DNA of 61,452 bases, the filler included, from Sphacelaria rigidula (taxonomy: Eukaryota), in the NCBI GenBank assembly GCA_964200075.2. It is 9 parts of 9 records of this genome, joined end to end, with 100 filler letters (N's around TTAATTAATTAA, not from the genome) between each part and the next. Parts side by side here need not be neighbours in the genome. Positions count along the whole stretch, not along the records: positions 27,358 to 34,096 come from CAXNAA020018322.1; 8 more parts are not named here. One strand, written 5' to 3'. Below the pieces are notes generated by a model, which saw only the letters and a list, made by a program, of their open reading frames with translations, searched no databases and was not told where the DNA came from. Positions 1 through 61,452 of this stretch are shown here, one piece after another. The translations under genes and the position numbers were made by a program. Each line of letters opens with the position of its first letter. The first letter of the stretch is position 1.

Positions 1-389
1 ATATACAGGTGAAGGAAGGGGGGGGGGGTTAGGCGGGCGTGGGAGGGGGAAGGGGGGGAGGGGGGGGGGTTCTCAAGCTGCTCTTCACCTTGTATTGAGC
101 GCGAAGAAGAACGATCGTCTGGTGTTTGGAATAGCAGACCACCATCCTGGGTGTGTGTTGGTTCAAAATTCAAGTAGTTTCACGAGATCTATCGATTTCG
201 GTTTGTGACAGAGGTGGCCTGAGCCCACCCCCAGTACACCTCCAGTACACCGTGTACCGTGTAGAGTACAGTCCGCACTCGGAGACCAACCGGCACCAGC
301 CGACTAAGGCACGCGAGTGGAACGTTTAGACAACGACAGGGGAAGAGGCAGACAACCAGCGACGGGAAGACTGAAGAGCCGGGAAGGCA

Positions 390-700
390 TCGTTTGCATC
401 CCGGTCGTTTCGCCGCCCCGTTTGCCACGAGTGTATGCACGTACTTTGTACTGCTGTCAGTCCAGCACGGAGCTGCACTGTGCGACAGCACCTGGCAACG
501 CCCTTCTGGACTGATGCGGACTGAACACATATTTTGGTTACAGTGTCGAAGTGATGCTCGGTTGCTTCATGTTTTCTTGATCTTGATACCCCGTGTCAGC
601 CTCATGCTATTAGATGCTCAAGGTTTGGTCGCTCGTGAAACCTCGGCGGTGCTCTCCTTGAAGGCTGTCGCACCGCACAACGAAGGTCTTGTTCCATAAC
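390..700 (-). pseudogene. Eroded copia RT N-terminal remnant
   Basis: SPEGR...WTDSSTKYVHTLVANGAAKRPG resembles PxG...KxDxxGxxxKYKARLVAxGxxQxPG. Judged by eye; stop codons present. Confidence 0.4.
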
Positions 701-1531
701 GTAGGATCGCGGTCTCAACGTGTATTGGTACCAGCGAGGTTTGATGGCGTGTACTTGTTCCAGGTCTCGCTCACCCGAGCTCTTGTTTTTTCTTGTTGAG
801 TCATTTATGTGTTCGGTGTACTCACACAAGGGCCACAATGATTGATCCCCAGGTGAGTACCGTTGGTGATCGCGGGCATGATCTCTGAAGGTGTGCAAGT
901 AGGAGCAGAAAACAACACACACGACAACCGTTGGTATGCGATCTGAGATTTTTTCTCGCATCACGCTCAACAGTGGAGAGGTACCATGTCGTGAGTGCAC
1001 AAAATTCAATTTCACGCCCGACGAGGGAAAGGGAACGTCGCATCCTTCTCGCGACGTGATGGAGGGCAAGCACCGCACAAGGAAAGTGGAGTATCAAATA
1101 ACGATTAAAGATAATCCTCTGTTGTCACTCCGACTGATGCGCCCACATACAACAACATTTTCGTGAAATTGAGAGTAGAGCGCTAATGGAGGGTGGCCTT
1201 CATCATTTGCTTCAACTTGGCGAATTTTTCATTCCGCGTGTGCTTTTCTTTGCCTCGATCAGTCATGTGCTTACAGCTACACGTCGATATCCTAATGAAA
1301 GATATCAAGGGCCTCAGTCAGGGGCAAGCTAGTGCAGAAAGCATATTGGGCCTCGTGGAGGGGCATTTCGGAACTGCAACGATTCATTTACTAATTGACC
1401 GCTTTTCACTCTCAATCGTATCCTCTACTCTCAATCTCCCGATAATATTGTTACACACCGACAGGTGTAGCCTGGTGTCCTGAATAGATGGGATGACAAC
1501 ATAGACATTTTCACACACATACGCTGCCGTC

Positions 1532-1950
1532 TAGAGCTCGGAAATGGTACCAGTTATAACTGGCCATCATCATTATAATGGTAATAATGGCAATGGTTGT
1601 ATGAAAAAATTGGATAATGGTTTTAAACCATTATTTACCGTTATTACCGACTTTAGAAGCCACTACCGACTAGGTATAATTCATACAACCCTTGAAAATT
1701 GGCCAAACTTTTTTGTGTCTTTTAGCTCTAGTGGAGCCAAATTGTGTGAAAACATGCCTTCGGCACGGCGCCTCCACTAGGGCCCTCCGGGGGCGCCTCC
1801 GGCTGGGCCTTCTCTGGCCGGGAAAGCTTTTTGGCTCGCGGTTGCGCCCCCCGATGACCAAACCATCATGTACCATTTTACTGGTTCATGAGTGCGTTAC
1901 GCGTAACCATTCAACTGGTTGATGCTTAGACAAACCATTTCCGAGCCCTA
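1532..1950. mobile_element. hAT-type MITE (419 bp)
   Basis: 17-bp TIRs TAG(A/G)GCTCGGAAATGGT with one mismatch, a perfect 8-bp TSD CTGCCGTC (1524-1531, 1951-1958) and subterminal AATGG/CCATT repeats. Confidence 0.9.
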
Positions 1951-1958
1951 CTGCCGTC

Positions 1959-2040
1959 GCGACCCGGTGGTCTAAATTACGATGGTCCGACTGTCACCAT
2001 TAGGGTGAAAAGAACGAGGGTTCGAATCCCGATGCGTTGG
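1959..2040 (+). pseudogene. tRNA-like remnant (possibly Asp-GTC derived) or head of a second SINE family
   Basis: GGTGGTCTA A-box-like motif, CTGTCAC anticodon-loop-like heptamer and GGTTCGAATCCC B box. The acceptor stem is not intact. Confidence 0.4.
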
Positions 2041-3154
2041 TTTTTTTCTCCGTAGTATCTGATTTCCATCGTCGGAAGCATCTCGTGAGTAAACAAAAAG
2101 CAGTTGACTGATTCTGTTTGACGTGAGTTGACGCGGTTCGGGAGTGCTGATAGTCATGACCCATTCCGCGAGACTAGAATGCAAAGCGTGTACCGGGAAG
2201 AGATGGTTTGGTCCCTTAAGACCACGAACCAATCCCGAGGTTCAAAGAGGGCTAGACACAAAAAAGGAAACGTGCCATCAGGTCATGACGTCGACTGTAG
2301 CATTGTTTTTCTGGCAAGGGTTCGATAATACCTTCTTTTGGGCTGTTGAAATGGAAAATGACCACCTTCCATCCAAATCTAGAAACCGAGTGGTGGCGTT
2401 GTTTGTTGCCTTGAAACCGGCGGTGTTAAGGTGTTGACCATTTCGCTGATCCACCGCAGAAATTCGTGAAAAAACGGATCTCGCGTGTTCTGCGTATGCA
2501 TGCATATTCCGTTCTACTCTTCGCTGAGACCTCACGGTTCAAAAAGCGGTCAAGCGAATCCCCGATGGCAGCTGCTGGTGTCCATGACATTCGATATGGA
2601 ATTGAATCTTGAAACGCTGTGACACCCGATGTACACTAGCCTCTTTGTTGAAAAACATCATTTTTTTTTTTTCAACTAGTCTCAGAGCGAGCTGTTTGTG
2701 ACTTGGTTCCGGTATTATCAAGCATGTTGACCACATCGGCTAGGCGAGTTTACCGCAACCCGTCACCCCTAATCCATCGGTGAACATCGTTTGTTTCGGG
2801 GACGAATAATGAGAGGTGACTTCACTTGGTAGTTGACAGATATTTCTCGGAAATTTGTGTTGAGTGCAGGTGCTGACGCATTTCGAGTAACACTAACCCT
2901 AACGCTAACCCTCACCCCAACCCCAACGAAGACATACCGAGAACCCCTAAGGGGGTGCGACCTGTTCCCTAGGTGAAGTGTTCGTTGCCAGACCCCAGGC
3001 GCCGATGTAGACAATGACGCGTTCTGCGCACGCTAGGCGCATAGCCCCGTTCAAAGATCCGGATTTCGATGTCTACACTAAAATCCAATTCTGCACCTGT
3101 CCACGAGCCGTAAATTTCCGAGAACTATCTGTCAACTACAAAGTGGTGAAGTCT

Positions 3155-4875
3155 ACTGAACAATCGATGCAGACATAGCTGGACGTTCGTCGATCACAAA
3201 CAGGTATAGGTTTTACCGCACTACACACGCATGAATTATAGGCCATGTGATGGGTCGCGACTACCGTACACCTGGTCTTGGAGAAAACAGCCACAGGTAT
3301 ACCTGAGTCTGTCGTCTCTTCTTCGAAACCTGTACCTGTTTGTGGCGGAATGCCAGGGGCTGAAATGCCATACTCCATCTTGTCCAACTGTGGCAAAACA
3401 ACGATGGGCCGTAGACGTCCGAGCTCCTCCAACAAGATACACTCTTCGGAAAGTACGGTATGTGTTTCAATCTCCGAAGGAAAGTCCGATTGTGTCCATG
3501 CGGAGGCTGGTCTGCCAAGTTCGCCCGCGACAGACAACTCATGCTTGCTAACAATCACAATCATGCGCGACGAGTGCTGCCAAAAAGGAAGAGTCCAAGG
3601 GTCGGACGAATTAATGATTTGTCCGATAAGTACTTGATTCGTATAGTACGGATCAATCCTTGGGCTTTATTTTCAGCGTTGCAACCCAGGTACGCGCAGC
3701 CCAGGCACGTCGAATGGCGCAGAATTTGCGTGGAGACCTGTTTGACCAGCGGTCGACTTTTTTCTCTCTTTTGAGCAATCAGGCCTAACAAGTCGTGGAA
3801 TTGGTTATTGGAACCGGCGACGATTCCTCTAAACCGTGGAAGAGTCGCACAAGCCAAAGGCCTAAAGAATCGTGCCCACAGTACTCCTGCGACCTATGAT
3901 GAACCATCGAGGCGAAGACGCAGAAGGTAAAAGAGCATCGCCATTGTACAATAGTAACAATATCGATGGCAAGCGCTTGTCTTCGTCGTGTGACCATTAA
4001 CCACGCATCCCTTTCGAGACGGAGCAGGGGGGGGGGGGGTACTCATTTGTTTCTTGCCTTGGTCGTTTGACCGTTGACTACGCATCCCTTTCGAGGCGGC
4101 GCACCGCAGTGGGTGGGGGGGGGGAGTAATGATACAATCGTAACCGTCCAGACAGTAACCGTATAGTGCACCATCACCGGTGTTTTGTGCGCGGCAATGC
4201 CGAATCTAGAGCAATCTACTTTGCTCTACCGTACTGTCCGGTCATACGTGCATACATGATACATCGTACACAGTACAAACACTTGCCATCGACAACACGG
4301 CTACCAGCAGTGCTTTTTCACCGCCTGCTTTTCCGCTGTGATATATTGCCTTCCGTCGGAGGGTTGTTGCAGGCAAGACCTTTTCAGGCTTTTGGCTTGC
4401 GTGACTCTTCCTTGTTGGCAGCACTCGTCGCGCATGATTCTGATTGTCCGTAAGCATGAGTTGTCTGTCGCGGTTGAACTCGGCAGACCAGCCTCCGCGT
4501 GGACAGTCGGAGCTTTATTCGGAGGAAACACATGTTGTATTTTTCGACGAATGTATCTTGTTGGAGGAGCTCGAACGTCTACTGCCCATCGTTGTTGTGC
4601 CATTATTGGGCAAAATGGAAAATGACATTTCAGCTACTCGGAATCGGCCACAAAAAGGTACAATTTCCACCGTGTTGAGATTACAGTAGGAATTTCAGGT
4701 ACAGGCTTCAAAGAGGAGACGACAGACTCAAGTGTACATGCGGCTGTTCTCTCTTAGACCAGTTATATGGTGGTTTCGGTCAATCACATGGCCTAAAAAT
4801 CACGTGCATATATTTTGGAACAGCCTATGCCTGTTCTGTGATCGAAGAACGTCCAGCTCGTATACCTGCATCTGT
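3155..4875. repeat. Two inverted, diverged copies of a ~450-bp repeat (~3155-3600 and ~4400-4875); its continuation ~3597-3845 recurs at ~9207-9475 and 54555-54613
   Basis: Reverse-complement similarity is visible in the DNA and in paired spurious ORFs (VHAEAGLPSS.ATDNSCL on opposite strands). TTTCAGCGTTGCA.CCCAG occurs on three contigs. Confidence 0.8.
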
Positions 4876-5416
4876 CGTTTGCCCTGGTGTTATTTTCCAT
4901 CCCGAAGTCCAACCGTAACCCGAATCCAGTGTAGATTGAGAGCTCTCGGGCAAGAGGGGTACAGAAGGTCCGTACTGATCGGGTGCGTTTGTAGAGCCCA
5001 AATCGGCGCCTGCGGGTGACCGTCAGCCCTCCGCAGATCCGGTATGATTTCACTCGCTGAAATAAACTATATGGCTTCCTGTTCCTTCTTTTCTTCAGAG
5101 CGTGTTCCAGTTTCGTGTTTATTTGGTACGTCTATAACGAGACCACGGCTGGACCTCTGGGGGGTCACTTGAAGTACGACAATCAATCAATAAAAAGAAC
5201 GGCCTTCCCCTCGTTCCAAAACTCCCCACCTCACCCCACACCGAACCCCCACACCCTAACTTCATTATCCATGAGCCGTACATGTGTAGTTGTTATACAA
5301 TTGTGCAATGGTACCAGTCTAGCGGGGGAATACTGAGTTTCTCATCTCTACCATGCGATTGGGGCGACAGATTGACGGTCATAGTCATGCCGAGGGACTC
5401 ATGTCGCCTTGCACCC

Positions 5417-5417
<1 letters not shown>

Positions 5418-5460
<43 letters not shown>
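5418..5460 (+). repeat. (GTT)14 microsatellite; other simple repeats at ~11757-11799 (ACATT), 16324-16348 (TA), ~34987-35038 (GGTY), ~35136-35170 (GATGGTAG), 59641-59669 (CGATTCAGT x3)
   Basis: Read directly from the sequence. Confidence 0.95.
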
Positions 5461-5461
<1 letters not shown>

Positions 5462-6060
5462 GTGCTGTCATGGATGACGTGCTGTGCTCCATCCTGATTC
5501 AAGACGATTTCGAGGCGGGTCCTCCTTTCTTTTTTCGGCGCTTGTCGAATGTATCTTACCCCCGTGCATTTCCTGTTTCATGTGCAAAACTGCTGTTTTG
5601 TTGTTGTCACGGCACTTTTTCGATTTAATGGCACGTGTATTTCCCCGAGCTCTAAGACGAACAATACAATATCTTTTTGGTAGTCCTTCGTAGCAAGGAC
5701 TCGTCGCTGTTTGGCTGTAGATATTGAAGACCCCAAAGCCATGTGGTGAGAGGCAGGCTATTTTTAGTTTGTTGAGTTTGTTTTTGTTCCGTTTCGTTTC
5801 GTTCTTTACTACTTTTTTTTTTTTGCTTTTCGTTTTTTAGTAGTCTACTCTGTCTGTTTTACCTTTCTGTTTTCTTTCCTTTTCTTTCAGCGAGTGTTTC
5901 TACAATATTTTGTCTTCGTCTCGAGTACTGGCTGTACTGTCTATCTCGTGACCTCATCACGACTGGATTATGACTACCTTAGGCATCAGTTACAACACTG
6001 CCACAATCCATCGATCAATCAATCAATTCTCAACGTACTTTCCTTCGTCTGTTGTCCCAG

Positions 6061-6199
6061 GAGGAATACATAAAGGACGAGATGAAGAATCTAAAGCGCG
6101 AGCTGATTCGGGCAAAGGAGGAGATCAAGCGGATACAGTCTGTTCCCCTTGTAATCGGGCAGTTCAACGAAATCATCGACGCCAACTACGGTATCGTGG
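6061..6199 (+). CDS. RPT3: Internal exon of 26S proteasome AAA-ATPase RPT3 (regulatory subunit 6B/PSMC4); partial gene
   Basis: Translates [46 protein letters not shown](G), matching the RPT3 coiled-coil/OB junction. Pyrimidine tract and CAG acceptor end at 6060; GTGAGT donor at 6200. This frame is missing from the ORF track. Confidence 0.92.
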
Positions 6200-6740
6200 G
6201 TGAGTCAATTCTACACTAATAGCAGTCTGATGTTTGCATGACAATATGTTGCACAACATACCCCGGATAACGGCAATATGTTGCATTGTCAAAAAGTGTA
6301 CCGCGTACAGTATCGACTATTGCATCTATTGCAATAGACGATAGGTTCTGCACTGTGCGCAATACATTTTTTACTATGTTAACCAAATGACATTTTCCAA
6401 AGTGTGGAGCACAACGAAGATGTTTCCTACTTGAGTCCCGCGGTGCTTCCCGCCCCTCGAACGCTCTCGTGATTCCCACATACACCGCTGTGTTTTTGCA
6501 CTCCCTTTTGGCACCTGTCGCGGCGTGGAGAGCACGTTCTTGGTGTTTCTAGGGTTCCGTAACTCCGGTCCGCTACACATCCACGAGATGGCACTTCGCG
6601 GGATCAACAGCCTTTGCTACGTATGTGGTCACCACCAGAGGCCCATCCCTCTCCAAGGAGTGATGCCTCGGTAGCCCCCCCCCCCCCCCAAACAAAAAAA
6701 AACCCAAAAACGTTAACGAAAAAAAAGACAACAAGGCAAA

Positions 6741-6840
6741 NNNNNNNNNNNNNNNNNNNNNNNNNNNNNNNNNNNNNNNNNNNNTTAATTAATTAANNNN
6801 NNNNNNNNNNNNNNNNNNNNNNNNNNNNNNNNNNNNNNNN
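6741..6840. other. Artificial contig linker (N44-TTAATTAATTAA-N44); identical linkers at 13580-13679, 20419-20518, 27258-27357, 34097-34196, 40936-41035, 47775-47874, 54614-54713
   Basis: Eight identical 100-nt spacers carrying stop codons in all six frames separate segments of 6740/6739 bp, as expected for length-sorted contigs that were concatenated. Confidence 0.98.
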
Positions 6841-8291
6841 TCCGAGAATCGAACCCCCCAACTCAACCATCAGAAGGTTACGAGGTTACCAACTGAGCCA
6901 CCGGGGCGACCGGCTCGATCTGTTTGCGTCTTGTTACTCCCGTACAGACAGTAGTAGTATTTTCAGCACGAGTACGTATCACTTGTTTCCCCCTGTATTG
7001 GACGCTGGCTTCATTCCCATCACCAGCAGCAGCCACGCGTGCGAGACACACCCGACGTGCACAGCTCGCACAGAGAGATGCGCGCAGCTATATATCCCAG
7101 CACTCAGCCTAGTGAGCAAGCATAGACCTATCGACGGGTAGTACGGACCAGCGCTTTCCAGCACGTTGGTCATCACGTGCAAGGTGCATGGGGGTTGTAG
7201 CACGATCGAAACGCGAACAGTTTCTCTCATGAGTAAGAACGGAACGGCCGCGGCAGCAGCAGCAGTATCGGCACCGGCTGATTTAGACCCACCCCCAGCC
7301 GCGTACATGTACTGGCAATGACGATGCTGCTGATACTGCTGCTGTTCCTTCTTCTCGTGCGGAAGGCGGTCTGCGCTTTGACCTGTGACAATACCCATAC
7401 CCCCCTGCGCGTGATTGCCGCCCTCCTTGAAGTCACTGGTCTGTGCGCCGCGTTTAACGCAACGGTGTATTCGCGTTTGTGCACACAATCATTTTCATCA
7501 TTTCCTGCCCTCGATTGGAACGGCGCGTGATTTCTCGTGATAATGAAATTGTGAACCGTCACTTCACTATCACTATCACGAAATGATCATCATTTTCTTT
7601 GTTTCGTTAAAACACCGCTTTAGGTCCATTTTTGTGTACCCACGACCAAGTCGCTCTCCACTGTTGTTGGGCATTGTGTGGGAAAAAATCTCAGATCGCC
7701 CCGAGATTCGAACGCACAACCCAACCGTCAGAAGGATTTGAGGATACCAACTGAGCCACCGGGGCGACCGGCTTATGAGTAACTCGACAAAACCTAGGGC
7801 TGTGAACTCGCAGCTCTGGCCAGTCAAGGTTTGAACTGGCCTCTGGCGCGGCCAGTACTACATTGATGTTTTCGCAGTTACATTTCGCCGATGAACCGGA
7901 TTAACATAGGCGGCGAGCGGCGAAGCCGCGAGCACCAACGCCCCCTCCCGGCTCGTGCGGGGGGCTCGCAGGTGCGCCGCAGGAGGCAAGAAAAATGTGG
8001 CATTCGCTAGTATTCGGCTCGTTTTCGATTCAAAAATGCATATTATGCCGTAAAAAATGTAAAATGTGACCCCTCAAGTTGGGTAGCTGAGATGCTTTGA
8101 TGGCAATCGAATCCCGCCATTCAAAGCGGTGAGCGATTCGAAAATCATTCATCTGTAGCATGCAGCAGCAGACTTTCGGTGAGGAGCGGAGGACAGGAAC
8201 AGGAAGCCAAGACTGACAGCGCGTGGGGATGAGAGCGCAAAAATATCCACGTCCAGGCCGACGAAACGCAACAGCATGTAGTAGTTCAATA

Positions 8292-8722
8292 ACATGGCAC
8301 AGGCTGAATCCCTTTCTGAGGTTCAACATTTGGGTGAGGTTCAACTCGAAAACAGTGCTGTCCCTGACCTAAAGTCATGACCAATTGATTTCATATGGAC
8401 GGTCTCATGCCCCCCGACCTCCTTGAAACTATTTTTGAGGGTTACCTGTCTTCCATGCCCCCGAAGCATATATGCGAAATCACCATTTTCGGGTTGAGGA
8501 CGTCCCCTTTTTCGCCCCGATATCGAGGCAAAAAGGTGCTTTCGCACACACGCTTTAGGGGCACGGAAGGCGGGCAACCCCCCCAAGAAGATATAAGGAG
8601 GTCGGGGGGCATGAGGTCATCCATATGAAATTCCTTGATGACTTTAGGTCAGGGAAAGCACTGTTGTTGTTTTCGAGTTGAACCTCATTTTAACCTCAAG
8701 AAGAACGGATCCAGGCTGCCAT
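8292..8722. repeat. Long foldback/MITE; core 8335-8687 with ~160-bp inverted arms
   Basis: TGAGGTTCAACTCGAAAAC...CCCTGACCTAAAGTCAT...CTCATGCCCCCCGACCTCCTT mirrors 8595-8687, and weaker symmetry extends outward. No clear TSD. Confidence 0.85.
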
Positions 8723-9484
8723 GAGGTATTCTGTATTTCGTGGTCGCGGGTTACCGTTTGTTTGTCGTTCGTATTCGTATGTCGTGCGATGAAACACGAA
8801 GCTTGACATATGTACATGTATCCGCAATATCAATTCGAGGTGTAGCGAGCACGTGCTGCATCATGTGCGAAATGCTCTTCATCATGCAATTGACAATTAA
8901 TTGGCGATTGGGGTTTGGCTTTCGGCAGCTCTGCATCAAGCGTCCCGCCGTGTATGAGTCACAACTCATCATATTATTATATATATTTTCCTTCATTTTC
9001 AATATGTGATGGACTAGCCGTCGCGCGTGTAGGCCAAACTTGCGCGTGTACGGCCGAAAAAGACACAAAACTGCAGAGCCACAAGGTACTAACGAAACAG
9101 ATAAGACAAAAATAACAGCAAAAAACTGAAGTAGTCAGCTACTAATTACTGGCTCAGGGCAAACACGTTCTTGACAGCCGACCATCGGAATCGACGATGG
9201 AACTTTTCAAGGGTCGGACAAATACTGATTCGTCTGAAAATTACTTGGTTTTAGTATGACGAGTCGACTTGTGACGAATGAATCCCTAGGCTTAATTTCA
9301 GCGTTGCAGCCCAGGTACACGCAGCCCAGACACGTGGAATGGCGCAAAAGTTGCGTGGACACCCCTTGGACCAGCGATCAACTTTTTTTTCCCCTTTGGG
9401 CAATCAGGCCGAAGAAATCGTGAATAATATATATGGTGATTTTGAGTCGTGATGATTTGTCCTAACCGTGGAACTTTTCATCGA

Positions 9485-9796
9485 GGATGAGAACCCGAAG
9501 GATTGAAATCTTCGCATCCACACCGAATCTTCGAAATATGGTTCTATTCCTTCACCTACTGGTAGCTATTGACAAGTGCTACACGCCATACAATTTTGGA
9601 TTTCGATAACCGAAATTGGATCGCCGAAATTCTCCGGAATTGATTTTTCACTCAAGACCCCAAAATTTCGGTTTCCGATTTTTTTTTTTGTAGGGAATGT
9701 AGCAGTTGTCAATAGACACCAGTACGTGGAGGAATGGAACCATATTTCGAGGATTTCGTGTGGATACGAAGATTGTGATTTTCCGGGTTCTCATCT
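9485..9796. repeat. Foldback MITE with ~130-bp inverted arms
   Basis: GATGAGAACCCG...CGAAATATGGTTC...CTATTGACAA.TGCTACA is mirrored at 9665-9796. The right flank is TTAA and the left TCGA, so a degraded TTAA TSD (Kolobok-like) is possible but not shown. Confidence 0.8.
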
Positions 9797-10049
9797 TTAA
9801 TGTAATGCTCCCTCCATATGATAATCTATTGTAGTTTACTGATTCGTGGGTCATCCCATGGGAACACCCGCCATCATTCTATGAATAAAATGATATTTCT
9901 GTCCTTCCTCCTACGAGTATTATGCTGACACCCGCGATTTCGAAATGGAAACCCGCAATACCTGCCATCAGGCACGTGGAAACTACAAACGGTTTGCTCT
10001 GTCTACTGTCTACTCCCTCGACAGAGAGCCCCAAGAATCTGGTCTGTGG

Positions 10050-10800
10050 GTAGCTTCCACCACCTGCTTTTCGGCGGATAATCATTGTGATCTTACAGTA
10101 GATGGCCAACAGTCGGCCACGTGGGCACCACTACCACCCCATGCTTGTTGGTCGCGTGTGTGTCGACTTGATACGCTTACCCTGCCCAAGTCGGCCGTGG
10201 AGTGGGGGGGATGTTTCCGCAAGCTCGAGACGCGGACCGAAACACCACCCAACCGCATGCATCTCCACTCCCCGCCTGTTGTAAATATCACCCGACCAAA
10301 TGCGTCGCATCACTCCGCTATGTCCTGCTCTCGATCACGGTCACTAGACGGTGCTATTGAATGCGTTTCCTCGGCAATCATTGTCGCTAGCCGCAGCCCA
10401 TGCACCAAACAATCAGTCACGCGCTGTAGATGCATGAGTGATAACGGCCTCCCTTTGCAAGTGTTTCCCTCTCCCCTCCAGAAAAAAAACCACCGTCAAC
10501 AGATTCTGGAACTTCCGCCGAATCAGTAGTACCGTAGGAGAAAGTGGCTGACTGGCGCATGGGTGCCTCGAGGGTGAAAAGCATGCACGACATCTTGGAA
10601 TCGACTCCTTCCAACACACCATGAATCCAAAATCTGCCTCGTATCCAAAATCTACCAAGAGTGCACTGTCTGTGGTTGGTGTGGTATCTTTTACGGCACA
10701 AGAGTCTCGGGGGATTCGAGAACGCTTGTACCGAGTGTCTGTCACTAGTTTTGCTCATCAGTTGCCAGCCTCCCTTCGACATTTCATGCACGGTACATGT
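10050..10800 (-). pseudogene. Eroded Ty3/gypsy integrase remnant
   Basis: RFWIHGV / RCRAC...QPLSP / HTRPTSMG occur in the order expected for the zinc domain and the core HPxxNG. Weak and frameshifted. Confidence 0.35.
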
Positions 10801-11869
10801 ACTTTAATGGGTATGAACCTATTTGGGACAGGCCCTGTGAGCATAAATGCGGGTACCCGAAGGGAGGAAAGTGTACGGCCACGCGACTACGGGGTTCGTG
10901 TACGGCCATTCTGGATAACACCAGTCAATCGAATTAACGTGATATCTTGCACCGTTCATTTGCGACCTGGACGACAAAGCGAAATGCGTCACCGCAGGGA
11001 TCACAGAAGTGATGCGACGAGGTGACAGGGTGAAGATATAATCGAGCTCATAGCTATTCCCTGTATTTGAGAGACGAAATGGGATCACCATCTTACAATT
11101 TTCGGCTTGCCCTCGCATGTGAAAAACACGTATCAGACATAAGGCAGAGTAGTGTGCTGCTCTATGCAGAATCTATCGTACGCAACCAAGTGTCGATGCC
11201 TCTTTCATATTCCAAGGACTGACTCCCCTGCCGTCCACCATCGTACGACAACGACACACCAACTCCCGGATTCTCAACAACGTTGCGAACGACCCCGATT
11301 TGTCAGGATGTCGTTCGAGGGATAGCTGGCGTATACTCCTTTACTACTCGTAGTATGGATTTCAAGGAAGCGCAACGTCACTGTTTTATACGACACCAGC
11401 CTTCTCCTGCGGGGTGTTACACTCCGTCTCCAGGTGGCTACCCCACGGGCCTGGCGGAGGCTGACGCACAAGGACCAGTTCGGCACTTTTCATCATGGAC
11501 AATGTTTTCACCGTTTTGTTATTTCATACCCTAGCTAGCTCCACGCTGGTGACCTTCCGCAAGAAAAATGGAATACCGTCGCCAACCAAACATATCATCC
11601 TGCCCGAAAAATACTTGCGAAGACTGAACCGACTGAGTTGAGGCCAACCTGGGTGCCAAACCCATGGTGCATTACTGCTTGAGCCGAGCTCGCGTTCCGA
11701 AACATGTCCCGTTTGAAAGAAAGCGGGATCTTTCCCTCGTTGATACTGCATATTATATTACATTACATTAAATTACATTACAATACATTACATTACATCA
11801 CGACCGATGCAGCGACATAGCCCCCCTCAGGAGAAGGGGCTGGTTTGAGGAGGCAATGTCCTCATATAA

Positions 11870-12050
11870 ATCAGGACAGCAAAACCCACGCACATGGAGC
11901 AGCTGGGAATCCCCACGTTTGTGATCGTTATCGCCAATGTCGCCGATACTGCATTGCACACGTCATTCAGTCTGAAACCAGTTACCATACGCTGTATAGC
12001 CGTGTTCTTCGTGACAGGTTCGGGGCCGGTTTGGGGTGTGATGTGGCGGA
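11870..12050. repeat. Dispersed repeat; copies at ~14695-14860 (same orientation) and ~37800-37960 (inverted)
   Basis: Shared core TCGCCAATGTCGCC...T(C/T)TGAAACC.G.TA.CAT.CGC. Family not identified. Confidence 0.7.
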
Positions 12051-12542
12051 ATCAATCGCTCTTACGCTCATGTATACATGAAAGACTGCACAATAGCTCC
12101 GACTCTCACCAATAACCAGCAGCGGAAGCGACGGCGCTGGGAGCAGCCTAGGGGGCGAATCCTCAATGCACAGCGTTCACCAACAAGCAGCGGCTGCGTC
12201 GATGGAGGTGAGGATAGGACGCAGGGTTGCTCCGCGTATTTTTTGTACCATGCATATCGAAGACGGTTGAGCCTGCGATGCAAATAGTTCTGTCGCATAA
12301 TGTTCCTTGGTTGTAAATTGAACTCCTGCATTCGGATCTTCGTGAGGCGCACAGTCCTAATGTCCGGATATTGGCTTAGGGATATAACGTCTCTCCGGGT
12401 TTGTGTGTAACTTTGGATCAGAGAAACATGATAGTTGAGATTGCACTTTGTTTTCGTCAGAAAGGAACACTAATCCTAACCCTGAACCCAAACGACGGCG
12501 GGCGAAAAATTCTCGGGGACGGTGGCGGGGATGGAACCTTAG

Positions 12543-12972
12543 TTAACCCTTTGACAGCGACGGTAGGTCACCCGCTGAATCGGCATCAATTTTACTTCAA
12601 AGTATGTGTGATCCAGATGGACTACCCGCATGACGATCTGAGGCTTAACCCCTTGACTGCGAGGGTAGGTCGCCTGCTGAATCGGCATCAATATTCAATT
12701 GAAAAAAGTATGCATGATGCAGATGGACTAGTCTCGAGGTCTAAGGGTTAACCGTTAGACCGCGAGATTAGTCTTTCTGGATCATGGATACTTTCTTCAC
12801 TTGAAATTGATGCAGATTCAACAGAAGACTAACTTCGCGGTCCAAGGGTTAACCCTTAGACCGCGAGAGAAGTCTTTCTGGATCATGCATACTTTTCTTG
12901 AAAGTGATGCCGATTCAACAGAAGACTAACCTCGCGGTCTAAGGGTCAAGACTAACCTCGCGGTCTAAGGGT
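12543..12972. mobile_element. Array of four ~98-bp piggyBac-like MITEs sharing TTAA junctions
   Basis: Units TTAA-CCCTTAGACCGCGAG...CTCGCGGTCTAAGGG-TTAA, with junctions at 12543, 12645, 12748 and 12849. Orientation + + - -. Confidence 0.8.
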
Positions 12973-14467
12973 TTCAGCCATCGTATAGGTCGTCATTTCA
13001 ACATTCCTCGTCTCTAATGATTGATACTTTTCCGGATTGTATTTCCACGTTTGGGACATGTGATGTGGTTTTTGGCCCCGAGTATTTCTACGATACCCCT
13101 CCCCCCCCCAACACCAGCCCGAAACAGCCCAGATGACCTACACAGTACAGTACCTTCGCGACCAAGGGGTCGAAACCCACGAATACCGTGAGGCATCTTG
13201 CTGGGGCGTCGTGTATCTAAAACGGCCCGCTGTGTCACTTTTACAACGTAAGAGCTGGGAATGTATACTTCGTGGTGTGACTGTCAGTGAGCAGTTCTTC
13301 TACAAAAATAGTTGCAATAAGATCCCTCACGACACTTTTCCCAACACTGTCTGTACTCTCTATGCTACCCGTGTCTGTCTTTCGAAATCCATGATTTCGG
13401 GTTCGAGGAGCTCGTCACCCACATCGAGAAACAAATTGTGGACACGTAGAGCTAGGCCCCAAGATCGAAAAATTGAGTTTTCGACGGGGGGGGGGGGGGG
13501 GGTTTCCTTTTTTTTTTTCCTTTGTTTTTTTCCCCTTTGCCCCGCCTCCCTTTTGGGGAGGGGGATTTTTGGGGGGGGGNNNNNNNNNNNNNNNNNNNNN
13601 NNNNNNNNNNNNNNNNNNNNNNNTTAATTAATTAANNNNNNNNNNNNNNNNNNNNNNNNNNNNNNNNNNNNNNNNNNNNGAAACCAGCTCTAACGGCATT
13701 TATGATCATCGCCTCCGTGCACTTTTTCGGCCTGTTCGAGGGGGTGCTATTTCGGCAGCAGTCGTGTAGAGGCCGCTTTTTTGAAGTTTTGCCATTAACA
13801 GTCCGCGGGCCGTTCCGTTGACGCAGGAATAGAACGAGAAATAGAAGAAGGCACAGCAGTGTCGAATTTGCCGTAGTAACGACACATAGGTGGAAAGCCC
13901 AGCAGTCTCGAATTTGGCACGAGAAATAAGAAAGACGCGTTTAAGAAAATGTAGGTGTTTTGGCGGGAAATGTGCGAAAGACACGTTCAAGAAAAAAAGG
14001 CTGAACACTTCAGTCCAATAAGAAACCCAGCCTCGGCCAGAATTTCAGTTTCTTATGAGCGGACCGATACTGTATGGTGTCTCTTGTTGTTGATTTTTTT
14101 TTTTTATTGATTGATTGAATTTCGTACTTGAACTGACCCTCCAGGCATCCAGGCGTGGTCACATGATGGACGTACAATACCAAAGGCAAAACAAGACTGA
14201 AACACTCGCTGCGAGAACTCGGCGTGCTCCGTCCCAGCTTTGTAGGGAAGCACGATCAACAGTCGTACGACCACGACATGCAAGATGATGTGTACACCCC
14301 TCCCTCCTGCCGATTGCGGTGTCGGTATCCTCAGGGATGTTTCGAGACGGAGAGAAGCATGGGTCGGGGTCTCTGCTGACAGCTACAGGGGATACCCTCG
14401 AGGGGGAATGGGTCAGATCGAGGCCAAAGGAAGGGAATGTAAGTTTCTTTATTTTCGGGACCTTTGC

Positions 14468-14500
<33 letters not shown>

Positions 14501-16012
14501 CCCCCCCCCACACGGCCGGGGGGCCGGGAGCGGAGACGAACGGAACAANNNNNNNNNNGGGGGAGGGGGGAAAACGGGGGCAAAAGGAGGGGAATTTAAT
14601 TTTTTTTTTTTTCGGGCCCTTTGCCCCCCCCCCCCCCCCCCCTGCCAAGAAAAATGTGGCTAGTTTGAGGATGCGGAATCTACGTGCGAATCAAAATGAC
14701 AAGAGCCGAGCACACCGAGCAGCTGGAAACTCGCACAAATGGGGTTGTCTTCGCCAATGTCGCCCGTACGAGACGCTTCATGCTGTCTGAAACCAGCTAT
14801 CATGCGCGGCGTAATCATTGCTCTCGTAGAAGTTCTCGGGCTGGTTTGGGAGGGGGCTTTCACGGCATCAATTCTCGAAAGGGACGTTGTTTTGTCTTCG
14901 AATGATGGAGTGCAATCCGGTAAAAACGTATTGTCTCCGAAAAAAAAACAGAATCGGGTGTACCCGTGCATCTCTGACTCCTGTAGATTGGTGGAGAAGC
15001 ATGCGTTTTGCACATGAGTCGTATGAGACATGTGCCGAGGGGTAAGATGGGCTGATTCCTGTAGACTACGGACTCGCCCCGAGGAAGGGGGTGTTATTCA
15101 AAGATTCAAGGAACATATATACAGGGCAAACGATAGATCCAGGTACTCCTCGACGTGTTTCCACCAGTCATGTATGTAGTAGTAGTGTACGGGCGTTGGA
15201 GCACAAGCCGGCCACGTTTCCATCATCCACGTGATTCGCCGGCATCACCCCTGTACCTACCGGTGGCGGATAACGTGCCAGATACCCTTGAATTTTTCGT
15301 TTTTCCTCCCAAAGAGGCAACGACAGATTGAGGTGCACCTGAATGTGACGGAAATTGTACTCGAAACTGACGGGCTTCAAAGGAGCTGAAATGCCATATT
15401 TCAGCCTTTTTCAACAGTGGCGAAATGACGATGGTCATGCACTTTCGAGCTCTTCCCGCCGAAGGGGTATCTGGCTAAATAGAGGTATCTCAAACTTGGT
15501 TCCCGGTTTCCTGGTTTATTCGCTGGCTCTGGGTTTTGTAATTTTTGTTCAAGTGAAGGTGGTGGCGATTCATAGGAGGACCTGACCTGGCGGTCAAAGG
15601 GTCTCATCATCTGATGAATCGCCATCACTTTCACTTGAAAAAATAGAACAAAACAAACCAGGAAGGTGGGAACCGAGTTTGAGATACAGTAGTGGGCGGT
15701 CTAACTATTCACTTCTTGTAAATTTTGTTATTTTCCCGTAATTGGCGATTTTCTTGGGCTCTTTTCGCTTGCTACCGCTCATCACATTGGAGATCTGGAA
15801 ATATTTGTATCCGCTCCACATTCCAAGAAAAAAAAAAGAATCTGTACTCCATATTGAGTGACTTACGGGCTGACCGGTCATCGGGGGTCCTGCAACGTTT
15901 CGGCCCAGATTCTTACTCTTCGGCATTTTCGGTCGATCGAGCCTGTCCCGATCATATTTGTGAAGAAATGTGCATTTTTTTAAAAATTTTATTCTACCTA
16001 TTCATTGCACTA

Positions 16013-17591
16013 TTTACGGTGGCGTATAGTTAGTGAGGGCTCGACGCCAAATCTCTGTTTTATGGGCGACTGGAACGTTCTATAGCTTAAAAGAACCGCA
16101 TCAATAGGTGTGTCACGCAGGAGAAAAAAAACGGGAGAAAAATATTTTCGTCATGAGTTATGCCGTAATATACATGATTTTGGACGTCACCCTTGGGCTG
16201 GCTCGGGGTGAGAGTCTGAACAAATATTTTATTATATAATCGTCAATTTTAATTGGAATATAACAGACGATGGCTTGAACGAAGTGCATAAATGAGGGTG
16301 TCAGGCGGGAGAAACAAAACGGAATATATATATATATATATATATATATTCGTAACGAGATGTGTCTGAATATCCATGATTTTGGACGTTACCCTTGGGC
16401 TTGCTCGGGGTAAGAGTCTGAACGAACACTTTACTGTAGAATCGTCAATTTTGATTGGAATATAACAACTGTTGGCTTAAAGGAACCACATCAATAGGGG
16501 TGTCACGCAGGAGAAAAAAAAACGGTAAAAAAAGTTTTCGTAATGAGTTATACCGTAATATCCGTGATTTTGGACGTCACCCTCGGGCTGGCTCGGGGTA
16601 AAATGTCGAACGAATATTCTACCGAAGAACCCTTAATTTTGATTGGATGATAACAATCGATAGCTCGAGAGAACCGCATCAATAAGGGTTTCACGCGGAA
16701 GAAAAAAACAAGAGCAAAAAAAAATCGTAACGAGTAAGCTCAATGTTCATGATTTTGGACGTTACCTTTGGGCTGGCTCGGGGTAAACTTTTGAACGAAT
16801 GTTTCACTGTGGAATCGTCAATTTTGATTAGAATATAAAAAACGATGGCTTAAAAGAACCGTATAGAAAAGGGTGCCACGCAGGAGAAAACAAAGCGAAA
16901 AATAAAATGTTTTCGTAATGAGTCATGCCTTCATGTTCATGAGTTTGGACGTTACCGTTGGGCTGGCTCGGGGTAAACTTTTGAATGAATATTTTCGTGT
17001 AGAATCGTCAATTTTGATTAGAATATCGCAACCGATGGCTTGAAAGAATCATGTGGATAAGGGTGTCACGCAGGAGAAAACGAAACGGGAAAAATATATT
17101 TTTGCAATAAGTTATGCCTAAATGTATATGTTACCCTTGGGCCGAATCAAGTGCTCATTTACCCGAGGTGCCCCTCTTCAAATATCCATATCTCGAGATT
17201 GCGGACGTTGATTCAAAATCTAAATGGATTGTTTAAACCGCCTGATTTATGGCTATCTTTTTGGATTAGTTCTACGGTTTGATGCTAAAAAAAGGGTTCG
17301 AAAAAAGTATTCCCCCGTGAAAACGTGGTACTCGTTTTCGACGTGCCCTACCGCAACGTGTGTGCTTTCTGCATATGCGACCGGCACCTGACGAAAGCTA
17401 CAGCCTTCAAGTTTTATTTTATGTATCCCAAGTTACATATGTGTGGTGTGGTGATATAAATGTAATAGTGTCTACACCGGGCTTGAAGCTTTTGGTAGCG
17501 CTACAAAACAGGTTTTTGTTGGGGGGGGGCCAATTGTGTGCAGATTTATTTTCCTATACATTTACTTCTATCAGCTATACGCCACCGTAAA
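16013..17591. mobile_element. Non-autonomous TIR element C (1579 bp) with internal tandem repeats
   Basis: Perfect 17-bp TIR TTTACGGTGGCGTATAG (16013-16029 / 17575-17591). Absent from the homologous site (GCACTAGAGCCG) of the family B copy near 19700. Confidence 0.85.
16065..17142 (+). repeat. ~188-bp tandem repeat, ~5.7 diverged units
   Basis: Anchor TGGACGT(C/T)ACC.TGGGCTGGCTCGGGGT at 16181, 16383, 16571, 16756 and 16946 (spacings 202, 188, 185, 190; the first includes a (TA)n expansion), with a partial unit at ~17130. Confidence 0.92.
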
Positions 17592-19193
17592 AGAGCCGAA
17601 AAACTGTGTTTCGCGGTCAATAACACCCTCCTGATAAACGGGGTATTTACTCGTTCCGCCCGATGACACCAACTGACACTGACTTGGGCGCTGTGTTTCG
17701 ACAATGATCCGTTTATTGTACCAAATTCTACCGACGCTGGCAATTTCGAGTTCTGTCGAAAATTAGTACGCGAAGAATCCTCCAAAACACCCCTGAATAG
17801 TTACCGCCATAAATGTACCTCTAATAAGACGCCGTTTGTTCCGATGTCTGAACGATATCGGGCTGGAAAAGACGCCGTATGTTCCGATTTCTGAACGACG
17901 TCCGATCTCTTGCGTGTGCAAGTTCGGCACAGTAGCCCTAAAGCTTTGGTCGTATATCTGTGGTCGACAACATGACTACTTGATATTATTATTGAGAAAG
18001 TTCTGGGAAAATTCATGGTTTGGGGTAGGTGAGCAGTGGGTCCAGCTCGTCCAGAACGTGGTATTGTCGAAATCGGCGCCTGCGGCGTCGATTTCAGGTC
18101 TGCTAACCCACAAATTGTCTAGAGAAACCTATTCACCCCTCTTGCCCAAGGGTCCCGTACGCCTTGAATCGGGGTTAGGGTCAGTGTTAGCGTTATTTTT
18201 AGTTTGTCTTGAAAAATCAATCATAGATATACGACCAAAACTTTAGATCGCCTCGTTCGGCAACCGAGTTGGCCCACGACAAGGGAGTCATGCACGCCAA
18301 CGCGCTGAAAGAGCCTTCGAACATTGAAGAAGAAAAAAAAAATCGGTCGCTCAGGTGGCTCAGTTGGTATCCTCGAAAGCTTCTGTAGGTTGAGACGCGG
18401 ATTCGAATATCCGTGGAGTCACACCGTCTCGGATTTTGTTCTCAAATCTCACCCAACGGTGGGGGGCGATTTTGTTGTGGGTATACAAAGCCCGACTTCA
18501 GGGCTCGTTTGAACGAGATAAGAAAAGTGACGCGCCGTGTGAGAGAGGCAGAGGGTGATTCTGGCGCTTTGCGGTCAGATTTTTCATGTTTTGCCGTTCC
18601 GATTGGTTGAGAGTCGATGGGTGATCAAATGGAAGGACGACAGCGGCAAAATGAAAGAAGAAAATCTTCAAAACCACCAGAATCAATCACTCTCAATTTC
18701 AAGGCGCGTTCTCACTTTTCTTGTCTCATTGGAACACCGCCTCATTGTCGAGGAGGGGAAGGGACCGCTGAACCCTTCTTCGCGATTCGGAGAAGAAATA
18801 AGGCAAGCATCGCAAAAGGAAGGTGGATTGCACAAAAACAAGATACAAAAGGAGGAAAGTCCTGCGTTTATCATCCTCCTGTGTGACCCCCGCTTATACG
18901 TCCACGTATACCGAACGATGTAGACTGGCGTCGACAGTAGATGGGATAATGCGAATTTTAGCGCTAATATTCCACGTACCTGGGGTGGTATTGTTGAAAA
19001 ATATCAAAACCCAAAGATGGAAAGAAAGATTCGCACGGCACGAACCAAACACGCCGGAAAAGCTAGTATTTTTTTCAGACGAAGACATTACTCGTACCCG
19101 GACCCTTGATATCTCTCTGCAATGCCTCCTCCCTCCGTCGTCGGCCTTCCTGTGACGTGTATACGCCGTATGTTGCATGTTGTCGAACACAAG

Positions 19194-19309
19194 ACAAAAT
19201 GGCGAATACGCTTCGCTAACGGGGATCACTACGCCGGAACCGTTGGGGAAGGAGTACCTCAAGGGCACGGGACGTACAAGTATGCCAACGGAGATGTGTT
19301 CACTGGCGG
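19194..19309 (+). CDS. Internal exon of a MORN-repeat protein (partial gene)
   Basis: TKWRIRFANGDHYAGTVGEGVPQGHGTYKYANGDVFTG fits the MORN pattern YxGxxxxGxxxGxGxxxxxNGDxYxG. GTGAG donor at 19310; the AAG acceptor at 19191-19193 is tentative. Confidence 0.75.
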
Positions 19310-20567
19310 GTGAGATGGAGCCCAAGCGTATTTTGATGCGTGCTGAGTGACGATTGCAAAGTTGCAAGGTTGTGTCAAGAGTACAGTAGTGGGCGGTCTA
19401 ACTATTCATTTTTTGGCATTTTGTGATTGTTCGTAATTGCCGATTTTCGTGGGCTCTTTTCGCTCGCCACCGCTTATCGCATTGGGGATCTGAAGATATT
19501 CGTATCCGCTCCACACTCCATGAGAAAAAATCGTCTGTACTCGATAATGAGTGGCTTACCGGCTGACAGGTCATCGGGAATCCTGCCACGATTCAGCCCA
19601 GGTTCCTACTCTTCGGTGTTTTCGGTCTATCGAGCCTGTCTCAATCATATTTTTGAAGGGATGCAATTTTTTTTTTTCTTGATTCTACCCACTCAGCGCA
19701 CTAGAGCCGAAGAACCGTGTTTCATGGTCAAGAACACCCTCCTGATAAACAGGGTATTTGCTCGTATCGCCCGATAACACCAACTAACACTGACTTGGGC
19801 ACTGTATTTCGAGGATCATCTGTTTTTTGTATCAAAGTCTATCGACGCTGGCGATTTCGAGTTTCATCAAAAGGTAGTACGCGAGGAAAGCCCCAAAACA
19901 CCCCTGAATAGTTGGACCGCCCACAATCTAGAGTAAACACCCCGGCATTCAGTCGCCTGAATTTTGTGTTGCGATGGTCCGATCTCTGATTTCTACTGAA
20001 AACTTTAGTGAACATTACAGTAGTGGGCGGTCTAACTAATCATCGTGAGGCATTTTGTGATTTCTTCGTAATTGGCAATTTTCTTCGGCTATTTTCGCCT
20101 GCCACCACTCATCACATTGAGGATCTAAAGATATTTGTATCCGCTCCACATTCCAAGAAAAAAACATCATCTGTACTCAAAATTGAGTGACTTACGGGCT
20201 GACCGGTCATCGGGGGTCCTGCGACGTTTCAGCCCAGATTCGTACTCTTCGGTATTTTCGGCCGATCAAGCCTGTCCCGATCATATTTCTAAAAAACGGT
20301 ACAGTTTTTTTTTTTTTAATTCTGCCTACTCATAGCACCAGATCCGAAAAACTGTGTTTCACGGTTAATAACGCCCTCCTGATGAACGGGAGATTCCCTC
20401 ATTTCCCCCGGTGACACCNNNNNNNNNNNNNNNNNNNNNNNNNNNNNNNNNNNNNNNNNNNNTTAATTAATTAANNNNNNNNNNNNNNNNNNNNNNNNNN
20501 NNNNNNNNNNNNNNNNNNAGACGAGGGCACCGTCCGTGGGCGGCCGGGTGTCCTGAGGCCAGTTGGT

Positions 20568-20673
20568 GGCGTACTCATTTGTTGCTTTCCTTAGTCGTTT
20601 GACCATATTGATCACGCCCCGTCTCAAAAGGTCAATAGTCAAACGACTGAGGCAAGCAACAAATGAGTACGCC
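20568..20673. repeat. 106-nt hairpin element; related arm at ~4039-4100
   Basis: ~42-bp arms GGCGTACTCATTTGTTGCTT.CCT.AGTCGTTTGAC around a ~20-nt loop. Confidence 0.85.
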
Positions 20674-20799
20674 CCCCCCCTCCCGGTATCGATCGAAGGC
20701 ACTTACGGACGGTCCTTCCCTCGGGATTCTGTCGCATACTGGCTAGCCTCCTCAAACCTCATTTCATCGATCAACCTCATTTTATAGAATCCCCTGTTA

Positions 20800-21750
20800 G
20801 GTAGTGATTATCGATTTCTGGTGAATAATAAGTGATCAGGGGGCATCACTCAACGTGGGTCATAGAGTACCTTAATCGTAACCGATGAACACGTAACTTT
20901 GGGAGAATACTATCAAAACGTATTTCAATGGGTTGAAAAAGAGAAGAAAGAAAAAAATAGTTTTTGTCGAGTACAGCGTTGCCAAACACCGACTTGATGG
21001 CCAAATTTGTTCCGAAGACCAAGGGATGGGCGATTTTCACCCCCTCGTTCATTTTCTCTTCTCTGAGCTTTCTTCAAAACGAGTCGCACAAATCACATCA
21101 ACATTTGTACGAAAGGAGAAGGGCTGAAGCGTCCAAGGTCGCGAGAAATCAACTGCTGCGTGAAGTGTACCGAAATTTATACAGAGGGTGTTTTGGCCGC
21201 ACCTTTTACCTCAGTAGAGCCATATTTTACATCTACTCCAGCGACGTGGTTTGATTATTCTTCAATTTTGAAAGCTTGGGTGATCGAGGATCAAACTATG
21301 TTTTCCAGATACTCTCGACATTATTCTACCTGTCATGGTTCTGACGAACCAGAGTTTTTCCTGCCAGGTGCCTTAAGCGTACCTTAATTGGGCCATTCCC
21401 CTCTAGTGCACATGTACCTGGATTGATTCGGGTATATTACGGGGCAGATTGGCGGCATATCAAAGGTACGGAATAGGGTGTCATGACTGAATGTACCACA
21501 TGTAAGGCGATGCACTCAGCACGCAGCGCACATTACCGAGCACTTCATGTTTTGTGTCTGCATTCTACATATTTCGGTGGTGTTGGCGCAGCTCGCGTGG
21601 AGATTGCCCGGTTGATGATGAGTGAGTGAAGGGTATAATAAGTTAATACAAGAAGAGTTGCTACACATTCCTCTCTGTCCAGAGCACTTCCTTTGAGAGG
21701 CTTTCATTACCATCTTCCATCGCAGCTCACTCGTCAACCGAGCTTAGGAT
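20800..21750 (-). pseudogene. Eroded Ty3/gypsy RT-RNase H remnant
   Basis: AVDFSRPWTL followed by AHPLVFG...AVLDKNYF resembles PDFSRPFxLxTDAS...HPIAFxSR...YxxxEKE. Confidence 0.4.
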
Positions 21751-22034
21751 TGAACTGCGGTTTGATGTGTGCGCTTCCCATCCACCTGGCGACGGATGCG
21801 GCGGATTCCCTGAATACATGCCGCAGAAGCCGCAGCACTCAGCGAATCGCTGAAATTTACTTGAATACGCGTTTCCTTCAACGTTTTGGGGCTTCTCGGG
21901 TCCGCTGTGGCGCTTGGAGCAAATCCACTCCATAGGTCGCAAGGTCAGTGTGTGTGAAAAGAGCTGTGAAGTGCCACATGCCGGTTTGCTTCCTGTCTCG
22001 ATAACGAAGCGATGAAATAATTACAGCTGTCGTA

Positions 22035-22125
22035 GACTGCTGCCGAGATAGCCCCCCCCCCCGAAGCGGCCAAAAAAGTGCACGGAGGCGATGATCATAT
22101 ATCCCGTTAGAGCTGGTTTCGTGCT
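22035..22125. repeat. Dispersed repeat shared (inverted) with the contig start at 13680-13765
   Basis: GACTGCTGCCGA.ATAGC...AAAAAGTGCACGGAGGCGATGATCATA...CCGTTAGAGCTGGTTTC. Confidence 0.8.
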
Positions 22126-25100
22126 GCACAACCCGACTCATTCGGGCGTATTAGCTGATTTCGGACTGCTACACGCCTCTCATGTGGGCGATATTGCTGC
22201 AAAACGAGCCCAATAAGGAGATCGCAGCGGGTGTGTCGGGCGGTCTCCCATGCACTTTTTGTGGGGGGTTATCTCGGCATTAGTTTGCATGCTAAACCAA
22301 ATTAACTTGGGATGAAGCGTCTGTTCTGCTCGGCAACGGCTCGGCACAGGTTCGGCACAAGTCCGTCCAGTCTATGACGTCTTCAGTATCCCTCCGCGTT
22401 TCTCTTTATTGTTTTATTGCCCACGGATTTCTGGTCGTTAGGGCCTCCATTCACGGGCTCACCGGCGTGACAGTGTACACGATCACAAATTACAATCCGC
22501 ACACATGGCTGAACTACTTAGGTCCTATTCTACCTGCACGCATGGGGTGGTAAGCGAGAGTGTGCAGCAAGCATGATGGCACGCAGTCGTGTACGACATA
22601 GGCGGCGGGATGTGCGCGTATCGATGTTGGGTCATGCTGCGCATTTGTACTGATCACGAAAGGTATGAACAACCCAAGCAAAATGAGACCAGTCGGTCCG
22701 GCAGACGAAAACAGCACTGAGGCCTGGCACGCGAAGACACAGACGGAACCGATCACAGTCAGCCCAAAATACCCCAAATGAAAGCAGCTCGAACAAGCAA
22801 ACGAGCGCAAAGGCCCTGCGCCGAAGCCCCAAATGTGAAATGGAAGAGGGGAGCACCTCTGGTGAAAGGATAGGAGACAGGAATGGTGCTTGGTCGTTTC
22901 CTTGGTTCAAGCCTTGTCTGATTATACCCCACGAGCTGTATGCTTTGGGGAGCTAGGGTTATGCACATAAAATATTCATAGACCAATCTAGAGCCGATAT
23001 GAAGTACTACCATATATCCCAAAACGAGAAGCAAATCGACGCGTTGTGTACTTCTTTCGGGACTTATTCACTCGAGGCAGAGGATCGCCGAGCGTGCAGC
23101 AGAAGATCGAACACTGAAGAGATGATCGAATTAGATACTACTGACTGGGGCTGTAGAATTGATCTTGAAATGCCAAGGGTAGGAGACACAGGAAACCGAG
23201 AGGGCTTTGTATACAAGAATCTCGTCTGTCACCTAACTCGAAGGACACCTGTAGCCATTTCTTGAATCCGATCCTCAACTTGATCCCAGATCCACTTCTC
23301 CAGCCACTGCTATTCGCTACTTTTTCACCGATATCAACGTTTGAATATCTACCGAACGACCTAATTCAACTATGTGCTTCCAAAACCTGACACTGTCGGG
23401 AGACCGGTATCTGTAACGGCTGTAGACACATTTGACATATCCACCCCAACTATCCTACCCGTCAGTCACGTCTTGTGGAGTCCGTGGGGCAACGACCAGA
23501 ACTCTGAACGTCTAAGTATATATATATTTTCATGTACAGGTCGCCGATTCGATTGATAGTTGCGATGTGTTTGGTGGTGTGCAATAGGGACTGCTTCTGG
23601 ATGAATAGCTTCAACGTGAGGAATAAAGGTTGAAGTCGGTATGAAAGTTGGCGTGAGTCACAGCTGAGTGACCGTTGTACCTTGAAGCGGATGGCGTTTA
23701 GTCTTGGAAGTGTTTTGTTTGAATAGATGAAGTAAAAGTGCTGCTACCCGGCGCTGTCCTCCTTACTCGGCAAGCGACACCGTTCTAGAGAAGCTAAAAC
23801 ATTCATGACATCAGACGTCGGGGTTCCACCCCGTTGAAGCCTTGGGGTGCCGCAGTCCTCGTCGAATCAGACATCTGAGTGAGTGATCGGGCGATTCACC
23901 GAGTGTATATCATATTCATCTTTTTATCCCACATTGATACGAAGTGAGTCGAGCGAGCCATGTTCAAAACAATCGCACGCGTGAGTGAAGGTCGCATTTG
24001 ATGCATGCTACGGGCAAGGTCAGGGGACCAATCGACTTGGCTGGGACACTGTAGACTTCACATTTCAAACACAGGACCATATGAGGGCGGCCACAAGGGT
24101 TTTATTATAATTCGGAGGTTGACATCGATACACAAAGTACTAGGACGTCGGCTTCATTGATGACCTACGCGGGGCGGGGAAAGTTGGCTTTACAGTATTT
24201 ATGTGTAGAACGCCAGGACGATTCCTACGAATTTTCGCCCCACACATTATTTTGGGTGAGTCTGAACATGGGCAAGATACGGGTCAGATAGGAGGCGCGA
24301 CTACCTCGGCAGCAAGGAGTGTTTGTACTCGTCTGGGCAAGAATATACTTTAACGATATACTGTGGGTCCGTCGAGGCCTTGGCGGCGTTAGTCCGGGAA
24401 GTGGTAGCGGCCGCGGTGCAACGACAACCAAAGGTAAGAATCGAGCATGAGGCTAAAGCAAGACAAGGAGGGGGATAGTTCGTTGCTCTCAATCCAGATG
24501 TGTACCGTGACAGGCGGTACATGGGAGAGAAATAGAGGGGCATAGAGAGTGACAGGACAGATAGACTGAGGGTGGGAGGAGAATCCAGATAAGAATAGAT
24601 GGAACACTCGCAGGGTGTGCGCTATTCTAATCATATACTAGACTTTTCAATGGAACAAACCATCTCTGCCGATCGTGTACGAGTGTGAAAACCCCGCGTT
24701 TGCCGGGATTATATTCTCATTATGATTGACTCATATGGGGAAGTTGAATACTATTTTTTGTGTATGAACTAAGACTAACTTGGGACCGGTTCGACACCGA
24801 ATTGGAGGGGTCAATACAGGCACCATTTTGCATCGCTCAACCAAGACCGCAAACGAAAGGGGCCCCGGCTGGAGTTTTGACTCGTAAGCAAGCCACGAAA
24901 CATGCATGTAGGTCATCACAACCACCGTTTGAATACCTGTTCCGGTCATGTTAAATCAGAAATAGCTTGCCACTGAGGAGGGGTCTTGAATTGAAACATC
25001 TGACCACAAATTAGCGAAGCAAGCCAGTTGTACACGAATGACAAACCAGAACGCCGTCAAGCGCGGTGATCACCCACCCCCATGCCTTCCTGGATGTTGG

Positions 25101-26442
25101 GGAGGCAGGGCAGTGTGGTGCTGTCTGGCTAGACCATCTCATAGAGATTCTACAGTGGTGCCTGTTCATCCCACTTGCGTTTTGCAGCAAAATATAGAAG
25201 CCGGGCCGTTCTTACAGGCGCCTACTTCGCCACACTCGATGAAATACATGTCTTCAGAAGGCGGAACATAATAAGAAATTGAGAGCAGTAGGGGATCAAA
25301 ACCGTCGGACCTGCACTGAAACACCACTTGTAATAACTCATGTTGTGCGTCACGAAAGACACGTCCCTCATATAGACTGCCTCGACAAATTCAACATGCT
25401 GCTGCCACATCGATCTATCAGCTCTGACACTAAATCCACCGTAACCTTCGGGGGCCAGGTACTCAGCTACAGTATCCTTTTGTATATGATAATTCGAGGT
25501 GGCATGCAACCTATTTCGATATTCCACTTCAGTATCCAATGATAATACGTTCCCCAGCGAATGGCCCTATATTTTCCACAAGATATACCGCAGTAAACGC
25601 TTTTTTTTATATTTGCTTCCATCTCATCGACCATTGAGGTGTCATAGTTTGCTGCGCAAGCGAACACCGAACATAGGAACCAGACGGTACAATCTTCATT
25701 CTCAGCACTGGACACGTCAATCACGAACGGCGTGCGTGTGCAGTAGAAGAGCGAGTGTATTATCATATAGATTGATTGCCTTGTGTCCAGGGCGCTTCCA
25801 ATCTCAATTTATTTCGGTGTTCGTGATGTTGCCGTTTCGGAATTCGACGGTGAAACCGGAGTGGTCTCGGCTGGGCCCTTCTCCTCTAAAGTGAAAAGGT
25901 CTGCCCGTAACTTATCTTGTAATTCACATGTGGTATCTATATTCCACGATTCGGACGAATCATTGCCGGTTTGAATCACCAAACCCACGAGTTTTTACGC
26001 CTGATTACTCGAAAGAGAGAGACAAGTCGACCGCTGGTCAAACAGGTCTCCACGCAACCTTTGCGCTATTCCACGGGCCTGGGCTACGCGTACCTCGGTT
26101 GCAACGCTGAAAACAAAGCCTAATGACTGACTCATACGGTACGAATCACTTACATTAAAATCGAATCATTTCCGGACGCATCTCGATTCGTGACTTTCTA
26201 TCTTCGTACGGTAGGTAGTGGAGGGACTGGTGGACTCGTGTCAGTACCAAAACGCCCAGGTATTTATCATAAGTTGAATGTTTCGTCTTGTGTCTCGTTC
26301 GAATCGCGTGTTTCATACTGCCTGTACTGTAGTATGGTTGCATCCTTGCATTCCTTGACAAAAACTACGCTTCCCGCGCCTCCTACACAGTTCATGAGAA
26401 CCAGAGCATGTCGGTGGCCCATATATATTGCATACCCGCTTT

Positions 26443-27036
26443 CAAGGGTAGGTCGAGTAGAATATGTACTTCAAAGTACTCGAGTAAAACACCCAAGTAT
26501 TTACTCTACTCGACGTTTGAGTAGGTCGAGTACGGCCTCAAATACTCTACTCAATTTTTGAGTAGGTCGAGTACGATCTCAAATACTCTACTCAATTCTT
26601 GAGTAAGCACTCTCAGCAATCCTTGATTATAGAGTATCGTTTGAGTATGACCTCAATACTCTGCTCAATTTTTGATTAGGTCGAGTACGGCCTCAAATAC
26701 TCTACTCAATTTTTGAGTGGGTCGAGTACGGCCTCTAATACTCTACTCAAATTTCGAGTAGGTCAAGTACGACCTCAAATACTCTACTCAAATATTGAGT
26801 AAGCACTCTCAGTAATACTTGAATATAGAGTATCGTTTGAGTATGACCTCAATACTCTGCTCAAATTTTGATAAGGTCGAGAGCGGCCTCAAATACTCTT
26901 CTCAGTTTTTGAGTGTGTCGAGTACGGCCTCCAACACTCTACTCAAATTTCGAGTAGATCGAGTAGGACCTCAAACACTCTACTCAAATAATGAGTAAGC
27001 ACTCTCAGTAATACTTGAGTATAGACAATCCCTTGA
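26443..27036. repeat. Minisatellite of ~39-bp self-complementary units with a 196-bp higher-order period
   Basis: Unit TTGAGTAGGTCGAGTACGGCCTCAAATACTCTACTCAA. The variant block GAGTAAGCACTCTCAG recurs at 26601, 26797 and 26993. Confidence 0.92.
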
Positions 27037-28397
27037 GTATGGTGAGTATCCCTGATAGTCGGCGACTTCGTGACGTCACTTCACAGACTATGTTGAATAC
27101 ATGGGCGAACGATGGCCATCAACTAGATGGGTGCGGTTACATCATAGCCAACAAGGAGTATGGGCGAATGATGTACATACAAAAAGAAAACGTGCAGGGC
27201 CCTTCGACAATACCTCAACATCCATCCTACCCTAGTTTTGTTTCGTTTGGTTCTGATNNNNNNNNNNNNNNNNNNNNNNNNNNNNNNNNNNNNNNNNNNN
27301 NTTAATTAATTAANNNNNNNNNNNNNNNNNNNNNNNNNNNNNNNNNNNNNNNNNNNNCCCGATTTTTTCAAAATCAGGGTCCAAAAAAATCGGGATTCGT
27401 TTGCCAAAAAAGTGGGTCTGAGGCATCACCCTAAATTTCGCCTGACCCCAGATTTTTCGCCTGCGGCGGGCCTTCATTCATTTGCCTTAGAAGTCAGGGT
27501 CTAATGCTGACGCCTTAGAATGACGAACGGCCGAGTGATGAAAGAACAGGGGAAGTTCTACCAGTATCTTCATCACCTGACCGCTGTTACTGAATATGCA
27601 AGTTAGGTTTAAACCAAACCTTCGGCCGCCTCGGCCAGCGGAAATGTAAACTTGGCCTGAAACGGCCTCAACGAGTAGAACAAATCATTTCAAGGCGTCA
27701 ACATCCGCCTACCAATGGACCTCAGCAGCGAATAAAGAGGAGGGAATGCCGTGGCACGCGGAAGTGCTGCAGGAAGCGAAGAGGTTCATGACCTCATGGC
27801 ACAGAAATGAAGAGGAGGCCAGCCGACTACATGCGAATAGACGGGAGACCAACGAAATTAAACCGGTTTGACCGAAAAAAAACTCCAGAATTTAAGAAAA
27901 TCAGAACCGGAACCGGTAGAGGGCCGTCAAGTATCTGGGTTCCGACCGGTTCTTTCAACGGTATCCATCTTCTCGCTAGGCTCTTGCTGCTTGTGTCGTC
28001 GTCAGAAACAAATTCTTCGGCAGTACACGGACAAAAGGAAAGCCCATGCGACCATGTCATCAACGCACACAGCTGGTAACATTCGATCATTGGACAATGA
28101 AACATCTACCGTTACTGTCACGAGATTAGTTCACCCTCCGGTACAGCAGTCACGCGCACGGTCGGCACCACACGCATTGTTCAAATACATTCAACGCACC
28201 CCCTCTTTCGACAAGTCGAACACGATGTTCAGTGAAACCCCCGCAGGCCCCCGCACCGGCGATGAGCGGTACTTGAACGTCACCTCATTCAGAGCCTCGT
28301 GCTTTCGGTTATGGCAGCCGCAAGTCCATCTTCGCATGCCTCGGGCAGACCAGATCTTGTATGTATACATATCGAGGCGCATTTTCACCTTGCTGGT

Positions 28398-28422
28398 GGG
28401 TGGTGTTGAGTAAACACCAGGG
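28398..28422 (-). promoter_or_regulatory. Histone mRNA 3' stem-loop (H2B)
   Basis: CCCT-GGTGTT-TACTC-AACACC-ACCC on the minus strand, 58 nt after the stop codon; identical to the H2A copy. Confidence 0.85.
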
Positions 28423-28480
28423 TTGTGCAAGGAGAACTGCGGGGAATTGTGTCAGACCACGACCCCCTACAGATGATGAT

Positions 28481-28831
28481 CTAGGATGAAGTGAACTTGG
28501 TCACGGCTTTCGTGCCCTCGGACACGGCGTGCTTCGCCAACTCTCCGGGGAGCATCAGGCGTACGGCCGTCTGCACCTCGCGAGAGGACAAGGTGGACTT
28601 CTTGTTGTAGCGAGTCAGCTTGCCGGACTCGCCCGCCACGCGCTCGAACACATCGTTGATGAACGAGTTCATGATGGACATGCCGCGCTTAGAGATACCC
28701 GTGTCGGGGTGCACCTGCTTGAGCACCTTGTAGATGTACGACGAGTACGACTCCACTTTCTTGGCCTTCTTCTTCTTGTCTCCGGCCTTCTTGGGGGCCT
28801 TGGCAGACTTCTTCGACGGTGTCTTGGCCAT
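28481..28831 (-). CDS. H2B: Histone H2B (116 aa, intronless)
   Basis: [15 protein letters not shown]...[40 protein letters not shown]...[23 protein letters not shown]. The true start is the ATG at 28831; the 38-aa upstream extension in the ORF track is not histone-like. Confidence 0.98.
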
Positions 28832-29204
28832 CTTTACTCTTTGTTGTGTATGGTCTGAAGTTGGGTACGAAGGGATGTGGATGAGGTGGGGTGTGGTGTT
28901 CCCGAGGTTCGGAGGTCGCTCTGCTGTGCTGCAAGTTGAGTTCAAAATTCAAAATTGGTAGTGGAGGAGGCATGTTCGTTCAATGTTCCCGTTCGCACCT
29001 CACATTGGTGTGGGCCAATCAGCGATGTTACAGCCGTTGCAATAGGGGTGCTCTCGAACCTTTGTAAATTTGAATTTGAGACAGACAGACCGATCGCACC
29101 GTTGTTTTGCTCTTGTGACCTCCCTCCAGCCCACACTTCACACTCCCATCTACCACCACAACACACATCTTCAACATCTGTGAAGTCCATCAGCAATATC
29201 AATC
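28832..29204. promoter_or_regulatory. Bidirectional H2B/H2A promoter and 5' UTRs
   Basis: 373 bp between divergent ATGs. Back-to-back CCAAT boxes (ATTGG 29004-29008, CCAAT 29015-29019). Tandem TTTGA(A/G) motifs on each gene's own strand (28941-28953 minus, 29069-29080 plus). Confidence 0.8.
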
Positions 29205-29582
29205 ATGTCTGGCAAGGGAAAGGGCGGACGTGGTGAGGGCAAGAAGTCGGTGACCAGGTCTGCCAAGGCGGGCCTGCAGTTCCCCGTTGGCCGTATCGGC
29301 CGTTTCCTCAAGAGGGGCAAGTACGCGTCTCGTGTGGGCGCCGGTGCCCCGGTGTACCTGGCTGCTGTGCTGGAGTACCTGACCGCCGAGGTGCTGGAGC
29401 TGGCTGGCAATGCTGCTCGCGACAACAAGAAGGCCCGTATCGTGCCCCGCCACATCCAGCTGGCTGTGCGCAACGACGAGGAGCTGAACAAGCTGCTCGG
29501 CGAGGTGACGATCGCTTCTGGTGGCGTGCTGCCGAACATTCACGCTGTCCTCCTGCCCAAGAAGGTGGTGAAGAAAGACTGA
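29205..29582 (+). CDS. H2A: Histone H2A (125 aa, intronless, canonical type)
   Basis: MSGKGKGGR...[18 protein letters not shown]...[54 protein letters not shown]...[15 protein letters not shown]. No SQ(E/D)phi H2A.X tail. Confidence 0.98.
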
Positions 29583-29660
29583 GCTTCCCCGGATTCAACG
29601 TGTAAAGTCTCGACTCTGGCAGACCACCTGTGCCCGCCGCAAGGTGGAGCCAAAGCAAAC

Positions 29661-29685
29661 CCCTGGTGTTTACTCAACACCACCC
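29661..29685 (+). promoter_or_regulatory. Histone mRNA 3' stem-loop (H2A)
   Basis: CCCT-GGTGTT-TACTC-AACACC-ACCC, 78 nt after the stop codon. The rest of the two 3' UTRs is not alignable. Confidence 0.85.
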
Positions 29686-30377
29686 TTGCAGAAAAGAAAC
29701 GATGTGACTCGTATTGACCGCCATGCGCACAGCACAGATGCGCACCTCGACATCGTACACTAGACTGACAGGAATGACAGCATCCGACGAGTCACTGGAC
29801 GAACTGCGACACCAGGACTGCACGCCCGACTTTATAACTTTCGAGGACGTGACCGTGGACAAGATGCGCGATGTGAGACCAGTTTTCATCTCTTCTGCGA
29901 AGTCACTCTTCTCAACCCCGTAATCCCCATGCAGAGTAGGCGATGTGTTAGGACTGGGACGCCGTTATTTTTCACTGTTGGGGAAAGCCTAGCCACGTGG
30001 GTAGAGGAAAGGTTGCATGATTTTGTACATCGAAGGTTACTTTTATGAAGGAGTGGGTGTCGCTCGGTACAAGACAAAATAGAACACCCGAGGAATCGGT
30101 CGAATTTGTCGTACCTTCCGTAGTATTCACGTACGGTAATGCGGTGAAGTCCGGTCCCGAATTAGGGGACGGTACCCCAAGTGCAGTACAGTGTGGACAT
30201 TGGACTTTTGCTTCACATGCGCAATTTTTCAGTGCGCACTCTTCATTTTGTCCATTTTCGAAAGTGAAAATTGTGCGCCAACTTATGCGTATGTTGGTGA
30301 AGTATGCGCGACTTGGCCCAACTCTAATGGGAGCTCTTCAAAATTACCCCAAAAATTGGCTTTTGGACCCTTCTCTG

Positions 30378-30722
30378 TCGATTTACGCCCGGAAATAGGG
30401 CTAGGCGGATGTTGACGCCTAGAAGTGACTTGCTCCACTCGTTGAGGCTGTTCTAGGGCAACTTTGCATTTCCCCTGGCCGCACTTTCGTGTCTGGCTAA
30501 ATGAGGCCAAACACGGATTTTCAGCAGGAACGGTCAGGTGGTCAAAATTTCCCCTTGATTTTTGATCGCTTGACCGTTGTTTGTTGAAATCCGTGTTTGG
30601 CCAAAAATGTGAGTGCGGCCAGCGGGAAATACAAAGTTGACCTGGAAAGGCCTCAATGAGTAGAGGAAGTCATTCCAAGGCGTCAACATCCGCCTACCCC
30701 TCTTTTCAGGCGTAGAACGACG
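30378..30722. repeat. Foldback element; one arm also at ~27632-27713
   Basis: TAGGCGGATGTTGACGCCT (30402-30420) mirrors AGGCGTCAACATCCGCCTA (30678-30696), with arms of about 100 bp. Confidence 0.75.
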
Positions 30723-30850
30723 AAGTAGGGCCAAAATGGCAGTCTTGCACAATGTCGAACGGCTCCCACTAGAGTCGTTCTTACGCGCCTTTTTCGCGTA
30801 GTTCCTGAGGTGGTTCCTGTCGACAATGCTCATGGAACATACCTTCCAGG

Positions 30851-31179
30851 TGTCGGGATTAATCTGTGTGTAGTACCCTGAACGTATCCCAGGGCAAGCG
30901 CCACAGCTGCTCAGCTGATCGGGGGAATGATGTAAACACGAAATACGCAGCTGAAATTATTGACGGTTCCCGAGAACGTGGAGAGAAGAGTAAACAAGGA
31001 GGTGACAATCTACAGATCTACAGTACCATTACCCTGACGGTTACAACAAGTTGGAACCGTAACCAATCACACCGACTATTCTGTGTCTCAACAGTCCTTA
31101 TGTCAGGCTGCAACCATGATGACGCCGTAACGCTCTTGAACGTTGACTACTAAACGATTAGACATACCATTTTTTGACA
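30851..31179 (-). repeat. Candidate 3' LTR of the copia element
   Basis: On the minus strand a short purine run (TTGAGGAG, 31180-31187) precedes TGTC..., and the segment ends ...GACA at 30851. No second LTR is present in the contig to confirm it. Confidence 0.35.
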
Positions 31180-32063
31180 CTCCTCAACGGAAATAGCATC
31201 TTGAAAATATCCTTCTCTATCAGGATCATCTTCAATTCATAACGTCAGTATAATGTTGAAAGGTTAACGAACAGTATACTCCAATTGAACACGACAAACC
31301 TTAACTAACTAATTCAAAAAAATCTATAGATGGCAAACACATACATGCAAACTTCAAACTAGTGGCTACTGCTACGATAAGCTATATATTCCTTGCTTAA
31401 ACTAGTGACACTACTGCCACGGTAAGTTATCCACTCCGTGTCAGTCGTGCTTTCGTCGTCATTGTCTTGGTCTTGATTGCTTGAACAGTCACATCGGTAT
31501 TGGTACAGTCAGAACCTGAGTAATTTTATTTAACAAACAACACGCAAAAGTTACACATGAAGACAGAGGGATTGCCCCCCCCCTTTCAAGCCTTTTGTCA
31601 GTTGCTAAAGTTCTTGATGAGATTCATAAGAAAACGGAACCTCTGAGTTGAAAGTAACTTTGTTCCGATATCAGCTATTTGATTCTCTGTTTCAATGTAA
31701 TGAGTTGTGATCTTCCCCGATTCCACCAACTCCCTCATGAAGAAAAAACGCAAGGCGACGTGTTTCGTCCTTCCGCTGAAAATACGGTTGGCAATCACTT
31801 GAAGAGTTGCCGTGTTGTCTAGGTAGACAGCTACAGTGTTGAACGATGATCCACATCGCATCTCAATAATCATATTCGAGCAGTAGACCGCCTCCTTGAT
31901 GGCGAGTGCTCCGGCAACCCGTTTCACTTCCATCGTTGATTGTGCAATAAGTCCCTGCAGCCCGACTTGGAAGCTAACCGGGGCTTTCCGCCAGCATGCA
32001 TCGAATCATAGCAGCCAGCGTCCCTCCATCGCGTTCGGAAATCCCAATCTGCTGAGGCGTGGT

Positions 32064-32307
32064 GTTGTTGTCTTCACATTAAAAACCGTTCCGATATCTA
32101 CGCGGTACATTCGTACTGGGCATCTGATGCGGACGCCTTCCGTGGTCACAGGCTAGAAAAAAAACAAAATATACAATAACAAAATAGACCCAGATTCAAA
32201 ACGCACAAAACGCGATACAAGCAAAGCACGAATAAATAATAAAGAAGGGGAGTACATGTGGCTAACCTCAGAAGATCCGGTGCCGCAGGTGGCCATTCGG
32301 ACTTCAG
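32064..32307 (-). mobile_element. 5'-truncated non-LTR 3' end inserted into the copia integrase
   Basis: Interrupts ...ESAAT / TTPQQIG... T-rich body, a GTGACCACGG motif shared with other LINE 3' ends in the window, and a short (CAA)n-like tail. Confidence 0.6.
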
Positions 32308-35300
32308 GGTGGCAGCAGACTCAATGCGAAGTCCAGAGTTCAAACAGTATGTGTGAAACCCGTTTCCTGTGTACTCTCCTCCGTTGTCAGCACGAAGTCG
32401 CTTGACACGGGCTCCACGTGGGATCACTTCCGTTTGGATGAAAGTCTGGAATGTCTTCAGAGCATCGCCCTTTGACTATGTGAGATACACGTACTTCGAT
32501 CGCGTCAGAAAGTCCGTCAACTTGCTCATGTATTTAAATCCCTCAATTGCTTCTGGAGTAATCGGTGCCATCATATCACCAATTATTAGTTCGTACTGAC
32601 GAGATACTTTGTAGACGGCAGTCTCGGGGTGAGCCTGTTGTTTCCTTTTGCTCAACGCACACATATCGCACGGAGAAAGATTACCCGTGAAAATCACCCC
32701 ACTCCCGTCTATGCCTCGTATTGTGTGAAGTGTCTTGCTAGACACGTGTCCGAGGCGCCGGTGCCACAATTCTGCGTTCGCTGTTGTTAACATCGCCACT
32801 GTATTTGCTGTTTCCCCTTCGGCTGAAGCCACCTGCTTCCCTGTACCCGCGCCGGCCGCACGATCCACGCGTATGATGAATGTGTATAAACCGTGGTCAT
32901 GGAGTGACTGTTTCAGGGGTAGTTGGAAAGACGCGACTTCCAAGCGTGGATTCGCCGGGTCGAACACGACGTTGATTCTTCTTGTGACAGCGTTCTTGAC
33001 AGAGAACAAGTGGCCCCCAGACCTGGAACTACCTAAGATGGGAGAGATACTTCGTGAGAGACTCCATGTTGGTCTGTAACCTTTCCTAGGACCGTAACTG
33101 AAGCTGTAGCATTCAACACATGTCCCCCGGCCGCAGTTATTTGGAAGGGATTGGGTAAAATCGTGTAGTCGGGGAAACTCTCCAGTAAGCCAGGATTCAA
33201 AGAGTTGTCGGTTGTCCCGCTGTCGACCAGTAGGGAGAGTAGAGTGTCAAAAGCCAGCAAAGCTACACCCATAGTGGGATGTATCGTTCTACATTCCGTG
33301 GCTTCCCCGATCGCTACATATATCCGACCGTCCCCGGCGGGTGGCACTCCAGGCTGAATCGGTCTCCCAGCAGCTGGGTATCCGGTTGCTGTAGCACCAG
33401 CCGTTGGTTGCGGCTGGTGTGCGGGTGCACCGATGACTGCGTTAGAAGGGTACGCCGCCATGTGCGCGTAGTGCGCCACACCAGCAGCAGCATTCTCTTT
33501 TTGAATGCGGCAGTCAGCATCGTTATGAGTTTTGGAACAATGATGAGAACACCACTTCGCCGTTTTTTCGTTACCGTTGGTATTATTGGTGCCTGACTTA
33601 CCCCCTTTTTTCTTCTTCTCTCTACACTGCAATGTAGAACGCCAGTATCTAAATGTGGCAATGTCATCCCTGTCAAAGACATCCAGCAGGCGCATTGCCT
33701 GTGTAGCACCTTTCTTCGCCTCGGTCATGTTTGCTTTCGGGACGTAAAATTTGTGCCCAAAGAAGCGCACTTCGGTCAGTGTGCTGACCACGTCACAACT
33801 CGTACAGTATAGACGAGCTGTCAACACCTGCTAGAAATAGCCAGGTGTACTGCACTAGAATCCGCAAACACGAAAAGTCAATGTGATGCTCCAGTGATGA
33901 AACCGCACGCCGTTCAGTGTGCGAACTCAACACACCACTCGTGCTGTATAGACGAGCTGACGTTGGTCTGTGCTTACCCAAAGCACTACTCGTACTGTAT
34001 AGACGACATGTAAACACCTGCAAACCAGCTTGAACAGTGTTTTCGTGAGATTGAGAGTAGATGATACGATTGAGAGTGAAAAGCGGTCAATCAGTGNNNN
34101 NNNNNNNNNNNNNNNNNNNNNNNNNNNNNNNNNNNNNNNNTTAATTAATTAANNNNNNNNNNNNNNNNNNNNNNNNNNNNNNNNNNNNNNNNNNNNCACC
34201 CAAGACACCCTACTTGCAAGCAGTGCAAACAGTACAGATCATGTACCGTTTCACGAATTTCACTGTCTTTTTTCGATCGAAAGCTTGAAAATCCATCCGG
34301 ACCCAACTGCATCAACACGATAATCTTTCGCTCGGATCGATTCTACCGCCTCATTTTTTCGATCGAAAAGAAAAGTGCGAAGGGCCTGTCAGAAAATGAC
34401 AGAAGCAGTTGCTGTAGTTTTCCTTCATCAAAATCAATTAGATATTTTTCCGTGGTGTGCTCCCACGTGAAGATATTTACCTTTCTCTGGCAGGCGCGTG
34501 ATCGCCCTTGTGGAGATTTTTCACTTGGTTTCAGAGTAGGACGGAGTGCGAGTTGTAATTTGATTTTCCTTCACGAATGGATCGCGGGTATTCTAGCCCA
34601 GTAGAGGCGTGGCTCGCATCGTACAGTCAGTACTTCAGTACTCGTTGTACTGGCGCTAGGAACACATAGTGTAAACTTCGTCAGGTATTACCGTGCGCGG
34701 ATGCATATCGTGCAATAAACGCTTTCGACATTCGTAGTGATATACATCCTTTCCCATCCGGCTGTCAGCGCGCGAAAGCTGGTCCGTAGCGCCAGGTATC
34801 CGTGCTGATGTGGAGACCTCTCTTCCGAGGACGTCTGCCCCTCTAGTCTCACCGTATGTCCGGCCTTAGAGTATGGCCGTCTCCAATTGACGCCGTGGAT
34901 GATGAATTTCAATTTCAATCCAATGCCTCCATAATAGAAATCATATAAAATAAATAAATTAATTAGTTATTGTTTGGGGATGGAATGGTTGGTTGGTCGG
35001 TTGGTTGGTCGGTTGGTTGGTCGGTTGGTTGGTTGGTTTTGTATTTTATTTTTTGGAGAAAGGAAGGACAAATATCTATAATATATATATTCAAAACTTA
35101 TTAATTAATTAATAAACCCAAGACTGTTTGAAGATGGATGGTAAGATGGTAGGATGGTAGGATGGTAGGATGGTTGGTTGGGATTGAATTTCATTTTTCG
35201 GACAAGGGAAAGACAATAGAGAGACAATATATTGTAATATTGAAGAGGAACAACACTGAATGAGCACGTTCTTCCGGTTCGGGTGGACGACATTCGACTA

Positions 35301-35828
35301 ATTCGCTGTCTACCCCCACGACTCATTTCGGCCGTGGGAATCAACCATATATTACATGGGTACAAATAGCTTGTTCTGTATTCAGCTCGTGGTCTACGCC
35401 ACCTGCCTGACCCCTCATGTGCTGCCAGCATCTCGTAGCTTCACACTGTCTGTAGTGTTGTTGTTGAGCACTAAGCAGATGCATCCGCAGCATGCAGTAA
35501 ATTGTGTTCGGTTGAGAACGATGACACATTTATACTGTCTCTTGTCATCGTATCTAGTGAATACGTACAGCACACATACATACCGGCTCTGCACGCAATT
35601 GACTGCAGGGTCAAAATATGACAAATATCCGCATGTTCATGAGGAAGGCGTTTTGTGCCGTGACAAAGGAATTATTCTGAATCCAAAAAGTGGCATAGTC
35701 CAAACCGGTCCACCTGCGGGGGGGTCGCTGTCGAAGGGTTAAGTGATGCCGGTTCAAGAGATCACCCATCTTGGTGAAGAAAATTGTGAAACAGTACAGT
35801 AAAAACTAACCGTGACAAGAATAAGAAA

Positions 35829-36070
35829 CCAGTCGCCCCGGGTGGTTCAGTTGGCAACCTCGAAACCTTCTGACGGGTATGTCGTGGGTTCAAATCTCGG
35901 AGCGATCTGGGAATTTTCTTCACACAGTGCCCAGCAATGAAGAGCGACTATGTCGTGGGTACACAAAATTCGACGTAACGGTCAACGAGGAAAGGGTGTG
36001 CCGAACCCCTCTCGCGATAGGAAAAAAAAAAAATGGCAAGCCGCAGAAGAAAGGTAGAGCATTGAAGAAT
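35829..36070 (+). mobile_element. Full-length tRNA-derived SINE with 10-bp TSD; other copies at ~930-1115(+, headless), 6841-6913(-), ~7590-7772(-), ~18343-18530(+), ~48102-48198(-)
   Basis: Pol III A box (GGTGGTTCAGTTGG) and B box (GGTTCAAATC), followed by a conserved non-tRNA body. GAATAAGAAA is duplicated at 35819-35828 and 36071-36080. Copies occur on five contigs. Confidence 0.8.
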
Positions 36071-36294
36071 GAATAAGAAATAAGAACACCCTGTGCTGTG
36101 TCTGGCCTTCCTCCTGTGTGACCCCGGTTGGTACGCCTGTATATACCGGACGGTGTAGACCACCGTCCAGAATAGATGGCATGACAATGCAACACAAAAC
36201 ACACAACAACCACGCTCACTAAAATACATGAGCACCTGTGTTCAGCGAACCCTGTAAATTAGAGCAGAAAAAAAAATCTCGACAAAATTGAGTA

Positions 36295-36809
36295 CCTTTA
36301 GACCGCGAGGCTAGTCTTCTGTTGAATCGGCATCAATTCCAAGTGAAGAAAAGTATACATGATCCAGATGTACTACCCGCACCACGGTATAAGGGTTAAC
36401 CCCTAGACCGCGAGGGTAGTTCATCTGGATCTTGAATACTTTTTTCGAGCGGATATGATGCCCATTCAGCAGGTGACCTACCCTCGCGGTCTAACGGTTC
36501 ACCCTTGGATAGCGAGAGTAGATCATCTGTTGAATCGGCATCAATTTCACTTGAAGAAGTATGCATAGTCCAGATAGACTACGTTTCCGGTCTAACGGTT
36601 AACCCTTGGACAGCGAGGGTTGGTCACCTACTGAATCGGCATCAATTTTCACTTGAGAAAAGAATGCATGGTCCACATAAACTGCTCTCGCAGTCTAGGT
36701 GCTAACCTTTCGACCGCGACGCGGGTAGTCGATCTGGATTACGCATATTTTTCCCCAGTGTAAATGATGCCGATAAAGCGGTGACCTACCCTCGCGGTCG
36801 AAAGGTTAA
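36295..36809. mobile_element. Array of five of the same piggyBac-like MITEs; more at 37632-37738 (single), ~39407-39690 (about three, degraded), 48420-48523 (single)
   Basis: Junctions TTAA 36396, TTCA 36498, TTAA 36599, CTAA 36702 and TTAA 36806. Orientation + - + + -. Shared core TGAATCGGCATCAATTTCACTTG...ATGCATGATCCAGA. Confidence 0.8.
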
Positions 36810-37118
36810 TATTTATATCGTAGCCGAACTCAACTGTGACCCTTTGGTAGCCCACACGACAGGGGAAGAAAGGCATTATTAAACGTATCTCAAACTCGGT
36901 TCCCGGTTTCCTGGTTTCTTCGCTGGATCTAGGTTTTGAACTATTTTTTCAAGTGGAAGAGATGACAATTCACGGGAGGACCTGACCTGGTGGTCAAAGG
37001 GTCTCATCATCTAATGGCTCGCCATCACTTTCATTTGAAAAAATAGAACAAAACAAACCAGGAAACCGGAAACCGAGTTTGAGATACGTCTATTGAGGTG
37101 GAAATGATGTCGATTCAG

Positions 37119-37468
37119 CACCCGCCGTATTTACGCCAGCGCTGCCCAAAAAATAGAACCTGCCAGCAGTCTAGAACCAGTCCCACATCGAATTTGTGCA
37201 GACCCGCCTGTCCTGCTAAGACCATTTTCGAATCCGCCCGTGCACAACAGAGCCGTCACACCACTTTTGAACCCACCCACCCAAAACAGAGCAGGCACAT
37301 AGGGCATGCCGCAGCGCGCACACCCACAACACAGCTCACACGCACACATACACTGACGAACCACCATTAGGTAGCCGCAAAAGCAACAGCAGCAGCAGTA
37401 CTGTAGTACGGAGAAGACTGCTGGCAGGTTCTGTTTTTTGGCCAGCGCTGGCGTAAATACGGCGGGTG
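37119..37468. mobile_element. Mutator(MULE)-type MITE (350 bp)
   Basis: 54-bp TIRs (37119-37172 / 37415-37468) and a perfect 9-bp TSD TCGATTCAG (37110-37118, 37469-37477). Confidence 0.88.
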
Positions 37469-39775
37469 TCGATTCAGTGGCTGGACGCCCATTCGCAGAA
37501 TCACCTCAGGACCACTACGAGTACCATCATTGATTTTTCCGCGGGCGCTCTTTCCTCGGCACCGTACTCGGGACTGTCTCTGTAACAGTGTGGACCCCCT
37601 CTGTGCCCAACGGTACATGGTCCGCATTTCGCTAACCCTTAGACAGCGACAGTAGGCCATCCGTTGAATCGGCATCACTTTCACTTGGGAAGGGTATGCA
37701 CGATCCAGATGGACTACCCTCGCAGTCCAAGGGTTAAGGTTTTTAGGATTATAGTTACGATTTGGGTTGGCTTGGAAAGTGACGCCGCGGTAGCTCCCCT
37801 CACCCTCCAAACCAGCAGCAACGACAGTGTCACGAAGAAATGGTCATACAGCGTATGATAGCCGGTTTCAAACAGCATACAGCGCCTCATATGGGCGACA
37901 TTGGCGAAAACGATCTCAAGCGTGGGAGTTCATCATGTTGACTTGTAGATTTTGCCTTCTCACACCAGCCACTTTTCTGGGGGGGAACTATCGCGGCCGT
38001 TCGTCTGGAGTGGGTCGTCGTGGTGGTATGACCAATAGCATTACAAGGGACCAATTCGTAGACAACTTATTACTAATATAATCTTCGGGTCCAACAAGAT
38101 GTGGACCCGTACGGACAACCTGCACCTGGACGGGTGAAGGGATACTGGGGATGCTCATCAGGTTGGACCATCTCAAGAGACACGGCGAGGCAATCTTCCC
38201 CCGCACACTGAAGGAAATCTCCACACAAAACGTACAGCTCACCCTGAAAGAAGGTGAAGCCCATTTCACCATCGACGGTCGCATTTTCACTCAAGTGGAC
38301 CTCAACACTGCCCGTGTGGACTGTGCAATTCTAGCCGTGGAGTATATACGCCAGCTCTCCAGCAAGGGCTCTTAGTGTAGACAATAGGAAACACGGGTCG
38401 GCACGCCGCCGATTACAAGATATTTCGGAGCGAAGCGCCGGAAAGTTATTTTGTTGATTACCGGCTTGTCGCCGATTGGATCGCGAGGTCCGTCGATTAT
38501 TTTTTATTTTGAGGACTGCGGCGAAGAACGACGTTTGACGCGAGGTGGAAGCTGGGCATTCCAGAATTCCTCTGACGACTGGCCTGATGTTATAGTAGGA
38601 TTTGCGAGGAACAACAACAAAAACCGAAAGGTACCCCTAGTCTTTCGTCGGCGAAAGTACATTTCTTTCAGTTCCATATTTTGTCGGAACTTTTTTTTTT
38701 CTTCTCCCCAGTCGTTACGGTTCGGGACGATTGATTTCATGCGTCGATATTTTCACATTGAATAAATGTTCCGATAAAATCCAGCCGTAGTCAAAAGTCA
38801 AAGGAGAGACGTACCGTATCCATCGTACATGAACCGAAACACTCGCTCAAACAAGCTCGAGGAACGGGCGAAGATGGGGAAAGTAGCAGGGAACACAAAA
38901 ACAACAAAAGACGAGAGACGAACTAACAAAAAAAAAAGCGAAGAAAATGGAAAGAAAAGGGAACTAGCTAGGGATCGGTAAGAGATGGAGAGTTGGATAG
39001 AGGAACGTGTCCAGTGCTCGCGTGTTTTTTCGCACATGTGCGAGCTTGAACGTACGGAATAAAAGCTACGAGATAAATGCCCTGCATAAATTTCAGAATA
39101 AAAGAATATCTTTCTCAGATGGAAAAAAATCATGGCCAGCAGCACCCACTGTTTCGTCTGTTGTCCTGCATGCGTTTTGTGCATAATATTTTCAAGAGTC
39201 TTCCCTGTGATCATCCTCGTCCTTTCGAACCTGTCCACGCAGCCTTTCGACCCGCTCGGGGGTATCTCACCCCTCGAATCGGAATAATTTTCGATTGAAA
39301 AATCACCTACGGTCCCAGATTTGACCCTTTGGGCTCCTGACACCCTCCGATGGAGAGGACCACGGGTGAGCCAGCTGGGAAAATATTGAAAAGTGAATGC
39401 CTCCGTCAACCCTTTGATCGCGAGGGTAGGCGATCTTTTAGATCGGCATAACTCATCTTATTTTTCAGGTGTAAATGATGCCGATGCAACAGACCGACAA
39501 CCCTCGCGGTACCCTTGGACAGCGAGAGTAGGTTATCTGTTGAATCGACATCAATTTTCACTTGAAAAAAGTATGTATGATCCAGATGGACTAATTTCCA
39601 CGGTTAGGCCGGGCCATCTCATCTTGTGAATCAGCATCATTTTCACTTACAAAATGTATGGGAGACCCAGATCGCCCACCCTGGCGGTCAGTGTTATCCT
39701 TTTTCGATAGTATGGAGGCGGTGTTTCGGGAGGTCAAGCGTGGAGACAAGGCGCACCCCGTGTGTGATAACCACA

Positions 39776-40900
39776 CCCTGGACAATAGACGGCATATATT
39801 GCAATAGCAATAGAATCTGCTGCAGTAGATGCCAATATTATCGTCTGTAATGGCCATCGATCGGCAAGGTTCGCTTTCTATTGTCGTTTGCAATGTCTAT
39901 CGAAAGACCAGTTTCCCATAATTTTTTCTGGGCAGCAGTCTGTTGTGACCCTACACCGAAATCTACTGCGACCGACCAAATGTATCCATCGATAGTTTTC
40001 CAAATCTATTGATGATAGCAATGGCTATCGATAGACGATGGCTATTGACAGATTTTATACCAAATCTATTGATGGCGGCAATCGCTATTAATAGATTGCG
40101 TACAAAATCCATGCATGACGGCAATGAATATCGATAGATACATACCACTATCTACTGTGGTATACAATGCCTGCCGATAGATATTCTCTGTCCTCTATTG
40201 CGACACCTACGTTGCAACACACTACGTATAGGGCATATTATACTCCGTTAAAAGGTACGGTAGAGAAGCCGAAGGTGGAGATGCAGTGGGTATATGATGA
40301 GACTACTTGTGAATATATGACGTCACGTTTCTACATTTTGGAACGCTTGTATTTTGTAGGAATCTGCAAAAGGTGTGGACAGAAATGTACAAGTTTGTTT
40401 ATGGTGTGGTGTTGGTACTTATGATTGTCCCTCTGGTGGACATGAGCGCTTGGAGTACATTTGTGTGTGGGTGAAGTGTGCTTATACCCTGGACAATAGA
40501 CCATGTAATAGAACATTGGCGCTGCAGTAGCCCCGAAAATTTGACCGTCAATATTCATTGTCAGTCATAATTGACTGGCATCAATGTCTATCGATAGCTA
40601 TTGCAGGCGACAATAGATTCGGGACAAGGGATAGAATGTATCATTACCGTGACAATGTAAGGGCCAAGTTGTTTATCGATACATTTTATTTGTTGCAATA
40701 GGCTCTAAATTGGGGCCACTAATGTATATTGGTAATCACAATAAGATCTGCCACGCGGCCACCAATGTCTGTTCAGGGTCACAATATCATCTGAATCGCG
40801 GCCGCCAATGTATATCGCTGGTCACAATGTAATCTGAATCGCGGCTACCAATATTTATTGTTGATCACTGAACAGATTCTGTTTTTGCTGATAACGGTAT
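39776..40900. repeat. Two related repeat copies starting ACCCTGGACAATAGAC (~39776, ~40486), rich in CAATAG/CTATTG/ATCGAT motifs, with ~39-bp tandem units at ~40735-40870
   Basis: Visible motif periodicity, typical of the subterminal repeats of non-autonomous DNA transposons. A weaker relative lies at ~6258-6345. Confidence 0.55.
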
Positions 40901-41089
40901 GCCGTGTGTAGGCTAGACATGCCCTGTCTGTTGTGNNNNNNNNNNNNNNNNNNNNNNNNNNNNNNNNNNNNNNNNNNNNTTAATTAATTAANNNNNNNNN
41001 NNNNNNNNNNNNNNNNNNNNNNNNNNNNNNNNNNNCTAATAATCATGTTCTCTTTTTATTGTCTTTTCTGGTTGTGGGGGGGCCCGGGT

Positions 41090-41125
<36 letters not shown>

Positions 41126-41299
41126 GGCAAAAAGGTGTGGACGTGTACCCTCATTGAGGGAGTGCTATTGCTCGATGGCTTACAGCAATATATCGTCGTT
41201 TTGCGATCGTGGGAGAGGTGGCAAATAGATTGCTCCATACACACCCTTCTTCATATGTTGCATCATACTCTACGAAGCTGCGGTACAGTGCGATAATTT

Positions 41300-41900
41300 C
41301 ATGAGGCCTACTACACTGGTGGGGGGAAAATCGACCGTGCAGAGATTTGCGGGATTTTTCAAGACATACTCTCGAGTATGACGTCAACCACTATAATACA
41401 AAAATTGTTTTGGTGAGGAAATCTTGACGTGACCATGGATTACGCCAACCATCATAGCATAATTGCCCAGTGAAATTGCTTCTCTAATAAATGCAATGGT
41501 CGATGGGAAAGCTGCTGATACCTTTTCTTCCTCTCTCTACACGAACTTCCACATCACCAGGGTCAAAATAACGCTGCACGAGTTTCCGTCTGCGAGATTT
41601 CAATCATGGGTCATAACAACGCTTCTCCAAGACTTTCGACGTGTGCGTCACGGACACGAGTGATGCTACGGTAGGGGTGCACAAATATTTTTTCAGTTCA
41701 AAATCTTCAGGAGCCCTTTGTCTCGTCGAAAACACGACTTACGAAATATGTGAGAGTACGCCAGGATTACTATTCCAATGTGCTGGGGATATCCCGAAGG
41801 AATTTCCAAACGGGGATGCCCTTACCCATTTTCTAGTGCATCTTGAATCTTCAGGAGCCCCTGAACCAGACAAGATTTTGCGCAAAAAGTGCACCCCTAC
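41300..41900 (-). pseudogene. Eroded Ty3/gypsy RNase H-integrase zinc-domain remnant
   Basis: TRKWV...FGISPAHWNSNPGVLSH resembles RW...FxIxHxPGxxNxxADALSR; FLYYSG*RHTREYV resembles FYWxGMxxDVREYV. Confidence 0.4.
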
Positions 41901-42463
41901 CGTAGCATTGCACACACCAAGTACGGTAGACAGAAGAGCAAGTGCCCGTGGTACTGGCTGCACACGAAGCAGACGTGCCTACCACGCCACACTGAATAAA
42001 AAAGGCGAACTCACACTTTTCACAAGAGCGACATACGGCCATGGTCAACCCGCCAACATGTAACGAATACCACCCCCTACCTTGATGTGCACCCCACCAC
42101 CACTGTACAAATGCCCATGCCAAAGCACAGCACGCGCGGATCAGTTGTGCATTCATTCTCCACAAACAAGCACAGACAAGGCCAGCGACAAGAAACAGGG
42201 AAACAGAGTACGAACGATACAAAGCCGTAGCTGATTGTCAAAGTCACAACTAGAGCTGTCTCAGTCCACCCCCCTCCTCCGCAGGCTAGCGTCCACCCGG
42301 TAAACCCAGGATGGGGACAAAATGCACGAACCAACAACGCCTAGGGCACAACACACGAAAAAAACACACACCCCACAGCATATCTCCACATCTCCATACC
42401 CTTTGAACTTGGAAAAACACATGAAGAAAAACGGCTTCCATTGTTGTTTCAACCCTCTGGAGG

Positions 42464-42778
42464 TCACACCGGTGGTGGGAGTCTGGACGCTACTCTGACG
42501 TTACCGTTACCGTTACTACTAATAATCTTAGAACCCTCCATTTTCGTCCCGTTTCGTCGCTCCTGCCCCGCCGCCCTCTCACTCCCCTCACCCAAGTATC
42601 CCCCTTCCAATATCGCCTCCAAATCTTCCACCTCTTCATGGCCGTCATGATTCGCCGCTCCGTTTCCAGCTGTGGAAGCACCACTGCCAACGACGCCACT
42701 TGGATAATCTTTTCCCAGTCCGGTTTCAGGCTTGTTATCTTCCTTCCCTGAGCCTCTCGTGAGATTCGATCTATATAC
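42464..42778 (-). CDS. Candidate terminal exon of an unknown gene (Gly/Glu/Asn-rich)
   Basis: A pyrimidine-rich tract and CAG (42779-42781) precede an open frame VYRSNLTRGSGKED...RLPPPV*. No recognisable domain. Confidence 0.25.
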   Translation of the reverse strand, partial: VYRSNLTRGSGKEDNKPETGLGKDYPSGVVGSGASTAGNGAANHDGHEEVEDLEAILEGGYLGEGSERAAGQERRNGTKMEGSKIISSNGNGNVRVASRLPPPV

Positions 42779-44239
42779 CTGAGTGTGACATGAAGCGCGA
42801 AGAGACATCAGTTGAGGGGAGAGGATGTTGAAATGTCGACAAGGTGCGGAGCAATATAGGGGGCGTATGGGCAGGGAGAAGGAAAATAATGGCACCGTGA
42901 GAATGTTTTCCACACGCTGCAGATGTTTGGTGGTATACTTGCTGTGAGCTTGTGTGAGCAAACTTGCCGCCCAGGGACAATATTGAAACAAGTTCTGCGT
43001 GTAAGTTGGCGTGTCATCAGAGGACAATCATTTTCAACTTGAGGTAGTCGACCACATTCAACATTTAATTTGAAAAGGGGGGGCGGGGAAAGGGAGAAAA
43101 CACCTGAAATGTCCTGAATGGCCTCGTTTGAAAAGCTTGTGCGTGCACAACTGTTGCTTCTCCCTCAGTCCTGATCGTGAAGGCGGTATCCACCCCTTGC
43201 CATTTTCATCGCCTACAGTGCGCCATGAATACCATGCAACAGAAGCAGAAAACACGCACCTGGAGCATCTCGATGTCATCCAAGTCGTTAGTATCGAACT
43301 CCAGCTCTTCCTGCCCAGAAAAGTTGAACAGCTTAAAACATGGAAGTGACGGGAGCAGTAAGCAAGGGGCCAACCGAAAACGATGGGCAAATGGGGTAGG
43401 GGGTGTTATCGAGATTACAAACAGACGGCGAGGAACTCCAACAGGAGCCGACATGGTGCGAGCATTCCCCACGCTCAGCTGGTCGCCTTTTCGGCACGGA
43501 TAAATCATACTCTACACTGAAAGCCCCAGCACGTCGCGTACAAATATCACGTACGGAGGCGTTTGTATCCGGCCAGTCTTCAGTCTTCTGAAAAGAGCCC
43601 GTCAACAGCCAAGGGCTTGAGTATCTCTCGAAATCAGCCCCCACAATCTCAATTCCCATTCTGGCCTCAGAGCGGGGGTCTTACACACTCCAAGTTATTG
43701 AGCTGCCAGACGTAGTCAGAACTCCAAACTGAAGTTGGCGAAAACGAATAGAGTCTGTCACTGGCCCTGTGGAATATATATCCACTATTCCAAGATCTTG
43801 GTAGGAGTTAACGCGAGTCAGGGATGTCGAGCTGAGACGATGACTAAAAAAGAGAGAATACCTGAGTTGCACAATTGCCTAGAGATCACCTCACACCTCA
43901 TGGAAACGGTATAGTAGTATGTAAGGTCACCTGACAAGTATCTATTTGTGTTTGGTCTCATTTGTAGCTGCTGCAGTTGCCTGTGGAGTGTCTTTTCGCA
44001 GCTGTAAGGCCGCTTCTTACAGACTGAAAAAAAATATCTCTGATAATTGCCCTTTGGAACCTTTCACCAGTCTACAAGAAGCGGCCTGAACCCGAAATCG
44101 AGGACAATCGTTTTGGGCATGAAAAATGTGAGGTGGGGTGGACATGGTCTAACCCTCTTGGGACCGGGCCTCCAGACCGACCAATGAGGCTGGTTAGGAG
44201 TGACGTGTCTGGTGTCTGCACGAAACAGTGGCCTCATGT

Positions 44240-46950
44240 TGCTGAAAATCCACGTATGTGACCGCAGGGTTAGGAGAAAGACCGAAAGTTCATGCAATCT
44301 ATTTTCAGCTGCAGGTAAAAACTGCAATTCGGGTGGGGTGCGCATTAGGTAATGTACAGATGTAACAAGCAGTATGGGTCGCCGTAGATAGCTTTCAACA
44401 GGATGTGGCGACCGGCGGGCCGCCTGCCACTTGTGACTTTGAATCATATCAATGTCCATCACCTTGCCATACAGCCCTTTGTGGTCGGGATGGGCCGCGA
44501 TTTCCCTCTTCATTGCAAGCGGCAAATTCTCTTCGAAGGGCATGGGCGTTACGGTGCACATGCAATGCAGTACGCCTCTCCGACTGCAGCAGCTGCTACG
44601 GCTGCATACCCTTTACACGTTTTCGGCAGTTCTCAGCTACGGACATCAGCTGCCTATACAGAGCTCGTTCGTCCCCGCCCACTACATACATGTTTACTGC
44701 ACACTGCACGACATCGGCAAAGGGATAGGCGGAACTCATGACTAAAGCCCCTCTCATTCCACGGCCCAGCTGGGTTAGGTGCCCTCGTGAAACTGACCAC
44801 AATGTGGCATGTACGCTTTTCCGCGACTTCCCCCCCCCAATCATATGTTAGCGGAGTTACTACGTTTTCGTACAGACTGGCGACCCAAAAAGACATCCGG
44901 GAAATCACGGCAGCGCTTTACTGAATGTAAGTACAACAAGAAATCGTTCCCCGACTATCCGGGCTTTGGATACGTGGGAAGGCGTTTTATGTGGGCCAGG
45001 GACAGGGCCCTCACACAATCTTGGCAATTACATCAAATTCGGTAACAATCCCCGCACTGGTCATTTGGTTCTGGACGATGAATTTCGCCTCGCCGTGATT
45101 GGGCAGGTCGCTCCCTGACTTCTTATTTCGTCATACTAATACATGGTCAACCCCGTGTTGGTTGGGGGATCGGTCCCAAAAGGGTTAAGAGATATGCAAC
45201 GCTATGCCGCCGCCACCAAAAAATGAAGGCAAATGCACAAAACTGTACTTCGAGGTGGTTTACCACCAGTCGAACCTCAACAAAGGGCTGACTTGCATAA
45301 AACTCTATATAAGGAAACCTCGAGCGTGTCGTGGCGAAAAAGTCAATAACTCTTGTGCTGCACAAGTAATTGTACCTCGTCGATGTCATCTCCGTGCTGC
45401 TCCTCCATCGTCCTTTTGAACGCCATCTCCTCCTCGTCTAGCCCGTGATTCACCGGGGTGTAGTTCACTGGTATCTTGCAGCACCGTCTTCGACACGAAA
45501 CATACATGGCAACTACCTGTTTCCGCCGCACGGTTGGACACGGTTGAAGCAAAAAGCAAATACGATTATTTTAGGTGTCTTTTTCGGAACGATTTTGCAG
45601 ACAACTTTCAAGCGATCGCGGTCAAGCCACGAGTGGCAGGAACCACTAGACCATTTTTACCATAGATTTTCAAAGTGACTTAGCGTTTAACGAAACAACC
45701 ATAGGCTCCAACAAAACACGTCAGCCTGCACCAACAACTACCGGGAGACAGCTATGACACAAAGCTTAGCATGAGGAGACATGCTTTAGTCACACGAGAC
45801 GATGATTGTCAAGTGACTAGACGTATAGCACAGAGGACATATCGAGATATTCATCCTCAGTGTTGCCCTCGGCAGCAAAATTTCTTCACGTGCGGATTAC
45901 TTGACACACGACGAGTGATGGAAGAATATGTCGCGTTTGCGGTTGTGAAGGATACGCACTTGACCCCGTGATCTTCGGACCAAGGAACGTAAAAAAGCAA
46001 CCACAGCGATCGTGAAACGATAGAAACATCTGTCTGTAAATACAAAGCCGAGTGCTGACGAACTTCCAAGTTTAGTATGGCTGCTATTTGGTAAATAAGA
46101 CCAAAGCTTGCCACAGTTTTGGGGTACACTATCCCATTCCGCCTCCCGTCAGACCGCCACCATGATATAGCGAGACACACCGCACTGAAGTTACGCAACG
46201 CCACAATGAAGGACGACAGCATGAGTAATCTAGGGACAGCGATTGTCTCATTGGACCAGGTAGTATTTGGCGGTGAGTTCGCTTCTTTCACGGATCGATA
46301 CGAGAGCAAGAAATCTCGAGGTTTTGGACTCTGAAGCGCATTTGACTTAGCTCAGTACTTCAGCACTAACTGTAAGTAGGTACCTGTTTGGCGGTTGCTT
46401 TTGTGCTGACTTCAGGTACAGAAAACGCGCGCGGTACGTCCACCAAGACATTGCAGCAACGCTCATGCGGGCGACGCCGTAACCTTCACGTTGCAACATG
46501 TTCGGAACGATCAGGAGTTCTTGCGAGCTCTGCAGCGTGCTCTAGACTGTCTGGATCTTGACTGTATTCAACACTGGACTGCCTACAGTATCTAGATTGA
46601 CTATATCGCCGTCCCCATACACAAAGAGTGCTGGTTCGCGCGATACAAGTAACAGACAAGCTCATGTTATCGATGAACAATGACGTCCGTCCAAGCGTAA
46701 CAAGGAATCAACACCCACGTCTCACACGAGGACAAATAGGCGCGAATAAGTCCACGCCAGGCACTGCGGTGTTATCGTGCAACATGCGTCGGTCCTATCG
46801 TAGCTACGTTTTATTTAGCCCATATGCTCATGACGCTGTCCCTGTGCACAGTTGAGGATATTTCCACCCACAAACCCAACTCCAATTTCCATGTGTAGCT
46901 TGACGCGTAGCTATCACGCCTTCAAGTCTTCGTACGATCCGTTGCCCTCA
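44240..46950 (-). pseudogene. Eroded copia pol remnants (at least two pieces)
   Basis: LAMKREI...HKW (44300-44560), PGVDLFAP (~46740-46770) and VSRSL...WSEDHGVKCVSFTTANATY, resembling RS..G...WxSxxQKCVxLSTxEAEY (~45900-46030). Confidence 0.45.
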
Positions 46951-47529
46951 GTGTCTTGGCAGACAAGATGGAGGCCCAACGTGTTTCTGCGAATTATGCA
47001 TTCTTTTGTACCGCTAAGCGCACAACCTTCGACAAAAACGTCTCATAATAAGTACTATTGATGTGCAGTGTGGCAATGGACCCGCACGAGTCTCTACGTA
47101 GAACGAAGTGCTCGAGAACTCCTGAACGTTTTGAGCGGAGTCAAGTGTACGTTTTCACTGAGCCATTGCTGTCTTCTTCATGCTTTCATACGTTGCGAGC
47201 GGCGCACGCTCGTCACTACCACCGCTGCGATATGCGCACACTACATATTATCTGCCTTGATTTCGCCGTCTTGGTACTTTCGGGGCAGTGCTCGCACATA
47301 TCGAGCGTGTTTTAATGTTGTACTGCATGTCACATTACGCTAACTATACTATAACACCGTGCTGCTGCTCTACTGTACAAAAACACTCCTTCCTCATCAG
47401 CGGATTGATACAACAGTCGAAAACAATCAGTGTCATCACTCTCCACTGGACTGTCGGACGGTGATACTATTCTGAGCCGAAGCTCGCAGTCAAATGGTTT
47501 AGTTGGTCATTGCGATACCGCCCCCCCGT

Positions 47530-47700
47530 ACTGTTTGGAACGTATTTTCCTGTCAAGAAAATATTGTTCTGTTCGGGAGGAGTTCTTCTGTTTGGAATTT
47601 TTTTCTGTTTGGATAACTGTTTTTCGGTTTGGGGAGTGTTTTTCGGTTTGGAATTTTTATTCTGTTGAGAATTTATTTTTCTGTGTGGAATTTGTTTCGT
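47530..47700 (+). repeat. ~18-bp degenerate minisatellite (TTTTCTGTTTGGAATT), followed by a 75-bp segment repeated at ~44150-44224
   Basis: About nine diverged units. TAACCCT.TTGGGAC.GGGCCTCCAGA.CGACCAA.GAGGCTGGT.AGGA.TGACGTGTC occurs twice in the contig. Confidence 0.7.
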
Positions 47701-48325
47701 AACCCTGTTGGGACTGGGCCTCCAGAACGACCAACGAGGCTGGTCAGGAATGACGTGTCCTGCATATACATGAANNNNNNNNNNNNNNNNNNNNNNNNNN
47801 NNNNNNNNNNNNNNNNNNTTAATTAATTAANNNNNNNNNNNNNNNNNNNNNNNNNNNNNNNNNNNNNNNNNNNNTTTGAGTACACGAATTTGAGTCCCCT
47901 CGATTTTTTCAAAATCGGGGTCCAAAAAGATCGGGATTCGTTCGCCATAAAAGTGGGTCTGAGGCCGTTGCTTCAGTCTTTTTCTCTTCCTTTCTCTTTT
48001 CTTTTTATTATTTTGTTCCGTTTTTGCTTGTCCTGACCATGGGCTGGATTGTTGTAATCAGCTACTGTGAGATAATCAATCAGTAATCAATCATCAATCA
48101 ACTGTTGGGCAGTGTGTGGGGGAAAATCCCAGATCGCTCCGAGACTCGAACCCACGACCCTACCCGTCAGGAGGTTTCGAGGTTGCCGACTGAGCCACAA
48201 CCATGCAGATAACATCCATACACATGTTCGTGAAACAGGCGATATGATGCGTAGCGAGAAAGAGCAGTCCTGAACCCCAGATGTGGCATAGTCCACCTCA
48301 GTCCACCTGCGGCGGGGGCGTCGCT

Positions 48326-48405
48326 TGTTCAAGAAGCGAACAGTTCATCTATTGAACCAGTGAGCGCTTACTGGTTCAATGGATAAACTCTTCGCTATTT
48401 GAACA
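48326..48405. mobile_element. 80-bp palindromic TGT...ACA element with 5-bp TSD (Ginger2-like termini)
   Basis: Two abutting 40-bp arms, 34/40 Watson-Crick pairs. TCGCT at 48321-48325 and 48406-48410. Paralogous empty site at ~35677-35742. Confidence 0.85.
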
Positions 48406-49399
48406 TCGCTGTCCAAGGGTTAACCGTTAGACCGCGAGGTTAGTCTTCTGTTGAATCGGCATCAATTTCAAGTGATGAAGGGTATGCATGATCCAGAAAC
48501 ACTAACTCGCGGTCTAAGGGTTAACCCTTTTGAGACTCTTTACCCCCCCTGTCGTGTGGCAGGTAAGCGGGGAAAAGTGCCACAAACATGCCATTGTGGG
48601 AGTCCGGCCCCAAAATGCTTAAATACTGTAGGAAGGGTTATTTCCCCCGTACGCTGCCTGTTTGTGTTGTGGTCCCTTTTATTCTTGACGCTGGCCTACA
48701 CCTTTCGGTATAAACCTACAGTTGCATGTGAGAGCACTAGCCAGGATCACACAGGAAGAAGGCTAACACAAAAGTTACTTTTTTGTACTCGGTCAAATTT
48801 TGCCGGACTTCGATGAGGGCGTCCGTTCGGATACATGAAATAGCTGTATAACAATATCGTTGTCATTTTTTGTTTCTCCCACTCCTTCGACTCCACCTCG
48901 TCTTCATTTTGGGGTGGTAATATGTAACACTGACAGACACATGCAGACAGCGCACAATCCGCTCAAGAACAATGGAAAACAACTCGAAAACGGTTGATTT
49001 CAGTTTAATTATTTCAAAACGGCCGGCACCTTTGAACGGCACACGGAAGCCTCTTCATGTCAGTCATCAAATTCGACACCCTGGTAGACTTTCTCTGTCC
49101 GCTGCTTCTCTGCAGTGCTTTTCTTCCGCCTTCTGGCCTGACTTACGAGGTGAGATTCGTTTTAGGCACATCAAGGTCTACGATTTCAGCCGTGAAAGTA
49201 ATACAGGTGCAACCGAACCGGTTAGGGTGGCCTCCCCTACCTAGCTGATGAACGTACAGTAGGTAGACACAGCACTATTTTGAATTCATCCTGGACCTTC
49301 TACACCAATACCATAGTTGTTGAGTTGGATACATCCTGGCGAGGTTATCTCTCTTGTATTTTTCTATCTCTGTCCCAACCAGACCTCTATCTTGTCCTA

Positions 49400-50300
49400 T
49401 AGTCTCATGCTAGACCTCAAACTATTGATGGATCCCCTTGTCGTCGTCCAACATGAATAAATTGTTCCGAAACTTCAACCGGACGATCCCGGTGATGGCC
49501 AGATGTCTGGACACTGTTGCGTCTAGATCCTTGAGGTGTATGCGCTGAAACTCACACCGAGACAAGAACATGTATGGGAACGCGTAAATTGTCCACAAGT
49601 TAGGTGCGAGGATAATTTTGCCTCCGCGCTGGCTACTTGCCAAGGGAACGCATCTGCAGTAGGTGCGGTAATGGTGGCGCGGCAGTGATATTGCTATAAC
49701 CCTCCGAGGCCCCTGCCTCACGACTGGCCAAGACGCATTCTGCAGACTGGTCGTCAGTACAGATGGCGATACATACAGTCACCATCAACCACGCGGCTTG
49801 TAAGTCTCTGAAGAGCGCACTCAATTTATGCATACCTTACGGGAAAGAGGAGTACAGTCCAACAGTGGTCATGAAGGGCTGGGCAGCCATCCCACCGTAT
49901 CGCACAGTTAGCTGTGATGATCGGGGCGCAAAAAGTGAACGGGCTGTTCGAGGGAATCATAACGACCACAGACAATGACTGCCCCTTTCCTTTTTTGTCC
50001 TGGGATTCTCCGTCCAAATACACTTGGTTTTACACTCCCATCTCTTGACGGTGGAGTCGCGCGTACAGGCGAACACCCTCCCTGTCCACACCCTACATAC
50101 CCTTGTGCACCATCCACACCCACCCTGAAGCTCTGGGGCTGTCCTAGTGCTTCGGAGGCGTACACCCTAAACCTGAAATCCATTTTTATCTCCCGGCGCA
50201 CTGATATGACCGCGGGACGTTCCCTGAAATGGACGGCGCAGTATGATGCATTGAGATTTGAAGCACTCAACGCAATAATCGGCGCTAGAAATACGCACTT
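49400..50300 (-). pseudogene. Possible eroded Ty3/gypsy RT remnant
   Basis: VVMIPSNSPF...AP resembles GVIxPSxSPWxSP; ALFRDLQAAW...IAICTDDQ resembles FSxLDLxxAFxQIxIxxxD. Confidence 0.3.
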
Positions 50301-51296
50301 AACCGGAGAGTACCGCGCCGGCAAGATCTATCCCTCGATGGAGTGTCCCGCTACACCGCTTCTTATCCCACAAAGGCAACGCATACAAGGTTGGGGTCAC
50401 CGCCGTTCTGTTCCAAGGATATGCTGGATTCACATATCCCTCGTCAGTGAGACACCTTGGTTGAAGTTGGATGCCGTAACGGAAGGAAATAGCTTCAAGT
50501 ACCACTTGACTTGACTTCCGTCAGAGCTATACCCCGGCGGCTGCAGTCTGAAATTCCGCTGTGCTGATATAAAAAAGCAGACGTCTCCTCCGCAATCATC
50601 CCTTCGAGCAAGGAAGAAATGCACGCAATTTACTGGCCCTGAGAACTCCAGTGCAAAAGGCTTGACGGAATACACGCATGCCGAAAAATGAAACAATGCA
50701 TCAGAAGTGCGCCGCCTTCGAGAGACGGGGCGTCGAACCGTAATCGACACACCACTTGTACACAGCCCGCATGGAACACTGGTTGTACACTGCTGTGCCG
50801 GCTTCCGAACGAAAAAAAAAAAAACGGAAAAAGAGCCTCAAAGAGGTGAACGAAAGGCATGATATCTGCCTCACGTGCCACATACAGCGACAAATGTAAG
50901 TCGAAAGTGTAGTATGAGGCCCGGAGGTTTTGAGTCCGCGAGCAACAGAAACAAAGCTGTCGTATAGTATTCCTAGTGCCGGGTAATTGTAATTGTAAAA
51001 TGAACCGTTCACTAGTTCCGGAAAATAATGATGAGGTCATATTATTAGCTTTTTTTCTCGTGTGTCGCAGATGTGGAAAAATGTGAATGTGACTTAGAGC
51101 GGCTGTATAACAGATTTTCCCAGAGCGATTTTACTGGACGTGCGATAAAAGTAAATAACGAACTTGAAATTCACGGCATGCAACTTCCTCGCTTGGGAAT
51201 ACATCGGAACGATTATGTTTTATCGAATATTCTGCAGAAAGGCAAAAAAAACATTATTCAGGTTTGACTATCCCGCGGCATTTGCAGGGGTCGTCG

Positions 51297-53990
51297 GTGA
51301 TTGATTCGATTGATTAATTGATGGATTGTCACACTTTCAGTGACCACCCATGGGTCCAGCCGTGGTTGCATGATAGACGTACCCGTAAAAAGCAAAACTG
51401 AAAACGATGGACCAGAAAAAAGTCGAAGAAAACGATAAAGACGTGAAAAAATAACAATAAAGAGAGGGGAAAATCGATAAAGGCAACGCACAGAAAGTTA
51501 GATGGCCAACCGAAGAAAATAAAGGGAGAAAGGAGCAGAAGAAAAAAAAAAATCGAATGCAATAATTGGAAGAAGGGGAGAAGAAAAGCCCTATGGATTC
51601 AGGGCAGCAGAGTAGATACAGACACACACCAGTTGGCACCGCAGTGCCACCGACTAAAGACATAATCAACAACCGATATGAGCAGACAGGATACTTGGAT
51701 TGGCGGCCCTCGACGCAGCAGCCTCTCGCTTGTGACGGCGGTCTGATTCTCGTTTGTCCGCGCGTCACCAGGCGTTATCAAACTCCCCCGCTCCTTTTTC
51801 GACTCCAATATGCCATTTGCCCATGTTCTCCCTTGCAGTGACCCAATCGTATGCATCGTTAACTTCTACACCGTGGACGAACCACTTCCGCCGGACTCCT
51901 TTGTGGGGAACAGCCCCTAGCGCACGTAGGGTCTCCTCTAGGGTATCCTCCCATTGCTTGGGGGGGCGGCCGGCCACCTTGGATCCTCGTTTGAAAAGCC
52001 AACCGTTCATGACGCATTTAGGTAGCCGTGTGTCCTTCTGCCGGACAAGGGCTCCCGCGAACCAGAGTTGGCGTTTTTGCGGATAGTCGTCTCAATACGT
52101 TCGCAGTTGGTCATCTCGAGCACCGCTCTGTACGGAAGAGTCTTGAAGCCATTTCGATTTTTCTTGCGGAATCCAACCACTCGCAACAAGAGCTTGTGAT
52201 GGGTAGTCCGCAGAGTGTCGAAGTCCTCAGAACGTAGCGTCCATATGGCACATCCATACAACAGAGCTTCTACCACCTCCGCTTCAAGCAGTCGAACTTT
52301 CAAGGATAGCTCGGCGTTGGGTCGGTCGTAGAGTTGGGAGCTATATGTTGAGAGTCGCGCCCACGCCGCGCTGATACGGCGGTTGACTTCGATGGACATT
52401 TTTGCATCCGCGCTGATAGCTCCACCAAGGTGGATGAACTTTCCCGTCTGCTTATACCGTTGACCGGCAGCTTTGATATCCAGGGCGGCCTCCGTGGCAC
52501 TGGGTACTGACCAAAGGCGCATGGACTCTGTGTTGCTCTCGGAGACCATTTGGCCGAATTCCTGTCAGGTCATCACTATCACGGCCATCATTCGAGCAAG
52601 GCCTTCCACGGTATTCGCGGCTATGCCGGCGTCGTCCGCATAAAATATTGCCCACACCGCGCGTCGCACCTTTTCCAGCGGTGTCTCTCCCACGGGTTCA
52701 CGACCGTCACCTTTTGGCGCCTCATCTAGAAGTACCGAGTTTGAGACGATGACAGGGTCCGCCGCAAACCGCTGAACGATCACTTCCACCAATCCTGCTC
52801 CGAAGATGTTGAACAACAGCGAAGACGAAACGCAACCTTGTCTGGGGCCCTGGCAGACGTGGAACCACGCTGATAGTTGGCCACTATCTAGTAATAGCTG
52901 TACCCGAGCTCCCATGCCGTCGTGAACCATACGGATGATCGTGATCATTGGCGATGGGACTCCGAACCGAGCAAGCACCTCCCACAGGAGCGTTCGGTCT
53001 ATAGAACCGTAGGCTTTCTGCAGATCGATGAAGCACGTGTTTTTTCGGACGTCGCTCGCCCATCTCAACTCCTGGAGTCAGCGCTCCACGAACATCATGT
53101 CTTTCGTCGATCTTTGGCACCTGAATCCACACTGCTCTTGCGGGAAGACACCTGTTTCCCGACAAAAATTACCGAGCCTGTTGGCTACGATTTTGAGGAT
53201 AACTTTGACCGTATGTGCCACAAGTAAAATGCCTCTGTATGTACTAACTACACTGGTTCATATCTTGTTTTTCGTGTAGCACTTTGATGGTATCATCTTT
53301 CCAATCTTGCGGCACCTCGCCAGATGTCGGTGATGTAGTGCGTAGCTTCGGTGGAGAGGACAACTGGAGCGAGGTCTTCTCATCACTGGATCCATAGACA
53401 TGCAGGTTTGAGCATGTAGTGGGTCTCGCTGTGGTGGACGGGTAAAATCTCGGCGCTGGTGCAAGGAGTACGCGACAAGGAAACACAAGACGTACACACA
53501 CCCCGACACTCGCCACACGCGCGCATCAGCCGGCTTTCTCGTTCTCTCGCCTTCAAATCCAAGTGACCCTTCACTTGCAGACAAAATGTAGCTATCATGT
53601 TTTCTCGAATATGGTGCGTGTGCAACGCCTTCGCCTGGGAGAGAAGACAGCTGGAGCGTTTGGTTGTTCGCAGGGCCTGCAAACAGGTCGAAAAGTGTCG
53701 AGGTTCATGCAAGGGTCGTCGGTTATTCAGGAGGGAACCTCCTCAATTGATAATAAGCTATAGTCATCGAAGTTCGTGTCCGCCAGATTCGGAAACAGCT
53801 TCAAGGGTGTGAGGGTTCATGCGGTGGACGTGGGTCGAGCATGATTGTGCTGGTACAGCAGAGGCGCGAGAAAGCAACACAAGACTGACACACCGCCCCC
53901 CGCGAAACACGCTCAGACACTCGCCACGCAGTGTCTTTGCTTACTCTCTGCCACCCAAATCACGTCAGAAACCCTGGATGCAAACCTTAC
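51297..53990 (-). mobile_element. Degenerate RTE-type LINE (RT region, 3' UTR, (CAAT)n tail)
   Basis: GEVPQDWKD..IKVLHEK, FIDLQKAYGSIDRTLLWEVLARFGVP, QGPRQGCVSS, FYADD, FIHLGGAIS...EVNRRISAAW, LLYGCAIWTL. Multiple frameshifts; T-rich UTR and tail at ~51297-51330. 5' boundary approximate. Confidence 0.9.
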
Positions 53991-54081
53991 CTTGGACCTT
54001 AGAACAGCCTTGATTGTTTCCTGCTTCGCCTACCCCACGCTCGCCTGAAAGGGCAACCCCCCGCCCCCGGGTGAAGCCTTT

Positions 54082-54530
54082 TTGATTGATTGATTATCTC
54101 AAATTGACTGACTGCAACAATCCAGCCCGTGGTCAGGAGCAGCAACAAAAAAGCAGAAAACAAAAAAGGAAAGGACCAGAAGAAGACAAAAGCAACAGCC
54201 ACAGAACGGAAAAAAGGAAGGAAGCAACAGCGACAGCAACAGCAACAACACACGCTAACACAAACACAAACAACACAACGAGCTTATTATCTCGCATTAC
54301 TTGGCTAATTGCAACACTCCAGCTCGTGATCGGAAACAAAAAGAAAAAAGGAGAAGAATGAAAATAAATGAATAAAATAGAGGTATGAAACGTAGAGCAA
54401 GGAAAACAAGAGACAAGGAGACGGGGCCAGGCTCGTCTCCGGAGAGGGGTGTGCACAGACAACACGAAGGATAGACAAAAAACTATGAGGTACGAAATGT
54501 GAACAAACCAGAGATGAGAACCAAACACAA
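54082..54530 (-). mobile_element. 5'-truncated LINE 3' end; related copies at ~5085-5192(+), ~5500-6026(+), ~14107-14460(-), ~47970-48101(+)
   Basis: Each has a T-rich UTR, then a variant of ACCACGG(G)CTGGA, then a (CAAT)n tail, the same layout as the 3' end of the RT-coding copy at 51297-51385. Confidence 0.7.
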
Positions 54531-54859
54531 TGCTGTACGTAACTGGCGTAGGCTATGATGAGTCGACTCGTGACGAATAAATCCCTAGGCTTTATTTCAG
54601 CGTTGCAACCCAGNNNNNNNNNNNNNNNNNNNNNNNNNNNNNNNNNNNNNNNNNNNNTTAATTAATTAANNNNNNNNNNNNNNNNNNNNNNNNNNNNNNN
54701 NNNNNNNNNNNNNCCCACGCCGTACCGACAAGACCGGTCATGGCCTTCGTCGGAGGACGGGGAACGGAGTATATGTAGCTAAATTACGTTGCATTCTAAA
54801 AAAGTGATGATTCGGTGGTGTAAATTTCGACTCCAGTAAAACTGCTTTCAGCATGATGC

Positions 54860-55580
54860 GTTCGGGAAGGCGTTTTTCGTCCTGCCGGACCAGGACCCCC
54901 GCGGACCAAATTTGACGCCTGCCGGAGGCCATCTCGATACGTTCACAGTTGGTCATCTCGAGCACATCTCTGTACGAAAGAATCTTGTAGTCAGTTTGCT
55001 CCTTCCCGCGGAATCCAACCACTCGCAGCAATATCTTCTGGCGGGTAACGCGCACATTCTTCATGTCCCCGTGACGCAGCGTCCATGTAGCACATTCATA
55101 CAACATAGCGTCCACGACCCCCGCTTTGATAGCCTGGATTTTCAGAGATAGCTGGGCTTTGGGTCGGTCGTGGAGTTGGAAACTCTACTTTCGGAGGCAT
55201 GCCCACGCAGAGCTGATTTGGCGATCGATTTCGATGGAAATATTCGCATCCGCAATGGCAGCATTACCAAGGTAGACAACTCTGCCGTCTGCTGGTACCG
55301 CTGACCTGCAGCGCTGATGTTCAGGGTGGTGTCTGCAGAGCTGGGTACTGACCACAGGCGCGTGGAATCTGTCTTACTCTTCGAAACTGCCAATCCGTAC
55401 TCCTGACAAGCCACCACTGCCGCGATCATCATTCTAGTAAGCCCGTCCGCTGACCTCCAGACTGTGCTAGTGTCATCTGCATATAACATTCCTTACACCG
55501 CGCGCCGCACCCTCTCCAGCGGCACCTCTTCTAGGGTCTCACCACCGTAAACTTTTGGCGCATCATCTACATAAACCCAA
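54860..55580 (-). mobile_element. Second degenerate RTE-type LINE RT fragment
   Basis: MLYADD...GLTRM...SAAGQRY, MLYECATWTLR...LLRVVGFR; clearly paralogous to 52007-52740. Confidence 0.88.
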
Positions 55581-55849
55581 GCCTACAGAGTGAAATTCGG
55601 CTATAGCACAAGCAATACCAGTGTACCTGAGTGCTACAGCAATGTGTCTGTCTAGTTGATCGAACTCATCTTCTCCACATAAATCACCGTGGTTGTTGAG
55701 TCATGGTATTTTGACCAACCTTGCAGATTTTGCTTCAACCGATGTGGCACCAAAAATCCCCGCCCATCGTCCTGCCGCCGCAGACGACCGTATAGTACGT
55801 ACTGACAGGCTATCTACGTGTGTAAAAAATAAGGGCCGATTTGCTTGAC

Positions 55850-56800
55850 GGTAGAATCCCCCATCATGAATGTCTCGAGTTTGGTATAAAACATGAACTA
55901 CTTGGACAGATTATACCTGCCCCAATCACGTAAATACAGTGTGGGCTGAGTATGAGCAATATCAAGCCCAACGTCATGCGATTCTTTGTTGTAATCTGCG
56001 AGAAATCCCGAGGCAACAATCGGCGCACTAAACGCAATAACTGCGCAGGCGCAATACTGTCGAAGTGTTCGCGTACGCCCTGTATATTTTGACGTGTCGA
56101 TTCACGCCCCCGTCCAGCTAGAGCGAACGTCAGCATTCCTGGCCTGGATTATCTCCGTTGATCCTTGTTCAGCAAATAAGATTGCACCATCCAGTGGGTA
56201 CGGCTGACAGCGAAAACAGTACAGCTGGTGCATAGAGCCTACAGTCAATGTAGGGTGATCCCACGTCTGAGGTTTGGGGCAAGATGAGTTAGTCGGCGAT
56301 GAATACACAGGAGATTGCCGCCGCTGTACTGTATACAATATTATCCCCTGCGGCATAGACGGTGCTATAAATGTCCACTGTAGTCGTGAAATATCAGCCC
56401 CTACGGCATGAAACAAGGTGCTATCATCATTTGTTTAGCGCCAATTTTATCCACGTGTTCAATAGATTGACGCGATTGGAACTCCGAATTTTGGGACTGC
56501 AACAGGATTGGAGCCATTGTGTAAGGAGGTCATTGGAACGACGCACGTTAAACTTGGGTTTGTTCGGGAATCCATGTTACAAATATTCGAGGAGCGTAGC
56601 GGCCGTTGACTTGGTTTTGGTATGGACTTTGCCCATCTCGTCACTTCACATGTTAGCATGCATATTACTAAAGGGAAGGCTCCTCAATGATTTCGAGTGG
56701 TCTACGAAATCCCACTGCACATGTATCATCTTACCCGTTCGCGGGGGAAGTGTTGGGTGAGATTCCACTTTCCTTCAAAGAAAAAATGATTAAAACAAAG
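55850..56800 (-). pseudogene. Eroded Ty3/gypsy RT-RNase H remnant
   Basis: PQTWD...GSMHQLYC...DGAILFAEQ resembles PDW...F.LYCDAS...GAxLxQ, followed by an SI...LLRL...FSQI segment. Confidence 0.4.
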
Positions 56801-58539
56801 TATCATATTGTGCAAGGGCAGCGCCATCGACGGTGGTGGTCAGTGACGAATCCATCGTAGGATTGAAGTCTATTTGAGATTCGGCAGCCTCATCGTGCAT
56901 CATATCACACCGGGTACTGAGCGCAAACGCTTGTTAGTAATCCAACGTGCTTGGGTGTACGACGGCGTCGCCAGTACTGTAGGTGAGCACGAGTTCTGGC
57001 CGTCGCGGCGGAATTCAGCCACGATTGGAAATTAAAAACAGGCTTGTATATTCGTCGCACTTGCCTTTTTAATTCTCACAAGTTTTACGATGATCGTTCG
57101 GGTGGTTTGAAAAGGGGAATCGAGCTAATCTCCCTATACTGCACGGCCTCATGGACGGTCTATTGGTGCACATAACCAGTGTTGCGATACACCCACGCCG
57201 TCTAGCATCTCTTTGGACGGAGGGCGATGAACAGTTTGATTGCTCGGCGCGATGCTATCAAGCAAACATTCAAGGCTCACTTTGCTCAGACACTGCAGAA
57301 AAAAAACACCCTTGGGCTGTAGCGATGACAACAATACATGTTCCGCAATGTACGCGCGTGGTGCGAGTCCTGGAGTTGACGCATGATACACGGTGATTTT
57401 GCGCGACAAATGGTCGGCACAGGTGAACGCGGCGTTTTCGGTGGAGAAAGGCGACACTGGCTTGGCTTTCACCACACGAGATCGCACCAGTGCGTCGGAG
57501 GTGAGGTCGTTGTTTTTTCCATAGGAGAAGACTTGACATACCTCAAAAATATATCACCTCAAAAACACGCTCCGTTTAAAAACACTGATAGGTTGGGTGA
57601 CGATTTGCCGCTCCTCTAACCTGGAAATACGCCTGTCCTGTTCCACATGGTGCTTGGTATGCCTCGTAGTACTCGTAGTCGATTTTGTCGTGTATCCAAA
57701 ATTCATTCGCACAAGCTGTCCTTTGCTAGACATCGTATTCCGATATAGTGAGATTCGATTAAAGTCTGATAGGAATCAACACGGCCACTTGACCGTCGCC
57801 CTGTGCACTGTGGAAATTGGGTCCTGTCAAACGTCCAAAACCTAGCCGCGAGAACGTTCGCATTTACGTCGAAAACAAATCTTGTGCAACCCCCCCCTCC
57901 CCGTGCGCGTAACAGACGCTTAGAGTGATAGCAGTCAACGCATGCTATCGAAGCATGCGCCATCGCGCAGAAACAACGCGTGCACTGAGCCGTCAATACA
58001 CGCATCGAACAGCTATGTATGCATTGTGGTCGTGCTGGGTAGGACTGCAGTGTACAGAAATTGCGCGAGAGGTCGGTACTCGTCTCTCTCTATATATTAT
58101 ATGCAGAATTGACCTTATAAGAGTCGTTATCCAGGATCTGGGACGTTTGTCCTCGCCCGGGTGAGTACCTCTCACGGATTTCTAGACACAAGGTCCTGGC
58201 TATGAGTAGGGGAGGCTACGTTTTTTGCCAGTAATGAAAATGCCGCAACCGTCGCGAGGGCAAAGTGCCCACGAGACGTCGAGGTCAGAGAATGTTGAAT
58301 GCATTCAGGGTCGTTTTGCCCCCCCCCCCCCCCCCCTCTCCCGCCAACCACCATCTCCCCCCTACCTGCCCCTNNNNNNNNNNGAGGCACGGCCTCGCCT
58401 CGGGCAGGTGGTGTATTTTTTTTTTACCTCGGGTCTTTTCCTCCCCCCCCCCCCCCCCCCGCGCCCGGGCACATGAAATTTCCGTTTCTTCTCGCTTCCC
58501 CCGCACCTTTCAGTTTTCCAGGCGATGCAAGTGTCCGTT

Positions 58540-61300
58540 GTCAATTCGGCACATGTGCAGTCGAAAAATCAGCACGGCTGCTTGTTTCATGCCGTTTGGC
58601 GCACGCATTGTCACGTTTTTGCACACACAACGACTGCACTATGCTGCAGATGTGAATTATCTCTTCTTGGACATGACTATGATAATATTGGGTGCTTGCG
58701 GTGATGGCATGGCACAGAAATAGAGTGTTTGAAATGTAGCATGTGGGTCAAAGCAGTTGGTCGTGAAACTCGTTTTTGCCTTGTCTCCGCTCATGAACGA
58801 CAAAGCCTGAAGGATGTTTCCATTATGTGCAGAACGTTTCTCAGACAGTCGAGGAAGTCATACGCGGTGCTACATTATAATAAACATATCCGTCTGGGGT
58901 ACTGAACGTAAAATGACTATCGGGAGAGCTACGCTCCCACGAAAGACTGGCTATCATGGGCACTGTGCCGATGCTTTAGTCGTGGAGCCTGGGTTCGCGG
59001 ATGTAGTATGGAGCACAAATGATAGACCGAAGGGGAATGAGTCCCTCGTCAAGGATTAGACAGCTGGAAAGCTGTAGGCCGTGGGGAATGACACCTCGTG
59101 AATCTGGTCTAGGGACTCTGTAGGCCAGAATATGGACCCCAAGAACGTCAGAAACGTGCTCTGGGCACCATGTCCGCCGTGAAACAGGAAGCTTTCACTG
59201 AAGGGTGGGTGTGTACGCTTGTTGTACCCATGGTACGAACAATTGTGTTCCGATACATCTTTTCCCGGCCCTCCGAAGCCAAGTTGCTCAAAATCCAGTA
59301 TATCGTAAAACGACTAACAGTACACATTCTCACTCATTACCCGATGATCTTGGCCCCAGAAAAATGACACTTCGATCAAGGAGACTGGGTATCTTGTTTT
59401 AACAATGGTCGCCAATATGCTCGTAATTTTCGAGCCCACACCCCAAACCTGGGGAGGGAAATGCTTGGTGAAGGGTCTTTTTTTTTTTTCTCTCCGGGAT
59501 CAGTTCGTATGAAGTGGTCTTACGCTCAGAAAACAAACCTCTGAGCCCATCTTCTGCGCATACTTCAAAGTAGGCCCTCGAAGTGTCATTTCCAAAGGTG
59601 TCTACTGCATGTTGATCTTTTTTCACTGGCGTCGAGCGTACGATTCAGTCGATTCAGTCGATTCAGTCCATCTGTGATGCTACCGTGCTCACGTCGAGGC
59701 GAGGTGATACGTAAGGATCGATTCCGACCCGGTAGAATACAGGGTTATTTGTTTTTGTGCCGTAGCATTTTCGCATTTTGCACGCGAAACAGTGTTGCTG
59801 GTTGTCTACCGACACCCGAACCACGACGCGTTCGAAGTTGCTCTGCCTCCTACTGCACGCTACAGTAGTTGCACGGCGGGGCTTCGAGTTGGAGGTGTTG
59901 TCGACTGTTTTACCTCCGAAGGAGGCAACGATACAATTCGATGGGCAGCTGAAGATACGTATTACCAGAACGTTCCCCGCTTTTGAATATATATATATGT
60001 ATATATAATACGCCTTTGAAGTATGCACTGCTAGCCAGCAACGGGGTACGTCAGCACCGCTTGTCGCTCACATCGATTGTGCCAACATAGCAGCGCTTTT
60101 GACAAAGTGAGAGCTACGTAGCCCCGTACCGCTCGCTTCGCTCGAATTGGAAATGTTCCGAAATGACATCCAGCCATATCCTTACTTTATTATAGGAAGG
60201 ACCAAGGGGACCATTTTGCGATGAAGCATATCTCAGCGCTGTTGATGTTGCACGCGCTTCGTTCCAGCGACATGATATTCGTAGCCCCAGTTCTCACTTA
60301 GAAACCGAAGTCCCCACTAAATTGCCCTCGATGCGACTGTTTGCTCCACGATGGTGGCTACGGTAGCTGTGAGGGGACAGGGATAGCAGTCAACGACCAC
60401 GCCGAAAAGACTTTGGTCGCGAGGAGCCCCGGCATTTATTTGAAAGATATCATATCTACTCGTCATTTGTCTTGTGTTGGAATATTGAATGCATACGCGT
60501 ACCAGGTGGATGCCTGCATGCATGGCGGAAGAGGGACAAGCCGCTGGCTCCTTCTCGAGACCCCACATCCCGAGGAAACTATGGTTGCGGCTGCCTTGAT
60601 TTCCACCGGAGATCTTCCGGGCAAGGTAACGTCAACGACAGGATACGTATTGCCGTCGAGGGTCTCACACCCCGTTGTGCTAAGTGCGTGTAGTAGGCGG
60701 CGTTTTTTCCCCCCAAGAAGTAACATCGTGACATCGCTGTAGTCAGCGTCGACTGATCCAGAACCAGAGGCGCCACCCGGAGCTGGCCGTTTGGCCGCAA
60801 CGTTTGCGGTATTTCCCGGGGGAGTAAGTCTAACTTGTAGTGGCTGCAAATCGGTGTTGTGCTGTGTGATGGTTTTGTGTCGGTTGATATCGCAGAACGC
60901 ATCTATGTTCTGCGTGCTTCACTTGGTATTCGATATCTACTTCTCACATACTAGAGAGAGAAGACTTCCGTCGTTCGGATACCGTCTGAAACTACGGCAG
61001 CAGGGTTGCCAAGTATGCTACAAGTACGGCTCAACCGCCTCTACCGCGAATATTCACCCGTCTGTTCCTCCCGTCGTTTGTTCTGTACTCACGTATATGA
61101 GAACTTTATGCTCCCACGGAAGACGGGTGACCGTGACGGCTGTGCTCGTGCTCTGGTTACAGTAGAGTCTAGGTTCGTGAATATACTGTGGCGCACACAC
61201 AGGCTGCTCAGCGTTGAGAGTGGTCCATCCTTGATACCAGGTCAGCTAGCAAGCTGCCCGATTCATCGGGGAGGACTCCTTTGTGAACGTGTCATCGGGG
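58540..61300 (-). pseudogene. Eroded copia-like pol remnants; ~58925-59080 and ~61105-61262 are paralogous
   Basis: The internal paralogy (GCTCCCACG.AAGAC.GG...GTGG.GC...GGGTTCG.G.AT.TA.T.TGG.GCACA) is clear. The copia assignment rests on weak motifs. Confidence 0.35.
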
Positions 61301-61452
61301 ACCGGAATTGTGAAACACCAAGAGTGTCAGGAACCTGCTCTCCGTATCACCTCCCCCCCCCCGCGCGCTTTGGTTAGACACACATCCATGAGGCAGTGTA
61401 AAAGCCGTGGCTGTCTCTGGAAGTGGCGATACCAGAAAATAAAACAATTCAT

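Follow-up and report, generated by a model that had tools for sequence, protein, structure and literature searches.

Histone 3' hairpins with a five-nucleotide loop and a candidate U7 snRNA in the brown alga Sphacelaria rigidula

Described histone stem-loop systems and the H2B/H2A locus

In animals the histone stem-loop (Rfam RF00032) lies 25-60 nt from the stop codon and has a conserved U as the third of its four loop bases, according to the portions of the preprint 10.64898/2026.10.14.759114 on which we draw. The same portions report both Lsm10 and Lsm11 in Ectocarpus, describe Lsm10/11 as widespread, suggest that the emergence of U7 moved processing closer to the animal pathway and, in the main text, name a predicted U7-like RNA for Rozella only. 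Note that this survey scanned for hairpins with a 6-bp stem and a 4-nt loop only, and itself states that other loop lengths may be missed. In Physarum, a stem-loop, a histone downstream element (HDE), SLBP and Lsm10/11 exist alongside polyadenylated histone mRNAs, and a bona fide U7 was not found there, according to the sections of PMC8600027 used here. For U7 itself, Marz et al. (PMC5054213, in the sections cited here) list RUUUNUCYNG and UCUUU as its conserved anchors, describe the gene as usually single-copy, regard U7 as virtually certainly restricted to animals and doubt the C. elegans candidate. A term search of the accessible text of 10.1101/2020.03.09.980763, on Ectocarpus histones, found no mention of a stem-loop or SLBP, and one of the accessible text of PMC12775136 gave no matches. 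Titles and abstracts likewise yielded no brown-algal histone pentaloop and no stramenopile U7, subscription journals lying mostly outside that search.

We compared these systems with a divergent, intronless H2B/H2A gene pair on contig G000:C18322 of Sphacelaria rigidula (assembly GCA_964200075.2; Table 1), an alga that resembles Chlamydomonas, Volvox, Physarum, Rozella and Ectocarpus in having an SL/SLBP-type system outside animals. The window, that is the whole stretch of DNA analysed (61,452 nucleotides), consists of about nine 6.7-kb contigs joined by N spacers at 6839-base intervals, and gene neighbourhood is therefore not real outside 27358-34096. Named members of the 90% clusters of the two histones are Ascophyllum, Ectocarpus, Scytosiphon, Hapterophycus, Sphacelaria, Choristocarpus, Phaeothamnion and one diatom. 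The original prediction for this locus was that an identical 25-mer, folding into a hairpin with a non-canonical loop, stands behind both genes, and this holds in both respects. Specifically, the 25-mer has two exact matches in the window, one behind each gene and on opposite strands, with no third match when up to 3 mismatches are allowed (100 shuffles give an expectation of 0), and it folds (z = -2.83) into a 7-bp stem, made of 6 bp and a flanking U-A pair, that closes a 5-nt loop. The stem begins 62 nt from the stop codon in H2B and 82 nt from it in H2A.

Table 1. Coordinates of features at the H2B/H2A locus (positions in the window) and of the candidate U7 snRNA gene (contig position)
Feature	Position	Strand	Basis or detail
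H2B histone downstream element, purine tract then CGCC	28375..28391	-	predicted U7 pairing site
H2B 3' stem-loop	28398..28422	-	stem 28418-28413 / 28407-28402, 5-nt loop 28412-28408, then ACCC
Histone H2B gene, intronless, 116 aa	28481..28831	-	ORF; 90% cluster names brown algae and Phaeothamnion
Two TTTGAA motifs upstream of H2B	28941..28953	-	sequence
Two opposed CCAAT boxes, divergent promoter	29004..29019	.	sequence
TTTGAA motif upstream of H2A	29069..29074	+	sequence
Histone H2A gene, intronless, 125 aa	29205..29582	+	ORF; 90% cluster names brown algae and one diatom
H2A 3' stem-loop	29661..29685	+	stem 29665-29670 / 29676-29681, 5-nt loop 29671-29675, then ACCC
H2A histone downstream element, purine tract	29690..29699	+	purine content
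U7 snRNA candidate L088	G000:C1826:5516-5586		promoter, HDE-complementary 5' end, U7-type Sm site, 3' hairpin

Hairpin and downstream element behind the histone genes

A 17-nt core of the hairpin is present in 51 copies genome-wide versus 0 for the reversed control, with 39 of the copies behind histone genes and 12 without an upstream histone. A script assigned 38 of the histone-linked sites (H2A 8, H2B 9, H3 7, H4 8, H1-like 6), and the 39th, behind an H1-like pseudogene, was assigned by eye. Here 'H1-like' denotes a lysine/alanine/proline-rich last exon recognized by composition rather than by Pfam, and the counts retain one frameshifted H3 as well as one H3 whose hairpin, behind a partial duplicate, lies 304 nt away. 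When the stem was kept fixed and any loop of 4-6 nt was allowed, a pattern that does not impose histone linkage, there were 99 matches versus 16 in the control. Fifty of these matches have other loops and 19 of the 50 are histone-linked, which brings the histone-linked hairpins to 58 (39 + 19) across H1-like, H2A, H2B, H3 and H4 genes. These counts bear out the proposal that histone genes have a 3'-end signal of their own with a 5-nt loop, and the H3, H4 and H1-like genes carry the hairpin too. The hairpin also lies 147 nt after the stop codon of L037 (G000:C19118), an H2A whose C-terminal tail is SQDY and which we take to be H2A.X-like.

The loop has 5 nt in 54 of the 58 histone-linked hairpins, 4 nt in three and 6 nt in one, and its penultimate base is U in all 58; among the pentaloops, U occupies position 4 in 54/54 and position 1 in 52/54. 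At gathering level the Rfam Histone3 model (RF00032) has no match in the window; under relaxed settings it scores 13.6 bits on the H2A copy, against a gathering score of 34, and places a single inserted base in the loop. Since the conserved U stands third among the four bases of the canonical loop and is the penultimate one in the algal loop, the simplest reading is that the latter is a canonical 4-nt loop with one base inserted mid-loop, between the first and the penultimate U. The hairpin shares with animal RF00032 a 6-bp stem opening with GG, a G-C pair at the second stem position as well as the penultimate loop U, and its genes share with the animal ones ACCC after the stem, a purine tract downstream and intronless core histone genes. 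Unlike animal RF00032, it has a 5-nt loop, the stem GGUGUU/AACACC and CCCU before the stem. With this loop length and this Rfam score it is classed as a new variant of the animal-type histone stem-loop. The description of the 5' flank in the original prediction stood in part: CCCU does precede the stem, but the flank is more than a C-rich stretch, with A the most frequent base from -10 to -5 (20-32 of 38 sites).

Loops of this kind also occur in other lineages. A metagenome comparison of the best 80 of 487 loci for this H2B, in which the script required perfect pairing, found a 6-bp hairpin that opens with GG and precedes AC or AT at 61 of 120 histone ends (41 loci). The loops of these 61 hairpins have 4 nt (44), 5 nt (15) or 6 nt (2), and their commonest stem is GGUGUU (28); longer loops are found in 11 of the best 80 loci, some with a penultimate A. 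GGUGUU is a stem common among protists, pentaloops are not confined to brown algae, and loop expansion has taken place elsewhere, probably more than once. Another lineage among the metagenome loci (L151, L153, L156, L157, L167, L201) has the stem GGUGAA/UUCACC and 5-nt loops, for example AACAU and CACAU, without the penultimate U, and locus L150 has 5- and 6-nt loops. Diatom-like loci (L136-L154) have GGAUUU-type stems and 4-nt loops, and between roughly +11 and +17 they have a CAAAG box that would predict a CUUUG guide in a diatom U7. A scan of viral contigs for the hairpin gave 0 matches, a count that does not by itself show absence.

We next turn to the sequence downstream of the hairpin. 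It had been claimed that only H2A has an obvious purine tract there and that no U7-type downstream element can be made out. Neither statement survives, as the H2B gene also has such a tract, with 7/8 purines at +12 to +19, and the tract recurs across the genome; the Lsm10-like, Lsm11-like and U7 candidate genes described below also count against the second statement. The element was defined as a stretch from +12 to +19 after the stem in which 7 or all 8 bases are purines, a criterion set on the first 39 sites, and by this definition it is present at 33/39 first-set sites, versus 0/39 and 1/39 at two control offsets. It is likewise present at 19/19 second-set sites, giving a histone total of 52/58, and at 10/31 of the non-histone free-loop matches. 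The top 4-mer at +19 to +30 is CGCC, found at 11/39 sites in the first set (tied with CCTC) and 8/19 in the second, versus 3/58 and 2/58 in controls. The constant distance of the element in 52 of the 58 sites implies selection for a ruler-like reader.

We consider it likely that these elements are replication-dependent histone pre-mRNA 3' signals that are cut by an animal-type SLBP/U7 pathway. In such a pathway SLBP would bind the histone hairpin, a U7 snRNP (an Lsm10/Lsm11 ring on the candidate RNA of Table 1) would pair with the purine tract and CGCC, and CPSF73 would cut about 5 nt past the stem to leave a histone message without a poly(A) tail. By analogy with animals, the predicted cut in the H2A pre-mRNA falls after 29686, and the H2B pre-mRNA would be cut after 28397, 5 nt past the stem, under the rule given in the Fig. 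1 legend of 10.64898/2026.10.14.759114, a preprint used here in part.

It is also conceivable, and in our judgement unlikely, that histone ends in this alga are mixed or mainly polyadenylated, with SLBP serving stability or translation, read-through being usual and U7 cleavage being minor or stage-specific. Precedents exist in Physarum (PMC8600027) and in the fungal model of 10.64898/2026.10.14.759114, as far as the sections used of each extend, and the median distance from stop codon to stem in the alga is 83 nt (32 genes), which exceeds the range in animals. Against this reading stands the fixed distance of the HDE, with the selection that it implies, and AATAAA is absent from 31/31 downstream 300-nt stretches, versus its presence in 18/193 of the background windows, an absence that is weak evidence because the alga could use a different poly(A) signal. 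Among contigs assembled from 4 runs, one in X1 ends at 29686, exactly 5 nt past the stem, and others span both hairpins; the X1 contig end counts neither way, because a paralogous 30-mer would break contigs there anyway. Cleavage by an SLBP/U7 pathway remains the reading that we favour for these ends.

Upstream of the genes, TTTGAA is found in 29/34 histone upstream regions versus 30/293 background windows, and CCAAT in 22/34 versus 35/293. The TTTGAA motif stands about 110-140 nt before the ATG, often together with CCAAT, and the H3 and H4 genes have a longer TTTGAATTGAGAGATGAC form. It resembles what we take to be the CHR cell-cycle element, and judged by their sequence these motifs would fit cell-cycle-coupled transcription.

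Dispersed repeat families also bear the hairpin, often with an intact HDE, and have no histone gene. These are L282/L283/L284/L285 (G000:C11331, C19235, C8862, C24384), L278/L279 (C8413, C3143), L014/L018/L024, L001/L006/L019/L043 and L009/L028/L042. In L282, L283 and L285 homology starts at the hairpin and extends 280-600 bp downstream, and in L278/L279 and L024 there are degenerate ORFs with a PREAEL motif that end 37-99 nt before the hairpin. These repeats may be mobile elements that have taken over, or make use of, the 3'-end signal of histone genes.

SLBP, Lsm10-like and Lsm11-like genes

The original prediction also implied an SLBP adapted to the altered hairpin. At the default threshold the SLBP profile PF15247 has no match in the genome, and the search needed an E of 10 because the SLBP gene is split into exons. 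It then aligned to two exons in order on contig C25935 (profile positions 29-70; E 0.017 and 8.2, both under the cut-off). The first of these exons has only SLBPs as its PDB matches (4/4), and a relative (P0004) with 72% identity over it contains a complete PF15247 domain (E 1.8e-26). With P0004 as query, both C25935 exons were recovered together with an upstream exon on C4103. The TP motif and the FD and WRRRLH helix motifs that are conserved in SLBPs are present, and the exon for helix A was not found in the fragmented assembly. A word-indexed homologue search with one SLBP exon gave no matches, and a second apparent relative from a representative search (P0002) was dropped as a repetitive artefact.

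An SLBP gene is present as expected, and its product departs from other SLBPs at a conserved position that reads RNA: the alga and 2 close relatives have SKK, versus S[KR]R in 19/19 other SLBPs, the sole one of named source among these 19 being green-algal. We take the variable column to be that of Arg181. In SLBP this arginine makes the sole base-specific contacts, which are to stem G7, according to the part of PMC10388802 used here. From the alignment, the G7-reading arginine thus appears to be replaced by lysine in the alga. On this numbering the changed residue would map to the stem-G contact and not to the loop; an altered SLBP specificity and co-evolution with the pentaloop are conjectural.

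With regard to the ring proteins, the Lsm10 and Lsm11 calls rest on single exons among 20 LSM matches in the genome. The best match of the Lsm11-like ORF on contig C5114 is human Lsm11 (E 0.0028), by a thin margin over SmD2 (0.0036), and a separate SmD2-like gene is found on C2644; no N-terminal Lsm11 motif was seen on contig C5114. This frame (L128, G000:C5114:7476-8465) has about 250 low-complexity residues between Sm1 and Sm2, far above human Lsm11, and an in-frame intron may lie inside this spacer. For the Lsm10-like gene on C5647, the second exon has human Lsm10 as its best PDB match (E 2.7e-4), followed by SmD3 (0.041), and the first exon alone matches Lsm2.

A candidate U7 snRNA and what it would mean

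The Rfam U7 model (RF00066) gave 6 matches genome-wide, the best at E 0.26 and none over the cut-off. All six were rejected as sub-cut-off and as having no snRNA promoter by eye, and the candidate described here is not among them. The alga's U1, U5 and U2 genes are clustered, a few kb apart at most, on shared contigs (G000:C20114, C25777, C24969) and have one promoter element in common. From its U1, U2 and U5 genes we derived the promoter core ACGGGSTTTY, located 54-57 nt before the start, and used as search pattern the exact core followed by a pyrimidine tract. This gave 40 matches at 25 distinct places versus 44 in the control, so that the pattern alone is at chance level, and all 25 places were read. 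The pattern makes no use of the 16 bases preceding the core, and these scored positive at 3/25 places (L108 15.6, L088 8.8, L275 3.4; true snRNAs 4.1-20.7 leave-one-out) and negative at 22/25. L108 (G000:C16129:1451-1539) was rejected as U7, its strong promoter being followed by T-rich low-complexity sequence without an Sm site; L275 was rejected for its lack of an Sm site, and L091 has the boxes but a promoter score of -18.2.

The remaining place, L088, reads as a well-formed candidate U7 snRNA gene in a stramenopile. Like U7 snRNA, it is about 70 nt long and has an snRNA promoter, a UCUUU box, a UUUNUC core, a 3' hairpin and a single gene, which is intergenic and lies outside any open frame of at least 100 aa. 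It has an A at the spacing found in 7/11 snRNA genes, CGTG at -22 as in 3/4 U1 genes, and AAC past the 3' end as in 4/4 U1 and 3/4 U5 genes. Its Sm site, AAUUUCUCGAG, agrees with the published U7 consensus at 9/10 positions, with one mismatch and the UUUNUC core intact; the alga's spliceosomal snRNAs have plain U runs at this site. The 3' hairpin has a z of -2.87, with 3/200 shuffles equally good. Unlike U7, L088 has no Rfam score, the mismatch in the Sm site, about 10 unpaired bases from the Sm site to the hairpin and a stramenopile host. As the Rfam U7 model gives no match to it up to E 10, we file the locus as a U7-like candidate and not as a member of RF00066. A metagenome scan for the promoter with a U7 core gave 0 matches, which does not in itself show absence.

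The 5' region of L088 complements the HDE and holds the UCUUU box. The search pattern itself selected for this region's pyrimidine core, and for this reason core pairing is not independent evidence; nucleotides 2-5 (GGCG), which complement CGCC, were not selected. The mean predicted duplex with the HDE is -10.4 kcal/mol at the 39 sites versus -4.7 to -7.3 at 12 other offsets, with 0/1000 shuffled guides pairing as well, and on the second set it is -11.7 kcal/mol versus -7.4 and -6.2 at controls. Within the window, the predicted duplex of the candidate 5' end is -11.1 kcal/mol for the H2B element and -5.2 kcal/mol for the H2A element, the weakest of the 39. When the core is fixed, the 5' nine bases of L088 do no better than their own shuffles (197/600) or random heads (72/600), and U1 fragments and a few non-snRNA matches reach similar duplex energies.

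These last results bear on a further alternative, namely that U7-type processing is real but that the C1826 locus matches by chance, is a pseudogene or encodes some other small RNA, the true gene falling in a gap of the assembly or having a variant promoter. The failure of the Rfam U7 model and the non-significant head-shuffle test agree with it, as do an assembly of 27,214 contigs from which an SLBP exon is absent and a search that needed the exact promoter core. We nevertheless hold it to be quite improbable, since promoter, spacing, UCUUU box, Sm site, hairpin and 3' flank coincide at 1/25 places, and since the locus is single-copy, as is usual for U7 (PMC5054213, sections as above), and free of long frames. 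The C1826 locus stays our candidate for the U7 gene of the SLBP/U7 pathway. That the HDE is read by a protein or other mechanism without U7, or owes its similarity to recent gene duplication or conversion, is very improbable: histone genes are multicopy with some paralogous UTRs, and C. elegans, whose stem-loop ends are not known to need U7, provides a precedent, but the motif is common to five unrelated histone classes with otherwise different UTRs, Lsm10- and Lsm11-like genes are present, and related stems with compensatory changes lie behind histone genes in other protist loci.

On balance we lean towards a broader view, in which a complete U7 snRNP pathway operates in brown algae with a U7 too divergent for Rfam, U7 predates animals and stems from a stramenopile-animal ancestor near the last eukaryotic common ancestor, and SLBP was remodelled for the 5-nt loop, with lysine in place of the G7-reading arginine. 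If this is true, U7 would not be an animal invention and would be close to the last eukaryotic common ancestor in age. A stramenopile candidate makes it possible to test directly whether U7-dependent histone processing is specific to animals. The method of intersecting a genome's own HDE with its snRNA promoter is applicable to diatoms, oomycetes, green algae and amoebae. Because 5-nt loops exist, surveys fixed on 4-nt loops undercount such systems, and the pentaloop offers a natural variant for the study of how SLBP recognizes RNA shape. The pentaloop hairpin is a variant of a known system and the U7 candidate is the larger result; taken together, the genomic evidence suggests that the animal pathway for tail-less histone messages may also run in seaweeds.
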